Shown here: positions 1-64,000 of the stretch, piece by piece
Layout: the number at the start of each line of letters is the position of its first letter
Numbering within the stretch: position 1 is the first letter of the stretch
IMG/VR virus record: IMGVR_UViG_3300027917_000041
Coordinates: 1 to 64,000 of that record
Source: a virus
Length of the DNA: 64,000 nucleotides
Direction: 5' to 3' (one strand)
Made by a program: the position numbers and the translations under genes
Notes under the pieces: generated by a model
Database searches by the model: none
What the model saw: the letters and a program-made list of their open reading frames with translations, nothing else
What the model was told of the DNA's origin: nothing

Positions 1-18
1 AATATTGCCCTGTAAGAT

Positions 19-52
19 TAGACCTCCCTTAGTTGGGAGGTCTATTTTTTTT
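19..52 (+). terminator. Rho-independent terminator (converging transcription)
   Basis: TAGACCTCCC/GGGAGGTCTA 10-bp stem followed by a T8 tract. Confidence 0.8.
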
Positions 53-165
53 GTCTATTTTCAAAGCTAAGTTTGTCAACCTAAGTTTCGCCCTGCCTTT
101 TGTGCATCGCCCTGCAAACCCTGTGGGGAAAGCTACAAAAGCTGGCGCATACTTTGTCAAAAATT

Positions 166-471
166 TTACAGATTGCCGTAAACTCTGCCGATTACGAAAT
201 CAAACTCGAACACATCAATGACCATGCTAACCATGTCCGCTGTAAGTACCTGATCTACAGCGTCCGGTTTGTAGTTCTCGTATACTTCGATTTGCCAATC
301 TGCCCTACCATTACCAGCAACCAATAATAGACCTTGTGAATATTCTTCATCTTTATTAGCTTCATCAACATATCCCTGAAACTGCATCATAGCTTCTTTG
401 ATATTGTTAGCTACAATAACTGCCTTTATCTCCTCGAACTCCTCAAACAAATAAATCTTTATAGTTTCCAT
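166..471 (-). CDS. hypothetical protein
   Basis: 101 aa ORF translationally coupled to RNR stop (TAATG). Confidence 0.7.
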   Translation of the reverse strand: METIKIYLFEEFEEIKAVIVANNIKEAMMQFQGYVDEANKDEEYSQGLLLVAGNGRADWQIEVYENYKPDAVDQVLTADMVSMVIDVFEFDFVIGRVYGNL

Positions 472-3080
472 TAATTTACTCCTGTATTTAAGATTTGAAA
501 TAGTTTGCTATTGGTACGATAGATTGTACCACCTTTGAGATTAGATACCCACATGGCTATTATAGCCTCATAGATATCCACTGGCGTACTTTCTTCTGGT
601 AAGTTGATAGTCTTTGAGATAGCATTATCAACCGACGATTGCCAGTTTGCTTGCATTTTTATATGCCATTCCGGATGTATCTCTTGAGAAGTCCTAAAGC
701 TGGGCTTTACCTTGTCGTAAATTTTTCCAGCACCTTCTAAAGTACCTTGTCTTTCGATACGTCTAGTTAATATCTCTATCTCGTCCTCGGAATAACCATA
801 CTCCATAAGTCTACGGAATAGTATTGGATTGACTTCTGTGACCACTTCCTTAGCTTCATTACCCACACCATCTGTAATGTTCCTCGTATAAGCTAGGGCA
901 AAGAAAGGTTCTATACTGGAATTTACACCAGCAAGTAACGAAATTGAACCTGTTGGTGCAATGCTTGTCACAGCAACATTTCGTAAACCTAAGTGCCTTA
1001 CATCAACTTCTTCGATCTGTTTCGCGGCATATTCTGGATTATTCAAGATACGCATGACAGTACGTAAATCAACCTTTTCGCTATCATACATATCAAATAC
1101 ACCACGTTCATCAGCCAATGCCATAGATTGTAGATAAGCAAAGTAGGTAATGAACCAACTCAGCCTCTTAGCCAAGTCCAAAGCTTCATCAGAATCATAT
1201 GGTATATCTAACTCAGCCAACAAGTCAGCCCACCCCATAACTCCCAAACCAATACGCCTTAGACCTTTAGACCACTCATTTATATCTTGTATTGGTGTTT
1301 CGCTAATTTCCTGTACGCTATCTAAGAACGTTACAGCATTACGTACAATAAACTCTAAAAATTCCCAATTCACATCGTTAGTAGCTGCATTGTACATCTT
1401 GTGTAAATTGATTGAACCTAAACAGCATGGCTCATATCTCAGCAAAGGTACTTCACCGCAGTTTGCCGATACAATACCAGTAAAGAAGTCTTTGGTTGAG
1501 TCGGGGTCTGCTATTACATAGGCGTGGGTTTCATCCACCACACCATTGTAAACGTCGGATTTGCCCGCTGGTTTTACAGATACTACTTTGTGGTTCTTAC
1601 TAAACCCGGCTCTGTGGCGTTCTGCATAGTGAATGCTATTATGCATCGCCGGGGTTAGGGCTTGCAAATTATCCCAATGGTTGTCATTTTCAATCATATT
1701 TAGGTGGTGGATAATATGCCCTTCCGGAATCCCACCAAAGAAATACTCATAAACCATTCTAGCTGTATACTGATGTTGTACTTTGCCCTCAGCATACCCA
1801 TGCACTCTAACGTGACCATCCTTGTGTACTTCTCCCCTATAAGCACGGATAGATTGCCCAACCTTAAGGTCTTTAGCCTCTACCTTTTTACCTCGAATGG
1901 TAAATAAATTATGGTCAGGCGTACATCTAAGTTTTAGACCACTATCAAACTCTACTTCTAAAACGTCTACATTTTCTCTGGTCTTACGAATATCGTGCAT
2001 GATTGCTACTTCTGGTAGTTTGGTTTCTTTATTCCATGTGTAAACTAGGACATCAAAACCTTCTTCTTCAAGTTCCTTGATAGGTTTAGCACCTTCTAAG
2101 ACGGTCATGATAAGTGTATCACCAGTAACGCATGGATTAGTTACTTCCAAATTACCAAGATATTTCACCATATTATCTTCATTTGCTCTATCCAAAAATA
2201 ATACACCGGGATCACCACTAGCCCAAGATTGCTCAGCTATAGAAAACAATAATTCCCTAGCGTTGACTGTTTTGGTTACGCTACCGTCTACTCTAGAAAT
2301 CAAATTCCAATCTTCATCGTTTACTACGGCGTTCATAAAATCATCCGTAAGTGCGACCGAAATGTTGAAATGAGTAAGCTGGTCATCTACCAATGTCTTT
2401 TCTAAGATGTCAAAATAAGCCTTGCCGTCTGTGGCTTTTCTAGCCCTACGTAAATGGTCTTTGTACGTGTCCAAAAGTCTAGCGTTTCTTTGATTTGGTT
2501 CTGACTTGAAATGAATAAACTTTTCAATGTCTGGATGGTCAATGTTCAATACACCCATTTGAGCACCACGCCTAGACGCTTGCTGGATTACTTCACCAGT
2601 GTTATCAAACAAACTCATAAAGCTAAGTGGGCCGCTTGCCTCTCCACCTGTAGTTTTGATACGTGCGCCTTCTTCCCTTAGATTAGAAAAGTTGTATCCC
2701 AAACCACCACCCCAAGCAAAAATCTCAGCTGCGTTACCCAAAGTTTGATATATTGATTTACGACTATCATCAATAGGTAACACAAAACAATTATTAAGAT
2801 TTTTAATATCCGTACCTGCGTTCGCTAATATCCTACCGCCGGGGATAAAAACTAACTCGTTTATCATGTTGTAAAAGGTATCGATCTTACGTTCCTCATC
2901 TTCCTGCACTTCTTTTACATTCTTACCTTTGTCTACTATATCTTTATCATGATAAGCGTAAGCAACGTTAATAGCAACCCTAAGACACGTTTGTTTCCAA
3001 GTTTCAACGTTCCCTTGCTCGTCTTTAAGGGCATACTTTCTTTCATGTATTAGTTTACCAATAGGATTTAGCTCTGCCAT
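471..3080 (-). CDS. nrdJ: class II (B12-dependent) ribonucleotide reductase, intein-containing
   Basis: PGGRILANAG, NCFV, RRGAQMG, NP-[intein]-CGE, RRIGLGVMG, IAPTGSIS, ISKTINLP motifs; no NrdB in window. Confidence 0.9.
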   Translation of the reverse strand: MAELNPIGKLIHERKYALKDEQGNVETWKQTCLRVAINVAYAYHDKDIVDKGKNVKEVQEDEERKIDTFYNMINELVFIPGGRILANAGTDIKNLNNCFVLPIDDSRKSIYQTLGNAAEIFAWGGGLGYNFSNLREEGARIKTTGGEASGPLSFMSLFDNTGEVIQQASRRGAQMGVLNIDHPDIEKFIHFKSEPNQRNARLLDTYKDHLRRARKATDGKAYFDILEKTLVDDQLTHFNISVALTDDFMNAVVNDEDWNLISRVDGSVTKTVNARELLFSIAEQSWASGDPGVLFLDRANEDNMVKYLGNLEVTNPCVTGDTLIMTVLEGAKPIKELEEEGFDVLVYTWNKETKLPEVAIMHDIRKTRENVDVLEVEFDSGLKLRCTPDHNLFTIRGKKVEAKDLKVGQSIRAYRGEVHKDGHVRVHGYAEGKVQHQYTARMVYEYFFGGIPEGHIIHHLNMIENDNHWDNLQALTPAMHNSIHYAERHRAGFSKNHKVVSVKPAGKSDVYNGVVDETHAYVIADPDSTKDFFTGIVSANCGEVPLLRYEPCCLGSINLHKMYNAATNDVNWEFLEFIVRNAVTFLDSVQEISETPIQDINEWSKGLRRIGLGVMGWADLLAELDIPYDSDEALDLAKRLSWFITYFAYLQSMALADERGVFDMYDSEKVDLRTVMRILNNPEYAAKQIEEVDVRHLGLRNVAVTSIAPTGSISLLAGVNSSIEPFFALAYTRNITDGVGNEAKEVVTEVNPILFRRLMEYGYSEDEIEILTRRIERQGTLEGAGKIYDKVKPSFRTSQEIHPEWHIKMQANWQSSVDNAISKTINLPEESTPVDIYEAIIAMWVSNLKGGTIYRTNSKLFQILNTGVN
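1461..2132 (-). mobile_element. intein (224 aa) with HNH homing endonuclease domain
   Basis: Starts CVTGDT, block B CTPDH, ends SAN before the +1 Cys; internal HHLN..NDN..DNL......HN..H. Confidence 0.9.
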
Positions 3081-3358
3081 TATTCTTCTACATCCTTAGC
3101 TTCACCCGCTATTACTACATCTTCTGGTTCATAAACATTAGCAATCAATGTTTCACTACCATCTTCACCTTCCTCAACAAACAGATTAACACCCTTTCCA
3201 TAAAATTGCTCAAAGTGTTCTGCTGGTAGAGTAAGATGATACTCTGTAATGCCTTGTTCAGTTACGATAGGTTCACCTACTAACAGCAAGATAGCTGCGA
3301 TAGTATATATTTGCTGTGCCTCTCTATTCGTCTGTGGATACGCTGTCAATCTCGTCAT
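3080..3358 (-). CDS. hypothetical protein
   Basis: coupled ORF in operon. Confidence 0.65.
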   Translation of the reverse strand: MTRLTAYPQTNREAQQIYTIAAILLLVGEPIVTEQGITEYHLTLPAEHFEQFYGKGVNLFVEEGEDGSETLIANVYEPEDVVIAGEAKDVEE

Positions 3359-3662
3359 CTTCTACCTCCGATTCATCAACTTCATTCATTGTAATAATAA
3401 TAAAGTCAGGATCACTTTCTTTATCAATATTCAATCCATAAGGAAGTTCCCCATGAATTTCAAAATAGTTTTTAGGGAAACGCAATTCACCTTCATTATA
3501 GATTGTAGCAAAAGCAAATAGACTTAGCGTTTCATTCAATTTTGTAGTAACCATCTTTAGCACTTCCACCATCTGACGGAAAAACTGTGACTGATCCTGA
3601 GTTACTTGGTTTCCAAACGTTTCTAAGTACTGAATGTACTCAACTAGTTCCTTGACGTTCAT
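3324..3662 (-). CDS. hypothetical protein
   Basis: ATG at 3662 with GGAGG RBS. Confidence 0.65.
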   Translation of the reverse strand: MNVKELVEYIQYLETFGNQVTQDQSQFFRQMVEVLKMVTTKLNETLSLFAFATIYNEGELRFPKNYFEIHGELPYGLNIDKESDPDFIIITMNEVDESEVEDDEIDSVSTDE

Positions 3663-4644
3663 TTTCAATCCTCCTAATTGCATCATAAAAATATTCTGAG
3701 TTAAGTTCAATACCAATCCAGTATTTTCCTTGCGCCTCAGCTTCTATAGCAGTAGTACCAGCACCCATAAATGGGTCAAGAACTACACCGCCTTCGGGAC
3801 ACATAGCGTCTATAGGGGAGCTAATCAACTCTCTAGGATATGTAGCTGCATGGCTACCTTTATATCCGTGGGTATTAATCGACCACACACTACGTTTGTT
3901 TCTGCCATTCTCTAGCTGTCGTTCTAGAGATTCGTCATCATCCCACATTCTATTAGGAGATTCCTGACTTGAAATCCTATTTTTATTATGTTTGTAGGGT
4001 GTGTTTTCTTTGTATTCATCCTTTACATTGTACTCTTTATTAGCTCTGAGTTTCCTACGGTAGAGTTCGTCCGTTCCCTCTACGAAGGGTTCAAACTGTT
4101 GTTTGAAATAATACTTTCGAGTATCAAGTACAAAATGGTATATGTACTCAAAATCCAATGTAAACTTCTTTTTATTGCTTGTGGGCATAGCGTTGGGTTT
4201 ATGCCAAATCACTGTATGCTTGAGTATCCAACCATGCTCGTCTACCATTTTGATAGCAAAGCGTTGGGGGATACCCACCAAAGCACCTTGAGGCATAACC
4301 GCAGGTAATTTCAAAGGCGTAAATCGAGAACCTTTGTTAGAATCTTGTTTCTTACTTGGGCCTCCTGTGCCTTTGCTACGGCTAAAGTAACAATCTCCTA
4401 TGTTTACCACAAGATTACTTGTCTTAGTAAAGTGCGGTTTTACCTGTTCAAAAATTTCACAGAGCTTATCTAAATAGCTATTGTAATGTGGTTCGTGTCC
4501 AAGTTGCCTATCGTTATGGTAGTCACGAACTCCCCAATATGGAGGGGAGGTTATACAAAGGTCTATTTTAGGAAGCTCTTGTTCCTGTAATATTTCCCTT
4601 GCCTCGCCTAAGTACATTGTACCAAAGATATCCTCATACTTCAT
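3640..4644 (-). CDS. DNA amino-methyltransferase, beta class (probably N4-cytosine)
   Basis: TSPPY motif IV N-terminal, H.A.YP, DPFMGAGTT motif I, GIELN. Confidence 0.9.
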   Translation of the reverse strand: MKYEDIFGTMYLGEAREILQEQELPKIDLCITSPPYWGVRDYHNDRQLGHEPHYNSYLDKLCEIFEQVKPHFTKTSNLVVNIGDCYFSRSKGTGGPSKKQDSNKGSRFTPLKLPAVMPQGALVGIPQRFAIKMVDEHGWILKHTVIWHKPNAMPTSNKKKFTLDFEYIYHFVLDTRKYYFKQQFEPFVEGTDELYRRKLRANKEYNVKDEYKENTPYKHNKNRISSQESPNRMWDDDESLERQLENGRNKRSVWSINTHGYKGSHAATYPRELISSPIDAMCPEGGVVLDPFMGAGTTAIEAEAQGKYWIGIELNSEYFYDAIRRIENERQGTS

Positions 4645-5066
4645 TTGTATTCAATTCCTTTCAGGAAATCAGCACAATCGGACAGAGTGTGTACAATTAC
4701 ATCAGCACATACCCTAGCCATATCAAAGTACTTTGACCGTTCATCATCCCTAGTAAAGTCCTCTGGAATAACCAGAACAATAGTCTTACCCAATGCTTTA
4801 GCGTAACCTATTTCGAGGTTCAAACCAAAACCACTAGGATTAGTCTTGTCCATATACCCTATCAAAATATCACACTGTTCGATGCTACGCAAATCCCAAA
4901 ATGTATACTGGTCGGGTTTTCTCATATTATTAGACAACGGATCAATAAAATTAAAGAATGTTTTTCCTTCTAACTTATTTGTAAGAACTCCACGCCAATT
5001 ACTGTGCATACCACCAGCTAAATAAACCCGCTTACTGACTTCAACTCCCCAAACTGTACCTGTCAT
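4641..5066 (-). CDS. nucleoside 2-deoxyribosyltransferase-like protein
   Basis: VYLAG, DL..I..CD, G...EIGYA.ALGK. Confidence 0.8.
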   Translation of the reverse strand: MTGTVWGVEVSKRVYLAGGMHSNWRGVLTNKLEGKTFFNFIDPLSNNMRKPDQYTFWDLRSIEQCDILIGYMDKTNPSGFGLNLEIGYAKALGKTIVLVIPEDFTRDDERSKYFDMARVCADVIVHTLSDCADFLKGIEYK

Positions 5067-5533
5067 TAGAATCCTCTCCTTAATGTGTTATCCAATCCAT
5101 CCCAAGATTCGTTAATACCACCAGCTGTTCCTCGTTCCGAAATCTTTTTACCTTCACGTTCCAAATGATTGTAATTTACATATTTTAGTTCTGGTATTTC
5201 AACTGGCACTACTATAAGTTGTGCAATTTCTTGTGAGTATGCAATACCTAAAGTATGTCCAGATGTATTTACAATCTTTACCTTTATTTCACCTGTATAA
5301 CCAGCGTCTACTACGCCACCGCCAATTAAATAATCACTACGACTTTTTGGCATAATCAAACCCATATAACCTTCTGGTATTAGTACGGCTACACCTGTAC
5401 GTAAAATCTTTGTTTCACCTTCATGGATTATATAATCAAAGTATGATTTTAAATCTATGCCAGCGTCCGTAGGATTATTTCGTATCGGATACTGAGCGTC
5501 CGATTCTGTCACTGCTATTAATATATCTTTCAT
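5066..5533 (-). CDS. dut: trimeric dUTPase
   Basis: DAGIDL, PKS, GVVDAGYTGEI, IAQL, RGTAG motifs. Confidence 0.9.
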   Translation of the reverse strand: MKDILIAVTESDAQYPIRNNPTDAGIDLKSYFDYIIHEGETKILRTGVAVLIPEGYMGLIMPKSRSDYLIGGGVVDAGYTGEIKVKIVNTSGHTLGIAYSQEIAQLIVVPVEIPELKYVNYNHLEREGKKISERGTAGGINESWDGLDNTLRRGF

Positions 5534-6081
5534 GCTGTAACTCCTAACAACACTTCGGGTATCTCTAATATACTTTGAACTGTTGTGAATTCTGGTTGAA
5601 TAATCTCATTCCAAGGCTGTGCTTTCAAAATAACGTTTGTAACATTTCGTAATTCTAAAGCGTGCTTGGTCATATCCTCAATGAAAAACTCAATATTATG
5701 ATCTACTACGTAAGGTACTTTACTTTCTGTGGCGAAAATCAAATTATCAGTATGGGGTATACGACTACTTTCCAACCACCACTTTGTAGCAAATCTAACA
5801 TCTAATGCTCTGGATGTAATATAGAATAGCTCTTGACCACTATTAGCCAAATCCCAAAGCACATTCCTGACACTATCGGGCATTATCTTTTTTGTGTAAA
5901 AGATGGGAGTTTTCATTAGAAAACCCTGCAAAGTATCGTTTTGCTGAGGTAGCCAATTGTTCCAGAAATCAGCATAGTTTACATTCTCTACACCTTTATG
6001 GCTATCCTGCATCCATTCATAAACCACACCATGCCAATCGTAAAGTACACCATCTAGGTCAAACCCTACTTTACCATTCAT
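5530..6081 (-). CDS. HAD-family 5'(3')-deoxynucleotidase-like protein
   Basis: GFDLDGV, ITSR, K, FIED, PWN; start taken at ATG 6081. Confidence 0.8.
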   Translation of the reverse strand: MNGKVGFDLDGVLYDWHGVVYEWMQDSHKGVENVNYADFWNNWLPQQNDTLQGFLMKTPIFYTKKIMPDSVRNVLWDLANSGQELFYITSRALDVRFATKWWLESSRIPHTDNLIFATESKVPYVVDHNIEFFIEDMTKHALELRNVTNVILKAQPWNEIIQPEFTTVQSILEIPEVLLGVTA

Positions 6082-6316
6082 CTGTTTCAAACTCCGATCT
6101 GGCATCATCATAGCCAGCGTTATATCCATCGTCCTCGCCTTCCTCATATCCTTCATCACGACCTACTTCAAAGCCTTCATTGTAACCTTCCTCATGCCCT
6201 TGCAAATAGGCTGAATAAATAAGGTCTTTGAGAGCATCATCTATATTATCAAATTCTCGATAAAATTGTGAATTTACTAAATCTCTACCACTTTTGAAAT
6301 CTGGTACGCTTGCCAT
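6071..6316 (-). CDS. hypothetical acidic protein with GYxxG repeats
   Basis: GHEEGYNEGFEVGRDEGYEEG repeat. Confidence 0.65.
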   Translation of the reverse strand: MASVPDFKSGRDLVNSQFYREFDNIDDALKDLIYSAYLQGHEEGYNEGFEVGRDEGYEEGEDDGYNAGYDDARSEFETDEW

Positions 6317-7199
6317 TTTTTAGCTCCTTATAGAAATATATTGGTTTTGCATTGTCTAATAATTCGTCAAAACCTTTCTTAGTACCTCCATCACGGAAGT
6401 AATCAACACTATCATACTTATCAGGACAATCTTCAAAAACCAAAATTCTAACCCTGTCCAGTCCAAGATTGATAGCTACCTTTTCGGCAGCTTCTAAGCC
6501 GGATTCGTCATGATCGGATACATATACAATATCCTTTTGTTTTGTGAAGTACTTATGCCAATTTTCCATCCAGCCAGCACCCGTATTGTGTGACATTGCG
6601 GGGTAGCCAACTTGACTCAATAAGATCGCATCGACTGTTCCTTCGGTTATTATCACGTAATCGGTAACGCCTAGTAAATCTGAATTAAATAAAAGCGGCC
6701 CGACTCCCCTATACCAAGGTCTAATCTTTTTAGGGTCATCCATCCGACATTGAAAGTTTCTAAACGTACCGTTGATAAAAATAGGAATTGTATACCAGCC
6801 ATCATTGAAACCTAACCTAAACCTGTCTATGGTACTATCCTTTAATAAACGGTCATACCAATAATCCCGTTCAAACTGACCTTTCTCCCAAAACACATCT
6901 ACCAATTCGGGATAAACTACAATATCCTGTTTACCCTTCTCTGTGTTTATTGTATAAACTACAGTTGTAGAATATTTGGGTTGAGACTCTAGGATATTCC
7001 TAGCTTCATTGAAGCTATATCCCTTTATCTGTGTTAGCCACGTAAGCGCATCGCCAACTATACTCTTGGAGTTCCAAAAGAATATATCCCGTTCCCTATC
7101 ATAGATAAGGGAATTGTGTTCTTCTGTACGCAGATAGCGACTTGTTTCACTACCTGTGAAAGTAAACTCCTCAGAAATAAAGTTATATAATGCGCTCAT
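6285..7199 (-). CDS. DNA primase (TOPRIM)
   Basis: ITEGTVDA, DHDESG, KYD..DY; N-terminal zinc ligands degenerate. Confidence 0.85.
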   Translation of the reverse strand: MSALYNFISEEFTFTGSETSRYLRTEEHNSLIYDRERDIFFWNSKSIVGDALTWLTQIKGYSFNEARNILESQPKYSTTVVYTINTEKGKQDIVVYPELVDVFWEKGQFERDYWYDRLLKDSTIDRFRLGFNDGWYTIPIFINGTFRNFQCRMDDPKKIRPWYRGVGPLLFNSDLLGVTDYVIITEGTVDAILLSQVGYPAMSHNTGAGWMENWHKYFTKQKDIVYVSDHDESGLEAAEKVAINLGLDRVRILVFEDCPDKYDSVDYFRDGGTKKGFDELLDNAKPIYFYKELKNGKRTRFQKW

Positions 7200-7399
7200 T
7201 CATCAATTCCTAAAATCCTCTCTAACCTTGCTCTAAATTTCCTATATTGTCTTTCATTTTTATTTCTCATATTTCTCAACTTATCAATATCCTCTGGACA
7301 ATCCGAAATAAGTTCCACATAAATTAGAACATACTCTAACATACCAATCATATAAGTCGCTTTCTCAAATGCCTCAAAAATTGTTTTATTGCTTGGCAT
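7196..7399 (-). CDS. hypothetical protein
   Basis: coupled ORF. Confidence 0.6.
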   Translation of the reverse strand: MPSNKTIFEAFEKATYMIGMLEYVLIYVELISDCPEDIDKLRNMRNKNERQYRKFRARLERILGIDE

Positions 7400-7781
7400 A
7401 ATTTTCTATCCTTTCCATTATATCATAAACTGTTTCATTTGTCAAGGCTCTATATGCTGGATGAGGCATTTCTAATACAGGTATTTTTGTTTCTATTTGC
7501 CTTATTGCCTTCCTAGCATTTACACCACAAGCTAAAATTATATCAGGTTTTATTTCCTTCATACGTTTCATAACGTGGGAAACATTAGGCTTAAAATTGC
7601 TATCAGCAGTATCACCAATATTGGGACTAGCATTGATGATAGTAGTAGAAACGTTTGCAGGGATAGCGTTCTTAAGCCTTCGACCAGTATGACAATTGAT
7701 AAAACTTTCTCTTTCAAATGACGGCTCATATCCTTCCTCCACCCCATAAGCATTTTGTAATATAACCATTAGCTTTTTCAT
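7386..7781 (-). CDS. small uracil-DNA glycosylase-superfamily-like protein
   Basis: LQNA, TGRRL, NA, PDIILACG..A, PHPA resemble the UDG fold. Confidence 0.5.
   Translation of the reverse strand: MKKLMVILQNAYGVEEGYEPSFERESFINCHTGRRLKNAIPANVSTTIINASPNIGDTADSNFKPNVSHVMKRMKEIKPDIILACGVNARKAIRQIETKIPVLEMPHPAYRALTNETVYDIMERIENYAKQ
7417..7445 (-). promoter_or_regulatory. sigma70-type promoter inside CDS
   Basis: TTGACA-17-TATAAT with TGn extended -10. Confidence 0.75.
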
Positions 7782-8128
7782 TGATAATTTTCCTTATAGT
7801 CCATAAGTTTCCTAGCATAGTCGGAATAAGATGTAATGTACAATCTACCATAATCCTTCAATGCTAACATTATATCCGCTACCTCTATATCTACGGGTGC
7901 TAGAAAGCGAATATCACCACTAACATATTTGGCTATTAAACCAGTTTTATTAATTATTCGACTGTTGTCTAGCTGTACCTGCTTGTCTCGTAATGCTGTA
8001 ATTCTACTAGGTCTTGTACGAATTCCGTTCCCATGAGTAAACACAATATCATTTAGCTTCAAATCAAACGGTTTCGATATGATTATCAAAGTTGTTTTGT
8101 ACTTTGACCTTGCTCTATCGTGACTCAC
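7778..8128 (-). CDS. hypothetical protein
   Basis: coupled ORF (ATGA overlaps). Confidence 0.55.
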   Translation of the reverse strand: MSHDRARSKYKTTLIIISKPFDLKLNDIVFTHGNGIRTRPSRITALRDKQVQLDNSRIINKTGLIAKYVSGDIRFLAPVDIEVADIMLALKDYGRLYITSYSDYARKLMDYKENYQ

Positions 8129-8820
8129 GTATTTGCAATCCTTTCCCTAGCAATTTCTAGGATTTCTGCATCATTTTCAATTCCAATGAAATTTCTATTA
8201 TTCATTACCGACCAAACTCCTGTAGTACCAGTTCCAAGAAACGGATCAAGGATAACATCATCCATATCTGTAGTCGGAGCAAGTAAGCGTTCCACAAGTC
8301 TGAGAGGTTTTTGCCATTGAATATTTTTGCCATCTTTACCTTTTACCCTTTCTTTATCCATTGTTGAAAAGTTACCCAAGTCATAGAAAACGTCACATGG
8401 GGTTTTCATGCCCGTACCTTTCTTATCGAAAGCTGTACCTGCCGTTGCTTTGGGTATTTGTATACGCTCAGGATACCATTTGTATTCATCATCCTTAGCA
8501 TAGAATAAAATATCGTCATGTTTTCGTGGAAATGCTCTCTTTGGTACTCCACCCCATTCCTGAATGTAAATCAAGTGGTTAATGAAGTTTTCTTCTCCAA
8601 AGATTTTATCGCAAAACAACTTCATGACGTATACTGAATGATAATCAGTTTGTACAAAAAATACGCCGTTGGGTTTCAGTATCTTGTATGCCGCGGCAAT
8701 CCAATTGAAGTCTAATTCCTCATAGATACAGTCAGCATAAATAGCATCAACATATACAGCGTCCATCCATAGCTTGTTCATAACTACTCTATTATCGCCT
8801 GAAAATAGCCTAACGCTCAT
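8125..8820 (-). CDS. DNA methyltransferase, beta class, atypical catalytic motif
   Basis: QKP..L, DPFLGTGTT, FIGIE; motif IV reads DCIY. Confidence 0.8.
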   Translation of the reverse strand: MSVRLFSGDNRVVMNKLWMDAVYVDAIYADCIYEELDFNWIAAAYKILKPNGVFFVQTDYHSVYVMKLFCDKIFGEENFINHLIYIQEWGGVPKRAFPRKHDDILFYAKDDEYKWYPERIQIPKATAGTAFDKKGTGMKTPCDVFYDLGNFSTMDKERVKGKDGKNIQWQKPLRLVERLLAPTTDMDDVILDPFLGTGTTGVWSVMNNRNFIGIENDAEILEIARERIANT

Positions 8821-9230
8821 TTTATTATATCCACAACCTTTACCAGTTCGTCAGCAAGCCAACGACCTTCTATCTTGTAGTAGCAACCACTCCAAAAACT
8901 AAACTTACTCTCTAAGCTCATTTGAATACCAGCGTCATGACATGCTTTTATAGAAACTAACCAAGGTACTCTAACAAGTAAAAAAGCTAATATTAAAAAC
9001 GCACCAATCATAAAAAGGGTTGGTGCTATCCACCCATGACGTTCCAAAAATGAATACTCGTCGCTATGCCAAAGTTCATTTTCTTTAGTACCTTTACCAC
9101 AGTATTTGCATTTACCAAATGTACGTACTTCAGCATGTCCGTGATATTTTTTAGCGTCCTCTACTACATACTTTTCTTGTATTACGTAATGTCCGTTCCA
9201 CCAACACTTAAACCTTATTAGCCAGTCCAT
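8817..9230 (-). CDS. hypothetical membrane protein
   Basis: C...GH / CKYC motif plus one hydrophobic helix. Confidence 0.65.
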   Translation of the reverse strand: MDWLIRFKCWWNGHYVIQEKYVVEDAKKYHGHAEVRTFGKCKYCGKGTKENELWHSDEYSFLERHGWIAPTLFMIGAFLILAFLLVRVPWLVSIKACHDAGIQMSLESKFSFWSGCYYKIEGRWLADELVKVVDIIK

Positions 9231-9385
9231 TCTTCCTCCAAATTTTCCATATGATCTATTTGCATATCACCAGCAAAACTAGCTTGACAATTATCACATG
9301 TAATTACTAATGATATCCATTCACCTGAAATATCTATATAAGCTAATTCCAAATCACCAGCTTCGCATACAGGACAGTTATTCAT
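9218..9385 (-). CDS. small zinc-ribbon protein (55 aa, not in ORF track)
   Basis: MNNCPVC...CDNC; fills the gap between coupled ORFs. Confidence 0.65.
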   Translation of the reverse strand: MNNCPVCEAGDLELAYIDISGEWISLVITCDNCQASFAGDMQIDHMENLEEEWTG

Positions 9386-9609
9386 TTTAACTCCTCGAAA
9401 TCAACTGTAATGGTTGCTTTTACAACACAAGCATTTTCTGGCATATAGTCGGGATACAGTTTAGTAATAGCTATCTCTGCACTTTTTTTATCCATATAAG
9501 GTGTGCCTCTAAAACGATGAACTTCCCAATTTTTTTGACTTGAGTTGAAAAATAAAATCCAACCATTTTTTGCCCTATATCCAACATACCACTTTATTTC
9601 GGTTTCCAT
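9382..9609 (-). CDS. hypothetical protein
   Basis: coupled ORF with RBS. Confidence 0.6.
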   Translation of the reverse strand: METEIKWYVGYRAKNGWILFFNSSQKNWEVHRFRGTPYMDKKSAEIAITKLYPDYMPENACVVKATITVDFEELK

Positions 9610-9878
9610 AATCTGTCCTCCAATCGTAGTACCACCTGTAGCTTATTAGGGTGTCCACTTGATTTAGCTACCCTAAAATCGTAATCAGAGAAGAATATTT
9701 CTAAATAGTCTAAAAACCATTTGAAATCTTTATTTAATGTTACTTCATTATGTATACACTCAAACTCTAGTGAGCAACTATTATCATCTTTAAGAATGAT
9801 GAAGTCTTTCCAATCTTCAAAGAAACCATCCTTAACTTTTTTATCAAACCATTCCCTAAACGTCTCCGTTTCTGGCAT
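9594..9878 (-). CDS. hypothetical protein
   Basis: ATG 9878 preceded by AAGGA. Confidence 0.6.
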   Translation of the reverse strand: MPETETFREWFDKKVKDGFFEDWKDFIILKDDNSCSLEFECIHNEVTLNKDFKWFLDYLEIFFSDYDFRVAKSSGHPNKLQVVLRLEDRLWKPK

Positions 9879-10029
9879 TTTCCTTTTCCTTTCGTTTCTT
9901 ACGTAACAGTTCATCACGGCGTTTACGCTGTATTTCCTGAATTAGAAATACGCTATCACCATCACGCCCATGCTTACGCTTATTTTTTCTTTTTCTATCT
10001 CGCCTTTCGGCTTTATATATGTTAGGCAT
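9856..10029 (-). CDS. small highly basic protein (57 aa, probably leaderless; not in ORF track)
   Basis: MPNIYKAERRDRKRKNKRK...; ATG 6 nt after TATAAT. Confidence 0.6.
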   Translation of the reverse strand: MPNIYKAERRDRKRKNKRKHGRDGDSVFLIQEIQRKRRDELLRKKRKEKENARNGDV

Positions 10030-10035
10030 GTCTGC

Positions 10036-10064
10036 ATTATACCATATTTTTAGTTATTTGTCAA
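10036..10064 (-). promoter_or_regulatory. sigma70-type promoter
   Basis: TTGACA-17-TATAAT, TGn extended -10. Confidence 0.8.
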
Positions 10065-10309
10065 GTCTTTTTTCTAGCAGCTTTTAAATTACCTAAGCGA
10101 AATGTAGCAGAACCTAGAATTCTACTTCCGGTTACTTCAAAGTGCATAGCTGCCACATCAACCAATTCCCCTACAGTATAAATACAGTCATGAGGTAAAT
10201 CTAAGACACTAGCAATATCATTTACTGCTTGGTCATAAGTAAGTACCTCAAGACTGTCTTTATTTTCCATCCAATCCATCCTTCGTATAGGAAATTCAAT
10301 TTCTATCAT
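10061..10309 (-). CDS. hypothetical protein
   Basis: ORF with GGAG RBS. Confidence 0.6.
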   Translation of the reverse strand: MIEIEFPIRRMDWMENKDSLEVLTYDQAVNDIASVLDLPHDCIYTVGELVDVAAMHFEVTGSRILGSATFRLGNLKAARKKT

Positions 10310-10311
10310 TA

Positions 10312-10614
10312 TTACTCCTGCGGAAACAAATCGTTTACCGCTGTCATCACTTCGAGTAATCGTACAAAATCAGCCCAACTAAGCGTCATATCCTCAGAAC
10401 CAACCACTAGATTGAAAGTCAATTCATGGCTATACCTCTCCACCAGCCCAAACTCGTCCATGTTGTCATTTTTCTCATAGGCTAATACTCGAACATGATC
10501 CTTTTGAATTAGTAATACACCTTTATGTGTCATTTTTTCCACTATCTTTACTCCTATCAATAGATTTCCAAGGTTTCTTACGTCTATTATACAGTAATTC
10601 TTGGGTATTGTCAA
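10312..10614 (-). CDS. hypothetical protein (start uncertain)
   Basis: ORF in operon. Confidence 0.5.
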   Translation of the reverse strand: MTIPKNYCIIDVRNLGNLLIGVKIVEKMTHKGVLLIQKDHVRVLAYEKNDNMDEFGLVERYSHELTFNLVVGSEDMTLSWADFVRLLEVMTAVNDLFPQE

Positions 10615-10744
10615 CCAATGTTAGCTCCCCACCCGGAATTCGGACATATGTCTTTTGACATAGATCACACCAAAGAAAGGGTACTCCACCTTCGGGTTTG
10701 TAAGTCATACAACCTTTACATGTAGGACATTTTTTAGTAATCAT
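10523..10744 (-). CDS. zinc-ribbon protein
   Basis: CPTC...CDLC; start at ATG 10744. Confidence 0.6.
   Translation of the reverse strand: MITKKCPTCKGCMTYKPEGGVPFLWCDLCQKTYVRIPGGELTLVDNTQELLYNRRKKPWKSIDRSKDSGKNDT
10586..10614 (-). promoter_or_regulatory. sigma70-type promoter inside CDS
   Basis: TTGACA-17-TATAAT. Confidence 0.7.
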
Positions 10745-10910
10745 GACAATCAGGATAGGTTTCATCGGGTGGAGTTTCCCCCACCCTTTGTATGAAACCA
10801 TTTCTATATAAGAAATACTCTGCAATATTTATTGAGAACCAAGTTTTGCAAATTAAAAACCCCGCAATTAAACTTGCAATCGCTAAAATAATAACTTGAG
10901 TATTATCCAT
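10734..10910 (-). CDS. small membrane protein (58 aa, not in ORF track)
   Basis: MDNTQVIILAIASLIAGFLICK...; overlaps both neighbours. Confidence 0.55.
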   Translation of the reverse strand: MDNTQVIILAIASLIAGFLICKTWFSINIAEYFLYRNGFIQRVGETPPDETYPDCHDY

Positions 10911-11661
10911 TTAGCTTTCTCCTACCAAAGTTAGCCGCAAATGCTAGGAATGTAAGTACAATTCCCAATACAGCAAACTGCATTAGCCCAAAGCCTTCGT
11001 CAAAGAAACCAGTTTTAGGTAACTCTTGTGGAGGCGTTGGAGTTGGCTTTTTCTTCTCTGGTGGGTTTGTAGGTGTCTCCGATGGCTCATTTGTCTGTGT
11101 TGGTGTCGTAGTAGGAGAGTCTGTCGGAGCTGGTGTCTCCGTAACCTCGGGCGTGTTTGTAGGTTTAGGAGTTGGTGTCCAAGTTTCCTCGGGATTTTCA
11201 GTAGGAGTGGGTGTCTCCGATGGTTCATTTGTTGGTGTTGGTGTTGGTGGAACTGGTGTTTCTGTAGGAGTTTCCGTTGGAACTTCTGTAGGAGTTTCCG
11301 TTGGAACTTCTGTAGCTGTTGGCGTAATCGGTGTAGCTGTTGGTGTGACACCTAGTGGCTTAAACTTAGCCTCCAAATGTGAAATCTGCTGACAGGTAGG
11401 GCTAGGGTATCCAGTCAAACTTACAGACGCTTTTGTTCTAGCCCCATTAAAGTTAGCAGTGTAGCAACCATCTGTACCACTTTCAGTAAAGCCAAAACAA
11501 CCTTGTCCAGCTTTTACCCATATCTTTTGTATTGTGTAGCCATCTGGGGCTAATGCTGGATTGCCTACATGCTCACCACCGCAGTGACTAGCTTCAGCTT
11601 CACCAAATGCCACCCCAAGAAACGCTATTACTAGTAAACTTGCTATTAATAGTTTCTTCAT
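10903..11661 (-). CDS. secreted Pro/Thr-rich surface protein with LPxTG sorting signal
   Basis: Signal peptide, Cys-containing domain, (PTE/TP)n linker, LPKTG + TM helix + RRK tail. Confidence 0.85.
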   Translation of the reverse strand: MKKLLIASLLVIAFLGVAFGEAEASHCGGEHVGNPALAPDGYTIQKIWVKAGQGCFGFTESGTDGCYTANFNGARTKASVSLTGYPSPTCQQISHLEAKFKPLGVTPTATPITPTATEVPTETPTEVPTETPTETPVPPTPTPTNEPSETPTPTENPEETWTPTPKPTNTPEVTETPAPTDSPTTTPTQTNEPSETPTNPPEKKKPTPTPPQELPKTGFFDEGFGLMQFAVLGIVLTFLAFAANFGRRKLNG

Positions 11662-11755
11662 TTTTATCCTCTTTTCTAAAGGGGGGAGAGAAAGCTAGTA
11701 CTCGGTTTAACGTGTTAGGCTCTCCGACTTCTATAACCGCCTCTCCCCGTTTAAA

Positions 11756-12094
11756 TTATCCTCCAACTTCCTCGTTTTTAAGCCCTCTAGCATAATCCTT
11801 CAAAGGCTGTAGACCTGCATTATACCCAACCAATGAGATTAGGGATGCAAGAAAGACTTGGAGAATTGAACGACCCCAACCTAGCCAATCGGCAGGTAGG
11901 GCAAAACCCTCGAATCCTAGTAATGCCAATAGAGGCACTACAAGAATATTCAGTACCGGAAGTGCTACTACATAAAACTTAGCAGGGAAATCAAATTCGG
12001 GATTCTTCAAAATCCAATTACGAAGAACCCACTTAGCACCCTCCAAAAGTAAAATAGAAACACCACCAGCAGTAACTAAAGTCAAACTATCCAT
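11756..12094 (-). CDS. membrane protein, holin-like
   Basis: 112 aa with about three hydrophobic segments. Confidence 0.55.
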   Translation of the reverse strand: MDSLTLVTAGGVSILLLEGAKWVLRNWILKNPEFDFPAKFYVVALPVLNILVVPLLALLGFEGFALPADWLGWGRSILQVFLASLISLVGYNAGLQPLKDYARGLKNEEVGG

Positions 12095-12096
12095 TA

Positions 12097-12714
12097 TTAA
12101 ACCTCCGTCTTTTCAAATACGTTGTTAACAACTAATCTAGCAGACATCTTGAGAGTTTCCAGACTACCCTCGTTGTCAATGAGTATGTCGAAATCTTCAT
12201 AATCATCTAATTCAACTTCGGATATATCCAGAGCTTCGGGTGTGCCAGCTAGAATTTCCCGGCTAGGTGCAACTATCCTTACGGTATAAATTCGCCTAGC
12301 TAGATTATTGTGTTCTTTTATAAAAGTAACTTCATTCTTAAAACGCCAATCATCGATAAAGGCATATTTTAATCTGCCCTGAAAATGATAATTAGTATCT
12401 TCAATACCCTTCCAAGCTTTAGCAATCCAAACGTCAGGATTGTATGCTCTACCTACCTGTCCCACACTTTGTAATAAACGTCTACCAGCTACGTCTTTTT
12501 GACCGTCCCAACCCATAGTTGAAGCTACGGATTTAACACCTAAAGCAATCGGCATAGTCATTATGATCATATCTGGATTATCTTCTTTTACCACTTCGCC
12601 TAGAAGCTGTGCAAACGTAGTCTTACCTACGCCAGCATGTCCAGAAATCATAACTATAGCTGGTCTTGTCTCACCCCATTCTTGTGTGAGTGTATCTAAA
12701 AACGTATTCTCCAT
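12097..12714 (-). CDS. deoxynucleoside monophosphate kinase
   Basis: GHAGVGKT P-loop, RRLLQ.VG..GR, IDDWRF.NE, SE..LD. Confidence 0.85.
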   Translation of the reverse strand: MENTFLDTLTQEWGETRPAIVMISGHAGVGKTTFAQLLGEVVKEDNPDMIIMTMPIALGVKSVASTMGWDGQKDVAGRRLLQSVGQVGRAYNPDVWIAKAWKGIEDTNYHFQGRLKYAFIDDWRFKNEVTFIKEHNNLARRIYTVRIVAPSREILAGTPEALDISEVELDDYEDFDILIDNEGSLETLKMSARLVVNNVFEKTEV

Positions 12715-12728
12715 GTAATGTTCCTTTC

Positions 12729-12926
12729 CTATTCAGTGTAGTATTCTTCTAAAATACCTTTTAGTACCTCTGGACTCATATAACCTAATTTCAATAAATC
12801 CAATAGAATATTAGCCAAAGTTGGAATAGAAATAACTATTCCGGTTGTAGACGCTATAAATGTGCGTTCACCTTTATTCTTCTGGATTGAAACAGAATTT
12901 AGACCGTGTAATTTAATTATCCTCAT
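12729..12926 (-). CDS. hypothetical protein
   Basis: ORF in operon. Confidence 0.55.
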   Translation of the reverse strand: MRIIKLHGLNSVSIQKNKGERTFIASTTGIVISIPTLANILLDLLKLGYMSPEVLKGILEEYYTE

Positions 12927-12927
12927 T

Positions 12928-13629
12928 TTAGCCTTCCTTTTCAATACTCTTATAGTGCCATTCTGGATATTCTTCGCCAACAACCGGAAATGGAAACGCT
13001 GACGTTGCTACGGGTTTGGGTATGTTATCCCATTCCCAATGTAACCAGTCCAATTGAGGTCTACCATCAAAACCATTTTTCCAGATAAAAATACCATAAG
13101 CCGTATCATCTGTTTTTCTATCACCTGTGAAGCTAATACGTCTAGTGGACACGAATACTTTATAAATCGGTGAATGCGTCCATAAAGTCTTATAACGCTT
13201 TAAACTTTCAAGCATAGCCAAACGTAATAAGAATACTAATTGCCCATTTGGAGCTAACAATTCTAAACTTTTATCAATAAACTCGTGTGCTACTTTGTAA
13301 GGCGGATTCCCCATGATAAGATCATAGCGATTTTCGGTTTCCCATTCTAAATAATCGGCAAAATGCCATTCATTATATAGATTGTGGAACTCTGTATGAT
13401 CTACAAATTCATGTGGCGGTTGGATTTCGACACCTGTAATGTGTGCCACAGGGTTATAAATTCTAAGTGCTTTAGCCCAAATTCCAGAACCAGCACCGGG
13501 ATCGAGAGCGTACCTTACATGTCCAACATCACAAGGTATATTATACATTGTAGTAGCTGCGACTTCGAGAGGCGTTTCATAGAAATCATGTTCCCGCCTC
13601 TCTCTGCCGTTTTCTTTTATTATTGTCAT
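12928..13629 (-). CDS. DNA N6-adenine methyltransferase (gamma-like)
   Basis: DFYETP, DPGAGSG, NPPY. Confidence 0.85.
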   Translation of the reverse strand: MTIIKENGRERREHDFYETPLEVAATTMYNIPCDVGHVRYALDPGAGSGIWAKALRIYNPVAHITGVEIQPPHEFVDHTEFHNLYNEWHFADYLEWETENRYDLIMGNPPYKVAHEFIDKSLELLAPNGQLVFLLRLAMLESLKRYKTLWTHSPIYKVFVSTRRISFTGDRKTDDTAYGIFIWKNGFDGRPQLDWLHWEWDNIPKPVATSAFPFPVVGEEYPEWHYKSIEKEG

Positions 13630-13928
13630 TAGTTTAGTAGCTCACCACCAATACCGATGATTGGTTCTTCATCCAGTTCACTGAAAAGGTCGTGATTCCG
13701 TGCTACTAAATACCCTTCCATGGATAGAAATACCTCAGCCAATGCAACATCAAGAGTCTTAGCACTAGCACTCATTGTTACTGTTTTGGATTCCCATTCA
13801 CTTTCGTTATCTACTCTACGACTCTGTACAAGATTTTGACTGACTTTCCAAAATCCAGTAGATTCTAGTTTAGCGTTTAGTTCACTGGATTGTTTCACTT
13901 CGGTGAATTCTATCTCGTCCTTTGCCAT
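13629..13928 (-). CDS. hypothetical protein
   Basis: ATG 13928 with AGGAG RBS. Confidence 0.65.
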   Translation of the reverse strand: MAKDEIEFTEVKQSSELNAKLESTGFWKVSQNLVQSRRVDNESEWESKTVTMSASAKTLDVALAEVFLSMEGYLVARNHDLFSELDEEPIIGIGGELLN

Positions 13929-13938
13929 TATTTTTCTC

Positions 13939-14634
13939 CTATATACTTGTTCTAATCCACTTACGGAAGGGCATAATCTTATCATGCAATGCCTCTAAGA
14001 TTTCCACATCCGCTACGTTATGGTCAATAACTTTCTTTAAAGCTTTAGTATTTCCATACTTAGCCATTCTCCAATCACGTCTTTCGATTGGTGTTTTACC
14101 GCTAATACCAAAATAGTCACAAGCATTGTCTAAGCTATTACGTGACAAGTGGAACTTATTTCGGATTGTGTAGTAAAGGTCATGGTGGTAATATGTACCA
14201 TATGCAGGAAAATCCAAACCATAGTGTACAGCCTTAGCACGAATGAATGGTAAATCAAAACCTGTACCATAATATGTAACCCAAATCTTGTGCTTACTTA
14301 GTTCTTCAATACAAGCTTCCACCAAATCCTTATCTACAGCTTCTTCCCTAAATAGTTCTTTCTTGGTAATAACCCCGTAAGTTGTTATTCCGTCTTTTGG
14401 TCTAATAGCCCAACTTAACATCGTAGCCCAATCTACTTTCAGACCATCAGCTTCAATGTCAAAATAACAAAAGTTGTGTTCTGGATATGTCCACCAAGGC
14501 GTTCTAGTGATCCGTTCCCATTCCCTATCATTCTCAAAATCGAATTTTACTTTCCCCTCAGCGAAACACTTAGGATGTTCTTCAAAAGTGTGACGGTGTA
14601 TACATCTTACGTCTTTAGTACGTTGCTTTGTCAT
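13939..14634 (-). CDS. DnaQ/RNase H-like 3'-5' exonuclease
   Basis: FDIE, YYG..FDLPF, HN..DV (ExoI-III). Confidence 0.8.
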   Translation of the reverse strand: MTKQRTKDVRCIHRHTFEEHPKCFAEGKVKFDFENDREWERITRTPWWTYPEHNFCYFDIEADGLKVDWATMLSWAIRPKDGITTYGVITKKELFREEAVDKDLVEACIEELSKHKIWVTYYGTGFDLPFIRAKAVHYGLDFPAYGTYYHHDLYYTIRNKFHLSRNSLDNACDYFGISGKTPIERRDWRMAKYGNTKALKKVIDHNVADVEILEALHDKIMPFRKWIRTSI

Positions 14635-15154
14635 TTATTAATCTCCTAATCCGAGTCCTGCGAGAATTTTGCATGTACCGTAATACCTTATTTCTTTGTT
14701 TTTCATCTAAATTGTATTTATCACTCATATACTTTAGGTATCCTGCATCGGTAAAGTGTCCTTGCAGCTCGTATGATATTTTATTACACGTAGTAGAAAA
14801 CCTTCTTATCAATAAATTTACGTCGGTCTGCTCTCTATGTGCCATTTCAACTAGGCTATCACCACTGGATAACACATTTAGTACTTCGATATCTAGTAGG
14901 TCTATTTCTTTTTGCTTATACAGTTCCTTCACAGCCTTTTCGACCATTAGAATATCATTAAACATGGGATTGTACAAATCAGTATCTATAAAAACCCTAA
15001 CATGTGCATCTAAGCCTGACATACCGCCAACTTTATTCAGTATTCGTAAAGCGTCAGGACTTTCCCCATCGTCGGACTCAATTATAAATCCGTCACTAAA
15101 CTGTTGTTTTATACGTTCTCTATCTAATACCAGTGATTCTACATACCAAGCCAT
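14615..15154 (-). CDS. hypothetical protein
   Basis: coupled ORF. Confidence 0.6.
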   Translation of the reverse strand: MAWYVESLVLDRERIKQQFSDGFIIESDDGESPDALRILNKVGGMSGLDAHVRVFIDTDLYNPMFNDILMVEKAVKELYKQKEIDLLDIEVLNVLSSGDSLVEMAHREQTDVNLLIRRFSTTCNKISYELQGHFTDAGYLKYMSDKYNLDEKQRNKVLRYMQNSRRTRIRRLINDKATY

Positions 15155-15162
15155 AGTGTTTC

Positions 15163-15897
15163 TTAGAACCTCACATCCTCTACTTCTTCATCTTCCTCTC
15201 TAATGAGGTCTAAACCAGTATCTTTATCACACAGATGACTAAATGAACAGTTCTTGCAAGCATTCCATGTATAAAAACCATTTCTAGGAAAGCTACCCCG
15301 TTCAATAGCTTCAAGCATATCGGGTATCACTTCGTTGTACAATGTATCCGTATAGACTTGATTAGGTTCGTAAATGCTTAGCTTGCCTGTGGGCAATGTT
15401 GCTAAGACAGCCTTCGGGTAAACTCCGTATTCCGTAAAATAGGAGTTATAATACAAAATCATCTGAGTGTCAGCGGACAGGTTTTGTGGTGTCCATTTAC
15501 CTGTTTTCCAGTCGATAATAGTATGCTCAGGGGTAATGCGGTCGTACTTCCCTGAGATATAAATACCTTTATCGTATTCAACCTTAAAGAATTTCTCCGT
15601 AATATCTTCAGCACTCGCTAGATGCTTAAAATTCTTAAAATAGCTCTGGATATCGGTAAGTACTTTGCCTTTCCATTGCTCTGTCAGCTTCCAGACTTCC
15701 GATTGGGCAATACCGTACTTAATTGCTTTATCATGGTCATTCCAGAACTTCTCTAATGCATTGTGGACTATGATACCTACCGTCATGTACACACTACTTT
15801 TAGCTTGCTTATTAAAGTTCAAGCGATAATAGTAACGCTTTCGACATGAGATAAAATCATCAATAGCCGACTTACTTAAGTAAAGTGGTCGTTTCAT
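15163..15897 (-). CDS. PD-(D/E)XK Cas4/RecB-like nuclease
   Basis: LS.S....F..C, G...H..LE, G.YD, DWKTG, Q...Y, C..C....C. Confidence 0.85.
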   Translation of the reverse strand: MKRPLYLSKSAIDDFISCRKRYYYRLNFNKQAKSSVYMTVGIIVHNALEKFWNDHDKAIKYGIAQSEVWKLTEQWKGKVLTDIQSYFKNFKHLASAEDITEKFFKVEYDKGIYISGKYDRITPEHTIIDWKTGKWTPQNLSADTQMILYYNSYFTEYGVYPKAVLATLPTGKLSIYEPNQVYTDTLYNEVIPDMLEAIERGSFPRNGFYTWNACKNCSFSHLCDKDTGLDLIREEDEEVEDVRF

Positions 15898-16226
15898 GAT
15901 AGCGTCAACCTTTTATTAGCCTCGACTGTACGCCAAACATCTACCATTGATTGTGAAATAGCCAGCTTTGCTTTCTCTTGGTCTAACACAGCTTCCTTCT
16001 CTGCTAGTTCTTCACGCTTAGGTAGAATTTCATCATCAAAACCAGCGTACTTATATGCGCCCTCAATCCTATTTACGGGCATTCCCTCTTCCACGCCGCG
16101 CCTTACTGCCTGTACTTCCATATGTTTGATAGTGATTTTAAGTTTTGATACCTCTACTGCTAACCCTGCAATTTTATCAACTGCGTGCATCATTTCCTCA
16201 AAATCGGGTAATGCTATGTCAGTCAT
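15894..16226 (-). CDS. hypothetical coiled-coil protein
   Basis: ATG 16226 with GGAG RBS. Confidence 0.6.
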   Translation of the reverse strand: MTDIALPDFEEMMHAVDKIAGLAVEVSKLKITIKHMEVQAVRRGVEEGMPVNRIEGAYKYAGFDDEILPKREELAEKEAVLDQEKAKLAISQSMVDVWRTVEANKRLTLS

Positions 16227-16605
16227 AGTATTCAATCTCCTCTCTAATAACCTCATATTTCTTACAAATTTTGTAAGATAGTCCTATTATATCATAATTT
16301 AGTAAGTTTGTCAAGCTCCAAATATTCATTTCGTACAATTCGTAGTTTCCCTGAGTCGTTTGATAAATACGCCACGGATTCAAATCTAAATCTATTAGCC
16401 ACCCCTTGAAACCGTAATACTTAAACAAAATATCCTCTACAGCTTCTTCACTTATATCGCTGAAATATGCTATTTTAGCGTTAGATAAACCGTGTACGCA
16501 CAGCTTTAGTACGTTAAGTACGGAAATATAGTCTATAATTATCTCCGGTATACTACTTTTTACGCTTATCCAATTTCTGATGTCTTTCCAGTGTTCGTTT
16601 TCCAT
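16219..16605 (-). CDS. hypothetical protein (possible HTH)
   Basis: GLSNAKIA....ISEEAV..IL pattern. Confidence 0.55.
   Translation of the reverse strand: MENEHWKDIRNWISVKSSIPEIIIDYISVLNVLKLCVHGLSNAKIAYFSDISEEAVEDILFKYYGFKGWLIDLDLNPWRIYQTTQGNYELYEMNIWSLTNLLNYDIIGLSYKICKKYEVIREEIEYYD
16286..16314 (-). promoter_or_regulatory. sigma70-type promoter inside CDS
   Basis: TTGACA-17-TATAAT, TGn extended -10. Confidence 0.75.
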
Positions 16606-17018
16606 ATCGTTTTATCTAACTCATATTTTAAATCGTCAATGCGATTCATAATTTCTGCAAATGCATCTATGTCCAACATCACGAATACTTGTGTACCGCT
16701 ACGTGAACCTGAGAATTTACAGATTAATGCTGGAATAGAGTAGGTAGCTTCTGCCTCAGTTCGTATTTTGTCAAACCAAGCCTTCTGCACAGTCATTTGT
16801 TTAGCACCACCATACCCCACTTTGGCATCTAAACGAAAACCTTTGGGAAATGCAGGAATGTTCTTACCAACAACATCACCCTGCAAAGTTGGTTCTTCAA
16901 GTATCGCACCCAAAGCTCCGCTACCTGCTACTCTTTTCCATTCACCGATAACTTTTTCGTTCAATAACTTTGCCGCGTCACGTTCCCACTGTGAACCTTT
17001 GCGTTTTGAATTTACCAT
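16566..17018 (-). CDS. Holliday junction resolvase (Hjc-like)
   Basis: SKRKG..WER, SGA, GD, D.K. Confidence 0.75.
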   Translation of the reverse strand: MVNSKRKGSQWERDAAKLLNEKVIGEWKRVAGSGALGAILEEPTLQGDVVGKNIPAFPKGFRLDAKVGYGGAKQMTVQKAWFDKIRTEAEATYSIPALICKFSGSRSGTQVFVMLDIDAFAEIMNRIDDLKYELDKTIWKTNTGKTSEIG

Positions 17019-18323
17019 TTAGAAATCTTCTGCCATTTCTATTAGGTTGGATTCTAAGACCATTTCTAAAGGTATTAAACCCGTTGCACCATTTCTATGC
17101 TTTCTAACTAGCATTTCAAGAGCAACTCGAACATTTGGCTTTGGTTTACCTTTCTGATACATATCCGGTCTGTATAACATACCAACCAAATCAGCATCCT
17201 CCTCAATATTTCCTGATTGTCTTAGGTCTGCCAAAGTAGGACGCTTATCGTCACGCAACTCTAAGTTTCTGTTTAGCTGAGATAGTATCACGCTTTGTAT
17301 CTTCAACTTACGAGATAGTATCTTCATTTCAGCCATAACACGACCTAATTCCATTGTTTGATTTTCATTTCTTGCTACCATTAATTGCAGATAGTCTATA
17401 TAGGCTACCTTGATACCATAAATTTTATTATACTTTTTAACAGTAGACTTTACATATGTAATGTCCATTCCCGGCGTAGTGTCAATATACAAAGGTAGCT
17501 TTTCAAATTCAGCTATTGCATCCTTGTATATTCCAAATTCTTCCGGTGTTATATTACCTAATCTTAGTCTTGTAAGGTTAATACCAGTATGTGTAGCTAC
17601 CATTCTATCTAGCAAAGCTTGATTATCCATTTCCAGCTCTAGCATGATTGAAGGTATGCCGTCTAGAGCACCCCGCAAAGCGGAGTTTATCATCATTGCT
17701 GTTTTACCTACACTTGGTCTAGCTGCCCAAACCCAAATCATACCTTCTTGATAACCACCAGTTAGCAAATCCAAGCCATTGAAACCCGTTGTTGTCTCAA
17801 TATAGTTAGGATTTTCCATCCTTTGTTCCATGATCTGTAAAGCGTTGGGTGCTAGGTCTGCCATACTAGCAGTACCCTTACCACCTGTTACATCATCAAT
17901 TCTATCTAAGTCTAACTTAGCATTTAGTAGAACGTCATCGACAACCGTTGCATCTGTAAGTTGACCCGGTATTCTCGAAGCCACCGCTATCAACTCTCTT
18001 TTCTTATATGCTTTGTTTACAATATTACAGTATTCTTCCAGATTGTCCGTTACATAATTATCTTCAAGTATTGTTTGAAAGAATGAGATATCTACCTGAT
18101 TTTCTAACTTAGCACTTTCATTTATCTTGACTTCAATCAATGCTCTATCAGGTACTAGCCCATCGTTTACAAGACTCATAATAAGGTCGAATAGTCTTGT
18201 GTGGCTAATTGACGAAAACATGTACGGCTTTATGTGCTGTACTTCAAAAGCCATTTCTGGATTATTTGTGATTATGTTTAGTACTGCGTTTTCAGCCTCA
18301 TATGTTGATACATTACTTGACAT
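17019..18323 (-). CDS. dnaB: replicative DNA helicase
   Basis: AARPSVGKT, LEM, IDYLQL, SQLNR, DLRQSG.IEEDAD, KHRNG. Confidence 0.95.
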   Translation of the reverse strand: MSSNVSTYEAENAVLNIITNNPEMAFEVQHIKPYMFSSISHTRLFDLIMSLVNDGLVPDRALIEVKINESAKLENQVDISFFQTILEDNYVTDNLEEYCNIVNKAYKKRELIAVASRIPGQLTDATVVDDVLLNAKLDLDRIDDVTGGKGTASMADLAPNALQIMEQRMENPNYIETTTGFNGLDLLTGGYQEGMIWVWAARPSVGKTAMMINSALRGALDGIPSIMLELEMDNQALLDRMVATHTGINLTRLRLGNITPEEFGIYKDAIAEFEKLPLYIDTTPGMDITYVKSTVKKYNKIYGIKVAYIDYLQLMVARNENQTMELGRVMAEMKILSRKLKIQSVILSQLNRNLELRDDKRPTLADLRQSGNIEEDADLVGMLYRPDMYQKGKPKPNVRVALEMLVRKHRNGATGLIPLEMVLESNLIEMAEDF

Positions 18324-18654
18324 GTGCCAACTCTCGCATAAAGTCAGATAAGTCTACCATATCCGGTTGATTTTCTGACGCTTGTTTGTGTATGTATCTA
18401 CGCTCAGAAATTTTGTAGATAATGGGTATAATGTTACGAGTTGGCGTAAAACCGTTCCAATCACATAAATCACAAATAGAATTAAATACTACTTCTGCAC
18501 CAAATTCTTTAACAACCTTATACATTCCTGTAAGGTTCGCCTTGTAAAATGGTTGACCAAACAAATCTCTATAAAAGTTATGCAGATGCTTGGCTGGATT
18601 CTTTGTACGTTGTAATCCAATCCAATAACTTTGTATAATTTGTTCCTGTGTCAC
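18313..18654 (-). CDS. hypothetical protein
   Basis: GTG 18654 after AAGGAGGT RBS. Confidence 0.6.
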   Translation of the reverse strand: MTQEQIIQSYWIGLQRTKNPAKHLHNFYRDLFGQPFYKANLTGMYKVVKEFGAEVVFNSICDLCDWNGFTPTRNIIPIIYKISERRYIHKQASENQPDMVDLSDFMRELAHVK

Positions 18655-18674
18655 ACCTACCTCCTTACGGGAGA

Positions 18675-18694
18675 GGGGAGGCTTTCGCCTCCCC
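18675..18694 (-). terminator. GC-rich hairpin after ssb (attenuator or stability element)
   Basis: GGGGAGGC-GAAA-GCCTCCCC; weak U tract. Confidence 0.55.
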
Positions 18695-18701
18695 AACTCT
18701 A

Positions 18702-19484
18702 CTAGTTAGCAAATAAATCTTCTGTAGCTTCTTCTGCTGTAGCCTCTACATCTTCACTAGCTTCGACCTTGGCGGTAGCACGCCTACCAGCAAAGATATC
18801 ACGTAAAGATACGCCGGAAACAAGCTTTTCCATTTCCTCAAAACTAACTTCTGGCAAAATTTTAGTCACATCATACAACTGTTCAGGAGGAACTTCTACC
18901 TCGTCACGACCATCACCAACGAGGGCGATTGACTGTCTTTTATTGCCTGTACCTACAACTTGGAGTGTAATATCGAAATTCTGTACGCCGATTTCGTTAC
19001 CATCCTCGTCTGTAGTTGTACGCTGTTTTTCTACAAATTGTTCAAACAGTGTTTTACCACCTTGAATAACTCGTACTTCATTAAGCGGTGCAACTTCAAC
19101 ATCTTTCAACTCACCCTTCTGACATACCGGGCAAATATTAGCGAATTCACCACCAATGGCTTTAACTTCCTTACCGCATTCAGGGCAAACCTTGACAGGT
19201 GTACGATCTAATACGTTCATAAAGTATCGTATATTCAAGCCACGGTAGCCCTTTACCTTTTTGTAGTTATCAGGATTCTCCATCCTAATACGCTTATTTT
19301 GGATAGCCTGTGGGTCATCTGCACCCAAGGCTTTGACATGTCCACTTCCAAACCAATAACATAATTGAGCTGGAACGTCCTCGTCTAAGATACGAATGGT
19401 GTGTTCTCCGGGTGTCCAAACAAAATACTTGACACGCTGAAAATCTCCACCACCAAATTCTACAACTTCTACACTAAATGGCAT
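18702..19484 (-). CDS. single-stranded DNA-binding protein (gp32-like)
   Basis: G...IRIL, Y.MNV.DR, CxxC pairs, acidic C-terminus; located between recA and dnaB. Confidence 0.6.
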   Translation of the reverse strand: MPFSVEVVEFGGGDFQRVKYFVWTPGEHTIRILDEDVPAQLCYWFGSGHVKALGADDPQAIQNKRIRMENPDNYKKVKGYRGLNIRYFMNVLDRTPVKVCPECGKEVKAIGGEFANICPVCQKGELKDVEVAPLNEVRVIQGGKTLFEQFVEKQRTTTDEDGNEIGVQNFDITLQVVGTGNKRQSIALVGDGRDEVEVPPEQLYDVTKILPEVSFEEMEKLVSGVSLRDIFAGRRATAKVEASEDVEATAEEATEDLFAN

Positions 19485-19490
19485 TTTATT

Positions 19491-19793
19491 TTACTCCTCT
19501 GTGCTTTGAATTTCCTCTAATCGGGATTGTATATTAGCATAAACTTGAGCTTCTTTTTCTACCAAGAGTTCGAGTCTCCCCTCGTCAGTTTCCGAACCAT
19601 TGAGAATAAGAGCTTGTACACGATACTGATAATAAGCCTTGTCCATTTCTACGAGCTGTAATTCTCTTAAGAGTTTCATAGCATCTTCGTCCAAGACAAT
19701 TTCATCAGGAACATCGTTGATAAAGCTTGTCACCCTCAGTGATTTATAGTCACCAAGGTAAAAGACTCGCTCCAAACCTAACGTTCGTTTCAT
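19491..19793 (-). CDS. hypothetical protein
   Basis: ORF in operon. Confidence 0.6.
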   Translation of the reverse strand: MKRTLGLERVFYLGDYKSLRVTSFINDVPDEIVLDEDAMKLLRELQLVEMDKAYYQYRVQALILNGSETDEGRLELLVEKEAQVYANIQSRLEEIQSTEE

Positions 19794-19796
19794 ATC

Positions 19797-20858
19797 TTAA
19801 GCCTCCTGTAATTCTTCTTCGTCTACCATCGGGGTTTCCTTCCCGATTGTACTATTATAACACAATTCTTTGATTTTGTCAAGTAATTCACGATTCTCTA
19901 ATAAAGCATTTGCGGCGTTATTAGCACCGTTTCCTAACTTTTCTCCGTCAAAACTGTACCAATTGCCTGATTTATTGATTATGCCAAGAGCAGATGCAAA
20001 ATCTAATGCATCACGTCCCTCATCAATACCCATACCAAACCGTAACGGTACAAAGCCTGTCATAAACGGTTTAGCAACCTTATTCTTTTTTATTGTAAAC
20101 TTACTTAGAATACCAGTAGTTTCACTACCTTCCGTAATTGGACTACCTTTACCCAAGAAGATAATAACCGAACATTGATGATACAAAGCATGACCACCCG
20201 GCATTGTGTAGCCACCCATGTATGAACCAATCTTATCCCTAACCTGATTTACAAATAAGAAAGCCGTTCTTGATTTCTCTAACTTATAAGCATTTCTTGG
20301 CAGGAATTTAGCCATCATCCTAGCCAATAACGCTACGTTATCATCACCTAACTTATCATCCTTCAACTTCTGTGGTGCAAGAGCACCCACGCTATCTAAG
20401 ACTATCAAACCAAAATCCGTAGATTCTAAACCAGCTTCGGCAATCTCTAAGGATTGTTCTGCTGTTTCTGGTCTGATAATCGTAAGATATTCCGGGTCAA
20501 AACCACCAACAACTGAGTTTACATAGCTATAATCCAAACCACTTTCCACATCAATGTACAATGCCCTTTCTTCAAGTTGCCGTATCATCTTAGCAATACT
20601 TAAAGAAATCGTAGTCTTACCCGAAGATTCAGCACCATAGATTGTTGTGAACTTACGTCTAGGTAAACCACCAATACCGATAGCCATGTCTAAACTTATA
20701 GAACCTGTAGGTAACGGTTCGGCTACCTCAAATCCTTCTTCCTGAGTTACAACATAACCAGCGTATTCACTTTGTATGAATTGATCAAAATCTAGTTTTT
20801 CTTTTCTTTTCAAATTACGCTCTCCATATATCCAACTCTTGAAATAGTCTACAACCAA
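19797..20858 (-). CDS. recA: RecA/UvsX recombinase
   Basis: TGS.SLD.A.G.GGLP, YGAESSGKTT, LDSV.AL, NQVR, PGG.AL, KNKV. Confidence 0.95.
   Translation of the reverse strand: MVVDYFKSWIYGERNLKRKEKLDFDQFIQSEYAGYVVTQEEGFEVAEPLPTGSISLDMAIGIGGLPRRKFTTIYGAESSGKTTISLSIAKMIRQLEERALYIDVESGLDYSYVNSVVGGFDPEYLTIIRPETAEQSLEIAEAGLESTDFGLIVLDSVGALAPQKLKDDKLGDDNVALLARMMAKFLPRNAYKLEKSRTAFLFVNQVRDKIGSYMGGYTMPGGHALYHQCSVIIFLGKGSPITEGSETTGILSKFTIKKNKVAKPFMTGFVPLRFGMGIDEGRDALDFASALGIINKSGNWYSFDGEKLGNGANNAANALLENRELLDKIKELCYNSTIGKETPMVDEEELQEA
19854..19882 (-). promoter_or_regulatory. sigma70-type promoter inside recA 3' end
   Basis: TTGACA-17-TATAAT, TGn extended -10. Confidence 0.75.
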
Positions 20859-21087
20859 AATCCTTTCTAGTTTCCAAGCCTATATCACTTAGATCATCAT
20901 GACCAGCTGTAAAAGACGTAATGTTTGCCCCTCTTACACCTGAATTTTCATGAATAGCTTTACAATATCCCCACTCTGTACTAGCATATTCCCACTTGGC
21001 ACACAGACCACAACTATCTACTTTGCGACTTCTAAGATTCGATGTCATATTTTGGCAACTCCTCAATATTCTCAGGAAATCCACCAT
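20815..21087 (-). CDS. hypothetical Cys-rich protein (start probably internal)
   Basis: C..C..W......G.C ... FGC..F. Confidence 0.55.
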   Translation of the reverse strand: MVDFLRILRSCQNMTSNLRSRKVDSCGLCAKWEYASTEWGYCKAIHENSGVRGANITSFTAGHDDLSDIGLETRKDFGCRLFQELDIWRA

Positions 21088-21250
21088 GCTCAGTCAGATA
21101 TTCATCAATATTATCATCATAATTTGACAAAGTAATTCCTAATTCTTTAGCAAAATAAATAGGGTGTAAGCTATGATCTTGCATAATTAGCTCACCATCT
21201 TTATACAAACCTTGCCATTCGTCTACAATAAACCAAGTAAATTCACTCAT
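21032..21250 (-). CDS. hypothetical protein
   Basis: coupled ORF; W.GLY.DG.L..Q.H pattern. Confidence 0.6.
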   Translation of the reverse strand: MSEFTWFIVDEWQGLYKDGELIMQDHSLHPIYFAKELGITLSNYDDNIDEYLTEHGGFPENIEELPKYDIES

Positions 21251-21534
21251 GATCCAAACTCCTTAAATACTTTAATTGATATTACGGGTATATTATATTT
21301 AGAACTCATTTCATACAAATTGGTATCTACGGCAACTTCAACTTTCAAACGTTCTTTGGTCACAGCTTCTTTCACCAACTTATTTAGATGATAAGAAGTG
21401 TCCATTATTTCTCCCCAAAGCTTCGTTTGACGTTCCTTTTCATGCTCACCCATAATCCTATTTACCCGTTCCTGTACACCTTCTTCCAGTTCTTCTTCCG
21501 GATACATATTTCCTACTACCATTAGTGCCTCCAA
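21247..21534 (-). CDS. hypothetical protein
   Basis: coupled ORF. Confidence 0.6.
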   Translation of the reverse strand: MEALMVVGNMYPEEELEEGVQERVNRIMGEHEKERQTKLWGEIMDTSYHLNKLVKEAVTKERLKVEVAVDTNLYEMSSKYNIPVISIKVFKEFGS

Positions 21535-23450
21535 GTTTTAGATAACATACTATCAGCTTTCGCAGGAATATCCTTAAGAAATACCTGCTCAGCTTCCTCC
21601 ATTGTTGCAACCACGAACGCCTCAGCTTCTTCCGCTATACTTTCGTGTACTTCCCACACACCTTCATCGTGTACGGTCAGCAATAGTTTAAATAAATCTC
21701 CGAAGGGGTTTCTATGATATATGTCTACCAAGGCTATCTTTAAAATGTCGGCAGACCCACCCTGAATAATAGTATTAATTCCCCTTCGGAGTACAGATGC
21801 TTTTATTTTTGCTTTTTCATCGCCATCCTCAAAGATTTCAGGTATGTCAAAATAACGCTTTCGACCAAAAGGCGTAATAGAGTAACCAAGTTCCCAAATC
21901 TTCTCACCTGCCAACTCAATGAATTTTGCGATATAGGGATATGCGGCAAAATAAGCTTCCAAGTGTGCCTCTCCCTCGTATTGTGGTATACCAAAATTAT
22001 ACTCCAAACCATAGGCTGTAGAACCATAGACGATAGCAAAATTGATTGATTTTCCTCTACTTCTCTGTTCCTTTGTAACAATGTCATATTCAACCCCATA
22101 AATATTTGATGCTGTCAACACATGAATATCCAACTCATTGTTATAAGCGTCAATAAATGCACGTTCATTTGCAACAGCACCCAATAAACGCAATTCTGCT
22201 TGGTTAAAGTCTACGGTTAATAAAAGATGATCCTTGCTTGCCTCGAAACATTCTCTATAACGAGCCTCTGGATCATCTTCATTCTCTCCAGGTATCTGCT
22301 GTAAGTTGGGTTTTTCGCAACTCCAACGTCCGGATACTGTACCAAGTTGATTAAATTGTGCATGTAACCTACCCGTTTTTGGGTTTATTTTATCAAGAAA
22401 ATCCTCACCGTAGGAATTGATACGCTTTGAATACGGTTTGAATTCCAAATAGTCACGAATAACTTCATGATGCTTAAATCGAGCCAATTCTTTTTTATTG
22501 GCACTAGGCACATAAACTTTACTATATGTCAATATCTCTTTGAACTGTGCAGGACTGTTTAAATTCAGCCACTCACGCACAATACCTGCTACAGTTTTTC
22601 TATCGGTAATCCCTTCCATTGGATCACGATCACGCTTTAGTTTTACCTGCAACTTTAGCTTGTCAACAACTGTCAAAGCGTCAGCGTCACCAACCAATAG
22701 TTTATCCAAAGCCGGGTTAATCAAAGTATCCTTTAGCTTTTCTTCCCACACCTTTTGACGTTCAATAGCAGACGCAGTAATTTCCTTCCAAAGTTTTTGA
22801 TTTACAGATACACCTTCAAGCTCCATCCAAGCAACTTGAGGCAATAACTCCATTTCTAAATCTGCTGTTTTGGTTAGGTTCTTTTCTTCTAGTTCAACAC
22901 AAATACTTTCGTATAAGTCTACTAAGTTTAAAACGTCTTTTGCGGCATACAAGTACATTTCCTGAGTTACGATTGTAGCACCAATGAAATCTTCTCGTAC
23001 ATCCTTTTCCATTACAATATCAAGATGCTTAAATAGCAATGATTGTAATGATACAAACGGTCTACCAAGTCCGGTATTTGCCACCCCATCACCAATCATG
23101 GTATCGAAAACGTTCTCAATCCCTACACCTGTATTGGCTTTAATAACTTTTATATCAAATTTGATGTTATGTCCGACACATAGAGCGTCACTGTCTAGAA
23201 GTGCCTGTGCCACAAAAGTCATGTGGTTTTTCAGTCCTACAATATCAAAAACAAAAACAGTTTCGCCTATAGATACTTGCATAAGTAGCCATCTGTCGTT
23301 AAACGGATCAAGCCCTGACGACTCAACATCTAATCCAACAATGTCGACAAAGGGCAAGGCTTGTACAAATTCTTCTATTCCAGCTGTATCCTCAACTAAT
23401 CTTAGTTTCAATGTCCTAAAACCTCTACTATTCCTGCTCTCGGTATCCAT
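21522..23450 (-). CDS. polA: family A DNA polymerase (3'-5' exo + polymerase, no 5' nuclease); start probably TTG 23411
   Basis: LDVE, HN.KFD, YA..D, SGR.S...PNLQQIP, D..Q.ELR, R..K..NF...YG, VHDE. Confidence 0.95.
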   Translation of the reverse strand: MDTESRNSRGFRTLKLRLVEDTAGIEEFVQALPFVDIVGLDVESSGLDPFNDRWLLMQVSIGETVFVFDIVGLKNHMTFVAQALLDSDALCVGHNIKFDIKVIKANTGVGIENVFDTMIGDGVANTGLGRPFVSLQSLLFKHLDIVMEKDVREDFIGATIVTQEMYLYAAKDVLNLVDLYESICVELEEKNLTKTADLEMELLPQVAWMELEGVSVNQKLWKEITASAIERQKVWEEKLKDTLINPALDKLLVGDADALTVVDKLKLQVKLKRDRDPMEGITDRKTVAGIVREWLNLNSPAQFKEILTYSKVYVPSANKKELARFKHHEVIRDYLEFKPYSKRINSYGEDFLDKINPKTGRLHAQFNQLGTVSGRWSCEKPNLQQIPGENEDDPEARYRECFEASKDHLLLTVDFNQAELRLLGAVANERAFIDAYNNELDIHVLTASNIYGVEYDIVTKEQRSRGKSINFAIVYGSTAYGLEYNFGIPQYEGEAHLEAYFAAYPYIAKFIELAGEKIWELGYSITPFGRKRYFDIPEIFEDGDEKAKIKASVLRRGINTIIQGGSADILKIALVDIYHRNPFGDLFKLLLTVHDEGVWEVHESIAEEAEAFVVATMEEAEQVFLKDIPAKADSMLSKTWRH

Positions 23451-23863
23451 ACGATCTCTACTTGATCTTTGAATTCACGAGACTTAACCCGGCTATACAA
23501 TTTTCTAGCTCGTTTGTTGAGCTTTTTTAGTATCGGGTTGTTAACCTTCCATCCATTTACCGTCTGTTTCACGGTTAGTTTACTATCACAGTAGATAGTC
23601 CACTTTGTATTTCTGTGGTGTTTCATGTAAAAATTGACATACTCTAGGAGTTTAATCATAGATTCATACTCTGCTTGGTTGCTAGTCTTTGAGTCTAAGT
23701 TAAAAGTTTCTGACCTAATCAATTCATCCTTTCCAAATACTGCAAAACTTCCATAAGCATCAGAGTGTGTCTTATTATTACAGCCACCATCTACGTAAGC
23801 TGTGATGTTTCTCAAATTTTCTGCCTCCTCGGACTGAGGAGCACTTCTAAAACTAATATCCAT
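23408..23863 (-). CDS. rnhA: ribonuclease HI
   Basis: YVDGG, TSNQAEY, DSKL, W.V, WIPR. Confidence 0.8.
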   Translation of the reverse strand: MDISFRSAPQSEEAENLRNITAYVDGGCNNKTHSDAYGSFAVFGKDELIRSETFNLDSKTSNQAEYESMIKLLEYVNFYMKHHRNTKWTIYCDSKLTVKQTVNGWKVNNPILKKLNKRARKLYSRVKSREFKDQVEIVWIPRAGIVEVLGH

Positions 23864-23869
23864 GGCTTA

Positions 23870-23898
23870 ATTATACCATGGATTTAGTGTTTTGTCAA
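23870..23898 (-). promoter_or_regulatory. sigma70-type promoter giving a probable leaderless rnhA mRNA
   Basis: TTGACA-17-TATAAT, ATG 6 nt downstream. Confidence 0.8.
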
Positions 23899-23910
23899 GT
23901 ACTAATTTTA

Positions 23911-23983
23911 GGCATACCCAGCTGGACTTGAACCAGCACCGAGGGGTTTGGAGTCCCTAATGCTACCATTACACCACGGATAT
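23911..23983 (-). tRNA. tRNA-Trp(CCA)
   Basis: cloverleaf, loop CTCCAAA, G73, ends CC-TA. Confidence 0.9.
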
Positions 23984-23988
23984 GTATA

Positions 23989-24062
23989 GGAGCGTGTGAC
24001 AGGAGTCGCACCTGCACCGTATGGTTGGAAGCCACCCATGCTACTGTTAACACCACACACGC
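23989..24062 (-). tRNA. tRNA-Gly(TCC)
   Basis: loop CTTCCAA, U73; T-loop TGCGACT. Confidence 0.85.
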
Positions 24063-24067
24063 ACTTA

Positions 24068-24157
24068 GGCGGAGAATACAGGGATCGAACCTGTACATCG
24101 GAGTTACCGACATCACCGTTTTCAAGACGGATAAGCACGCCAGCCTTGCGACTCTCC
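24068..24157 (-). tRNA. tRNA-Ser(TGA)
   Basis: loop CTTGAAA, long variable arm, G73. Confidence 0.85.
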
Positions 24158-24160
24158 GTA

Positions 24161-24247
24161 GGCGGAAGGTAGAGGGATCGAACCTCTGCATCCGGTTGGA
24201 TGGTTATGGTTTAGCAAACCAGCGCATTACCACTCTGCCAACCTTCC
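24161..24247 (-). tRNA. tRNA-Ser(GCT)
   Basis: loop TTGCTAA, long variable arm. Confidence 0.9.
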
Positions 24248-24251
24248 AATA

Positions 24252-24337
24252 GGTCGCTATGGCAGGATTCGAACCTGCATGGACACATGCCCACCATGGT
24301 TTGAGCATGGCGTGTATACCAATTCCACCACACAGCG
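24252..24337 (-). tRNA. tRNA-Leu(CAA)
   Basis: loop CTCAAAC, long variable arm, A73. Confidence 0.9.
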
Positions 24338-24340
24338 ATA

Positions 24341-24416
24341 GGTGCTGAACCCTAGACTCGAACTAGGAATCTTCCGCGTATCAGACGGATGCGTTAACCA
24401 GTTACGCTAGTCCAGC
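24341..24416 (-). tRNA. tRNA-Ile(GAT)
   Basis: loop CTGATAC. Confidence 0.9.
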
Positions 24417-24420
24417 ATTA

Positions 24421-24494
24421 GGTGACTCTACAGGGGATTGAACCCTGATTCTCAGCTTGAGGGGCTGATGTCCTATCCATTAGACGATAGAGCC
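24421..24494 (-). tRNA. tRNA-Glu(CTC)
   Basis: loop CCCTCAA (C33). Confidence 0.85.
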
Positions 24495-24499
24495 ATATA

Positions 24500-24583
24500 G
24501 GTGCTCTAGAGAGGAGTCGAACCTCTACGCCCGAAGGCACTTGGGTTTAAGTCAAGCGTGTCTGCCAATTCCACCACAAGAGC
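24500..24583 (-). tRNA. tRNA-Leu(TAA)
   Basis: loop CTTAAAC, long variable arm. Confidence 0.9.
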
Positions 24584-24589
24584 ATTTTA

Positions 24590-24774
24590 GACCACCCGTA
24601 GGCAGGATTCTGTTCTATGCTATCATTTATCTTTGCACCAACCCGACTATTATAGCGTAGCTCACCCGCTAAGTCTGTTTGGCTTGCTACCTAGGTAGTG
24701 CAAACGGCTTATGCCTCCTACCGTGAGCTAAGTAGTCCTGACCTTCCTCTGTTTCCAGCGATAGCTCGATGGTC
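24590..24774 (-). ncRNA. rnpB: miniature RNase P RNA (catalytic domain only)
   Basis: CR-I GAGGAAGGUCAGGA pairs with CR-V ACAGAAUCCUGCCU (P4 with bulged U); CR-IV AGAUAAAU; P1, P2, P3, P5, P6, P7, P15, P16 and P17 all pair. Confidence 0.88.
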
Positions 24775-24777
24775 TTA

Positions 24778-24851
24778 GGAGTCCTAGGTGGGAGTCGAAC
24801 CCACTCTACAGCGTTTTGCAGACGCTTTCCTAGCCATTCGGAATCTAGGAC
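24778..24851 (-). tRNA. tRNA-Cys(GCA)
   Basis: loop CTGCAAA, U73. Confidence 0.9.
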
Positions 24852-24856
24852 ATTTA

Positions 24857-24929
24857 GGCTGAGGGTACTGGATTTGCACCAATGATACTTGGTTCAGAGC
24901 CAAGGGGTTTACTGTTAGCCTAACCCTCA
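24857..24929 (-). tRNA. tRNA-Gln(CTG)
   Basis: U1-A72, loop CTCTGAA; T-loop TGCAAAT. Confidence 0.85.
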
Positions 24930-24934
24930 GTATA

Positions 24935-25010
24935 GGCGGTTACTACGAGATTCGAACTCGCATATTCTTCCTTGACAGGGAAGCCCATTAACCAATTATG
25001 GTAAGCAACC
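24935..25010 (-). tRNA. tRNA-Asp(GTC)
   Basis: loop CTGTCAA, G73. Confidence 0.9.
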
Positions 25011-25014
25011 ATTA

Positions 25015-25091
25015 TGGAGCTGAATACTGGATTCGAACCAGTACTTCTTGGTTACAAAGCAAGCGTGCTTGACCATTAACACTAATCCAGC
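25015..25091 (-). tRNA. tRNA-Thr(TGT), the only one with encoded CCA
   Basis: loop TTTGTAA; ends TCCA. Confidence 0.9.
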
Positions 25092-25096
25092 TTGTA

Positions 25097-25170
25097 GGTG
25101 ACATCTGACGGATTCGAACCGACACTTCCCTGATTGAAAGTCAGGTGTCCTTCCAGTAGACGAAGATGCC
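25097..25170 (-). tRNA. tRNA-Glu(TTC)
   Basis: loop CTTTCAA. Confidence 0.9.
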
Positions 25171-25174
25171 ATAC

Positions 25175-25218
25175 CGCAGGGCTTTCGCCCTGCACCCTGC
25201 CACGAATGGTCAGGGGTG
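25175..25218 (-). ncRNA. small two-hairpin structured element
   Basis: CACCCCUGACCA-UUCG-UGGCAGGGUG followed by CAGGGC-GAAA-GCCCUG. Confidence 0.45.
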
Positions 25219-25221
25219 ATA

Positions 25222-25297
25222 GGTGCAGGATACAGGACTCGAACCTGTGTTCTCTTTTTTGTAAGAAAAGCGATTTCACCAGCTAATCTAATCCTGC
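25222..25297 (-). tRNA. tRNA-Val(TAC)
   Basis: loop CTTACAA. Confidence 0.9.
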
Positions 25298-25302
25298 AAA
25301 TT

Positions 25303-25348
25303 GGTCTTGTTTTTGTAGCTTCTGGTACAAGACCGTAAACCTAGCTAC
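25303..25348 (-). ncRNA. predicted H-type pseudoknot RNA
   Basis: GUAGCU/AGCUAC and GGUCUUGU/ACAAGACC stems interleaved. Confidence 0.55.
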
Positions 25349-25352
25349 CGCA

Positions 25353-25427
25353 GGTGGACAAGACGAGATTCGAACTCGTATTACTTCTGTGCAAGAGAAG
25401 TGTGTTCCCAATTGTCACTACTCGCCC
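25353..25427 (-). tRNA. tRNA-Ala(TGC)
   Basis: G3-U70, loop CTTGCAC; ends CC-TG. Confidence 0.9.
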
Positions 25428-25429
25428 AA

Positions 25430-25505
25430 GGTACTCCGTGGAGGATTTGAACCTCCATCTCGTAGGTTAAGAGCCTAGTGGGTTAGCCGTTAACCCCAAC
25501 GGAGT
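25430..25505 (-). tRNA. tRNA-Lys(CTT)
   Basis: loop CTCTTAA; ends CC-TT. Confidence 0.9.
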
Positions 25506-25513
25506 ATGTACAT

Positions 25514-25591
25514 CCAGTCTACGTTAATCGGAACCTCGTCCGATGCTTATATGCGTGTCCAGCGTAGACCAGTGAGAGCCGCTAAGCTCCC
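25514..25591 (-). ncRNA. unidentified ~80-nt structured RNA
   Basis: GGGAGC/GCUCUC hairpin, then CUGGUCUACG/CGUAGACUGG stem enclosing an AUCGGA/UCCGAU hairpin. Confidence 0.5.
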
Positions 25592-25595
25592 TATA

Positions 25596-25678
25596 GGTGC
25601 GCCCGGAGAGAGTCGAACTCCCACAGCTTATAGCGGGTGGTTTACAGCCACTTGGACTCGCCATTGTCCAGCAGACGC
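25596..25678 (-). tRNA. tRNA-Tyr(GTA)
   Basis: loop CTGTAAA, variable arm. Confidence 0.9.
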
Positions 25679-25682
25679 ATTA

Positions 25683-25757
25683 GGTAGCGGAGGACGGAGT
25701 TGAACCGACTTGGGACAGTTTATGAGACTGCCGAGTTTACCGAAACTCTACTCCGCA
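25683..25757 (-). tRNA. tRNA-Met(CAT), initiator-like acceptor end
   Basis: loop CTCATAA; U1:U72 mismatch. Confidence 0.85.
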
Positions 25758-25762
25758 ATATA

Positions 25763-25840
25763 GGTACTGGCACTTGGATTCGAACCAAGACCTTACAGTT
25801 TAAAAGACTGATGTGCTAGACCGTTAAACACCATACCAGT
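25763..25840 (-). tRNA. tRNA-Lys(TTT)
   Basis: loop CTTTTAA. Confidence 0.9.
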
Positions 25841-25847
25841 ATATTTA

Positions 25848-25920
25848 GGTGTAGACCCCCGGAGTCGAACCGGGCTTGTCCGGGCTTCAACCGGATGCAT
25901 AACCACTCTGCCAAGTCCAC
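25848..25920 (-). tRNA. tRNA-Phe(GAA)
   Basis: loop TTGAAGC. Confidence 0.9.
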
Positions 25921-25925
25921 ATTTA

Positions 25926-26000
25926 GGTACTCGCACTAGGATTCGAACCTAGACTCAACCGTATATAAGACGGACGTGTTCACCATTACACTATGCGAGT
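25926..26000 (-). tRNA. tRNA-Ile(TAT)
   Basis: loop CTTATAT. Confidence 0.85.
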
Positions 26001-26005
26001 ATGTA

Positions 26006-26079
26006 GGCTGAGGGTGAAGGGGTCGAACCTCCATTTCAGGCTTCAAAGACCTTAGTCTTTACCATTAGACGAACCCTCA
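26006..26079 (-). tRNA. tRNA-Gln(TTG)
   Basis: U1-A72, loop CTTTGAA, G73. Confidence 0.9.
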
Positions 26080-26087
26080 ATATTGAC

Positions 26088-26116
26088 ATTATAACACAAA
26101 AATTGATATTTGTCAA
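26088..26116 (-). promoter_or_regulatory. internal promoter of the tRNA array
   Basis: TTGACA-17-TATAAT, 8 nt upstream of tRNA-Gln(TTG). Confidence 0.85.
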
Positions 26117-26129
26117 GTACCAATTTCTA

Positions 26130-26203
26130 GGAGCATCTAGCAGGGGTCGAACCTGCACTACTTGGTTCGTAGCCAAGTGGTCTATCCATTAGCCTATAGA
26201 TGC
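26130..26203 (-). tRNA. tRNA-Arg(ACG)
   Basis: loop CTACGAA, A20. Confidence 0.9.
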
Positions 26204-26207
26204 ATTA

Positions 26208-26281
26208 GGCGCAACCAAGAGGACTCGAACCTCTTCCATGGGCTTAGAACACCCTTATGCGATCCACTACACCATGGTTGC
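26208..26281 (-). tRNA. tRNA-Arg(TCT)
   Basis: loop GTTCTAA, A20, G73. Confidence 0.85.
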
Positions 26282-26419
26282 AATTTTATGTAAGATACGC
26301 CAAAATAGGTTATCTCGTTTCCAGATAGAAGTATGATCTTCTCTAAATCCCCATAGAAAATACCAGTCTATCTTAATACCACCTTTCTTGCGTTTGCTTA
26401 CCTTACCAATTTTTGTCAT
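26267..26419 (-). CDS. small basic/aromatic ORF inside tRNA array (50 aa)
   Basis: MTKIGKVSKRKKGGIKIDWYFLWGF...; ATG directly follows tRNA-Asn CC-T. Confidence 0.4.
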   Translation of the reverse strand: MTKIGKVSKRKKGGIKIDWYFLWGFREDHTSIWKRDNLFWRILHKIATMV

Positions 26420-26420
26420 A

Positions 26421-26494
26421 GGCACTCAGGGGCGGGGTCGAACCACCGTCACCACGGTTAACAGCCGTGTGCATTACCATTATGCTACCCGAGT
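26421..26494 (-). tRNA. tRNA-Asn(GTT)
   Basis: loop CTGTTAA, G73. Confidence 0.9.
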
Positions 26495-26499
26495 GTATA

Positions 26500-26575
26500 G
26501 GGGTAATCGGTGAGTCTCGAACTCACTATAACTGTGTTCACAGCACAGCGTCGCACCAGTTTGACTTCGATCACC
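26500..26575 (-). tRNA. tRNA-His(GTG)
   Basis: G-1:C73, loop CTGTGAA. Confidence 0.9.
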
Positions 26576-26580
26576 ATATA

Positions 26581-26664
26581 GGTGCTTCTCGTGGGAGTCG
26601 AACCCACATGAGTCTCCTCACTAGTTTCTAAGACTAGAGCGTATACCAATTCCGCCAGAGAAGC
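26581..26664 (-). tRNA. tRNA-Leu(TAG)
   Basis: loop CTTAGAA, long variable arm. Confidence 0.9.
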
Positions 26665-26667
26665 ATA

Positions 26668-26740
26668 GGTCAAGGTGAGAGGAATCGAACCTCTTCCGCA
26701 GAGTCCCAAACTCCGTGTGCGGCCATTACACCACACCCTG
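26668..26740 (-). tRNA. tRNA-Pro(TGG)
   Basis: C1-G72, loop TTTGGGA. Confidence 0.9.
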
Positions 26741-26814
26741 TAGATATCCACCTTTGTCATATTTAGCAAGGCAAAAGGTTTGATGAGTGGAAAATCCTTG
26801 TTGGCTGTAAGCCT

Positions 26815-26900
26815 CTTGTATATATTTATATATACAAGCTATTAATTAATTATTTAATTAACTATTTAATTAATATATTAACTCTGTAGTTAATTGCTCT
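26815..26900. other. AT-rich palindromic region at the strand switch (candidate origin)
   Basis: CTTGTATATA-TTTA-TATATACAAG inverted repeat and repeated TTAATTAA. Confidence 0.35.
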
Positions 26901-26902
26901 TA

Positions 26903-26931
26903 ATTATACCATAAAAAGTTGCATTTGTCAA
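26903..26931 (-). promoter_or_regulatory. leftward promoter of the tRNA array
   Basis: TTGACA-17-TATAAT, TGn extended -10. Confidence 0.85.
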
Positions 26932-26977
26932 GCTTTTTAGATTAAAGGAACATTAGAGAATTCTCATATTCAATAGC

Positions 26978-27006
26978 TTGACTTTTAGGACAATTTGTGG
27001 TATAAT
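26978..27006 (+). promoter_or_regulatory. rightward promoter
   Basis: TTGACT-17-TATAAT, TGn extended -10. Confidence 0.8.
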
Positions 27007-27094
27007 AGTATATACCAATTGTTAATGTACAAGTGCTTTTGTAAGCATAGTACAATTATAACACAGAATAGGGAGTTTGTCAAGAGGCAATTTT

Positions 27095-27313
27095 ATGATA
27101 GAACCGGATACATGGGAATACCACTTTTACGATCATGATAAGGATGATCCTGATTGCTTTATGTGTCAAACTGGCATGGGCTATCCAATAAAGTGCGATG
27201 AATGTGGAGGTTTAATTCATAGACAGGTGGTAGGAATTGCGGCTTATGATTATCCCACAAGTTACTTTGTCATCTTTAGATGTGATTTGTGTGGAAAGGA
27301 GTGGGAAGAATGA
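27095..27313 (+). CDS. small Cys-rich zinc-binding protein
   Basis: CFMC, CDEC, CDLC. Confidence 0.65.
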   Translation: MIEPDTWEYHFYDHDKDDPDCFMCQTGMGYPIKCDECGGLIHRQVVGIAAYDYPTSYFVIFRCDLCGKEWEE

Positions 27314-27513
27314 AAGATTATCATGAATTTTCGGTAGATTTAGATGATGCTATTGGTAATGACAATTACGTTTATGGTCAGCTCGATTATCAAGATACAA
27401 AGATTATGTTCTGGATTATCAACGGATACGAGGAGGCGGCTTGTTGGTTCACCAAAGAACAGGCTGAAATGGTAATATCCGGTTTACAGGATTTGGTGAA
27501 TAGACTAAAATGA
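27310..27513 (+). CDS. hypothetical protein
   Basis: ATGA coupling. Confidence 0.6.
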   Translation: MKDYHEFSVDLDDAIGNDNYVYGQLDYQDTKIMFWIINGYEEAACWFTKEQAEMVISGLQDLVNRLK

Positions 27514-27530
27514 TGCGGAGACTTTAGATA

Positions 27531-27764
27531 ATGGCTATTAAGAAAGGTGATAGGTACGTTTGTTATTACTGTAACAGGCGTTATGAAACCAACAAAGAAG
27601 CTAACAAATGTACAGAATCCCATCAACTTATTTATGTGGGTTTGACGGAGGCTGATATTAGATCAATAATCAATTTTATGCATACAAAAAGGGAGGAAGT
27701 TTTGACGGAAGGTGCGGTCAAACAATTTATGAAATTCAATACCCTTAAGCAAAGGCTAAGATGA
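27531..27764 (+). CDS. zinc-finger protein
   Basis: Y.C..C...Y.....A..C...H. Confidence 0.65.
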   Translation: MAIKKGDRYVCYYCNRRYETNKEANKCTESHQLIYVGLTEADIRSIINFMHTKREEVLTEGAVKQFMKFNTLKQRLR

Positions 27765-28042
27765 CAGGGCTTGAACACTTTATATTTCATCAAAGTGGTT
27801 GGGCTTCACTGCTAATAGCCTTTTTTTGCATTATAGGAGTTGGTAAAGCTCTTTGGGATTTTTCAGAATCTATTTTTAATGGCGATCCATCACTTCTTAC
27901 TAGTACTACAAAGTGTCCTAGATGTGATGGTACAGGTTTTTGGTCAATTATCGATTTAGAAGCAGATTACGAAAGTGTCTGTCCACTATGTTCAGGAAAA
28001 GGATATATTTATGAACAAGAAGAAAAAGAGAAGGATAAATAA
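27761..28042 (+). CDS. membrane protein with DnaJ-type CxxCxGxG zinc finger
   Basis: TM helix, CPRCDGTG, CPLCSGKG. Confidence 0.65.
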   Translation: MTGLEHFIFHQSGWASLLIAFFCIIGVGKALWDFSESIFNGDPSLLTSTTKCPRCDGTGFWSIIDLEADYESVCPLCSGKGYIYEQEEKEKDK

Positions 28043-28199
28043 GCGACCGTACAGAGGAAATCGAAGTAAAAGAAAAGTAAGAGTGCCGGGATGGTCTGCT
28101 TGTAACAGAATGTATCAAAGAATAAAAGCTAAAATAACTGCTGACGAACAACTAGAGGACTGGTTGAATGGTTACACTGAGGAGAGTGATTATGAATAA
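28011..28199 (+). CDS. small basic protein
   Basis: MNKKKKRRINKRPYRGNRSKRKVR... Confidence 0.55.
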   Translation: MNKKKKRRINKRPYRGNRSKRKVRVPGWSACNRMYQRIKAKITADEQLEDWLNGYTEESDYE

Positions 28200-28458
28200 T
28201 GCACTTTGGATGAACGAACTGGATAGGGAATTTGACAATGCCATGGAGTGTGAAAGGATTAGAAAAGAAATCTTTGAAATGTCAATAGATATTTTTGCTC
28301 ACGCTGAATTAGATTGGGAATGGGATTGTGCCAATGCTTGTGAAGCTTCTTACGTAGCTGTAGAACTTTTGAGATTGCTAGGTTTGAGCGTACAAGATAG
28401 GGATGTACAAGCACATATAGCTAAACGTGTGAGGGAACTTTTGGAGGAACTTTCGTGA
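28192..28458 (+). CDS. hypothetical protein
   Basis: GAGGAG RBS, ATG 28192. Confidence 0.6.
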   Translation: MNNALWMNELDREFDNAMECERIRKEIFEMSIDIFAHAELDWEWDCANACEASYVAVELLRLLGLSVQDRDVQAHIAKRVRELLEELS

Positions 28459-28694
28459 ATGAATGGGATTATTATGAGGCAATTCAAATAGTGGATGGAC
28501 AGTTAAAGGCTGTACAATCTTTGATAGCGGTTGTTGAACAAGACCCTGTTGATGATTGGGATAGACGTTTGTTAAAGAAAGCACGCAAAGTAGAAACTCA
28601 ACTTAAAGAGGAGTTAATAAAATTAGGAGATTTAGAACATGAACAACGAGAGCGAAAACGTAGAGAATGGCGTGACCCCCTCCTACCAATTTAG
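28455..28694 (+). CDS. hypothetical protein
   Basis: GGAGG RBS, GTGA coupling. Confidence 0.6.
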   Translation: MNEWDYYEAIQIVDGQLKAVQSLIAVVEQDPVDDWDRRLLKKARKVETQLKEELIKLGDLEHEQRERKRREWRDPLLPI

Positions 28695-28833
28695 TGTATA
28701 TCACGATATTGAAGTAGACCGGGTTTTCGTTTACAGAAATGAAGAATTAGTAGGTGAGTGCGAGGCGTATGAACTAGACGCTATTTGTGCTTATCTAGGT
28801 GTTAGGTACGAGGAAATTGAGGAGGCATTTTAA
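28639..28833 (+). CDS. hypothetical protein (start uncertain)
   Basis: ORF in operon. Confidence 0.45.
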   Translation: MNNESENVENGVTPSYQFSVYHDIEVDRVFVYRNEELVGECEAYELDAICAYLGVRYEEIEEAF

Positions 28834-28839
28834 TAAAGA

Positions 28840-29229
28840 ATGACAACACGAGGCGATATGATTATAAATCTTACTGATGCCCTGCAAGTAGAACGGGAGA
28901 AAAACGCCCAACTGCATAGATTGCTGAATCAGGTTATTTTGATGCTTGAGGGTGCATTGTCAGATGAACGTGAGCATGAGTTGTTGAATGAGATAAACAA
29001 AGCCCTCGCAGACAGCGGGGGGCATGGAGGAACAGCTATGACACTAGATTATCAAGAACTCACAACCTATTACATGAATAGGACAGTAGCCCTCGAAGCC
29101 CAGATCGCCCAACTACGGGCGGCGTTGGAGCGTCTTATCAACGTTCCCGCAAAAGATACCAAAGCAGTAGATGAAGCTTGGGATTTAGCAAGACAAGTCC
29201 TAGCCGATAGCAGGGGCATGGAGACATAA
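28840..29229 (+). CDS. hypothetical protein made of two related modules
   Basis: AQL...ALADS repeated; internal GGAGG-ATG at 29038. Confidence 0.6.
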   Translation: MTTRGDMIINLTDALQVEREKNAQLHRLLNQVILMLEGALSDEREHELLNEINKALADSGGHGGTAMTLDYQELTTYYMNRTVALEAQIAQLRAALERLINVPAKDTKAVDEAWDLARQVLADSRGMET

Positions 29230-29351
29230 TGCTCTGTTTCGGTTTTATACTCGGAATAATATTTATGATCGGTCTAGGAAAAGCCGTGCAATTCTATTTA
29301 TTTTTGAAAGGCACGAATAAGATTTAGGAGAAGAAATCCTAACTTTTCATT

Positions 29352-29558
29352 ATGACCTGTTTCAAATGTAACAAGGAAATTGAAGGTCTATTGTCATGGA
29401 TGGCACTAGACCGACCTTATGTTAATCTGCCGTTTCACCGTGAATGTTACGAAAGTCTTAATGATGAATTGGCATACGTAACAGAACACATTGACAGGAT
29501 TATGGAGTATATCGAGTATATTTATAGCTCAAAATATACCAAAAACAACAAAAAATGA
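29352..29558 (+). CDS. small zinc-binding protein
   Basis: CFKC ... H.EC. Confidence 0.6.
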   Translation: MTCFKCNKEIEGLLSWMALDRPYVNLPFHRECYESLNDELAYVTEHIDRIMEYIEYIYSSKYTKNNKK

Positions 29559-29566
29559 CCAATTTA

Positions 29567-29575
29567 TGATATAAT
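29567..29575 (+). promoter_or_regulatory. extended -10 promoter
   Basis: TGATATAAT in AT-rich gap before AGGAG RBS. Confidence 0.5.
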
Positions 29576-29595
29576 TATAATAGGAGATAGTTAAA

Positions 29596-29787
29596 ATGAC
29601 AATTTATCAAGACTGTGCAATGACTTTTGAGGTCATTGAAAATAATGAAACAGCTGCTTTAAAGCAACAAGATGATGAACCCACTAAAAGTATAATGGTA
29701 TGTCCCTTGTGTGGCAATCATGCAATAGAGATTGTAAGTCGTTGTGCAACATGCAAAATCTGTGGTTGGAGTATATGTAATGCCTAA
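29596..29787 (+). CDS. stand-alone zinc ribbon resembling the NrdJ C-terminus
   Basis: CPLCG......SRCATCKICGWSIC. Confidence 0.6.
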   Translation: MTIYQDCAMTFEVIENNETAALKQQDDEPTKSIMVCPLCGNHAIEIVSRCATCKICGWSICNA

Positions 29788-30523
29788 AGAGGCTAAAAAG
29801 CCCTTAACTACAAAACAAACAAGGGTGGACTTGCCAGATACGGAAAAGTTTAGAAACCTTAAACAATATGCTGACATGTCTGATGAGGAATATGAGCAAT
29901 ATTGGGAAGGTAAGGATGGTGAGGGAAAGATTCTGCTCACTGTTAGCCTTGAGGACTTTGAGGAACGCATTAAAGGTAAGATGGATGAATATGCGGAAGA
30001 TTACGATCTTACTGATATGAAGTTCAATGACCGGGAAACGCTTAGAGCACTTTGTCAGGCACAAATCCAACTAGAAGATTTGGAACAGTTTTCATACGAA
30101 ATACGAAATTCAAATCAAGGTATAACATTAAACAATCTTACTTTGCTTGATAAGTTAGCACAGCAAATGAGCCGTACAAGGCTTGATTTATCGAAGTTAC
30201 AGGAAGATTTAAAGATATCAAGAAAGTTAAGACAAACTGATAAAAGTCTAGACGCTATATCAGAGCTTGACCGGGTAAAGGCACTTGCTAAACAGTTTTA
30301 TGAAGAAAAGATGATTTATATCTTTTGTCCCAAGTGCAATCAGTTGCTAAGTACAAACTGGATTTTATTCAGCGATGCTGATAATATTATGCGTTTGGAA
30401 TGCAAACGAGTTTTGGGAGATCGAGACGGTGAAATTTGTGGGAATGTATTTGATGTACATTTCAAAGATTTAGTACAAAAGGGAAGTAATAAGCCCGAAA
30501 TTATGCCCGAATCATTAAGGTAA
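29780..30523 (+). CDS. hypothetical coiled-coil/Zn protein (terminase small subunit candidate)
   Basis: helical body, C-terminal CPKC..C..C, upstream of the terL operon. Confidence 0.55.
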   Translation: MPKEAKKPLTTKQTRVDLPDTEKFRNLKQYADMSDEEYEQYWEGKDGEGKILLTVSLEDFEERIKGKMDEYAEDYDLTDMKFNDRETLRALCQAQIQLEDLEQFSYEIRNSNQGITLNNLTLLDKLAQQMSRTRLDLSKLQEDLKISRKLRQTDKSLDAISELDRVKALAKQFYEEKMIYIFCPKCNQLLSTNWILFSDADNIMRLECKRVLGDRDGEICGNVFDVHFKDLVQKGSNKPEIMPESLR

Positions 30524-30531
30524 GGAGGTAA

Positions 30532-31506
<975 letters not shown>

Positions 31507-32766
31507 ATGATCAAAACAGAAACTACATGTAGAGTCTGCGGTGGCGAACTCGTAGACCTGCTTGACTTTGGTGAAATATACCCTAGCGGTTTTGTTAAAA
31601 GTCAGGAAGGGCATACAAAAGCCCCGTTGGTATTGGTACAATGTATAAAGTGTACATTGGTACAACTTAAACATACCGTTAACTTAGATTTGATGTATCG
31701 CCAATATTGGTATTCATCTGCTTTAAATAAGTCAATGGTTAGTTCTTTAAAGAATATCGCTGACGAAACACAAAAACGGGTAGAGTTAGAAGAAGGTGAC
31801 ATTATAATCGACATTGGTTGTAACGATGGCACTTTGTTTCAGTTCTTTCCGGACGAATGTTTTAAAATAGGTTTCGATCCTGCCCTAAATTTAAAGGATC
31901 GAGCAGAGGAAAATTGTGACTTATTTATTAATGATTATTTTCGTAGCGATCTGTTGCCTCTTGGAGTGGTTCGTGGAGCGAAGGTCATCACATCAATAGC
32001 AATGTTCTATGACCTACCAAAACCAGACGCTTTCGTAAATGAAATTGAACAAGTACTTGCAGCTGACGGTATTTGGGTAGTGCAGTTTACGGATTTGCTT
32101 TCAATGTTGCAGATAAATGCATTTGATAATATCTGCCACGAACACCTTGAGTACTACAAGCTAGTAAACCTGCTACAAATATTTGATTACTATGACCTTG
32201 ATATTTTTGATTTAGAATACAACAATGTCAATGGTGGTAGTTTGCGTGTCTATGTTTGCCATAAGGGTGCTAAACCAATAAAACCAATCGTTGAAGATAT
32301 GTTCAACTACGAGAAGGCTTATTTTGAGAAATTCAAAGAGCCTTTCGGTTCTTTTGTTAGACGCATCAAGCACGCTGAGATTGCATTAAAAGATTACTTA
32401 GCCCGTTCAAAAGCAGCTGGAAAGACTACATTTGTTTTGGGTGCGAGTACAAAGGGCAACACACTATTACAGGCATGGGGCTTAACCAAAGAAGATTTGC
32501 CTTACGCTTTAGAAGTAAACGAAGATAAGTTTGGTTTGCGTACTATCGGAAGTGATATTCCTATCATTTCAGAAGAAGAAGGTTTAGCGATGCAACCTGA
32601 CCAATTACTTCTTTTGCCTTGGCACTTCATCACTGGCGTTAAAGCTAACTTACATGAGTATTTAGAAAATGGTGGTATCATAATAACGCCTCTGCCTAGC
32701 TTTACAATACACTATGAGGAGGATGGTTATTCATGGATATTAGAACAAAGAGCATCGGTTTTCTAA
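31507..32766 (+). CDS. NDP-sugar C-methyltransferase
   Basis: CRVCG, C..C.LVQL, DIGCNDG, FD.I.HEH..Y, GGS.R, GA..KGNTLL. Confidence 0.85.
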   Translation: MIKTETTCRVCGGELVDLLDFGEIYPSGFVKSQEGHTKAPLVLVQCIKCTLVQLKHTVNLDLMYRQYWYSSALNKSMVSSLKNIADETQKRVELEEGDIIIDIGCNDGTLFQFFPDECFKIGFDPALNLKDRAEENCDLFINDYFRSDLLPLGVVRGAKVITSIAMFYDLPKPDAFVNEIEQVLAADGIWVVQFTDLLSMLQINAFDNICHEHLEYYKLVNLLQIFDYYDLDIFDLEYNNVNGGSLRVYVCHKGAKPIKPIVEDMFNYEKAYFEKFKEPFGSFVRRIKHAEIALKDYLARSKAAGKTTFVLGASTKGNTLLQAWGLTKEDLPYALEVNEDKFGLRTIGSDIPIISEEEGLAMQPDQLLLLPWHFITGVKANLHEYLENGGIIITPLPSFTIHYEEDGYSWILEQRASVF

Positions 32767-32999
32767 TCGACCAACTTATTACTACCAATCTTCGGTGCTG
32801 GTTTGCACAAGAAGATATTATGAATCCCAATTTATCAGAAGAAAAACGTTTAGATGCAGCTATTAGAGCACAGGCACAGAACGCTATTCGTTCGCAACTA
32901 ATAAAGGCTATTGATGGAGTGTTGGGAGAAGGTAGTATTACGATGGGTGGGGATAAGACTTACTACACCTATCACGATAAAGACAAAGGAGGAAGTTAA
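32733..32999 (+). CDS. small helical protein
   Basis: SIG.LID.L......W..QE...N..R..LI..ID. Confidence 0.6.
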   Translation: MDIRTKSIGFLIDQLITTNLRCWFAQEDIMNPNLSEEKRLDAAIRAQAQNAIRSQLIKAIDGVLGEGSITMGGDKTYYTYHDKDKGGS

Positions 33000-33649
33000 T
33001 GTCATATACTTATTCAAAGTGCTTAACACTAGAAGATTTTAATACATTTTCTGAGCACCAATTAATTGAACCTTTTATGCAAAGGATACACCCGAACTAT
33101 CGGTACGAACACCCTATGCGTAAATGGGAATACGGATTAGCCCTTAAGTTATTATTGGAAATAGGGGCTGAAAAGATTTTGGATGTGGGCGGTGGCGGTT
33201 CATTACTTGCACCAGTTTTATCTCATTATGGGATTCATGTTACACAGATTGACCCCGACCCAAGTGGTGAATCTACAGTTGCAAAACAAAATGAAATTTT
33301 AGGACAGTCTAACGAATTTATTTGTCAAGACTTCCTAGAGTATAGGGGAAGAACGAAATACGACGCTGTAATTTGTATGAGCACCATTGAGCATATAAAG
33401 GATGAAGATGAAAAGACCTTTTTCCTAAAACTGCTTAAACCTGCACCTTTTCTATTTTTAAGTACTGACTACTCTCCAAAGGGAAAGCCTTTCAGTGTAG
33501 CTCATGAACGCACATATAATTCAGCAAGCTTAAAGCGTCTTGCTAAATTGGCAAAGGGTTGGAGTTTCTATGGTGGTGTGGACTACTCCTATAGACAACC
33601 ACTTGTATATGAGTATACATTTGCATCACTGGCTCTAGCTAAGAAATGA
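32999..33649 (+). CDS. class I SAM-dependent methyltransferase
   Basis: R.WEY, LDVGGG, YD.V...S.IEH. Confidence 0.8.
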   Translation: MSYTYSKCLTLEDFNTFSEHQLIEPFMQRIHPNYRYEHPMRKWEYGLALKLLLEIGAEKILDVGGGGSLLAPVLSHYGIHVTQIDPDPSGESTVAKQNEILGQSNEFICQDFLEYRGRTKYDAVICMSTIEHIKDEDEKTFFLKLLKPAPFLFLSTDYSPKGKPFSVAHERTYNSASLKRLAKLAKGWSFYGGVDYSYRQPLVYEYTFASLALAKK

Positions 33650-34293
33650 CCTATAGTATTTATGAAACACTAAGAGGGCGGTTTTTACTAACTGATGATA
33701 ATGATTTAGTATCCGATCAAATCAAAGCCGACCAATTTTGGGAGCACGAGCTACAACCTACTTTTGACTTAATTTCACAAGATATGATTGTTGTAGAAGT
33801 TGGAGCATACGTAGGGGATCATACTGTAGATTTGGCTAAACGTTGTAAGTATATTCATGCTTTTGAGGGGCATAAACCAACATATTATTTACTTGGTGCT
33901 AACTTACTTTTGCACAACTGTATGAACGTTACGACTTATAATCTATGTATTGGAAATGGTAATAAAGTCGCTGGTAGAATACCCGATCCCGGCAATATAG
34001 CAGCTTATATTTACGAGCCATCAAATGATGGTGCTATTATAGCTCACCGTTTAGATGATATTCTTGTTGGTTTAAACGGATTAGACTTTCTAAAGGTAGA
34101 TGTAGAGGGCATGGATTTAGAGGTAATGATGGGTGCTAAACAACTTATTGGGGATTTCAAACCTAGAATTGTCTATGAGTTTAGTTGGCCTCTCTCTAAG
34201 CAAAAGCACGTAGAGTACGAAGATTTTTTGAAACAGTTCGGCTATACCACTACCAAGCTGGAGGGACTTTGGAATTGGCACGCTCACATATAA
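33646..34293 (+). CDS. FkbM-family methyltransferase
   Basis: WE, VEVGA..G, AFE, LD, KVDVEG....V..GA, P....E. Confidence 0.85.
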   Translation: MTYSIYETLRGRFLLTDDNDLVSDQIKADQFWEHELQPTFDLISQDMIVVEVGAYVGDHTVDLAKRCKYIHAFEGHKPTYYLLGANLLLHNCMNVTTYNLCIGNGNKVAGRIPDPGNIAAYIYEPSNDGAIIAHRLDDILVGLNGLDFLKVDVEGMDLEVMMGAKQLIGDFKPRIVYEFSWPLSKQKHVEYEDFLKQFGYTTTKLEGLWNWHAHI

Positions 34294-35009
34294 AAAGCAA
34301 TGACGTAGGCGATATTGACAACTTTGAATATGTAGTAATGGGAATGGCTAAAAGTGGAACAACATCTATCCAAGATTCTCTTAATATGTCTGGTCTACGA
34401 TGCATTAAATTTCATTCAGATTACACACTACTTAGGGTTTTTCACAACCCATCAATAAATGCGGAATGCTTAATAAAACATGCTCATAACGTATTTGTAC
34501 CCTATCGTAATCCAATAAATAGAAAAGTTAGTCAATATTATTTCTATAATAAGGCAACTGGAAAATCTGTGGCGCAACAAATAAATGAAATACGCTCTTA
34601 TTGTTTGGGCGACTATTCATTATTTAGTAAAGACACTCAAACAGAAATAGATGAAAATCAATTCTTTGCTGGCTTAAAGATTGCTACAGGCATTGATATT
34701 TTAAAGTATGGTTTTGTAAAAGAAAGGGGCTATGGTATTATATCTGAATATGATATGTCATTGGTACATTTTTCAATAGAAAATATCAATAGTTTAGGTT
34801 CATTTTTGCGTGTATACCTAACACCCAATTTTAAGGTTATGACAAGTAGGGTATCTAAGAAATTACCCGAAAGAGTACAGGTAAGGAATTCATTGAACTT
34901 TAGCGACACTGAATTGGATACTATCTTTGGTAGTGAATATTGTCGTTACTTTTATAGTGAGCAACAAATAGAGGAGTTTAAGGCATGGGAAAAAAGACTG
35001 ATGGCGTAG
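34269..35009 (+). CDS. sulfotransferase-like protein
   Basis: MAKSGTTS (5'-PSB-like) and RNP..R.VS (3'-PB-like). Confidence 0.55.
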   Translation: MELARSHIKSNDVGDIDNFEYVVMGMAKSGTTSIQDSLNMSGLRCIKFHSDYTLLRVFHNPSINAECLIKHAHNVFVPYRNPINRKVSQYYFYNKATGKSVAQQINEIRSYCLGDYSLFSKDTQTEIDENQFFAGLKIATGIDILKYGFVKERGYGIISEYDMSLVHFSIENINSLGSFLRVYLTPNFKVMTSRVSKKLPERVQVRNSLNFSDTELDTIFGSEYCRYFYSEQQIEEFKAWEKRLMA

Positions 35010-35887
35010 AGAATGTATATTTTTACAATCACTATGGGAATGGAGATATTTTTGAATCATTAGAATTTGTAAAAGAATGGATGGAAATTTTAGGAGAACG
35101 CAATTATTTTTATGCCCACGGTAAAAATCCTAAAATTGTGCGTGAACTTTCAAATGTAACTTCTATGAATGTTACGGAAGAAATGCACGCCATGAGAGCA
35201 ATTCACTTTAATAACAACACAAGCTCCGTGTTTATTAATACATGGTTAGGTAGGGATGGACGTTACGTACTTCCCGGTATTGGTGTAGTTGTAGAGCAAC
35301 TTTGGAGGATGCACAACCACATGCTTAATAGTATTGGGTTGCGCCCTTTAATCAAACCAATTATAGAATATGTGCCTAATCTAAATTACAATTTATATCC
35401 TGATTGCGAACATGTAGATTTTTGGTTACGTTCAGAAGCTAAGCACCGTAAAATTTGGCTAATAGATAATGGAAATGTACAATCCAATCAAGCCAAAAAC
35501 TTTGATTTCAATCCAATCATCAGCAAAGTAGCTCAAGAAGTACCAAATGATTTTTTTGTTACAACTCAGCGTCATGGTATTATGAATACTAATGTTTGGG
35601 TTTTGGATGAAATTATACAAAGTAAAGATGGTTTTGATTTACCTGAACTATCTTATCTAAGTAGATTTTCTGACGGTAGTATTGGTAGAAATAGTGGGCC
35701 GCACGTTTATACTCAAGTTAGAGACAATTGGCTAAATCCTGATTTTAAGTTTCTATCTTTTACTTATCAACGACAAGCAGCTTACTTTATACTCGACCAA
35801 CCAGTACAAGCTAAAAAGTATTGGTCGCCATATCTAAACGATAAACAAATAGTAGAAAATATATTAGAATTTGTGAGGGAAGTTTAA
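34985..35887 (+). CDS. putative glycosyltransferase (GT-B-like)
   Basis: G.GD N-terminal, IG..SGP C-terminal; sugar-cluster context. Confidence 0.5.
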   Translation: MGKKTDGVENVYFYNHYGNGDIFESLEFVKEWMEILGERNYFYAHGKNPKIVRELSNVTSMNVTEEMHAMRAIHFNNNTSSVFINTWLGRDGRYVLPGIGVVVEQLWRMHNHMLNSIGLRPLIKPIIEYVPNLNYNLYPDCEHVDFWLRSEAKHRKIWLIDNGNVQSNQAKNFDFNPIISKVAQEVPNDFFVTTQRHGIMNTNVWVLDEIIQSKDGFDLPELSYLSRFSDGSIGRNSGPHVYTQVRDNWLNPDFKFLSFTYQRQAAYFILDQPVQAKKYWSPYLNDKQIVENILEFVREV

Positions 35888-36801
35888 TGAGTAAAACACT
35901 TATTGGCATGGTAACGTTCGGAAATGTTGATTTCAGTAAACTTACTGTAGAATCAATTAGAAAAACAACAGAGAATGATATTAGTTTTTTCGTGGTTGTG
36001 GGCAAGCCCAATGACTTTGAAACAATCGATTGGTTGAACAAAGATAATATTGCCTACACAGAACACGAAACAAATATCGGCTTTCCTGCGGGTCTAAATG
36101 ATATTTATGACTTTGCTTGGAAATCACATAATTTCGACAACTTGATTATATGTGGAAATGATATTGTAGCCTATCCCTATGCTATTGATGCGCTTATTAA
36201 TAAAGCAGATACATCCGACTGGCAATGGATTAGTTCTTCTCAATTTGATGTGCGTGCTTTGGTTGATATGTATCCACAGACTAGAGATCAATTTAGCCCC
36301 GATGCTAAACTCAGGTTTCATAAGTTTGGTGAAGTAGCTCCTTGGGAAATTCATACGGATTGGCAGAATAAAGAAGAACGACTAGAACCCAATGTTATTA
36401 AAGATGTGCATAATTTGTGTTTGTACAAACCTTCTGTAATGGAGGCTATCGGATACATTGATGTTAATTTTTATCCTGCCTATTATTCGGACAATGACTA
36501 CGCAAGACGTGGGGTTAATGCTGGATTAAAAACCTGTGCATTGGGCAATTCACAATATTTCCACTTTTGGAGTAGGACTATACACCAAGGTTCAGGGGGT
36601 TCTAACAATAGGTACTTTGATAATAACAGACGTTTTTATATCAGCAAATGGGGTGGAGATTTTGCTAAAGAAAAGTGGACAATACCGTTTAACGGTGGTA
36701 CATACCCCCTAACTAAAAATATAACGCTAGAAGGTAGTTTGAAGATCGATAGTAGAGATCAAGAGGAGGCTATTACCCGATTCTGGCGTGGAGGTAGATA
36801 A
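35887..36801 (+). CDS. GT2-like glycosyltransferase
   Basis: N.GF....N, ND, IG..D..F.P.Y..D.DY..R, H. Confidence 0.8.
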   Translation: MSKTLIGMVTFGNVDFSKLTVESIRKTTENDISFFVVVGKPNDFETIDWLNKDNIAYTEHETNIGFPAGLNDIYDFAWKSHNFDNLIICGNDIVAYPYAIDALINKADTSDWQWISSSQFDVRALVDMYPQTRDQFSPDAKLRFHKFGEVAPWEIHTDWQNKEERLEPNVIKDVHNLCLYKPSVMEAIGYIDVNFYPAYYSDNDYARRGVNAGLKTCALGNSQYFHFWSRTIHQGSGGSNNRYFDNNRRFYISKWGGDFAKEKWTIPFNGGTYPLTKNITLEGSLKIDSRDQEEAITRFWRGGR

Positions 36802-38355
36802 TTGGCATTAGTCGAAAAAGTTAATCAAGTAGATGATTTATACTTCTATGAGATTATGCGTAATCCAGTACTGTGTGGGGAATTTATTCAAAATTACGAC
36901 AAAGCTGAGTGGGAAGAATCATTTGAATTTACAATCTATCAGAAAGAAATTCTATGCGACTTCAATACGCACGTTTCAGTTTGTACAGCCCGAGCTACAG
37001 GAAAGACCGTAAGTTTTGTAAATCTATTGCTGTGGGTATTGGTATTTAATTTATTCCCCGGCGATTATATAGTTTACTCAGTACCTAACAAGGTACACCT
37101 TGAACCTGTGTTTACGGGTCTAGTGAGGATGTTACGTGGTAACACCTTCATGAAACAGTTTATAGCGTCAGCAAAGGGTATTAACCAATCTACAAATACG
37201 GTTACTTTGCTGAATGGAGCGGTACTTTTATGTCGTATCGCTGGTCAGACAGGTACAGGTGCTAACGTTATCGGTTTGCACACACCTTTTACATTAGTAG
37301 ACGAAGGCGGGTATTATCCTTGGGGTACTTGGGTAGAGCAACAACCTACCATGAACACTTTCACACCCGGTTTTAGATTGGGTGTAGCAGGAGTGCCGAC
37401 AGGCTTAAGAGAAAATAATGTTCTGTATCATGCCGATATGGAAAACTCTAACTATACAAAGCATCGTTTGTCTGCATATGACAATCCACGGTTTACACAA
37501 GAAGATGAAGATCGTGCCGTTGAGCAGTACGGCAGTAAAGAAAGCGATGACTTTATACATCTTGTTCTTGGACAACACGGAGCACCAATCTTTGCCGTGT
37601 TCGACAGACAGCTGTTTCAAATAGAGGGTTATCCAGTACACAAGCTGGTACTAGATGGTATCAAAATTCAAGGAAACTTAGCAGAATATCAGACCAAATT
37701 ATCATTTCTTCCTAATCTTGAATATAAGAATGCCAAAGTACTTGTAGGAATAGACTTGGGATATACCGATCCAACAGCTATTGTTATTCTGTATGACCGT
37801 GGAAATGGAATTTTGAAATTCCATGCTAGAATACAGCTAAACAAGGTAGCCTATCCAATTCAAGAGAAAATCATAGATTGGGTAGATACTAAATTTAATC
37901 CGTCTATAATTGGTCTTGATGTTGGTTCGTCCGGTTTAGCCGTGTCGCAAACGCTGTTGGAAGGGGATGCCTATAAACGTAAGAAGTACAAGGATAGACT
38001 TATTCCTATAAACTTCTCGTCAATGGTAGTAATCGGTGTAGACTCCGATGGAGAGGAGCTAAAGCAGAAAACAAAACCGTTCTCTGTTTCTGTATTACAA
38101 ACCTATTCTAACAATCATAGAATAGTGTATTCTTCAACTGATATGGAGTTGATTGCCGAACTTGAACGTATGACTTATACTAAAACTGTAACAGGGGATA
38201 TTGTGTACAAAACAATGACTCCGCAGGGTGGACAAAGAGGGGAAGATCACTTTACAGCAGCTATGTTATGTGCAGGAATGGCTTATTATTTAGAAAATGA
38301 AAGTTTGGTTCTCAACACCAAAACAAAGAAATTGCTGAAAGCAAGGTGGATATAA
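36802..38355 (+). CDS. terL: terminase large subunit
   Basis: ARATGKT Walker A, LVDE Walker B, GIDLG..D, C-terminal DH. Confidence 0.85.
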   Translation: MALVEKVNQVDDLYFYEIMRNPVLCGEFIQNYDKAEWEESFEFTIYQKEILCDFNTHVSVCTARATGKTVSFVNLLLWVLVFNLFPGDYIVYSVPNKVHLEPVFTGLVRMLRGNTFMKQFIASAKGINQSTNTVTLLNGAVLLCRIAGQTGTGANVIGLHTPFTLVDEGGYYPWGTWVEQQPTMNTFTPGFRLGVAGVPTGLRENNVLYHADMENSNYTKHRLSAYDNPRFTQEDEDRAVEQYGSKESDDFIHLVLGQHGAPIFAVFDRQLFQIEGYPVHKLVLDGIKIQGNLAEYQTKLSFLPNLEYKNAKVLVGIDLGYTDPTAIVILYDRGNGILKFHARIQLNKVAYPIQEKIIDWVDTKFNPSIIGLDVGSSGLAVSQTLLEGDAYKRKKYKDRLIPINFSSMVVIGVDSDGEELKQKTKPFSVSVLQTYSNNHRIVYSSTDMELIAELERMTYTKTVTGDIVYKTMTPQGGQRGEDHFTAAMLCAGMAYYLENESLVLNTKTKKLLKARWI

Positions 38356-38356
38356 T

Positions 38357-39856
38357 ATGACAGATGAAATAACAAAACAATCAAAGCTAGCCAAAGCTGC
38401 CTTCATGAACACACGAAACAACATTTCAATGCAGAATCCATGGATGGCAGACCAAGTAGATAAGCTTGAAATCGTTGATATAGAGGAGTTCAAGAAGATC
38501 GTATTTGCTTGTAGATTCTTTTATAAGCGTGATCCTATTGCGTCCACCGTTATCAACAAGATGATTGATATTGGTATTACCGATATCGATTTTGAGCGTT
38601 CTGAATTGAATAATAATGAGGAAAACCTAATTACAGGTATGCTACCTAAGCTTCTGGACTTTGCTGAGGCTATGGCAATGGAATACCTTATTTCTGGTTT
38701 GGTAATTCCAGAAGTAAAGTTCACTACTGTCAGCAAAGCAGAATTAGATGAAGCCGGGTTCAATATCAAAAAATACTCTGCCCTCACATTACCTACTTCT
38801 ATGTGGGTACGTGATCCAGCAACCCTGATTGTTAAAAGTCCGGGTCTGTCAGATAAGCAATCGTATTTTATCAAGATACCCGATAAACTGGTTGACTTCA
38901 TTACTTCAAAGGGTAGCTATGATAATTTAATGGAAGATAAGGAACTTTATCGTTATCTTTTAACAGCCTACCCGCAGTTTGTTGACGCTGTACGTAGAGG
39001 ACAGCTATTCTTCAAACTGGAAAATCCTACTGTTATTCGTCGTAAGGTAGTTAGTGACTCGCCCTATCCAATTCCATATCTGTACGCATCAATCGAGGCT
39101 ATGAAGCACAAGAGAAACATTCGTAGGATGGACTACTCGATTGCATCAAGGGTTATTTCAGCTATCCAGCTAATTAAACTTGGTAATGACGAGTATCCAC
39201 TAACAGAAGATGATGAAGAACAATTGCAGGATATCAAAGATCAAATGTATTGGCGTAACACCGGAAACATTGACGTTGAACGTATTTTCCAATTATTCTC
39301 TAACCACACCCTAGATATAACATGGGTATTTCCTGATACAGAAGCATTGTTAGATGATACTAAATATAAGGAAGTAAATCGTGATATCTTCTATGGTCTA
39401 GGTTTTCCTGCTATCTTAGCTACTGGTGAAACAGAACGTTCATCCGCATCCGATGCTGAATATGCTATGTTAAGCCCTGTGGAGACTATGGAATCCTACA
39501 GACGTAAGATTATCCAAGTTTTGAACAAGGTAGTTGCGGATACGCTAGAAAATAATGGAATGAAAGGTTCTACTACTTTGAGATTCAAGCCAATTAACCT
39601 ATCTAGCTTCCGTTACTTTGTAGACGCTATGATTAAGCTATATGAAACTGGTAACATTTCTAAGGAAACATTTGTTGAACAGTTCGGTATGAATTACCAA
39701 GATGAGTTTGAGCGTAGGGAGAGAGAAAAGGAACAATTAGACGCATCTGATCTTGAAGAATTTCCTCAGCAACCATTCACAAATCCAGCAGGACGTGATG
39801 GCGGTGGTACTGACGGAGATCAGAAAAATAGTGATTCGGACAAGGAAAGTGCATAA
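38357..39856 (+). CDS. portal protein
   Basis: 499 aa helical protein directly after terL. Confidence 0.75.
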   Translation: MTDEITKQSKLAKAAFMNTRNNISMQNPWMADQVDKLEIVDIEEFKKIVFACRFFYKRDPIASTVINKMIDIGITDIDFERSELNNNEENLITGMLPKLLDFAEAMAMEYLISGLVIPEVKFTTVSKAELDEAGFNIKKYSALTLPTSMWVRDPATLIVKSPGLSDKQSYFIKIPDKLVDFITSKGSYDNLMEDKELYRYLLTAYPQFVDAVRRGQLFFKLENPTVIRRKVVSDSPYPIPYLYASIEAMKHKRNIRRMDYSIASRVISAIQLIKLGNDEYPLTEDDEEQLQDIKDQMYWRNTGNIDVERIFQLFSNHTLDITWVFPDTEALLDDTKYKEVNRDIFYGLGFPAILATGETERSSASDAEYAMLSPVETMESYRRKIIQVLNKVVADTLENNGMKGSTTLRFKPINLSSFRYFVDAMIKLYETGNISKETFVEQFGMNYQDEFERREREKEQLDASDLEEFPQQPFTNPAGRDGGGTDGDQKNSDSDKESA

Positions 39857-39878
39857 TCTGTTGTTTTTTATATCAATT

Positions 39879-39909
39879 TTGACAAAATTTATCGAAAATG
39901 TGGTATAAT
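39879..39909 (+). promoter_or_regulatory. promoter for head genes
   Basis: TGGTATAAT extended -10; TTGACA at 19-nt spacing. Confidence 0.6.
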
Positions 39910-39966
39910 TAATAATAGGAGATTACGTCCTTTACCGTATGTCTCTATTTTGACGTGAGGTACTTT

Positions 39967-41022
39967 ATGACAGAGACTAATATTTTTCTTATCAAGGAAG
40001 CGGGTCTAGACGAAAAGGACGCTTTTGCGTCTGTAACTCTTAACCCTACGTTACGTTGGCTAAAGTTTATCTTGACCGATGACCAGCCAAATGCTAACAA
40101 ACAAAGAATCCCCCAAGAAGAATTTGATAACCTTATTAAAAGTGGCATTAATATGCCTATCAAAATGGCAGCTGGAGACATTGCAGACGGACACGAAAAC
40201 TCCTTTCCAGTTGGTGTTATTACACACTTAAAGAAGGTTGCTAACAAGATTGAGGGATTGGCAGCTCTTTGGTCTAAGGAAAGACCAGAGGACATCGATT
40301 TAATTATAAATGAATTTGAATCTGGATCGCCTCCTCAAATTTCTTGGGAAGTTCCCTACATGGAAGAGGTACTCAGAGAAAATGGAGTAAAAGACTTAAT
40401 TGGTACAATACTCCGTGCGGCTACGTTGGTTAGACGACCTGCTTTTGAAGGGAGAACTCCCGTTATTGCGGTCGCAGCTAAAGAAGTAATCGAAGTGACC
40501 GAACCAACAGAAACAGATTCTAGTATGGAGGAAAATAATACAATGGAAGAACTTGATGTTTTGAAATCTCAGTTGCAGGAAGCCCAAGACCGTATCAAGG
40601 AGCTAGAAGGTCAGCTTCAAGAAAAGGATGAAGGTTTTGCAGCTGTTGAGGAAGAACTAACTAGCCTTCGAGAATTCAAAGCACAGATCGAAAAAGAAGA
40701 TGCAGAAGCTGAACAGTTGGCTTCGGTTCGTGCTAAGTTCGCTGAGGCTGGTATTGAAAAACCAGACGAGTATTACATCGAGAATCGTGAACGTTTCCTA
40801 AGTATGACTATGGAAGCTGTAGAATTCATGGTTCAGGAAATGACCGCATTTGCTAAGCTTGCAGAAGCTAGTTTAGAAGATGACGACTCAGAAGGTGATG
40901 GAGACGGTGGTGATAAAGAAGGTGAAGGGCTACCTGCTGTTGTAAATACAGATGATGCCTCAGACCTAGATAATCCTGCCGAAGTCGGGCGACAGCTACG
41001 ACTATTAAAAGAAAAAAAGTAA
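39967..41022 (+). CDS. prohead protease/scaffold protein
   Basis: N.N...I, H, SWE, PAF N-domain plus acidic coiled-coil C-domain. Confidence 0.7.
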   Translation: MTETNIFLIKEAGLDEKDAFASVTLNPTLRWLKFILTDDQPNANKQRIPQEEFDNLIKSGINMPIKMAAGDIADGHENSFPVGVITHLKKVANKIEGLAALWSKERPEDIDLIINEFESGSPPQISWEVPYMEEVLRENGVKDLIGTILRAATLVRRPAFEGRTPVIAVAAKEVIEVTEPTETDSSMEENNTMEELDVLKSQLQEAQDRIKELEGQLQEKDEGFAAVEEELTSLREFKAQIEKEDAEAEQLASVRAKFAEAGIEKPDEYYIENRERFLSMTMEAVEFMVQEMTAFAKLAEASLEDDDSEGDGDGGDKEGEGLPAVVNTDDASDLDNPAEVGRQLRLLKEKK

Positions 41023-41041
41023 TTGGAGGATAACATAAATC

Positions 41042-41632
41042 ATGGAAATCAATAAGTATACTGATATCACTGGTGTTGTAACCTTGCAGGAAATCGTAGA
41101 GGGTCGTATGGTTCTCTTGGTTTCAAATGCTGAGGGTGGCAACTCGGTAGATTATGATTTTGGTAGTAGACTTGACCTTCCGGGTGCACGCCTTCCTCTG
41201 ACATCGGCAGAGGCTGAGAAAGCGCACTTTATCATCACATTTGCTGTTGATAATTCAAGCATTCCTATCTACAATCCTTATCCAAGCTACTCATTTGCCC
41301 TACGTAGTGGGTTCGACCAAGCCGCAAACGTTCCGTTCGATGCAGAAGTGCATTTGACTCAGCGTTCGATGGTTGAAGGACTAACAATTCCTTCCGGTGT
41401 TCCTGCTCTAGCGTTTGGGCCAGGTGTGTTCACTGTACCTAGCGGTGCATTCGTATATTCAGATAACTTGCAAGTTCCGGGTACGTGGTTGGAGGTTGCA
41501 AACCAGACTGATGACGGTGCTAATGTTGCAGGTATGTTGCAAGAAGATGCCGATGGTAGCGAAGGTAAGTTTGCTCAAGTTGAACGTTTCAGCGTTGCAG
41601 ATTGGGCGTTGACTTTCCGTATTAATTGGTAA
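41042..41632 (+). CDS. putative capsid decoration protein
   Basis: between scaffold and MCP, strong RBS. Confidence 0.55.
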   Translation: MEINKYTDITGVVTLQEIVEGRMVLLVSNAEGGNSVDYDFGSRLDLPGARLPLTSAEAEKAHFIITFAVDNSSIPIYNPYPSYSFALRSGFDQAANVPFDAEVHLTQRSMVEGLTIPSGVPALAFGPGVFTVPSGAFVYSDNLQVPGTWLEVANQTDDGANVAGMLQEDADGSEGKFAQVERFSVADWALTFRINW

Positions 41633-41657
41633 TATATAACAGGAGGAACTTAATACG

Positions 41658-42593
41658 ATGGATGAAAAGAGAATTAATGAAGCTGTAGCAGCTCTATTAA
41701 AGGATAATACGCCACAAGGTCGAGAAGCTTTAGCGGAAATGATTACTGAATTTGTTCAGCCGAATCATATCGGTGTGAACTTTATCAGTATGTTGCTAAA
41801 TACTCGTGCCTTACAGCCGGGTGATCTGCTAGTTAAAAAGATTCGTAAAGGGATCGATGTACGTACATTAGTTCCGGGTTCTATTCATCTTGCTAGTGAA
41901 ATCACTGTACAGGATCGTATCAACTACGTGTTGGACGGTGCTGACGTTAAGGTGACTTTCAACGAGTGGGAGCTAGAATCAGGGCAAATCGGTTCTGTCG
42001 AAGAAATCCGTAAGGAAATGTATGCCTACTTGTCAGATTATTATTTGAACAAGGTTTACACGCTATTAACTAGTGTGTGGACAGCGGGCAACACTCCTTC
42101 TAACTTTACTAACGTGGGTGGTTCAATCACAGCGTCAGCCCTAGAAGATGCGATTGACGAAATCAATCAAAATTCTGGTGGTGTGAAGGCTGTTGTTGGT
42201 ACTCGTGCAGCTATGACACCTATCACAAAGTTTGGTGCGTTCTGGAACGATGGTAATACTGTTGGTACAGATGCACAGTGGGCCGGTGTTAACTCACAGC
42301 TAGAAGAAATTGTTCAGCGTGGTATGCTTGGTAAGTACTACGGTGCGCCACTTATCTCACTTGAACAATCATATGACAACCCTGTTGACTATAACGAGTT
42401 GATTCTGCCTAATAACAGAATTTTGGTTATTGGTCACAACGTAGGTGAGTTTATCACTTACGGTGATGTAAAGAGAAAGCAATGGACTGACATGGAGCCA
42501 ACTCCTCCACAGTGGTTCTTGGAACTATATCAGCAGTTCGGTTTGATCATCGACCGTGCTCAGGGTATCTACGTGCTTCAAGTTACGGACTAA
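41658..42593 (+). CDS. major capsid protein
   Basis: 311 aa, position, G.LG.Y.G.P motif, strong RBS, downstream hairpin. Confidence 0.8.
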   Translation: MDEKRINEAVAALLKDNTPQGREALAEMITEFVQPNHIGVNFISMLLNTRALQPGDLLVKKIRKGIDVRTLVPGSIHLASEITVQDRINYVLDGADVKVTFNEWELESGQIGSVEEIRKEMYAYLSDYYLNKVYTLLTSVWTAGNTPSNFTNVGGSITASALEDAIDEINQNSGGVKAVVGTRAAMTPITKFGAFWNDGNTVGTDAQWAGVNSQLEEIVQRGMLGKYYGAPLISLEQSYDNPVDYNELILPNNRILVIGHNVGEFITYGDVKRKQWTDMEPTPPQWFLELYQQFGLIIDRAQGIYVLQVTD

Positions 42594-42604
42594 CACTTAG
42601 TTAT

Positions 42605-42637
42605 GGGAGGGGGTCAGGGGAACTCATGCCCCCTCCC
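42605..42637 (+). terminator. GC-rich hairpin after MCP
   Basis: GGGAGGGGG/CCCCCTCCC stem, poor U tract. Confidence 0.55.
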
Positions 42638-42661
42638 CAATTCTAATAGGAGAGGTATAAA

Positions 42662-43156
42662 ATGAATAAAGATTCACAGATGTATTCTGCTATGCAGAGT
42701 GACAATCCTTACGCTACATATAAGAAAGTTATCTTGGGGAAAGCTTCGGTAAAGGTTATTAACCCCTTCTCGGAGAATCCCGAGGAGATAATACTTGAAG
42801 GCAACCCCGGTAAGAATGAAGAAGGTTGCTTTATTGATGTATGGACACTAGAGCAAGATATGTTCTTCCAGCGTATAAATGAAACTCTAATTAAGCAGGG
42901 CGTAATTGTACCGTATGACCGTGTAAGCAAGCCTATTGTTAAGACGGTAAATGAGTACAATGTAAAGACCGATGAGGAACTCTATGAAATTTTGACAGCA
43001 CCTTTTTTCACGCTATCAAATGCGTTAGAAAAAATGGATTCCGAAGCCCCCGTACAGCGTTTGTTAAGTATTGCTGAGGATGAGGAAATGTCAGAAAAGA
43101 AAATCAATCATATTCGTCAAAGATTAGCGGAACTACAAGGAGTCAGCGTAGCATAA
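42662..43156 (+). CDS. hypothetical virion-module protein
   Basis: ORF with RBS. Confidence 0.65.
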   Translation: MNKDSQMYSAMQSDNPYATYKKVILGKASVKVINPFSENPEEIILEGNPGKNEEGCFIDVWTLEQDMFFQRINETLIKQGVIVPYDRVSKPIVKTVNEYNVKTDEELYEILTAPFFTLSNALEKMDSEAPVQRLLSIAEDEEMSEKKINHIRQRLAELQGVSVA

Positions 43157-43662
43157 TGGCTATAGATACAGAGACTAACTTAGATTATCTTATTACAGAC
43201 TTAAGGTTACACTTGGGAGATACTAGTGAACCGTATCGTTATACGGATGCATGGTTACGTACTTCCTTAGTTATGTCTGTTAAAGCTCTTATGCGTTGGT
43301 GGAACTACAAGTATTTGATTGATACTGATTATAATGCTTCAAGAAACCCAAACGTAACATTTTTGTTTGCGTCACCGCCTATAATAGAGTATGGAGACGA
43401 GCATCCAATAGTTCTTATGGCTTCCATAATAATCAAAGAAGGTTCTCTGCAAGAAAGTGCTTGGTCTGCTGGCAGTTGGAGGGATGCTGAGATAGCCTAC
43501 TCTAACATAGAGGGAAACAGGGCTAGAACGCAATCGTTATTGAAAGATTGGGAAACTTTAGAAAGTATTCTAAAGCCACCGCAAAAGAGATTGGCACAAG
43601 CCAAGAAAGCCAGTACACCGGGCTACATAGACAATCAATATGAAAGAGGTTCAAAGTTGTAG
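43156..43662 (+). CDS. putative head-tail adaptor
   Basis: LR..LGD......D..L motif, position. Confidence 0.6.
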   Translation: MAIDTETNLDYLITDLRLHLGDTSEPYRYTDAWLRTSLVMSVKALMRWWNYKYLIDTDYNASRNPNVTFLFASPPIIEYGDEHPIVLMASIIIKEGSLQESAWSAGSWRDAEIAYSNIEGNRARTQSLLKDWETLESILKPPQKRLAQAKKASTPGYIDNQYERGSKL

Positions 43663-43680
43663 TTATAAGGAGGTCACATA

Positions 43681-44877
43681 ATGGCAAGGAAAAGCAAGAA
43701 GGTTAAAGTTTTATGGTTCGGAGACGCAGTAACACCTACAGGTTTTTCAAGAGTAAACCACTCAATTCAATCAAATTTACCAAAATATCAGTACGATCTA
43801 TACCAACTAGGTATTAACTACTACGGTGATCCACATGATTTCCCTGTAAGGATATTTCCAGCAGCTACAAAAGGGCAAATCTATGGTTTTAACCGTATTT
43901 CAGAACTAGCTAAGCACGACTTTGATATTATTTTTATCCTGAATGACTTATGGATTATTAATGAATATCTGAAAGAAATCAAGAATCACTTCAAAGGAAA
44001 GATACCAAAGATTGTTACATACATGCCGATGGATTCTACTATGCCCGATAGGTCATGGTTTGAGCACTTCGATATCGTTGATAAAGTTTGTGTATACACC
44101 CAATTTGGCTATGATACCGTAAAAGAAGTTTACCCTGAACTTGATCTAACTATAGTACCTCATGGTGTAGACAGCAGTACGTTTTATAAGTTTGATAAAC
44201 CAAAGATTGAATGTAAAATGGGTGTTTATCCTGCTGAGAAGATGTTCCTAGAAAGTTGGATTGTGCTAAACGCCAACAGAAATCAGCCTCGTAAGAGAAA
44301 TGATATAGCGTTTGAAGGGTTTGCACAGTTCGCTAAAGATAAACCAAAAAGCGTAAAATACTATCACCATGCAGGTATTGAGGACGTTGGTTGGGATATC
44401 TTAAGACTTTCTAATAAGCTGGGTAAGAAGTATGACTTCAACTTAGAAGAACGTCTTATCGTTACTAACATGAATAGAAATACTCAGTCAGTGACGGACG
44501 AGCAACTAAATACCATTTACAATGCTACAGACGTTGGAATTAACGCTAGCTTGGGTGAAGGTTGGGGATTAGTAAACATGGAGCACGCAATGACTGGTTC
44601 TGTACAGGTTGTACCTAACCATAGTGCTTGTAAAGAACTATTCAACGACGTAGGCGTTTTAATCCCAACAAGTCAAGAGTTATGTTTTGAAAAAACATTA
44701 ACATTCGGTAGGTTGGTAACTCCTGAAGCTATCGCTGAACAATTGCAATGGGTGTACGATCATCCAGAAGAAAAAGCAGAGTTAGAAGCTAAAGCTATTG
44801 AGAAGTTCACTGATAAGAAGTACTCTTGGAAATCTGTGGCGAACACATGGCATAACATTTTTAGAGAGATTTTATGA
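43681..44877 (+). CDS. GT4-like (GT-B) glycosyltransferase
   Basis: TGF.RV, PHGVD...F, NRNQ.RK, YNA.DV....S.GEGWGL...E. Confidence 0.9.
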   Translation: MARKSKKVKVLWFGDAVTPTGFSRVNHSIQSNLPKYQYDLYQLGINYYGDPHDFPVRIFPAATKGQIYGFNRISELAKHDFDIIFILNDLWIINEYLKEIKNHFKGKIPKIVTYMPMDSTMPDRSWFEHFDIVDKVCVYTQFGYDTVKEVYPELDLTIVPHGVDSSTFYKFDKPKIECKMGVYPAEKMFLESWIVLNANRNQPRKRNDIAFEGFAQFAKDKPKSVKYYHHAGIEDVGWDILRLSNKLGKKYDFNLEERLIVTNMNRNTQSVTDEQLNTIYNATDVGINASLGEGWGLVNMEHAMTGSVQVVPNHSACKELFNDVGVLIPTSQELCFEKTLTFGRLVTPEAIAEQLQWVYDHPEEKAELEAKAIEKFTDKKYSWKSVANTWHNIFREIL

Positions 44878-45332
44878 CTGATATAGTATGGCCGCAGGAT
44901 ACCAAAGAGACAATTGATGCAATACGTGGTGCTATAGGTAGGGACGTTGACTTTTATGTAGTAGCGTCATCTATTGCTTGCCCTACGTGCTCTCTCGATC
45001 CAATAACTAACCATGCGACAGACTCTTTCTGTCCTACATGCTCTGGTGTATATTGGATACCAGTATTCTCAGGTTATACAATCAGTGGACATGTGACTTG
45101 GGCTTCGGCAGATATTTTACAATGGCCTCCGGGGGGCTATCAGTTTGATGGGGATGTTAGAGTACAAATTGAATATACCGCTACAAATTTAGAAATAGTA
45201 GATGATGCACAAGAATCTGGTTTCGTACATGTAGACGGTAAGGTTATGGAGATCAAATCTAGAATACTTCGAGGAGTTCAAGAACTAAATCGAATACTTA
45301 TAGATATGATTGAAAGGGAGAAATCAACATGA
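44874..45332 (+). CDS. putative head-closure protein
   Basis: neck position; CPTC x2. Confidence 0.5.
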   Translation: MTDIVWPQDTKETIDAIRGAIGRDVDFYVVASSIACPTCSLDPITNHATDSFCPTCSGVYWIPVFSGYTISGHVTWASADILQWPPGGYQFDGDVRVQIEYTATNLEIVDDAQESGFVHVDGKVMEIKSRILRGVQELNRILIDMIEREKST

Positions 45333-45580
45333 GCAACAATGAAGAAGGAAAGTATCGGACAGAAGTTCATATGGGATTAGATTTATTCGATATTACTGAT
45401 TTCATAGAACGAAAGAACAAAAAATTTCAGGCTATACTTCTAACGGAAATTGAAGAAGTAATTCCAAAAGATTCGCCTGAATTTAAAGCAATTAGAAAAC
45501 AAGTATTAGATAGTTATAATAACTACACACGTTCAATCATGAGAGCAATCTTTGGAAGGGACGACGTAGAGAATATGTGA
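45329..45580 (+). CDS. hypothetical protein
   Basis: coupled ORF. Confidence 0.6.
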   Translation: MSNNEEGKYRTEVHMGLDLFDITDFIERKNKKFQAILLTEIEEVIPKDSPEFKAIRKQVLDSYNNYTRSIMRAIFGRDDVENM

Positions 45581-45586
45581 GGGTAA

Positions 45587-46612
45587 ATGGTAGATGGAAC
45601 ACTTGGGTTTACGGACATCAACATTGCTGAGACTAAACTACTTGAGGACGTGGAAAATGCTATTTCAACAGCGTCCCAACGACTACGAGAACTCTCAGAT
45701 GATCTTAACAGAATTGAAGCACAAAAAGCCGTTGAAAAAGCAGCTCATTTAGAAGCTATCAACTACATTACTGATAGGGCAGAGCTGATACTTACAAACG
45801 CTTTTATGGAAGCTATCTTTGATACTGTTGAGTATAATGATCCTTTGTTCTTAGAACCATCACAAGAAGCTATTCGTTTACATTGGCAGGAAGTTTTATC
45901 AATAATTCCAAACAGTCCCGGCAATGTAACAGTAAAAGTAGACTTTTCACCTTTAGGAGATATAGAAACCTACGCAGCTGCTGTACAAAGTACACGAGAA
46001 GTATTGGGTTTCAAAATGACAGCACGACCCGAATCACGTTCTATTTATTGGCAACGAAATATCTATAGTGTAGACAGGGAAGGTGGAAAGGTTTTCAAAG
46101 TACTAGAAGGCTATGGTAGAGGTTCAAAAACCAGAAATATAGATATTACTCATAGCTATAGAGGTAAGTGGGAAAAGACAGTAAGAACACGTATAAATCT
46201 AGTACCTGCGGGTACAGCCCCTTGGTGGTATTTGATAAATTATGGAAATAAAAACGCTTTTCAGGGATCAACAGGAGAGCCGTATCCTGAATTTTCAGGG
46301 AGGTACTTTGTAGAGAAGGTAGAAGTTCAGATAAAAGAAATTTTTGATCAAATTTATCAAGAATCTCTACAAGAATGGGAAGATTGGTACGCTGATAAGT
46401 TAGCCGACGACTACGGATTAAAGCAATTTGATGATTTTGATAATTTAGCAAGCGTATTAGAACCTGCTATTGTTGAACAAATAGAAAGAGAGGAACAGCT
46501 GAAACCTACAAATACAGCTCTAGGTACGATAGAACAAGATGGAAAAGTATATGACTTATATGTTACATCTAAAGGTAAGATTGCTAGACGTTACTCACTT
46601 TCAAAGAACTAA
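45587..46612 (+). CDS. hypothetical neck/tail-completion protein
   Basis: APWW.L.NYG motif, position. Confidence 0.55.
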   Translation: MVDGTLGFTDINIAETKLLEDVENAISTASQRLRELSDDLNRIEAQKAVEKAAHLEAINYITDRAELILTNAFMEAIFDTVEYNDPLFLEPSQEAIRLHWQEVLSIIPNSPGNVTVKVDFSPLGDIETYAAAVQSTREVLGFKMTARPESRSIYWQRNIYSVDREGGKVFKVLEGYGRGSKTRNIDITHSYRGKWEKTVRTRINLVPAGTAPWWYLINYGNKNAFQGSTGEPYPEFSGRYFVEKVEVQIKEIFDQIYQESLQEWEDWYADKLADDYGLKQFDDFDNLASVLEPAIVEQIEREEQLKPTNTALGTIEQDGKVYDLYVTSKGKIARRYSLSKN

Positions 46613-46621
46613 TGAGGTATC

Positions 46622-47071
46622 ATGCACATTGAACGTAAGAAAGACCTGAGTGTTTATTATTGGCTGGTAGATTTGTTTTCGGATGCATCGTACATAACAG
46701 TGAACGATGGTTATCCAGAGACAGGCTTGGTAATCCCCTCTGTGGTGGTAGACTATCAAAATATACGTCCACTACCTTATGAAATGGGGAATAAAAATCA
46801 AATGTTTCATAGACTTTGGGTATTAGATATCAATGCTAAGAATAAATCCCAACGTGATGAAATAGGCTATCGATTATTAGAAACATTACAAGATAGCATT
46901 CCCGTATATGACTACGATGAAGGTTTTCCACCTGATGTTACACCGACACAGCTAGGCAACTTGCTTCCTAGAAATATACAACTAATTCCAATAAAGGTTA
47001 TGCCTGAACTGGTAACTAAGCTTTATTACAGGGCTGTGGTAACATTCACAGCTGAGTATTCACTAATATAG
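46622..47071 (+). CDS. putative tail terminator
   Basis: 149 aa directly before tail tube. Confidence 0.55.
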   Translation: MHIERKKDLSVYYWLVDLFSDASYITVNDGYPETGLVIPSVVVDYQNIRPLPYEMGNKNQMFHRLWVLDINAKNKSQRDEIGYRLLETLQDSIPVYDYDEGFPPDVTPTQLGNLLPRNIQLIPIKVMPELVTKLYYRAVVTFTAEYSLI

Positions 47072-47084
47072 GAGGAATATATAA

Positions 47085-48266
47085 ATGGCTAAAAGATTAG
47101 CAATCGCATCTAAGGAACTACAGCTTAGAATTGTTGGGCCGTTCGACTCATTCTTTGCTTCAAGAATCCAGCGATTAAGTATGAACACCGATATTCCTAC
47201 AACACAGATCGATGAGTTAGGTAACGCTAACCATGTTGGTACAGTTACCGACATTCCAGCTATTACTTTGACTTTCTCTGCATTCGATGTAGGTATTAAT
47301 ATCTTCGCTACCCTAACAGGTAACGATCCAGATGCATATCCGGGTGCTGGTGTAGACATTGGTGATCTTGGTGAGATTGATGCTATATTTTATGTGAAGG
47401 ATGCTAACCTAGCTAATTACGCTAAGTCAGCTCACGCTAGACGTTTACAGATTCGTGACTTTACGTATAACTATTCTGTAGACGGTGAATCTACTGAGGA
47501 ATATACAGCGGTGGGTTCAGAAAAGCGTTGGTTCAAGAACCAAGTTGTTGTTGACAAATTCACTACAGGTACTACATCATTCACTCTAAGTGAGACACCT
47601 GTCACATTGCTTAACGGTAATGAACTATTGACAGTAGTCCTTGATGGTAGTTATCTAACAGAAGTTGCAGCTGGCCCGGCAACGGGTGAGTATAGCGTAT
47701 CTGGTACAACTCTAACAACTGGCGACACACGTACAGCTCAAGTAATTGCTGTATATCAAGTGGCGTTTGCTGGTGGTGAGTGGTCAGATATTAGCGACAC
47801 AGAATCAGCAGTTGCTATTCGTGGTAAAGACGTACAAGTACTTATCGGTGTAAACAGCCAAGAAAGAGTACAGTCGGTTACAATCAACGGTACACTGAAT
47901 GTTCAGCCCGTAAGGGAAATGTACAATCAGAACATTGTTGGCTACCAAAGCCAAGTACCGACAGTTGAAGGTACTGTGACAGTTTTGGATACTGATACTG
48001 ATTTGATCGACTTGCTTGTAACAGGGCAAGATGTATCTGGTCAGACAGAATTCGAGCTGGCTGGTAGCTGTGCTGTTTCTGGTCTTGCTCTTGAAATTAA
48101 GCTGTACGATCCATGCGACACTTCAACAGTACTTAAGACCGTGTACGTGCAATCAGTACGTATTGTTGGTGACTCATTCACTCACAACGTGAACGAGAAC
48201 GCCGTTCAAACATTCAACTGGCAATCAACAGACGCTAGTGTAGTAATCTACTCTGGTGCTAGATAA
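47085..48266 (+). CDS. major tail tube protein
   Basis: beta-rich T/S/G/V protein, strong RBS, precedes chaperones and TMP. Confidence 0.7.
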   Translation: MAKRLAIASKELQLRIVGPFDSFFASRIQRLSMNTDIPTTQIDELGNANHVGTVTDIPAITLTFSAFDVGINIFATLTGNDPDAYPGAGVDIGDLGEIDAIFYVKDANLANYAKSAHARRLQIRDFTYNYSVDGESTEEYTAVGSEKRWFKNQVVVDKFTTGTTSFTLSETPVTLLNGNELLTVVLDGSYLTEVAAGPATGEYSVSGTTLTTGDTRTAQVIAVYQVAFAGGEWSDISDTESAVAIRGKDVQVLIGVNSQERVQSVTINGTLNVQPVREMYNQNIVGYQSQVPTVEGTVTVLDTDTDLIDLLVTGQDVSGQTEFELAGSCAVSGLALEIKLYDPCDTSTVLKTVYVQSVRIVGDSFTHNVNENAVQTFNWQSTDASVVIYSGAR

Positions 48267-48304
48267 ACCTAAAGACAACTGAATAAATAAGATCATACGG
48301 TAAA

Positions 48305-48369
48305 GGATTAGTTAGAATATAAGGGGTCTGATAGAAAAAGCGATAGCTAATCTGTTCAGACTCCTTTTT
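48305..48369 (+). terminator. terminator-like hairpin with alternative/pseudoknot pairing
   Basis: AAGGGGTCTGA/TCAGACTCCTT + T tract; upstream GGATTAGTTA pairs with loop TAGCTAATCT. Confidence 0.55.
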
Positions 48370-48388
48370 ACTTAAATGGAGAGGTAAA

Positions 48389-49117
48389 ATGAATGATATT
48401 GAAAAGAACGACGTAGATATTAGTAAGTTATTCCAGTGGGGTGATAGTATGGAATTACAAACCCCTAGTGGAAAGACCATCACAGTTTGGATGCGTATCA
48501 TAGGTGACTCGGAAACCAACAGGGCTAGGGTATATGCTCTAAGACAAAGTGCAGACCTACGCAAGAAGCTTAAGGATGAAAACTCTGATGAGCGTATTGC
48601 TATGATACCCGAACTGGACGAAACTGATAAAGACAAAGTTATTGAAATTCTATTGGCTTTGAACATCAAGGAACTTACAGATAGGGCATACGAGAACATG
48701 GATATTAAATATCCTAAAGAACCAGCTTCGGATGCCTCTCTAGAAGAACAAGAACAATACCAAGCTATCATAGATGGTTTTCCAAAATACGTCGAGGAAA
48801 GGACAAACGAAATCTTAGAAAAAGAGATTAATAGGGAACGCAAAAACTTAGCTGGCGTATCTATTGAAGGTCTAAAGCAAATGTATTTTGACTTGTTGCT
48901 TAGACAGCTTTGTGAAACAGAAATGTACAAATCTTTCCAAGACATGACCGTTTACTTTGCTTGCTATAAAGACCCGGATTACACAGAACGATTATTTAGC
49001 AGCTTTGACGCATTTGATAATTTACCAACGAGTGTCAAAGAAGTCCTAGCTACATTCTATGGTACTCTTACTATAGATATTGATAACTTAAAAAAATCGC
49101 CAGAAGTAATGCAATAG
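48389..49117 (+). CDS. tail assembly chaperone (G-like)
   Basis: between tube and TMP; slippery A-AAA-AAA near end. Confidence 0.7.
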   Translation: MNDIEKNDVDISKLFQWGDSMELQTPSGKTITVWMRIIGDSETNRARVYALRQSADLRKKLKDENSDERIAMIPELDETDKDKVIEILLALNIKELTDRAYENMDIKYPKEPASDASLEEQEQYQAIIDGFPKYVEERTNEILEKEINRERKNLAGVSIEGLKQMYFDLLLRQLCETEMYKSFQDMTVYFACYKDPDYTERLFSSFDAFDNLPTSVKEVLATFYGTLTIDIDNLKKSPEVMQ

Positions 49118-49386
49118 TAAGTTTATGGACGTTATCTAAAGCATTACAGATACCCCTAGATAAAAAATTGAGCGAACTTCGAGATATACCCTATACTATC
49201 TCTTTCGTCATAAAGAAACGTATACAAATAGATAATCTAAACCAACTGCCGAAGGAAAAACGTCCTCCTGAGTGGATGATATGGGATAAGCCACCGGAGC
49301 AGATCGAGGAATGGATCGATAAAGTATTTAATCGAAAGAAAGAGGAAACGGCAGAAGTAGTAATTATGGAGCATGAGATAGAATAA
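49090..49386 (+). CDS. -1 frameshift extension of the tail chaperone (GT-like)
   Basis: -1 frame open from 49090 through ORF 49168-49386. Confidence 0.7.
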   Translation, partial: KKIARSNAIVSLWTLSKALQIPLDKKLSELRDIPYTISFVIKKRIQIDNLNQLPKEKRPPEWMIWDKPPEQIEEWIDKVFNRKKEETAEVVIMEHEIE

Positions 49387-52300
49387 TGCCACAGAATCTA
49401 AGTTACATAGAGCGAGAGTTAGCTAATCTAAGCAGACAAGCTAAGGACGCTACTACCCAAATGAACCTTTTGGAGAAAGCGTTAGCAAATGTCATTAGAA
49501 CTAGCACTAAGGGTGGTGGTGTAGCTTCACCTGTAAGCGTAGAGCGTGTAACACAGCAAACGCTTTCTTCTGGTTTAAGTCCTGCGGGTGCACCTGTAGG
49601 TAATAGGGCTATTGTTGGTAGTGAAGTAACGCCTAAAGTTGAGGGTATTCTAAGAGAGTACGGAAGGCTAGAGGCTGAGGTAGCATTACTACAGAAACAA
49701 ACAACACAGTTAAATGCGGCTAGTGCTCGTCTAGCTCAAGCTCAAGAAGAGGCTTCTGGTATTCTATTCAGCGAACAGCAGATAAATGCTAGGAAGGTGG
49801 CAGCTGCCGAAAGGCAAGCAGCTGCTGAACAAACTCTAGAAAGTCAACTAAATAAGCTACGTATAGAATCAGAAGATCAGTTACGTGCTTGGCAAGAAGA
49901 TACACAAGCTACTAAAGACCTATCCAGAAAGAAGAAAGAAGCTGTTACTAAGTTAGGAGAAATGAGCCGCACTATAGATGCGGAAGGCTTTGCACGCCCC
50001 GGAGGTAAAACCGCTGGTGGTGGAGGAGCAGAGCAAGCAGCTCCTAGATATACACAAGCCGACTTAGATAAAATATTCTCTAGACAGGCTGTAACAAACA
50101 TCGGGCAAACAGCTGGACAGTATCAGTTTAGTCCAGAAAATATTAAGCGAATCACAGAATACGCAAACTCATATAAGCAACTTCAATACGAAGCTCAAGG
50201 TGCTAACGGGGTTATGCGTAAATTGGTTTTAACTGTAGACCAAGCTGGAAACGTATTTACAAGTACACAGAAACAGTTCCGTACATTCTTTAGTGCTATT
50301 CGCCGTAATGTTGGTGAAATGATTAAGTGGTCAACTGCGACACTTTTGGTATGGGGTTCTATCCGTAAATTGGGTGAACTACTACAAATAGCAATCGACA
50401 ACGAATCTAAGTTAGCAAGTATCGCGGTTATCCTAGGCGAAGAACACACAAATCTAACACAGGTATTCAATGCAGCTGCGGACGCGGCATCTGCTACAGG
50501 TGAAAGTATTGATGGTGTTCTTGATGGTTATGTACAGGCGTATCGTGCTACTGGTAACATCACTAATGAGACAGAAAGAGCAGCTCAAGCACAAGCATTA
50601 TTAACAGACGCACTTACATTGTCTAAGCTATCTAGCTTATCAACAGCACAAGCTATGGATACTTTGACAGGTGCTTTAAGACAGGCAGGTTTAGGCTTTG
50701 ATGAAGGCTATGTACTACTAGATAAGTGGGTTGCCGTATCTAGACAAGCTAATGTAGGTATTGAAACATTAGCCGAATCCTTTGCGATTACGGCTACTTC
50801 TGCGTCTAACGCTGGCTTAGAATGGGATGAACTAAATGGTATAATAGCCACCCTAGCTGAGTCTACAACGTTATCAGCTACCGAATCTGGTAACGCTATC
50901 CGTGCTTTTATATCTGGTTTCACTACAGATACAGCCGTAAAAGAACTAACAAAGTTTGGTATTGCTGTAACTGATAAAACAGGAGAAACTAGAGGTTTCC
51001 TTGACGTAATGAAGGAAATTTCAGCATTGTTTGAGCAGGGGATTATTACGGAATCTGAATTGAATAAAATCTCAAGGGCTATTGGTGGTGGTGCTCGTCG
51101 TGAGGCGCAGGTTGCCACAACAATCAAGAACTTGGGCAGAGCACAGGAAGTAGCTGCAATATCAGCTCAGGCGAATGGAGACGCACAAAGAGCTTTGGCT
51201 ATCCAATTGGATACAGTACAGACAGCACTAACTAAGCTAAATAACTCCTTCCAAAAGTTAGCCCGTACAATGGGTGCTGAGGGTGGTGTACTTGAAGCTG
51301 CTGGTACTGTGCTTGACATATTCACAAAGATGGTAGATGCAACGTCAACACTTGTAAAGAACTTGGGAGACATTACACCAATTCTTGCAGGTATGGCTTT
51401 AGTATTTGCAGCTACATCTAAGGAAACAAGAGGACTATTTGCTACAAACCTAATTGGTGGTATTGGACAAACTATCAACAGATTTACAGGACGTGGTGAT
51501 ATATCCTTAGAAGATCAAAGACTTCTAGCAGCTTCACAAGGTTTGACAGCTGCACCCGGAGCACAGGTTGGTTTAGGTACAAGAGTATCTAATAGGCTAC
51601 TTGGGCCGGGTTACGGTAGAAATGCTGGTTCATTAGCTGGACAAGCATTGGCTGGTGGTTTTACTCTATATTCAGCAGGTAGAGATATTCAGCAAGGTAA
51701 CGTAGAAGGGGCAGCTGGTTCAGTGGTTGGTGGTATCATTGGTGGTTTACTAACAGGTGGTTCACCTGTAGGTATTGTAATTGGTACAGCAGCTGGTGAA
51801 GCTTTTGCTAACGCCACATTCGGATATAAAGCAGAGTTCACTAGATTCTTCCAAGATATCTTTGACGAAGGTGGTAAAGACATCATAGACCCTGAAAAGA
51901 CAGGGGCAGACCTATCAGCAGCTACCGAAGAAGTATTCAAGCAGTACGGTGGTGGAAGCACAGCTATTGGTAAGTTCTTCGCTAACTTAGGTGCTGGTGT
52001 ACTAAATCTAGGTTACGGTGCTGGACAGGCTCTAGGTACACTACCTGCTACTGCACCTAACGCTAGAATTACAGCAGAGACATTAGCCCTATCTGGACGT
52101 GGGGCATTTGGTGATATCAGTGCCGCGGCTGGAAGTGTGTACGAACTACAAATAGCCCAACAAGCTCTACGAGGACAGACAGCCGGGGAAGTAAAGCCCG
52201 GAGCTTTCAAGTTCGCTGTAACAGATGAACAGGAACAGTTACTAAAAGAATATAGAGACTTCCTAACAGACTTAGAACTAACACAGGCTGAGATATTCCG

Positions 52301-53918
52301 TGCGGGTGCTATTGCTGGCGAGATTTCAGATAAGGACTTGAGAGACGCTTTAGATAAGATTCCTAACCTACAATCTATTCTAACTAAGTACTTTGTAACC
52401 TTTGGTGAAGAATTAATCAATGCATCTGACGAAGTAACAGGTGTGACAGACGCTTTTGAGTACATGACTAACATCATCGTTAATGGTTCTACAGAACAGA
52501 TACAGTACTTGAATGCCACAGCACAAGAGATTGCAGGTATTAGAAACGCTATAGAAGCTGCTGATGCAGCTGGTACAGACCAAGTTATCTTAGGTTTTGA
52601 TGACCCAAGTACTACAGATGTAGATGAAAGAAGAATAGTATCTAGAGCAGTGGCTATGCAGGAAGCTGCCGAAATTGCTCAAGGTGCTGTTACATCCCTA
52701 CTTACACAAACTAGAGAACTAAACCAAGCACGTATTGATATTCCGGGTATCGTAAATCTTGATGTAAATGAAGAAGATTTTGACGTTATTCTACAATATG
52801 CTGAGTCTATCCAAGATAGATTTTGGGAAGGGTTCTGGTCAGAGGGTATTCTAACTGACTTTACAGAAGCAGACTTAGAAGATACACTAGCACCGTTCAT
52901 GCTAAAGGCTGGTCAAGATGGTGGTATGAAGTACGTAGAAGGCTTCAACCAAGCACTAATTCAGCAAGCAGCTAGTGAACTTATAGAACAAGGTATAATC
53001 GAAGAAAACAAACCTGCTGATAGAAGGGGATTGCAATCATTTGATATCCCATCAAGTCAACTACCTTCGGTTATGGCACGTTATCAACAGTTGGTAAATA
53101 TCACTGGTCAGGCTGGTTACTCACCTGATGAGGAAACTTTCGCAGCTCTGTTTACTGATTACATTGCTATGCCTATCACAGCAGACCTAACTTTGTTGAA
53201 CATCGCTATGCAGGAATTGATTGATGTAAATAAGAAAGAACTTGATGGTATCTATAACCTACCCACAGACGCTAGTTTCTACGTACCATTTACAGGCTAT
53301 AGAGAGGGCTTTGTAAATCAAGGTGGAGGCGGTGGAGCAGGATTATTAGAAGGATTGGGTGCTGGTAACTTCCCTCTATCCGAAGCCGAAATAGAAGCTA
53401 GAAAAGAGAAATTCTTAGCAGAATATCCAAGATACGAATTACCTGAGCAACTTGGGCCTCCTGTACCAGAAGGATTCTTTGGTAAACCATTAGGGCCTCC
53501 TACACCTGCAACATCTAAATATGACTATCCATCTGAGGGTGAAAGATTTAGAGGTCTAACACCCGAAATGTATGGTTATGAAGCTCCAGATACTCCTTTG
53601 ATTTCGCCTCCTATTTGGCTAAAAAACCTATTTGAACAAGGCCGCGATGCAATTGGAGCAATCGAACCACCTGTACTTCCGGGGGCTGATGCAGCTGGTC
53701 AAATTATTACTGACCTAGGTAACTTACTAAAGTCTCTATTTGGTTTAGAAGGTGAGGATTCTACAATTACTACAAAACTACAAATTGAAAGCACTACAAA
53801 TACTATCGTTCAACTTGATGGACAAGTTATAGCCAATGCTATTAAGCCTTACCTATTGAATGATGAAGTACGATACGAAGGTACAGCGGGCAGTGCTGTA
53901 AAGAGATTCGTAATCTAG
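49386..53918 (+). CDS. tape measure protein
   Basis: 1510 aa, Ala/Gly-rich helical, TP901-like core (SGNAIR, L...GI.V....G..R). Confidence 0.9.
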   Translation: MPQNLSYIERELANLSRQAKDATTQMNLLEKALANVIRTSTKGGGVASPVSVERVTQQTLSSGLSPAGAPVGNRAIVGSEVTPKVEGILREYGRLEAEVALLQKQTTQLNAASARLAQAQEEASGILFSEQQINARKVAAAERQAAAEQTLESQLNKLRIESEDQLRAWQEDTQATKDLSRKKKEAVTKLGEMSRTIDAEGFARPGGKTAGGGGAEQAAPRYTQADLDKIFSRQAVTNIGQTAGQYQFSPENIKRITEYANSYKQLQYEAQGANGVMRKLVLTVDQAGNVFTSTQKQFRTFFSAIRRNVGEMIKWSTATLLVWGSIRKLGELLQIAIDNESKLASIAVILGEEHTNLTQVFNAAADAASATGESIDGVLDGYVQAYRATGNITNETERAAQAQALLTDALTLSKLSSLSTAQAMDTLTGALRQAGLGFDEGYVLLDKWVAVSRQANVGIETLAESFAITATSASNAGLEWDELNGIIATLAESTTLSATESGNAIRAFISGFTTDTAVKELTKFGIAVTDKTGETRGFLDVMKEISALFEQGIITESELNKISRAIGGGARREAQVATTIKNLGRAQEVAAISAQANGDAQRALAIQLDTVQTALTKLNNSFQKLARTMGAEGGVLEAAGTVLDIFTKMVDATSTLVKNLGDITPILAGMALVFAATSKETRGLFATNLIGGIGQTINRFTGRGDISLEDQRLLAASQGLTAAPGAQVGLGTRVSNRLLGPGYGRNAGSLAGQALAGGFTLYSAGRDIQQGNVEGAAGSVVGGIIGGLLTGGSPVGIVIGTAAGEAFANATFGYKAEFTRFFQDIFDEGGKDIIDPEKTGADLSAATEEVFKQYGGGSTAIGKFFANLGAGVLNLGYGAGQALGTLPATAPNARITAETLALSGRGAFGDISAAAGSVYELQIAQQALRGQTAGEVKPGAFKFAVTDEQEQLLKEYRDFLTDLELTQAEIFRAGAIAGEISDKDLRDALDKIPNLQSILTKYFVTFGEELINASDEVTGVTDAFEYMTNIIVNGSTEQIQYLNATAQEIAGIRNAIEAADAAGTDQVILGFDDPSTTDVDERRIVSRAVAMQEAAEIAQGAVTSLLTQTRELNQARIDIPGIVNLDVNEEDFDVILQYAESIQDRFWEGFWSEGILTDFTEADLEDTLAPFMLKAGQDGGMKYVEGFNQALIQQAASELIEQGIIEENKPADRRGLQSFDIPSSQLPSVMARYQQLVNITGQAGYSPDEETFAALFTDYIAMPITADLTLLNIAMQELIDVNKKELDGIYNLPTDASFYVPFTGYREGFVNQGGGGGAGLLEGLGAGNFPLSEAEIEARKEKFLAEYPRYELPEQLGPPVPEGFFGKPLGPPTPATSKYDYPSEGERFRGLTPEMYGYEAPDTPLISPPIWLKNLFEQGRDAIGAIEPPVLPGADAAGQIITDLGNLLKSLFGLEGEDSTITTKLQIESTTNTIVQLDGQVIANAIKPYLLNDEVRYEGTAGSAVKRFVI

Positions 53919-53930
53919 GAGAGATAACAA

Positions 53931-54296
53931 ATGCCTGATTGGAGCTACGCTGGATATAGAATATTCGTTCAGGAATATCAATCTGGACACAAGCAGATTC
54001 TTCCTCGTCTAAACCCTATAGGTGGTGGTACTGTAATTCAACAGTTTGGTTATGATGAGCGTATTTTGAAGATAAACGCCTACGTAGTAGGTTTTTCAGA
54101 TATGACACAAATACGTTTATTGACAACTTCCGGAATATCTTTTGATTTAGCTACTCCGATGGAAGGCACTTATGCTTATTATTGTAATGATGTACAAGAT
54201 AAGTTAGTGAATTCTATATGCCAAACTCTTAGACCTGATTTACCAGAAGATTCACCTGTATATCAAGTAGACTTGGAGCTTTATTACGATGGCTGA
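53931..54296 (+). CDS. putative distal tail protein
   Basis: 121 aa after TMP. Confidence 0.55.
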   Translation: MPDWSYAGYRIFVQEYQSGHKQILPRLNPIGGGTVIQQFGYDERILKINAYVVGFSDMTQIRLLTTSGISFDLATPMEGTYAYYCNDVQDKLVNSICQTLRPDLPEDSPVYQVDLELYYDG

Positions 54297-55305
54297 TATT
54301 CTTTATGCTAGTATTCCCGGCTTTACACAAATAGAATCTGTTAATGTTGCTACTCAGCATCAACAGTCTGTATCTACGGCTACTATTAAATGCTTGGGTA
54401 CTACTAAAGATGTTGGCGATCAAGTAAATATTGACTTAGGTTATACAACAAACCACGGTCATGTTTTTAAAGGCTATGTAAAACAAATTGAACAAGTTTC
54501 ACCGAACGCAGAATATCAAGTTACTTGTCACGATGTTATGTCAAGAGCTATAGATTATTTCTTTGTTCCTGATAATCCAGATGCACCTTTTAGGCGTGCC
54601 AACATTTCAGCGGAGGATTTGATAGAAGATGTTCTTAGAGAAGCCGGACTTACAAGTTTTGATTTTGATTCTACTTCTTTTACATTCGCTGTTACTGCCG
54701 GAGTCTATGCCGAAGTTAAACTTATCTCAGCTTATGACTACGCAAACGGTGTTAGTGATCTTATCGCTTGGCATATGTGGGCTGATCCTGCTACTGGCAC
54801 TATCAAGCTAAAGAATAGAAAACCCTATTGGATGGCCGCAGGTAGCCCCGAAGCTTCACAACCGGGATATACAGCGGATACAGCATTGAAAACACTTGCA
54901 GATGGTATTGGCGGTACAATCATCAATGCTCGTTATTATGAACATGAAAGAGACTTAAGAAACAGAGTAGTAGTACACGGTGCTCCGGGTACAAGTGCTA
55001 CAGCCACAGCATCAAGCCCTTACTTACCAGCTGGTTACTATAAGTCAGCTGCGCTGTACTGGCCCATTTTAGATAGTCAGTCAATGGCAGATAAAGCAGC
55101 TTCGTACAACCTAAGTTTGCTAAACAGACTTTCTATAGGCTTAGAACTAACCGTAGTTGGAGATCACGAACTACTAGCACATGAAGCGGTACACGCTACA
55201 GTAGACAGTATTTCAGTAGATGATGACTTTTATATTTATTATGCAGAGCACAACTGGTCTGCCAAAGGATACACAACAACATTAGATTTACGAGCTAAGG
55301 AATAG
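54289..55305 (+). CDS. putative baseplate hub protein
   Basis: F.G.V, C.D, RNRVVV.G, H......Y.T.L pattern. Confidence 0.6.
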   Translation: MADILYASIPGFTQIESVNVATQHQQSVSTATIKCLGTTKDVGDQVNIDLGYTTNHGHVFKGYVKQIEQVSPNAEYQVTCHDVMSRAIDYFFVPDNPDAPFRRANISAEDLIEDVLREAGLTSFDFDSTSFTFAVTAGVYAEVKLISAYDYANGVSDLIAWHMWADPATGTIKLKNRKPYWMAAGSPEASQPGYTADTALKTLADGIGGTIINARYYEHERDLRNRVVVHGAPGTSATATASSPYLPAGYYKSAALYWPILDSQSMADKAASYNLSLLNRLSIGLELTVVGDHELLAHEAVHATVDSISVDDDFYIYYAEHNWSAKGYTTTLDLRAKE

Positions 55306-55307
55306 GA

Positions 55308-58300
55308 ATGGCACAACAGACAATTAATGTTCAGATAAAACACGGTAGTAACGACATTACAAATACCGTAATATCTTACAACAGACAGGGTAGCATTTGT
55401 ACCGGAGTTACACAGCTTACCCTAACTTTGGATACACCACATGCACCTTCAATTAATGTTTGGGATGTTATCAAGCTGTACGAAGAAGGTGTACAGCATG
55501 GTAAGTTTAGAGCGTTGGATATTAGTCGTAATGAACGTGGTGAAACGATAGTAGAATGTCAAGATGAAAGTGTAAGATTGACAGATTACTTTATTACAGA
55601 ATCCTACTATATTGATTATCCATCATATACTAAGACTTGGATTGATAAGTTTTGTGCTGAGGCAGGAGTAACCGTATCGTATACAGCTGCCGGGAGTGGC
55701 GTACTTGTTAGTGAAAACACAAGTATAGGTGTGGCATCTGCCTATGATGTGATAATGCAGATGTGTCAATACACAGGTTGGTACTTTTATTTCGATAATG
55801 ATGGTACTATGATCATAGGTGATTTGGACAAAAACTATGGGAGTACAGATTTAAGTGTCAACGAAAGCAAAATATTACAATTCGACCAATACATCGATGA
55901 TAGCTTTTTACGTAATGAGGCTCATGTTTGGGGTAATGCTCAAAAAGATCAAAGTTGGGTGCTTGCAAAAGCACATGTAACTACACCTTGGGATAGAGGC
56001 CCAAAGGATCGTAGACCAATCTTATACGCTAATAGTAATATACATTCAATTTCAGCAGCTTACAGTATAGCCTATAAAATGTTAGACGAGTTTGCTCATT
56101 TGAAAAATGAGAAAGTAGTCAAGCTCGCGGGAGGTTATGATGTCGAGTTAGGTGATTTAGTACACGTAAGTTGTCGTCAATGGACTGGAAAAGGACTAGT
56201 AACAAGTATTCAGTCTGAGGCTAGTAATAAGGGTTACATAACTACACTTTCAATAGATGAACGCTGTCCTAGACTACTTGGTTACTTTGGATTTAGTGAT
56301 TGGGTTTACACAGGACATGATACCAATGGTGTATGGCGTAAGGAAATTTTAGGAAGTACTTGGGAAGATTTTTCAACGGGGTTAGAAGATTTACACGTAA
56401 CAGACCTAATTATTAAGAGTAACATGTTTGCTTGTGTAGCTGGTGGAGAAATGTACTGGCAAACAGGTACTACAGCATCATGGAATAAATACACACCGGA
56501 AGGTTTTGTAGATGCAGAAGGTTACTCATATCCACCAGAATCATTTGAATGTGTAGCTGTAGATATTGATACTTACACAAATCATATATACGCAATATAT
56601 AAGTTTACACAAGCTGTTGAGGACTTTGCAGGGGTGCAACGCACATTCGTAGAACAGGTTGCTTGGGGTACACGTATAGCTTACACAGAAGTACATTTTG
56701 TATATGATGGTACAGCCTACCAAGACATTGAAGCTGTAGACATAATGCACTATGACTCAGGTGAAGTACTACCAACAGCAATAGCTCCATCGTTGTATGC
56801 CCTACTAAACAATCCAGAAGCATTATTTGGTACACGTAAAACCAATTGGAATATAGTACCAGACGCTAATAGTTTTGTATTTGGGCCTCTTGCTAATGAT
56901 GAATTAGATGGTGGTACGTTTGACTATATAAGTAACAACTTTGGTTCTCATGTGCTTTGGGATAATAACTTAGGTATTTCAGTAAACAAGTACAATCAAT
57001 TTTGCCTATTCAACTACAAAGAATACCCACCGGGAGACGCTTTAGCAAGACTATCCTACTCTGGAAATGGATGGGTACTGGAAACGCTGGCTTTACCCGG
57101 CTTAAATAACTACTGGCCCACAGGAACAGAACGTCTAGCAGCTAGATACATGTATTGGGATGGTGATCCTGATCCAGACGCTAGTGAATTCAAATTAATG
57201 GATGCCGCCTATACAGATGGTACTTTGAAAGTAGCGGTAGTAAATCAAGCTACAATTGGTGGACTTTGCGATTATAAAACACCGTATTTAGAATACTATA
57301 ACTACATTAGTACAGAACATGTAACAGCGTCAGGTGTACAAGTAGTGGATGGTACTGCAACTTCTACAGGCGATATTGTATTTCTAAAAGACCAAGACGA
57401 TCCGGTAGATAATGGTGCTTACTACTGTAGTGATATTGCAGTTTGGTCTAGAGTACCTGATTGGATACCGGGTTCAGGTTTGATTGTACAAGCTAAGTAC
57501 GGTAGTGAAAACTATCACCGTTGTTGGCAGTTGCGTTTCTACAAGCCAGAAGATTTAGAGCTTGAAGTAACAGATTTGAATTTTCAAGAAGTTCTGGATG
57601 TCAGAGAAACATCTTCTGATATGGTGTTTGACCTAAACTTAGCTAATGGGAACGATTCACAAGGTATTTGTGTAACTAAAGTACATGAACCTGTATTCTA
57701 TCATGATAGAATGTTTTGGGTAATGAGATTACATACTTCTGACGACGCTTGTCCTTTTGGACAGTGTGGTTATGGTAATTTAGATTATTACCTAGCTACT
57801 TGTATTGCGGGAGAAATAGGTAAAGGTAATGGGTCTGTAGATGTTAAGTTTCTATATAGAGATACTTATCAAAACAACGCAGCTTCATTGCGTAAAATGA
57901 TACAAGAACTTGAACCAGTCGCTTGCGGACAGGGTGTAGCATTTATTAGTATAAAAGTAGACGCTGAAACAAATAATCCGCTAACTCGTTGGTATTTGGC
58001 TAAAACTGTAATTGATAGTGAGGGAGAGTTTACTTATTCAGAAGCTGACGCTATGATTGTAGCACCATATCCAGACTGTCAAGGAGCAGAATCTACATTA
58101 TCACAAGTACGTAGAATAAAGGATGATATTGCTTGGACAGGGTATGATATTAAGGGTGAAATGATTAACCCTTACTTTAGAGCTACAATTAGAAGTAGAA
58201 GTAACTATTATAATCCTAATTGTTTACATTGTGGAAAGTGGGGTTCACACTACACAGAAACAGCAGTTGTATTAAGAGGTTCCATCTTCCAAGACTGGAT

Positions 58301-59396
58301 GGAACAAGATGAAACTATAGGAGGGGAAGTGTGGACAGGGCTAACAGAGGTACAGTGTAGACCCGGTATACCATCATCTGTTTGTTGTACTACAACAGCG
58401 GAACAAGGTACGTTGGACATGACTGGCGACTTAGTGTATGGTACTTCTGGAAATAACAGCAATATTATTCCACTATCGAGTCGTTGGTATCCTATTTATG
58501 TATATTTAGGCTTATTTGTAAAAAGTTCAATAGACGATTCTGTAATTCATCAATTAGACACACCAAGCAATAATAGACAGGTTTGTAGGCAGACTGACGA
58601 TTTTGATGGTGGTATTTACATAATACGTGGTAATAACATGTATAAAGAAATACCGGGCTTAGGCGTAGTTTCTATATCTTCTGGTGATCCAGTATACCCA
58701 TTGGCTTATGGTTTCCAACTATTTTATCATGGTTGTGCTATGGGTACTATGAGTAACCTAAACGGGCAGACTAGAATAGAAGTACTGGATAAGAATTATA
58801 TACTTCCGGGCTTAGAACTATGTTACTTATGGGAAGATGAACGTGATGAGTTCGATGATGTAACAGGACAATATACAATTAGGGATATGGATTTCTTTGG
58901 TTTCAATACCGAGGATTCAAAACCTGAACCTGCTATTTCATGGACATTTCCACCAATGTTAGCAACCTATGAGTTTGGCGGGATAACTTACTCTGGTATA
59001 TGGCCCGAAAATATGAAAGTGCATCGTAGTATAGCAGAGTTTAAAGGTATTCCCGTATCTGGTATGTTTAATGATGGTAGAGTATTGAATTATGCTGGTA
59101 CTACTCCAAGTGGTGTAACTTTTGATTATGATACTATGGCTTTGATGGCTACTCGTACACCAGACTTAGTAATGATGCCTACAACAACCGTAAGTGGTCT
59201 AAGTCACTTTACTTCATTATCAGGTATCAACTTCTCTCTAGAAACTTCAAATTGGGGAAGTAACCCTTATATGTTTGCAGGGCTAACACAGACTGTTCAA
59301 TTTTGGCAGAAAGATGCTGGATTAGATGAGTTCGAGCAGTACCCCGGACATCCCGGTTCAGACATCCTAGTAATCAGATTAGATGATAGGGTATAA
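55308..59396 (+). CDS. hub-like N-domain fused to large tail-tip/receptor-binding region
   Basis: N-terminal ~320 aa parallels the previous gene; long beta- and Cys-rich C-terminus. Confidence 0.65.
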   Translation: MAQQTINVQIKHGSNDITNTVISYNRQGSICTGVTQLTLTLDTPHAPSINVWDVIKLYEEGVQHGKFRALDISRNERGETIVECQDESVRLTDYFITESYYIDYPSYTKTWIDKFCAEAGVTVSYTAAGSGVLVSENTSIGVASAYDVIMQMCQYTGWYFYFDNDGTMIIGDLDKNYGSTDLSVNESKILQFDQYIDDSFLRNEAHVWGNAQKDQSWVLAKAHVTTPWDRGPKDRRPILYANSNIHSISAAYSIAYKMLDEFAHLKNEKVVKLAGGYDVELGDLVHVSCRQWTGKGLVTSIQSEASNKGYITTLSIDERCPRLLGYFGFSDWVYTGHDTNGVWRKEILGSTWEDFSTGLEDLHVTDLIIKSNMFACVAGGEMYWQTGTTASWNKYTPEGFVDAEGYSYPPESFECVAVDIDTYTNHIYAIYKFTQAVEDFAGVQRTFVEQVAWGTRIAYTEVHFVYDGTAYQDIEAVDIMHYDSGEVLPTAIAPSLYALLNNPEALFGTRKTNWNIVPDANSFVFGPLANDELDGGTFDYISNNFGSHVLWDNNLGISVNKYNQFCLFNYKEYPPGDALARLSYSGNGWVLETLALPGLNNYWPTGTERLAARYMYWDGDPDPDASEFKLMDAAYTDGTLKVAVVNQATIGGLCDYKTPYLEYYNYISTEHVTASGVQVVDGTATSTGDIVFLKDQDDPVDNGAYYCSDIAVWSRVPDWIPGSGLIVQAKYGSENYHRCWQLRFYKPEDLELEVTDLNFQEVLDVRETSSDMVFDLNLANGNDSQGICVTKVHEPVFYHDRMFWVMRLHTSDDACPFGQCGYGNLDYYLATCIAGEIGKGNGSVDVKFLYRDTYQNNAASLRKMIQELEPVACGQGVAFISIKVDAETNNPLTRWYLAKTVIDSEGEFTYSEADAMIVAPYPDCQGAESTLSQVRRIKDDIAWTGYDIKGEMINPYFRATIRSRSNYYNPNCLHCGKWGSHYTETAVVLRGSIFQDWMEQDETIGGEVWTGLTEVQCRPGIPSSVCCTTTAEQGTLDMTGDLVYGTSGNNSNIIPLSSRWYPIYVYLGLFVKSSIDDSVIHQLDTPSNNRQVCRQTDDFDGGIYIIRGNNMYKEIPGLGVVSISSGDPVYPLAYGFQLFYHGCAMGTMSNLNGQTRIEVLDKNYILPGLELCYLWEDERDEFDDVTGQYTIRDMDFFGFNTEDSKPEPAISWTFPPMLATYEFGGITYSGIWPENMKVHRSIAEFKGIPVSGMFNDGRVLNYAGTTPSGVTFDYDTMALMATRTPDLVMMPTTTVSGLSHFTSLSGINFSLETSNWGSNPYMFAGLTQTVQFWQKDAGLDEFEQYPGHPGSDILVIRLDDRV

Positions 59397-59401
59397 AACA
59401 T

Positions 59402-60676
59402 ATGCAGTATGAAATCAACTCGTTCAATTATTTTGATACGTTAGTACGCTTTTTAAGAGCGCAACCTATCAACTTGGCTGGTATAGCTGCTCCTAGCGGT
59501 GGTCAAGGTGGCGGTTCTGGTTATATTGGATATCTACCACAAACTAGAGTAGCCTACGACGAAACAGAGGCGGCTACCTTAGATACAGCAGTAAGTGGTA
59601 GTCTATTAGATAACCTAAATCACATTCGTTATACTATTACTACACTTTCAGGTATCGCAGCTGGTGGTGTTATCATTGAAGAAGATGGTGTAGTTGTTGC
59701 TAGTGGTGTAACTGTAATAGACTTTATCAACGATTTTGAAGTAGTAGCTGCAACTCCTACTTCCGTAACAGTGGCACAGGTAGCAGCTTCCGGTGTAGTA
59801 GCTCTATCAGGTGTACACAATGAGGACTTATCATCACAGATCGATGGTGCTACACAGCACTTTGATCTAAATAATGTATTCCATCCCGGCTATCTACGAG
59901 TATATTACAATGGTCTAAGACAAGACGGCAACTTTACAGCAGACGGTGATTTTGGTGGTTTTACTCTAGACTTTACACCAGAAACAGGGGATGCCCTAGT
60001 AGTAGACTATGACGTAGCTACGTCTGGTGGTAGTGGTACTTACGGACACACTCACTCACAGTATGTAACACTGTCTTTCTTAGAGTCCAATTATTATACG
60101 GACGATGATGTAAATGATATTCTAGATAATAAAGCAGATAGTGTACACTCCCACGTAGAAGCAGAAATAACTGACTTGGAACACAATGCTACTGCCCTTC
60201 AAGGTGTGCCTGTATCTGGTATTATCCCTGCCGATGAATCTGTATTACAATATGACGCTGATACCTTAGTATGGTCGCCTACTTCGTTGTCGGGTGTGCT
60301 AGCAAGAACAATACACCAGCAAACAATCTTCTCTATTGAAGGTACTAATATGGCAGCTGCCGACCAAGGTGTGAAGCCTCTAAGAATGTACGTACATGAT
60401 GTAGGCTTTGATTGCCAATTAGAAGAAGTCTTTTGTGCGGTTAATACAGCCCCCGGTGCAGCTGATTTGCATATTGATATACTAAAAAATGGTTCAACTA
60501 TATTCAATGCACCGGAATATCTAACATTACCAGTAGGTAGTGGTTATGCAGCTAGAGGCGATTTTAATGATGCTCAACTAGCAAAGGATGATTATTTACA
60601 ATTCGAGTTAGTACAAGGTGATAGTACAGCGTCGGATTTGACAGTACACGTAAGATTCAAGTGGGAGGCTACATAA
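59402..60676 (+). CDS. tail fibre/minor virion protein
   Basis: L.VY.NG..Q module, H.H repeats, L.YD.....W.P, D.LKNG..IF. Confidence 0.65.
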   Translation: MQYEINSFNYFDTLVRFLRAQPINLAGIAAPSGGQGGGSGYIGYLPQTRVAYDETEAATLDTAVSGSLLDNLNHIRYTITTLSGIAAGGVIIEEDGVVVASGVTVIDFINDFEVVAATPTSVTVAQVAASGVVALSGVHNEDLSSQIDGATQHFDLNNVFHPGYLRVYYNGLRQDGNFTADGDFGGFTLDFTPETGDALVVDYDVATSGGSGTYGHTHSQYVTLSFLESNYYTDDDVNDILDNKADSVHSHVEAEITDLEHNATALQGVPVSGIIPADESVLQYDADTLVWSPTSLSGVLARTIHQQTIFSIEGTNMAAADQGVKPLRMYVHDVGFDCQLEEVFCAVNTAPGAADLHIDILKNGSTIFNAPEYLTLPVGSGYAARGDFNDAQLAKDDYLQFELVQGDSTASDLTVHVRFKWEAT

Positions 60677-61674
60677 TGGCTTGTTTATTATTAGAGAGTT
60701 TTGATACCTATGCAACGGGTAATTATACTGGAAAGTGGCAATCAATGGCTGGTACTATCGGAGCTTATGGTAGAGAAGGTACTAATGGTTTGACACATAC
60801 TACAGAATCATTTATACAAAAAACCATTAGCAATAAACAAACGCTTATTGTTGGTATTGCTATTAAATTAGATACTACTAAGGATTGGAACTTGCTTGAA
60901 TTTAGGGACGGCACTACAGTACAACTAGGCTTGTACACAGACGCATCTAACCAGATTATAATCAAAAGAGGTACTACAACATTAGAAAATACTAGCTATG
61001 CTATTCCTACAAATACTTGGATATATCTAGAATTCAAAGGCACAATTGATAACAGTGCAGGTTCTTATGAACTTAGAATTAATGGTGTTACAGAAGCTAG
61101 CGACTCGGGTATAGATACACAACAAACAGGTAATGCCTATGCTACATCAGTAGTATTTAGATTTAGTGGTATTGGTGCATCTAACCACTACCTTGATGAT
61201 ATCTATATCTTTGATGATGAAGGTTCTTTCTGCAATAACTTTGTAGGCGATGTTTACGTAGAGGCTATATTTCCAAATGCTGATGGGTATACAAATACTT
61301 GGGTAGCTTTTCCGGGCAGTGGTGATAACTATGAAGAAGTAGATGAAACCGATCCAGACAGTGATACAACATTCGTAGCTACATCCGGTGTAGGTTTTAT
61401 AGACAGCTATGCATTTAGTAACTTAGTAAGTACTAGTGGTAGTATTTATACAGTACAAGTAAATCTATGGGCTAGAAAAGATGATGCTGGAAGTAGAACA
61501 TTAAACGCCATAACACGTCCTACTACAGTGACTTATTCTGGTGCTGAACCGATAAGCTTAGGTAATACTTATCAATACAGCTTACATCACTTTGACTATA
61601 ATCCAGAAACAGCAGGTAACTGGACAATAGCACAGATCAATGCAGCTGAATTTGGTATAAAGGAAGAAGCATAA
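60676..61674 (+). CDS. virion protein with lectin-like beta-sandwich
   Basis: W.Y.E.K, INGV, Y.DD.Y, P.T...WT...IN....G. Confidence 0.6.
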   Translation: MACLLLESFDTYATGNYTGKWQSMAGTIGAYGREGTNGLTHTTESFIQKTISNKQTLIVGIAIKLDTTKDWNLLEFRDGTTVQLGLYTDASNQIIIKRGTTTLENTSYAIPTNTWIYLEFKGTIDNSAGSYELRINGVTEASDSGIDTQQTGNAYATSVVFRFSGIGASNHYLDDIYIFDDEGSFCNNFVGDVYVEAIFPNADGYTNTWVAFPGSGDNYEEVDETDPDSDTTFVATSGVGFIDSYAFSNLVSTSGSIYTVQVNLWARKDDAGSRTLNAITRPTTVTYSGAEPISLGNTYQYSLHHFDYNPETAGNWTIAQINAAEFGIKEEA

Positions 61675-61675
61675 A

Positions 61676-61891
61676 ATGACTAACATTAGGGTATCACAAG
61701 AAGCTCTTGAATACTTAATAAGTAGAAACCCTAACCTTAGAGCATCGCAGGTATCTATTGAGGCTTTGTTAGGATTACTTAATAACTCTAATCTTAGAGT
61801 TTCACAGGCTAGCTTAGAAGTGCTAATATCTGCTGTAGCTCCAACACCATCAGCAGGTAGAGTACTTGGGCCTCCTGTGCAAATGATATAA
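61676..61891 (+). CDS. small protein with three NxRxSQxxxExL repeats
   Basis: NIRVSQEALEYL / NLRASQVSIEAL / NLRVSQASLEVL. Confidence 0.6.
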   Translation: MTNIRVSQEALEYLISRNPNLRASQVSIEALLGLLNNSNLRVSQASLEVLISAVAPTPSAGRVLGPPVQMI

Positions 61892-61901
61892 GGAGGAAAA
61901 C

Positions 61902-62261
61902 ATGCTTATTTCAGGAGGAGATAATATATTTCCATATGCACAGGTTTTTGTTGTACTAGTCGTACTAACAAATATCTATTTATTGTGGAAATACAGAAAT
62001 GAAATTAAAGGTTACAGACAGGCATTAACAACACCGTTATATCACTGGTTATTCCACGTATTGCTATTCTATTTGGTTACAACACCCGTACGTTTTTATA
62101 CACACCCAAATTTGTTAGCAGATGACTTATTGACGTATTGGAGCTTAATAGTTAGATTACATGGTCAAATAGCATTAATAGCTACATTCTTAGGAATGGC
62201 TAGTAGGGAGGGTCTTACATGGAAGAACTTTTTACCCAAAGTCCTACGCTGGCGTTCATAG
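61902..62261 (+). CDS. membrane protein
   Basis: three hydrophobic segments, AGGAGG RBS. Confidence 0.65.
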   Translation: MLISGGDNIFPYAQVFVVLVVLTNIYLLWKYRNEIKGYRQALTTPLYHWLFHVLLFYLVTTPVRFYTHPNLLADDLLTYWSLIVRLHGQIALIATFLGMASREGLTWKNFLPKVLRWRS

Positions 62262-62602
62262 GGGCTGTAGTTATAGCCTTGTTAGGTGCGATACCGGGTA
62301 TTTATGCTATCTGGAATCAGCGTAATAAAACACAAGCAGAAGTAGTAAGAACTGACGCAGAAGCGGCCGAAATAATAGGGCGTGCCTATAAGCAGCTACA
62401 AGATAGCTACTTAGAAATGATAGAGGCAATACAAAGCGACTTCAAAGAATGTGCTGGCAAAATAGATAAACTTACAACTGAGATCGCAGCTTTGAAAGCA
62501 GAAAATGAAAAATTGATTTTAGAAAATGTAGCTTTGTGCGAGGAAATGAAAAAGCTAGAAATTAGAATTAACGAACTTACTCAACAGCTAATGGAGGAGT
62601 AG
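62219..62602 (+). CDS. TM + coiled-coil protein (lysis-module-like)
   Basis: N-terminal TM helix followed by heptad repeats. Confidence 0.6.
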   Translation: MEELFTQSPTLAFIGAVVIALLGAIPGIYAIWNQRNKTQAEVVRTDAEAAEIIGRAYKQLQDSYLEMIEAIQSDFKECAGKIDKLTTEIAALKAENEKLILENVALCEEMKKLEIRINELTQQLMEE

Positions 62603-62603
62603 A

Positions 62604-62786
62604 ATGCCTTACGGAGTCGATAAGAAACAAGGAGGGGATAATCCCTCAAATACAAGGTTTATGGAACGTTGCGTATCCCGCATAAAGGGAAAGAATAGCA
62701 AAACCGGACAACCCTATACCAAAGGCGAGAAGATAGCTATTTGTAAAAAAGCCTTGGAACTAAGACGTAAATCAAAGAAGAGGTAA
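62604..62786 (+). CDS. small basic protein
   Basis: GGAGG RBS; MERCV ... IAIC. Confidence 0.6.
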   Translation: MPYGVDKKQGGDNPSNTRFMERCVSRIKGKNSKTGQPYTKGEKIAICKKALELRRKSKKR

Positions 62787-62789
62787 TAA

Positions 62790-64000
62790 ATGGCAAGTAG
62801 AAAAATCTATTTAGCTAGAAATGTAGAAGATGTAGATGTATCTGGTGGCATTAATGATGGCGAGGTACTAGTTTGGGATTCAGGAGCAGGAGACTGGATA
62901 CCGTCAACCGTTAGTGGTGCTAGCGGAGCTTCTACATTTTTGGACTTAACAGACACACCTTCAGACTATGCAACTTATAGTGGTTATTTCGTTAGAGTAA
63001 ACGATACAGAGGATGCTCTTATATTCGACACGGTTTCAGCAGAAGCTAATATAGCAATCCAACAAGACGATGTTGAGGTTGTTGCTACAGTCACAGCTTT
63101 AAACTTTGAAGGGCGAGATATAGTAGACGTAGCTGATGAGGGCGGTGGAAAAGCCACAGTTACAATTTCTGGTGGTGCTACTATACTAAATGAATTAGAT
63201 GATGTTACTATACAAACTCTGGCAGCTAATCAACTACTATATTACAATACGGTCAGTGGTTGGATAAATGATCTAGTTCCAATTAGTTATTTAGACGATG
63301 TTACAATTACAGACCCACAAGATCATCAATTTCTAATGTACGATAGTGCTACAGGACAGTGGATTAATGAAGCTGTTTTAGGTGCAGATAATCTATTCCT
63401 TCATGAAGAAGCGTCCACAGTAGTAGGTGGGTATGAACAATTATTAACTACCCCATCTGATGATGCAGAAAATGTAGAGCAAATAATAATAACATCTGCT
63501 TCTGGTATACATTTAATAGATTCTTTTGTAACAGAAGATACAATAGGTAGAACTATTCTACAAGGTGGTGCTTGGCATACTGTTATGTTTGCTAAAGTAG
63601 ATAGTGCCTCTGGTTCTACTTCTAATTTGGTAATTCGTGGATATCTAAGAACTGATGGGGGCGTAGAAACACTTCTAGGTGAACTTACAACTGATGCATT
63701 GACAACTTCCATAGAAGAATACGAAAATGACTTTGTACTGTCTGATATTATATGTAATGCTGATGACCGTATAGTAATTAAAGTATACGGACAAACTACT
63801 TCTGTACCAGCTAGAACTATTAGCTTTTACTATGAAGGTAATGAGCATTACTCACATGTACATACACCACTTTCGTTTGGTACAACGCAATCATTAGCTT
63901 TGGACGACTTGACAGACGTTAATGCACCAAGCCCGAATGATGGAGATGCTCTAACTTGGGATGATGATACGAGTAAGTGGATACCAGTAGCTGTTAGTGG
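62790..64000 (+). CDS. tail fibre-like protein (partial, runs off window)
   Basis: MASRKIYLARNV...; repeated L.DV....P.D...L.(W/Y)D.....W.P units. Confidence 0.75.
   Translation, partial: MASRKIYLARNVEDVDVSGGINDGEVLVWDSGAGDWIPSTVSGASGASTFLDLTDTPSDYATYSGYFVRVNDTEDALIFDTVSAEANIAIQQDDVEVVATVTALNFEGRDIVDVADEGGGKATVTISGGATILNELDDVTIQTLAANQLLYYNTVSGWINDLVPISYLDDVTITDPQDHQFLMYDSATGQWINEAVLGADNLFLHEEASTVVGGYEQLLTTPSDDAENVEQIIITSASGIHLIDSFVTEDTIGRTILQGGAWHTVMFAKVDSASGSTSNLVIRGYLRTDGGVETLLGELTTDALTTSIEEYENDFVLSDIICNADDRIVIKVYGQTTSVPARTISFYYEGNEHYSHVHTPLSFGTTQSLALDDLTDVNAPSPNDGDALTWDDDTSKWIPVAVS

Follow-up and report, generated by a model that had tools for sequence, protein, structure and literature searches.

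Bacteriophage T4 encodes tRNA genes with both complete and incomplete 3′ ends: full CCA is templated in 4 of its 8 genes, whereas Gln has a lone C, Pro has CU, and Ser and Ile have U-led trailers. The T4 tRNAs with incomplete CCA are matured by the host RNase BN and tRNA nucleotidyltransferase. Large arrays of about 19–27 tRNA genes in the T5-like Salmonella phage S124, Vibrio phage Luma and Pseudomonas phage M5.1, with replication genes adjacent and short A/U-rich spacers, template full CCA in 26/27, 21/22 and 18/19 genes, respectively, mostly followed by A. Chloroplast tRNA genes, considered together with the Thermotoga-type tRNase Z, template partial CCA in many cases, and co-evolution of their trailer sequence with the 3′ nuclease has been proposed (PMC3161902); they are organellar genes that form no tandem phage array, and the available part of that source reports no uniform CC-U rule. 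CCA-less bacterial genes of the B. subtilis type have U at position 74, and their products are cut at the discriminator and completed by a CCA-adding enzyme.

Here, we analysed the window, a stretch of 64,000 nucleotides (positions 1 to 64,000 of IMG/VR record IMGVR_UViG_3300027917_000041), from an uncultured marine phage. It contains a tandem array of 28 tRNA genes and one RNase P RNA gene that resembles the arrays of S124, Luma and M5.1 in size, in its neighbouring replication genes and in its A/U-rich spacers (as short as 2–7 bases after C75), but differs from them in ending its tRNA genes with CC-U. As in the B. subtilis type, the trailer starts with U and a CCA-adding enzyme would complete the end, whereas C74, a known block to cutting at the discriminator, is present in all 28 genes. 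The features are listed below, with the discriminator base and positions 74–77 for each tRNA gene.

27055-27083: second consensus sigma-70 promoter, upstream of the array
26903..26931, minus strand: consensus sigma-70 promoter upstream of the array; 12/12 hexamer positions, 17-nt spacer, TG before the -10
23909..26740, minus strand: tandem array
26668..26740, minus strand: tRNA-Pro(TGG); A, CCUA
26581..26664, minus strand: tRNA-Leu(TAG); A, CCUA
26500..26574, minus strand: tRNA-His(GTG); C, CCUA
26421..26494, minus strand: tRNA-Asn(GTT); G, CCUA
26208..26281, minus strand: tRNA-Arg(TCT); G, CCUA
26130..26203, minus strand: tRNA-Arg(ACG); U, CCUA; internal promoter next
26088..26116, minus strand: internal consensus sigma-70 promoter, 12/12, between tRNA-Arg(ACG) and tRNA-Gln(TTG)
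26006..26079, minus strand: tRNA-Gln(TTG); G, CCUA
25926..26000, minus strand: tRNA-Ile(TAT); A, CCUA
25848..25920, minus strand: tRNA-Phe(GAA); A, CCUA
25763..25840, minus strand: tRNA-Lys(TTT); A, CCUA
25683..25757, minus strand: tRNA-Met(CAT); A, CCUA; initiator-like, with a 1:72 mismatch
25596..25678, minus strand: tRNA-Tyr(GTA); A, CCUA
25430..25505, minus strand: tRNA-Lys(CTT); A, CCUU; 2 bases (UU) from C75 to the next tRNA
25353..25427, minus strand: tRNA-Ala(TGC); A, CCUG
25222..25297, minus strand: tRNA-Val(TAC); A, CCUA
25097..25170, minus strand: tRNA-Glu(TTC); A, CCUA
25015..25091, minus strand: tRNA-Thr(TGT); U, CCAU; sole full-CCA gene
24935..25010, minus strand: tRNA-Asp(GTC); G, CCUA
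24857..24929, minus strand: tRNA-Gln(CTG); G, CCUA
24778..24851, minus strand: tRNA-Cys(GCA); U, CCUA; trailer continuous with the RNase P RNA
24583..24777, minus strand: mini RNase P RNA, 195 nt, bacterial type A catalytic domain (RF00010, 61.5 bits, E 2e-17)
24500..24583, minus strand: tRNA-Leu(TAA); A, CCUA
24421..24494, minus strand: tRNA-Glu(CTC); A, CCUA
24341..24416, minus strand: tRNA-Ile(GAT); A, CCUA
24252..24337, minus strand: tRNA-Leu(CAA); A, CCUA
24161..24247, minus strand: tRNA-Ser(GCT); G, CCUA
24068..24157, minus strand: tRNA-Ser(TGA); G, CCUA
23989..24062, minus strand: tRNA-Gly(TCC); U, CCUA
23911..23983, minus strand: tRNA-Trp(CCA); G, CCUA; final gene of the array

ARAGORN places all 28 tRNA genes on the minus strand. 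The RF00005 gathering score was reached by 24 of them in the whole-window Rfam scan, and tRNA-His (44.4 bits) and tRNA-Tyr (38.2 bits) exceeded the gathering score of 29 in a 5-kb E-value scan; tRNA-Cys gave no RF00005 row in either scan, and tRNA-Ser(TGA) matched solely as tRNA-Sec, under the threshold of that model. Each 3′ end was registered by matching bases 1–7 to the 3′ strand of the acceptor stem, which gave 7/7 pairs in 26 genes and 6/7 in the other 2. This procedure reproduced exactly the tabulation of the first-pass annotation: 25 of 28 genes read CCUA, with single instances of CCUU (Lys-CTT), CCUG (Ala-TGC) and CCAU (Thr-TGT). With the base composition of the strand that carries the tRNAs (A.30, C.20, G.20, T.31), the chance that 27 or more of the 28 genes would read CCT is about 4e-51; once CC is given, the chance that 27 or more would have T at position 76 is about 3e-13, and with position 76 restricted to A or T it is about 1.5e-7, all three figures treating as independent the genes of one array, which are not strictly so. 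The CC-U uniformity is far beyond chance.

The same ends recur in related phages. In G006, a close relative with tblastn matches for 12 ORFs (mean identity 77.5%) and a shared gene order in the array, all 18 tRNAs read CCU; across the 18 shared tRNAs, positions 74 and 75 are each kept in 18 and position 76 in 17, whereas positions 78 and 79 agree in only 11 and 10, and the orthologue of the exceptional Thr(TGT) gene ends in CCUA rather than CCAU. Further afield within this family of uncultured marine phages, CC-U is found in 23 of 27 genes of G004 (22 by automatic registration, before re-registering Met-CAT, for which two registers tie) and in 10 of 13 genes of G007; the distant G005 has it in 11 of 17. 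Two further family members, G003 and G010, template only the first C, with C74 in 26/26 and 21/21 genes and C or U at position 75 in 18/26 and 17/21, respectively. Pooled over 12 phage records, the base following CC is U in 119 genes, A in 14, G in 2 and C in 1, and that following a single C is U in 45, A in 19 and G in 1, although these counts mix related phages and orthologous genes and so do not represent independent events. At position 76, U outnumbers A by roughly 9:1, contrary to the strand composition. The retention of CC-U in diverged relatives in which the spacers have changed supports the original proposal that such uniformity implies selection, and CC-U appears to be under purifying selection.

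The RNA gene embedded in the array adjoins tRNA-Leu(TAA). Compared with bacterial type A RNase P RNA (RF00010) and the engineered, C-domain-only “mini” RNase P, it aligns end to end with the model, retaining P1–P5, with both P4 strands, and P15 with the L15 GGU; it differs from the type A RNA in its length of 195 nt, in having a short hairpin stub in place of the S-domain, in the lack of P18, in a score (61.5) below the Rfam gathering score of 100, and in being encoded by a phage. Homologues occur in five other phage records, L15 GGU is retained in 6/6 of these RNAs, and the G007 RNA carries compensatory changes in P4. Thus, judging from alignment and conservation, the array does contain a genuine RNase P RNA devoid of the S-domain, as had been recognised at the outset; our literature search listed no publication on an RNase P RNA encoded by a phage.

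Because CC is followed by U and A76 is not templated, trimming and A-addition, as anticipated in the first-pass annotation, are probably needed to finish these tRNAs, most likely with a host enzyme supplying the A. In line with this, a CCA-adding enzyme (PF01743) was not found in this phage (G000), G004, G007, G008, G005 or G010; the record of this phage is about 80% complete, so that such a gene could lie in the missing part, whereas G004, with terminal repeats, is complete. Neither an RnpA gene nor an RNase Z-type fold was detected in these phages, and an RNase T-family gene was found only in G008. Published work indicates what the templated bases might do. RNase Z is deterred most strongly by the first C, an effect that C or U in second place reinforces, the third position being free, and changing a UCU trailer to CCU blocks the human mitochondrial enzyme altogether (PMC11649783); the effect of C74 is likewise the greatest in the chloroplast study, which describes partial CCA in tRNA genes (PMC3161902). 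RNase T degrades A/U trailers rapidly and halts at CC, leaving the A to be put back by the CCA enzyme (PMC5824355). In E. coli, CU and CCU are among the ends taken off by RNase BN (PMC7479834, citing Asha 1983), and C74 and C75 form pairs with the L15 Gs of RNase P (PMC1874595). The predominance of C or U at position 75 in the C-only relatives is what the RNase Z rule predicts.

We lean towards the view that these are working partial-CCA phage tRNA genes of the T4 kind, in which CC blocks RNase Z and brings exonucleases to a halt, the trailer led by U is taken off and A76 comes from the host. The array would be transcribed by the host RNA polymerase from the consensus promoters, and RNase P, whether the host enzyme, the phage mini RNase P RNA or both, would cleave every 5′ end, leaving a 2–8-nt trailer on each upstream tRNA. 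The genes templating only C74 and C75 ahead of an A/U-rich trailer that begins with U, the two Cs would serve three known roles: pairing with the GG of L15, stopping RNase Z at the discriminator, and stalling the trimming exonucleases. An RNase BN/Z-type enzyme or 3′ exonucleases would then trim the trailer to CC, and a host CCA-adding (or A-adding) enzyme would supply A76. All these steps and the enzymes in them we infer, the observations being the pattern, its conservation and the enzyme genes not detected. To our knowledge, RNase T is limited to gamma-proteobacteria, which counts against this explanation, as does the freedom that the RNase Z rule leaves at position 76: trimming to CC would be equally workable with A76, so that the model leaves the excess of U over A unaccounted for.

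A role for that U is offered by the reading in which it acts, behind the last templated C, as a positive signal for cleavage, seated in the uracil pocket of an RNase Z/BN-type endonuclease that is blocked at the discriminator and cuts before the U, yielding tRNA-CC or tRNA-C ready for completion. This would refine the preferred explanation by naming the nuclease. Across these phages U is preceded by two templated Cs, by one or by none (in G008, it comes right after the discriminator in 3 genes, as CUA in 8 and as CCU in 12), accounting for 119/136 bases after CC and 45/65 after one C in the pooled set, and no preference for U is seen after full CCA: G015 has CCAA in 6 of its 10 CCA genes, and position 77 is A in 22/27, 13/22 and 17/19 genes of three cultured CCA-encoding phages. 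We know of no enzyme that cuts between C75 and U76, and an exonuclease route accounts for the U pattern nearly as well. The B. subtilis RNase Z does hold the first trailer U in a pocket, as required for hydrolysis (PMC11649783, citing Pellegrini 2012), and where CCA is present a number of RNase Z enzymes cleave immediately behind it (PMC7479834), but the block of the mitochondrial enzyme by a CCU trailer speaks against the signal, which we consider possible but unlikely. It is rather improbable that CC is kept because an S-domain-less RNase P needs the L15–C74/C75 pairing for docking, with CC-U and the mini RNase P having co-evolved, as the first-pass annotation suggested. C-domain-only ribozymes are more dependent on the CCA contact, GGU persists in every homologue, all CC-type family arrays that are not cut off carry the RNA (G000, G004, G007), and the C-only arrays with intact flanks in G003 and G010 do not. 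However, the family tree groups G004 with G007, sets G000 apart and joins G001, G003 and G010, so that this co-occurrence needs only a single change, and the G003 and G010 records are fragmentary, at 34% and 47% completeness. Moreover, homologous RNAs lie in the mostly C74-only arrays of G008 (13 CC of 31) and G014 (9 of 33) and in the CCA-encoding array of G015 (CCA in 10/13), and C74 is invariant where the RNA was not found (26/26 in G003, 21/21 in G010, 2/2 in G001); thus, the proposed link, examined across related phages, is not specific. Nor does docking account for U rather than A at position 76. The base 5′ of GGU varies among the six RNAs (G, U, U, G, A, G), so that there is no conserved additional pairing to U76.

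That CC-U precursors form a pool invisible to CCA-tail nucleases or toxins until maturation is very unlikely. Immunity directed at CCA tails exists, with Cas12a3 clamping the two Cs, stacking the terminal A and cutting tRNA tails in phage defence (PMC12851939), and A at position 76 is selectively avoided in these genes; yet, translation-competent tRNAs must gain CCA and become targets like any other, an encoded CCA is already hidden by any 3′ trailer, no defence or anti-defence gene was linked to the array in this analysis, and the same source argues that viral tRNAs cannot readily circumvent Cas12a3. We give almost no credence to the ends being functionless, whether through inheritance from host tRNA genes, tandem duplication of a single unit or an ancestral CCA that decayed neutrally. 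Related phages do have homologous arrays, with gene order common to this phage and G006, and A76 is in principle dispensable because CCA enzymes repair ends, but CCU has persisted through the divergence of the tRNA bodies into 28 species and U is preferred despite the near-equal A and T content of the strand. Host tRNA genes with the same ends, raised earlier as a sign of simple inheritance, were not found: when 185,579 species of bacteria and archaea, each represented by one genome, were scanned for two adjacent tRNAs ending in CCTA, the result was 78 stretches, 5 of them with at least 3 tRNAs and none with more than 3 CCT, and thus no comparable set. The single-tRNA CCT pattern, with 20 matches in the 72-kb phage record, has 0–12 matches per genome in 121 Bacteroidota and 0–17 in 101 Pseudomonadota genomes, the 17 being spread over separate contigs.

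Maturation of the T4 kind, which we prefer, places this array beside the Gln, Pro, Ser and Ile genes of T4. Both are tandem phage tRNA genes with very short spacers, and both template part of CCA and then U (C-U in T4 Pro, a lone C in T4 Gln), leaving completion, as predicted here, to host enzymes. By contrast, T4 is mixed and has no CC-U gene, whereas 27 of 28 genes here take one form and the rule is family-wide. A habit familiar from T4 thus appears here in an unusually uniform form.

ARAGORN places the 28 tRNA genes of the array at 23911–26740, every one on the minus strand. In a whole-window Rfam scan, 24 of them reached the gathering score of RF00005; in a 5-kb scan by E-value, tRNA-His (44.4 bits) and tRNA-Tyr (38.2 bits) lay above the RF00005 gathering score of 29, tRNA-Ser(tga) appeared only under tRNA-Sec and below the tRNA-Sec threshold, and no RF00005 row was returned for tRNA-Cys. 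The register of the 3′ ends was fixed by pairing the first 7 bases to the 3′ acceptor strand and taking the next base as the discriminator (position 73), which yielded 7/7 acceptor pairs in 26 genes and 6/7 in 2 genes, with discriminators such as C in tRNA-His and U in tRNA-Cys and tRNA-Gly. With this register, positions 74–77 are CCUA in 25 genes; the other three are tRNA-Lys(CTT) with CCUU, tRNA-Ala with CCUG and tRNA-Thr(TGT) with CCAU. The counts in the first-pass annotation, CC and then U in 27/28 genes with Thr(TGT) as the only CCA, are therefore exact. Under the base frequencies of the strand, 27/28 CCU has a probability of ~4e-51; given CC, the probability of U at position 76 in 27/28 genes is ~3e-13, or ~1.5e-7 if only A and U are tolerated there. 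The spacers between adjacent tRNAs, counted after C75, are 2–7 nt long and A/U-rich.

A76 is indispensable in tRNA, and the textbook bacterial tRNA gene templates either the whole CCA or none of it, with a separate 3′ processing route for each type. The array conforms to neither. The E. coli type, with templated CCA, was rejected, given CCA at positions 74–76 in 1/28 genes (Thr-TGT) and CCT in the other 27, and so was the CCA-less, RNase Z-processed type, given that C74 and C75 are each present in 28/28. Instead, the genes template a partial CCA, one or two Cs after which the sequence departs from CCA, in this case CC and then U, so that A76 is untemplated in 27 genes of the array. At the opposite end of the molecule, tRNA-His (26500–26574, minus strand) has a templated G at −1 opposite the C73 discriminator, the bacterial arrangement, and therefore the RNase P cut must fall one base further upstream there.

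The window covers the first 64 kb of a linear, 72,450-bp record that is ~80% complete. Downstream of the array, the minus strand encodes an intein-containing ribonucleotide reductase, methylases, DnaB, RecA, PolA and RNase H, and the strand further carries 4 perfect TTGACA-17-TATAAT sigma-70 promoters with the extended −10 TG.

Features of the window outside the tRNA genes
471–3080, minus strand: ribonucleotide reductase large subunit, split by an intein that includes a Pfam HNH endonuclease domain
23870–23898, minus strand: sigma-70 promoter, perfect consensus
26088–26116, minus strand: sigma-70 promoter, perfect consensus
26903–26931, minus strand: sigma-70 promoter, perfect consensus
27055–27083, minus strand: sigma-70 promoter, perfect consensus
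36802–38355, plus strand: terminase large subunit
38357–39856, plus strand: portal

Two of the promoters lie upstream of the tRNA array, one inside it and one just past it, also ahead of the RNase H/PolA operon, so that, judging from these signals, the array appears to be a unit that the host RNA polymerase transcribes at a high level. The 4 promoters, which we take to be unlike those of Bacteroidota, suggest that the host uses a canonical sigma-70 and are the sole hint of the host's identity; a host look-up with the dehydratase (Atlas) returned mixed phyla. The phage DNA was found in metagenomes of marine sediment, seawater and an estuary. A megablast search recovered no close DNA relatives among deposited phages, and sensitive blastn gave single-tRNA matches only. 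The closest cultured phages are 27–31% identical in PolA, and the terminase large subunit has a single weak match among cultured phages (25% identity) and 619 metagenome homologues at E<=1e-20. By these sequence comparisons, the phage (hereafter G000) is a member of a large uncultured family.

Relatives were gathered through PolA and through a pattern of two adjacent tRNAs both ending in CCTA, and whole records were then compared. The doublet pattern matched 30 stretches in 2.9 million viral contigs, of which 13 were without tRNA and 7 lay in arrays of at least 12 tRNAs.

Tails of tRNA genes in phage records compared with G000
G006: hits for 12 ORFs at a mean identity of 77.5% to G000, same tRNA order; CCU 18/18
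G004: complete, hits for 41/90 G000 ORFs; 27 genes, registered automatically as 22 CCU and 4 CCA; re-registering Met-CAT, where two registers tie, gives 23 CCU
G007: 31 ORFs with hits to G000; 10 CCU, 2 CCA and 1 CUA of 13
G003: G000 family; C74 26/26, CC in 6
G010: G000 family; C74 21/21, CC in 6
G009: G000 family; C74 15/17
G001: G000 family; 2 tRNAs, CUU and CUA
G005: distant from G000; CCU 11/17
G008: distant from G000; C74 28/31, CC in 13

The relatives of G000 form a graded series, CC-U / C-U / U. Between G000 and G006, which have 18 tRNAs in common at an average identity of 90%, the tails agree in 18/18 genes at position 74, 18/18 at position 75, 17/18 at position 76 and 15/18 at position 77, falling to only 11/18 at position 78 and 10/18 at position 79. 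Pooled over 12 records, the base after CC is U in 119 genes, A in 14, G in 2 and C in 1, and the base after a single C is U in 45, A in 19 and G in 1, counts that overstate independence because orthologues are included. After CC, U outnumbers A by ~9:1, against the composition of the strand, and this preference is gone after a full CCA, as in G015, another phage record, and in cultured phages. DNA contigs from four other sequencing runs placed 0 of 40 listed variants at positions 73–77, where ~2 would be expected by chance, so that the lack of variants is not significant and adds little.

Some arrays contain unusual tRNAs. A 74-nt tRNA with the anticodon TCA at 3039–3112 of L010, a contig piece of G003, is labeled SeC by ARAGORN, yet is of ordinary length and could be a UGA suppressor. 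In the distant arrays of G008 (5576–5650) and of G014 (contig piece L264, 6593–6667 and 7317–7392), the oddities are a tRNA called with the four-base anticodon tctg, a tRNA-Phe(AAA) and a tRNA-Cys(ACA).

The first-pass annotation had recognized that the tails would amount to simple inheritance if host tRNA genes ended in the same way. Among 185,579 bacterial and archaeal species, each represented by one genome, no such set of genes was found by a doublet scan that is blind to tRNA genes that are never adjacent: the pattern matched 78 stretches, only 5 of which have at least 3 tRNAs, with a maximum of 3 CCU tails per stretch, and several of the stretches resemble phage contigs inside bins. A single-tRNA CCT pattern, which matches 20 times in the 72-kb phage record, matched 0–4 times in five named genomes, 0–12 times per genome in 121 Bacteroidota and 0–17 times per genome in 101 Pseudomonadota, the 17 being spread over separate contigs. 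As far as these scans reach, CC-U does not appear to be a host habit. Nor is it typical of the three cultured phages with large arrays, in which 26/27, 21/22 and 18/19 genes carry CCA. Three small contigs binned with bacteria (L059, L049 and L100) bear tRNA arrays of phage-like appearance whose tails have C74 or read CCU (C74 in 13/13 genes of L059); these are probably phage contigs caught in bins and provide no evidence on hosts.

Within the array, between tRNA-Cys and tRNA-Leu(TAA), lies an RNA of 195 nt. Its alignment to bacterial type A RNase P RNA runs from end to end. Its score against RF00010 is 61.5 bits (E 2e-17), short of the gathering score of 100 bits, and the alignment spans model positions 1–367, with the P4 and L15 elements of the catalytic core retained. 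The specificity domain P7–P14, which binds the tRNA elbow, is missing, ~140 model positions being replaced by a stub of ~31 nt, and P18 is absent from the alignment. The first-pass description of a mini RNase P that keeps L15 and lacks the specificity domain holds for its homologues as well: GGU is found in L15 of 6/6 phage RNAs, and the stub is common to them.

Mini RNase P RNA and its homologues
G000, window 24583–24777, minus strand: mini RNase P RNA (RF00010 alignment)
G004, 42496–42698: homologue (family profile)
G007, 75421–75655: homologue (family nhmmer profile)
G008, 9578–9919: homologue, stub hairpin enlarged by an insertion of 140 nt (family profile)
G014, L264 4841–5059: homologue (pattern scan)
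G015, contig piece L168 3598–3772: homologue (pattern scan)

These phage RNase P RNAs without a specificity domain are ~195–235 nt long and usually adjoin tRNA-Cys within tRNA arrays, following it directly in G000, G004 and G007. The G007 homologue, missed by Rfam and recovered with the family-specific nhmmer profile, shows compensatory changes in P4. Among the matches listed in the pattern scan, 101 loci were screened and 99 were chance matches; the RNA has at least 6 carriers. Profile searches found no homologue in G001, G003, G005, G006, G009, G010 and G011–G013, although for G005 and G006 this absence means nothing because their arrays run off the contigs. No rnpA gene was found in G000, G004, G005, G007 and G008. 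In contigs from two of the four other runs, X4 and X5, the RNA has eight differences from the window sequence (24703–24713 and 24654–24667); three of these create a GAAA tetraloop in the loop of the stub hairpin, as in G004 and G007. Our literature search, confined largely to openly accessible articles, found general RNase P papers only and no published phage-encoded RNase P RNA; an RNase P RNA that comes from a phage and lacks the specificity domain is more unusual than the CC-U tails.

The first-pass annotation linked the two, suggesting that the mini RNase P could use CC for docking and that CC-U ends and the RNA might co-occur across related phages. Within the family, co-occurrence is indeed seen: the RNA is present wherever a CC-type array is not cut off and is missing from the C-only arrays. 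However, the trees group the records as (G004, G007), G000, (G001, G003, G010), and therefore a single change suffices to explain it. Outside the family, the association fails, the RNA being present alongside CC in 13/31 genes (G008), CC in 9/33 (G014) and CCA in 10/13 (G015). Thus, the mini RNase P RNA is not what distinguishes CC-U. An extended L15 pairing, in which the base 5′ of GGU would pair with U76, was rejected as well, because that base varies (G, U, U, G, A and G in the six RNAs). By analogy with bacterial RNase P, in which the Gs of L15 pair with C74 and C75 (PMC1874595), the phage RNA may well use these two Cs as bacterial RNase P generally does.

How, then, would the tails be matured? 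Searches found no CCA-adding enzyme (PF01743) in G000, the complete G004, G005, G007, G008 and G010, and no RNase Z fold (PF12706) in the phages searched, G000 and G004 included; an RNase T-family gene is present in G008 only. Because neither of these enzymes nor RnpA was found, we infer that host enzymes must do the work: a host 3′ nuclease (RNase BN/Z) would trim the phage tRNAs and the host CCA-adding enzyme would finish them. Phage T4 offers a likeness. On direct inspection, four of its tRNA genes template CCA; Gln has a lone C, Pro has CU, and Ser and Ile have U-led trailers. The partial-CCA tRNAs of T4 require host RNase BN and nucleotidyltransferase. T4 Pro and Gln resemble the array in templating a partial CCA but stop at CU and a lone C, where 27/28 genes of the array have CC-U. 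By this analogy, the best reading of the array is a form of the T4 partial-CCA genes that is uniform and extends to the whole family, with the bias of U over A falling outside this model.

The positional rule of the phage tails matches what host nucleases read. In PMC11649783, the first C is described as the strongest anti-determinant for RNase Z, with C or U in the second place enhancing the effect and the third place free, and PMC3161902 likewise gives C74 the greatest effect; the former source reports that changing the trailer from UCU to CCU blocks mitochondrial RNase Z. RNase T is fast on A/U trailers and halts at CC, leaving tRNA-CC for the CCA enzyme (PMC5824355), and E. coli RNase BN takes off CU and CCU ends (PMC7479834). 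Partial CCA is also already known from chloroplast tRNA genes (PMC3161902). Our search, confined largely to openly accessible articles, found nothing published on a whole CC-U array, on such an array being conserved throughout a family of uncultured marine phages, or on the CC-U / C-U / U series.

It is then tempting, albeit rather doubtful, to consider that A76 is deliberately avoided and that the U next to the final templated C acts as a dedicated signal, prompting an RNase Z/BN-type cut after C75 (or C74) and forcing passage through host A/CCA addition. Such a passage could act as a checkpoint on quality or timing, or it could keep the precursor pool from nucleases that recognize CCA tails. 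We know of no enzyme that cuts directly after the last templated C before such a U. The U could be the base seated in the uracil pocket of an RNase Z-type enzyme, with the cut moved to just after the last templated C; a pocket that binds the first trailer U is described for B. subtilis RNase Z in PMC11649783. Alternatively, CC-U could be a counter-defence against CCA-tail nucleases, for which Cas12a3, a cutter of CCA tails, is a recent precedent (PMC12851939), but the mature phage tRNAs would remain targets.

If the pattern merely reflects efficient trimming by host enzymes, it is a neat but ordinary extension of the decades-old T4 result. The 28-gene array and the arrays of its relatives are intermediate between the whole-CCA and no-CCA gene types: the two Cs, which are read by RNase P, RNase Z and exonucleases, are kept and the A is replaced by U. 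They provide natural substrates for defining the 3′-end needs of an RNase P RNA without a specificity domain. If U is indeed a signal, the tails would reveal a rule by which nucleases choose the cut site on partial-CCA precursors and, ultimately, a third way of maturing bacterial tRNA 3′ ends, in addition to encoded CCA with exonucleases and no CCA with RNase Z, in which a single host repair enzyme becomes essential to all tRNAs of a phage.

What the first reader, a model, noticed from the sequence alone, without database searches (positions are those of the whole stretch)
24590..24774. Phage-encoded miniature RNase P ribozyme (~185 nt, no S-domain) embedded in the tRNA array
Seen (minus strand, folded by hand): P1 GACCAUC/GGUGGUC; P2 GCUAUCG/UGAUAGC; P3 CUG-GAAA-CAG; P4 AGG(U)CAGGA/UCCUGCCU with the bulged U and compensatory changes relative to the usual AAGUCCGGG/CCCGGCUU; P5 CUAC/GUAG; P6 pseudoknot UAGCUCAC/GUGAGCUA; P7 GGUAG/CUACC; P15 GCC/GGU with L15 AAACA/GGGUU; P16 GACU/AGUC; P17 UAGCG/CGCUA; CR-IV AGAUAAAU and CR-V ACAGAA. 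P7 closes only 19 nt (one GGC-AUAA-GCC hairpin), so P9-P14 with CR-II/III are absent, and P18 is absent. Established: bacterial RNase P RNAs are usually about twice this long, the C-domain holds the active site, and archaeal type T RNAs are the known natural S-domain-reduced form. Inference: the phage carries its own stripped-down 5'-tRNA-processing ribozyme, co-transcribed with its substrates. It lies immediately after the tRNA-Cys trailer and 6 nt before tRNA-Leu(TAA), so tRNA processing would release it. It may borrow the host RnpA protein or act as a decoy for it.
Basis: partly seen in the sequence, partly recalled or inferred. Interest (0 to 1): 0.95.

Follow-up and report, generated by a model that had tools for sequence, protein, structure and literature searches.

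The report
Miniature RNase P ribozyme gene in phage
A marine-sediment phage carries, inside its own cluster of 28 tRNA genes, a 187-base stripped-down copy of RNase P RNA (the ribozyme that trims new tRNAs) that keeps the whole catalytic half but has lost the half that reads the tRNA elbow, and no paper describing such viral ribozymes turned up.

Summary
Window 24589-24775 (minus strand, 187 nt), between tRNA-Cys and tRNA-Leu(UAA), aligns end to end with Rfam's bacterial class A RNase P model. The score is 52.9 bits, below the gathering score of 100, with E 7e-16. The S-domain is cut to 19 nt and P18 is absent.

It belongs to a large family. Pattern scans and a covariance model of my own gave 130 distinct relatives of 181-293 nt in viral, metagenome and MAG contigs. 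On 67 distinct sequences 92.9% of proposed pairs form, against 64.2% in shuffles and at most 42% when slid. The P4 pseudoknot, which was not in my model, pairs in 99.4% of cells, with changes on both sides in 7 of 8 pairs. The bulged U of P4 and the L15 GGU were fixed by no search pattern and are at least 97% conserved.

The best reading is a phage-borne catalytic RNase P RNA, co-transcribed with its substrates and probably working with the host's RnpA protein. No RnpA is encoded in this record. One of 30 other carrier records encodes one. Activity is untested.

Eight literature searches found no description. This scan has met the same family before on other DNA, in at least 54 genomes.

The parts
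24589..24775 (-). Whole miniature RNase P RNA gene (187 nt, P1 to P1)
   Evidence: RF00010 end-to-end match at 52.9 bits. My model R1 scores 185.7 bits over 24589-24775.
24768..24775 (-). P1 5' strand (RNA 1-8), pairs with 24589-24596
   Evidence: In the family all 8 of 8 pairs show changes on both sides, 84.1% of cells paired.
24589..24596 (-). P1 3' strand (RNA 180-187)
24759..24765 (-). P2 5' strand (RNA 11-17), pairs with 24619-24625
   Evidence: All 7 of 7 pairs form in 33 of 35 homologues, with many different sequences. 99.1% of cells paired, 5 of 7 pairs changed on both sides.
24749..24758 (-). P3 hairpin (RNA 18-27, 3 bp with a GAAA loop)
   Evidence: P3 length varies from 8 to 32 nt in the family.
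24736..24749 (-). CR-I and P4 5' strand (RNA 27-40), with bulged U35 at 24741
   Evidence: Aligned to the CR-I consensus of RF00010. U35 and C36 are at least 97% conserved in 67 sequences.
24600..24614 (-). CR-V (ACAGAA) and P4 3' strand (RNA 162-176)
   Evidence: P4 is 99.4% paired, with 7 of 8 pairs changed on both sides, although P4 was not part of the model that made the alignment.
24723..24730 (-). P6 pseudoknot 5' strand (RNA 46-53), pairs with 24658-24665 in the P17 loop
   Evidence: 90.9% of cells paired, 5 of 7 pairs changed on both sides.
24694..24722 (-). P7 (RNA 54-58/78-82) enclosing the 19-nt stub (59-77) that stands where the S-domain should be
   Evidence: P7 is 98.5% paired. 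The stub is 18-109 nt in 67 relatives. G58, A60, G61 and C78 are at least 97% conserved.
24637..24683 (-). P15-L15-P16-P17 arm (RNA 93-139), with the L15 GGU at 24641-24643
   Evidence: Aligned to the P15-P17 part of RF00010. P16 is 93-99% paired and P15 83%. G133, G134 and U135 are at least 97% conserved and no search pattern fixed them.
24624..24632 (-). CR-IV (AGAUAAAUG, RNA 144-152) directly after P15, with no P18
   Evidence: Only 5 nt lie between P15 and CR-IV. The gap is 5-7 nt in 62 of 67 relatives and 30-36 nt (P18-sized) in 5 of 67.
24778..24851 (-). Upstream tRNA-Cys(GCA). Its CC tail ends 2 nt before P1.
24500..24583 (-). Downstream tRNA-Leu(UAA), starting 5 nt after P1. RNase P cleavage at its 5' end would form the ribozyme's 3' end.
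26088..26116 (-). Nearest upstream promoter-like site (12 of 12 match, TG-extended). Likely start of the transcript that carries the ribozyme.
   Evidence: No promoter-like or terminator-like site on the minus strand lies between it and the ribozyme.

Best explanation
This is a phage-encoded, miniaturised bacterial-type (class A) RNase P RNA: the catalytic C-domain alone. It keeps P1-P7, the P4 and P6 pseudoknots, the P15-P17 arm with the L15 GGU, and CR-I, CR-IV and CR-V. A 19-nt stub replaces the S-domain, and P18 is absent.

Shown: homology, structure, conservation, and position inside a same-strand tRNA array behind a consensus promoter.

Inferred: the RNA is transcribed with the tRNAs by host RNA polymerase. 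It is freed by 3' processing of tRNA-Cys and by RNase P cleavage at tRNA-Leu. It folds into the RNase P active site and cuts the 5' leaders of the phage's closely packed pre-tRNAs. It would recognise them only through contacts made by the C-domain: the acceptor stem, base -1, and the encoded C74-C75 pairing with L15. It most likely uses the host's RnpA protein as cofactor. The likely benefit is extra or independent tRNA-maturation capacity when the phage floods the cell with 28 pre-tRNAs, or when host RNA is being shut down.
For: Homology: RF00010 aligns end to end, E 7e-16, with deletions exactly at the S-domain and P18.

Family: 33 viral contigs matched one pattern. A second pattern matched 50, of which 47 are confirmed by model R1 and 3 are one chance coding sequence. 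In all there are 130 distinct sequences.

Structure, on a plain MAFFT alignment of 21 sequences: 89.0% of cells paired against 62.9% shuffled and at most 40.4% slid. On 67 distinct sequences: 92.9% against 64.2% (0 of 500 shuffles reach it) and at most 42.0% slid. P4 is 99.4% paired and P6 90.9%, and neither was in the model that made the alignment.

Conserved substrate-contact and active-site nucleotides: the bulged U35 with C36, the L15 GGU (133-135), A92 and A98 are at least 97% conserved and were fixed by no search pattern.

Population level: near-identical relatives in two other samples differ at 8 of 401 positions. All 8 lie in variable parts of the ribozyme. They include a G-C to A-U compensatory change in P17 and a C-G to U-G change in the stub hairpin.

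Context: 40 of 67 relatives have a tRNA gene in the DNA held, 22 within 100 nt and 12 within 10 nt. In 39 of those 40 the tRNAs are on the ribozyme's strand.

Substrates fit C-domain recognition: 28 of 28 tRNAs encode CC after the discriminator, and base -1 is U in 21 of 28.

Extra copy rather than the cell's own gene: one MAG holds both a full-length RNase P RNA (179 bits) and a mini beside 15 tRNAs.

Protein partner: one carrier phage encodes its own RnpA (PF00825, 50.7 bits).

Established knowledge: a bacterial C-domain cleaves pre-tRNA with and without RnpA, though more weakly (PMC4919922, passages). The E. coli C-domain needs a P6-like contact but not P18 (PMC5839562, abstract). That matches what these phage RNAs keep and lose.
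Against: No activity, expression or protein-binding data exist for this RNA. The score is below Rfam's gathering threshold (52.9 against 100).

The record encodes no RnpA. 29 of 30 other carrier records lack one, including 8 of 8 that are at least 90% complete. A cofactor must therefore come from a host that is unknown.

Loss of the S-domain lowers rate and affinity in engineered ribozymes (PMC4919922).

The CR-I, CR-IV, CR-V and P6-3' motifs were fixed by my search patterns, so their invariance is partly by construction.

The tRNAs here end in CCU, not CCA (27 of 28). Most tRNAs next to other minis encode no CC at all (205 of 283). The CC-L15 argument is therefore not general.
Confidence: 0.65

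Rival explanations
1. RnpA sponge or regulator. The RNA keeps the protein-binding C-domain so as to capture the host's RnpA. It would throttle or redirect host RNase P rather than cleave anything itself.
For: The record has no RnpA of its own. The retained regions (P2-P3, CR-IV, CR-V, P15) include what I recall to be the RnpA-binding surface; this is recalled, not tested. The missing S-domain predicts weak catalysis.
Against: A decoy does not need the L15 GGU, the bulged U of P4 or J5/15. Those contact substrate and metal ions (recalled), and they are at least 97% conserved. A phage that delivers 28 pre-tRNAs needs more RNase P activity, not less. One carrier phage brings its own RnpA, which suits a working enzyme.
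Confidence: 0.12
2. Active ribozyme with a changed or narrowed substrate range. Without the elbow-reading S-domain it would cut hairpin-like or non-tRNA targets (phage or host mRNAs, other small RNAs of the array), or work with an unknown phage protein instead of RnpA.
For: The S-domain sets tRNA specificity. The stub keeps invariant G58, A60 and G61 of unknown role. The array holds other stable non-tRNA spacers. 27 of 67 relatives have no tRNA in the DNA held; two huge-phage copies, for example, have none within 3 kb.
Against: 22 of 67 sit within 100 nt of a tRNA gene, co-oriented. The tRNAs here carry U at -1 and CC, the classical C-domain determinants. No conserved neighbouring protein gene was seen.
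Confidence: 0.15
3. Decaying remnant of a captured host rnpB gene with no present function.
For: It is short, sub-threshold for Rfam, and lacks two universally conserved regions (CR-II and CR-III).
Against: 130 distinct copies keep the same architecture. 47 of 54 pairs show compensatory changes. Close relatives differ only at variable or compensating positions. The deletions are precise and domain-wise.
Confidence: 0.02

Closest known systems
Bacterial class A RNase P RNA (rnpB, M1 RNA; Rfam RF00010)
   Same: Same C-domain architecture and conserved regions CR-I, CR-IV and CR-V. Same P4 with a bulged U, same P6 pseudoknot, and same P15-P17 arm with the L15 GGU.
   Different: 187 nt instead of the typical 340-420 nt (size from PMC4919922). 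The S-domain (P8-P14, CR-II, CR-III) is replaced by a 19-nt stub and P18 is absent. It is carried by a phage inside a tRNA array. It scores 52.9 bits against a gathering score of 100. True full-length RNAs score only 19-21 bits on my mini model.
Archaeal minimal RNase P RNA of Pyrobaculum (type T in Lai et al. 2010; called type P in PMC4919922)
   Same: A natural RNase P RNA that keeps the catalytic domain and lacks nearly the whole specificity domain (PMC4919922, passage).
   Different: That RNA is the sole cellular enzyme of an archaeon and works with archaeal proteins. This one is of bacterial class A type (P6, L15 GGU), viral, and an extra copy. Rfam's best match here is the bacterial model. 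One lower-scoring match from the same clan was hidden by the tool, so I did not see its name.
Engineered C-domain ribozymes (E. coli 'CP RPR'; B. subtilis C-domain, the latter recalled)
   Same: A C-domain alone cleaves substrates with and without the protein. It depends on a P6-like contact and does not need P18 once the S-domain is gone (PMC5839562, abstract). The phage RNA keeps P6 and drops P18.
   Different: Those are laboratory deletions with reduced efficiency. This is a natural, conserved, widespread gene.
Theta (HDV-like) ribozymes next to phage tRNAs (PMC10879173)
   Same: Ribozymes encoded beside tRNA genes of tailed phages and linked to tRNA maturation (search listing and start of abstract only).
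   Different: Those are small self-cleaving ribozymes unrelated to RNase P. They act in cis, not as trans-acting multiple-turnover enzymes.

Membership tests
Bacterial class A RNase P RNA (RF00010) | CR-I with the P4 5' strand and bulged U | tested here: met
   Aligned to the model's CR-I. U35 is at least 97% conserved.
Bacterial class A RNase P RNA (RF00010) | Long-range P4 helix supported by covariation | tested here: met
   99.4% paired, 7 of 8 pairs changed on both sides, and P4 was not in the aligning model. 98.8% paired on the MAFFT alignment.
Bacterial class A RNase P RNA (RF00010) | CR-IV and CR-V joining regions | tested here: met
   Both align to the model. Their invariance in the family is partly by construction of my search patterns.
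Bacterial class A RNase P RNA (RF00010) | P6 pseudoknot and P15-P17 arm with the L15 GGU (type A hallmarks) | tested here: met
   P6 is 90.9% paired with 5 of 7 pairs changed on both sides. P16 is 93-99% paired and P15 83%. The GGU is at least 97% conserved.
Bacterial class A RNase P RNA (RF00010) | Specificity domain with CR-II and CR-III (P8-P14) | tested here: not met
   Only 19 nt lie between the P7 strands. 140 model positions are covered by 31 nt.
Bacterial class A RNase P RNA (RF00010) | P18 | tested here: not met
   The 24-position model block is filled by 0 nt. A P18-sized insert is present in only 5 of 67 relatives.
Bacterial class A RNase P RNA (RF00010) | Rfam gathering score (100 bits) | tested here: not met
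   52.9 bits, and absent from the gathering run. 0 of 11 minis in 20 MAG loci reached it. Other minis score 67-83 bits.
Bacterial class A RNase P RNA (RF00010) | Site-specific 5' cleavage of pre-tRNA; binding of RnpA | not testable with these tools
   Needs biochemistry. No RNA sequencing run is listed for this DNA.
Phage miniature RNase P RNA family (my model R1; no Rfam entry) | Full-length match to the mini model | tested here: met
   185.7 bits, model 1-197, but the window is a seed sequence of R1. Non-seed members score 70-183 bits. Full-length bacterial RNAs score 19-21 bits.
Phage miniature RNase P RNA family (my model R1; no Rfam entry) | Located in viral DNA, typically beside co-oriented tRNA genes | tested here: met
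   TerL and portal genes in the window. tRNAs lie 2 nt upstream and 5 nt downstream. In the family, 22 of 67 are within 100 nt of a tRNA.
Archaeal minimal RNase P RNA (Pyrobaculum type) | Archaeal-type C-domain, sole RNase P RNA of the organism | tested here: not met
   The best Rfam match is the bacterial class A model, and the element lies in a phage. It works like this type (no S-domain) but is not a member.

The most novel reading that the evidence does not exclude
The phage carries a private, minimal tRNA-maturation system. The 187-nt ribozyme would act on the phage's own pre-tRNAs through C-domain contacts alone: U at -1 and the uniformly encoded N73-CC-U-A tails pairing with L15. It would do so either without any protein or by taking over the host's RnpA. 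Phage tRNA supply would then continue, and host tRNA maturation would be starved, while host RNA or tRNAs are under attack. That would make it the smallest natural trans-acting RNase P ribozyme, the first viral one, and a natural test of how little RNA is needed for RNase P catalysis.
Probability: 0.2. Interest if true: 0.92.

Novelty: new variant of a known kind. Interest (0 to 1): 0.82.

Why it matters
RNase P RNA is regarded as a strictly cellular or organellar housekeeping ribozyme. I found no review or search result that mentions a viral copy. I also read passages of the 2024 and 2016 reviews.

A natural, widespread bacterial-type RNase P RNA of 181-293 nt with no specificity domain has three consequences.
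- It shows what evolution keeps when the enzyme is pared down: P6 and L15 are kept, and P18 and the S-domain are lost.
- It offers a compact ribozyme for structural and engineering work.
- It adds a processing enzyme to the known phage kit of tRNA arrays, which bears on how phages keep translating under tRNA-targeting defences.

Routine annotation misses the family because every mini I scored against RF00010 (the window and three others) falls below the gathering score, and 0 of 11 more reached it in a gathering run.

Tried and rejected
**Single-sequence fold.** z was -1.97. This is uninformative because the two pseudoknots cannot be folded.

**Rfam on the huge-phage homologue L001.** There was no RNase P match even at E up to 10, so Rfam cannot be used to collect the family. 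I built model R1 instead.

**Expression.** No RNA holder is listed for this DNA, so nothing can be said about expression. DNA holders with large shares are marine sediment, seawater and estuary runs, two of which may be the source sample.

**Contigs laid from four runs.** These gave only strain variants. They show no RNA ends.

**Is encoded CC a general partner of the minis?** Rejected. It holds in this window (28 of 28). Beside other minis, only 78 of 283 tRNAs carry CCA, 205 carry no CC, and none carries CCT.

**Phage-encoded cofactors.** There is no PF00825 (RnpA) and no PF01743 (CCA-adding enzyme head domain) in the 72,450-nt record. The record is about 80% complete, so absence is not proven.

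**Is the window's RNA the smallest?** Not quite. It is tied for shortest of 67, but two complete metagenome copies of 181 nt exist.

**tRNA-like insert in L020.** It has a T-arm-like hairpin, but ARAGORN calls no tRNA.

**Pattern hits L085, L095 and L104.** These are one coding sequence and are chance matches. R1 does not hit them.

**Other spacers of the array.** No Rfam family matches at E up to 0.1.

Full report
**What is there.** The window belongs to a 72,450-nt IMG/VR virus record estimated to be about 80% complete. It encodes a terminase large subunit and a portal protein. On the minus strand it encodes a replication module of RNase H, family A DNA polymerase, RecA, DnaB helicase and a PD-(D/E)XK nuclease. 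At the head of that module lie 28 tRNA genes, all on the minus strand, at 23911-26740. The only large gap in the lower half of the array, between tRNA-Cys (24778-24851) and tRNA-Leu(UAA) (24500-24583), holds the feature.

**Check of the observation.** In my numbering, RNA position p equals window 24776 - p.
- P1 1-8/180-187
- P2 11-17/151-157
- P3 18-20/25-27
- P4 32-40/169-176, with U35 bulged
- P5 41-44/86-89
- P6 46-53/111-118
- P7 54-58/78-82
- P15 93-96/136-139
- P16 101-104/128-131
- P17 105-109/119-123

Only 19 nt lie between the P7 strands, and 5 nt lie between P15 and CR-IV.

A routine Rfam run at gathering thresholds lists only tRNAs (24 matches). A sensitive run on 24570-24790 gives one match: RF00010, bacterial RNase P class A, model positions 1-367 end to end, 52.9 bits (gathering 100), E 7.1e-16 for that search. 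In that alignment CR-I, J5/15, the P15-P17 arm, CR-IV and CR-V all line up. The S-domain blocks (15+15+110 model positions) are filled by 15+13+3 nt, and the P18 block (24 positions) by none. The thermodynamic fold alone is not telling (z -1.97), as expected for an RNA with two pseudoknots.

**It is a family, not a one-off.** A blastn search of GenBank phages found three records, all uncultured huge phages of 595-735 kb. Their copies have different P4 sequences that still pair, and they have no tRNA within 3 kb. Rfam does not see one of them at all.

I then scanned public collections with two motif patterns.
- Pattern 1 (P6-3', CR-IV, CR-V) matched 33 viral contigs and 30 genome or MAG contigs.
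- Pattern 2 (CR-I, CR-IV, CR-V at compact spacing) matched 50 viral contigs, 32 of them new.

A covariance model, R1, was built from 21 compact members.
- It scores 73 matches in 76 sources. The 3 misses are one coding sequence that matched by chance.
- It confirms 13 of the 30 genome or MAG loci at 89.6 bits or more; two further weak partial matches (L060, 23.6 bits; L045, 21 bits, the latter a true full-length RNase P RNA) I do not count as minis.
- It confirms 76 of the 80 metagenome loci.

Pooled, there are 130 distinct sequences. Complete ones run from 181 to 293 nt, with a median of 200 over all 130 (two cut copies included). Some metagenome contigs are the sources of IMG/VR contigs, so the collections overlap.

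The window's 187 nt is tied for shortest of the first 67, and a handful of the 130 are shorter. R1 gives only 19-21-bit partial hits on true full-length RNase P RNAs, so the minis form a distinct length class.

**Structure is under selection.** On the plain MAFFT alignment of 21 sequences, 89.0% of cells in my 55 proposed pairs form standard pairs. Column shuffles give 62.9 +/- 0.9% (0 of 500 reach the observed value), and sliding the partners gives at most 40.4%.

On the 67 distinct sequences aligned to R1, the figures are 92.9% against 64.2 +/- 0.5% and at most 42.0%. Changes on both sides occur in 47 of 54 pairs. That alignment is fitted to the nested helices, so it leans towards them. The two pseudoknots were not in the model, yet they hold:
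- P4: 99.4% paired, 7 of 8 pairs with double changes
- P6: 90.9% paired, 5 of 7 pairs with double changes

P2 alone shows 7 of 7 pairs in 33 of 35 homologues, with many different sequences.

Thirty-six positions are at least 97% conserved. CR-IV and CR-V, and for part of the sample CR-I and the P6 3' strand, were fixed by my patterns, so their conservation does not count. The following were fixed by no pattern: the bulged U35 with C36, the L15 G133-G134-U135, A92 in J5/15, A98, G140, and G58, A60, G61 and C78 around the stub.

At population level, contigs from two other samples carry a close variant of this phage, with 8 differences in 401 nt. All 8 lie inside the ribozyme's variable parts.
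- G109-C119 becomes A-U, a compensatory change in P17.
- C63-G68 becomes U-G.
- Two changes fall in the stub loop.
- Two changes fall in the 3' junction of the stub.
- One change falls at a P17 pair that is not conserved in the family.

The flanking tRNAs are unchanged in those contigs.

**Context.** Four perfect 12-of-12 sigma-70-type promoters with a TG extension lie on the minus strand. The one at 26116-26088 is the nearest upstream of the ribozyme, and no minus-strand promoter-like or terminator-like site intervenes. The ribozyme is therefore most simply part of a polycistronic tRNA transcript made by host polymerase. Its ends would be set by tRNA processing, since tRNAs lie 2 nt upstream and 5 nt downstream.

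Across the family, 40 of 67 have a tRNA gene in the DNA held. 22 lie within 100 nt of one and 12 within 10 nt. In 39 of the 40 the tRNAs share the ribozyme's strand. The other 27 have none in the DNA held, and several of those loci are short.

One MAG holds both a full-length class A RNase P RNA (179 bits) and a mini (67 bits) that sits directly before 15 tRNA genes. The mini is thus an extra, mobile copy, not the cell's own rnpB.

**How it probably works.** The following comes from a review (PMC4919922, passages read).
- The bacterial C-domain holds the active site (P4, CR-I, CR-IV, CR-V).
- It can cleave pre-tRNA with or without RnpA, though with lower rate and affinity.
- The S-domain contacts the D and T loops.
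- RnpA binds the 5' leader.

The abstract of PMC5839562 adds that an E. coli C-domain ribozyme depends on a P6-like contact, and that P18 no longer matters once the S-domain is gone. The phage RNAs keep P6, with covariation, and have lost P18 in 62 of 67 cases. That is the pattern expected of a working C-domain enzyme.

The substrates in this window carry the determinants that the C-domain reads. All 28 tRNAs encode CC after the discriminator, and 21 of 28 have U at -1. That L15 pairs with C74-C75 and that U(-1) is preferred are recalled from the RNase P literature and were not tested here.

I therefore read the element as a catalytic RNA subunit that joins the host's RnpA. The record encodes no RnpA. 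Only 1 of 30 other carrier records does, and none of the 8 that are at least 90% complete. That single case is a 97-residue PF00825 protein (50.7 bits) next to an HD-domain gene in a 171-kb record. It shows that at least one phage pairs the mini RNA with the canonical protein.

The steps from transcription to catalysis are inferred. I put 0.65 on this reading. The alternatives are:
- an RnpA sponge, 0.12
- a ribozyme with altered substrates or partner, 0.15
- a dead relic, 0.02

**Comparison with what is known.** The element is homologous to bacterial class A RNase P RNA, but it fails three of that family's defining features: the S-domain with CR-II and CR-III, P18, and the gathering score. 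It works like the Pyrobaculum minimal RNA (catalytic domain only), but it is bacterial in type and viral in location. Rfam 15 has no dedicated family, since only RF00010 and one hidden clan member matched.

Eight full-text searches found no description of a phage- or virus-encoded RNase P RNA. I also read passages of the 2024 RNase P history review, the 2016 diversity review, and the abstract of the 2018 C-domain paper. The nearest published case is the theta ribozymes beside phage tRNAs (listing and start of abstract only), which are unrelated self-cleavers. Subscription journals and supplementary files were not searchable.

**Relation to earlier notes of this scan.** The same stretch was noted twice. 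The scan has already met this family on other DNA, with 62 notes in at least 54 genomes and several follow-ups reaching the same verdict. I did not rely on them. The alignment, the model, the counts and the literature searches here are my own. Two neighbouring notes gave leads that I tested: the CCU tails and the promoters.

**Verdict.** It is a new variant of a known kind: a natural, viral, S-domain-less bacterial-type RNase P RNA. It is one of the shortest members of a large family that is apparently undescribed. Activity and the protein partner remain to be shown.

Noticed in passing
window 23911-26740 (-): All 28 tRNA genes encode CC after the discriminator. 27 continue with T (25 read CCTA) and only tRNA-Thr has CCA. 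None of 283 tRNAs beside other mini RNase P genes has CCT: 78 have CCA and 205 have no CC. CCU would keep the CC for L15 pairing while avoiding a complete CCA. The reason is unknown, and no CCA-adding enzyme domain is in the record.
   Followed up: partly
window 23911-26740 (-): The base just before the tRNA 5' end is T in 21 of 28 genes (4 C, 2 A, 1 G). Single-stranded linkers between neighbouring tRNAs are only 2-7 nt after the CC.
   Followed up: partly
L074 1501-1794 (+), same virus record as L035: One carrier phage record (170,678 nt) encodes a 97-residue RnpA homologue (PF00825, 50.7 bits against a cut-off of 22.3) beside an HD_4-domain gene and unknowns. This is not the bacterial rpmH-rnpA-yidC setting (recalled). 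It was the only hit in 30 carrier records.
   Followed up: partly
window 25171-25221, 25506-25595, 26282-26420 (-): Three non-tRNA spacers in the array fold stably (z -4.2, -3.1 and -2.4) and match no Rfam family at E up to 0.1. They may be further small RNAs released by tRNA processing.
   Followed up: partly
window 27083-27055, 26931-26903, 26116-26088, 23898-23870 (-): Four perfect 12-of-12 sigma-70 promoter matches, all with 17-nt spacers and a TG extension. They point to strong early transcription by unmodified host polymerase.
   Followed up: no
L020 800-1044 (-): In this relative the 76-77 nt inserted between the P7 strands (counted differently) contain a hairpin with a canonical-looking T-loop sequence. 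ARAGORN calls no tRNA there.
   Followed up: partly
L052 2318-2764 and 3423-3902 (+): A MAG contig with a mini RNase P RNA cut off at its 5' end also carries two GOLLD RNA matches (182 and 155 bits) and tRNAs.
   Followed up: no
L071 (G001:C117:60008-60371 and 60619-61042, -): Two tandem sub-threshold RF00010 matches of 364 and 424 nt (90.2 and 65.8 bits), with no tRNA nearby. My mini model does not hit them. They may be another kind of reduced or divergent RNase P-like RNA.
   Followed up: no
L012 5228-5441, L013 125-338 (+): A divergent subtype (74.5-74.9 bits on R1) in which the P6 3' strand motif lies before the P15 region instead of in the P17 loop.
   Followed up: no
L001 3220-3270 (+): The 735-kb huge-phage copy stands alone. 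It has no tRNA within 3 kb and is followed by a terminator-like hairpin with a T run.
   Followed up: no
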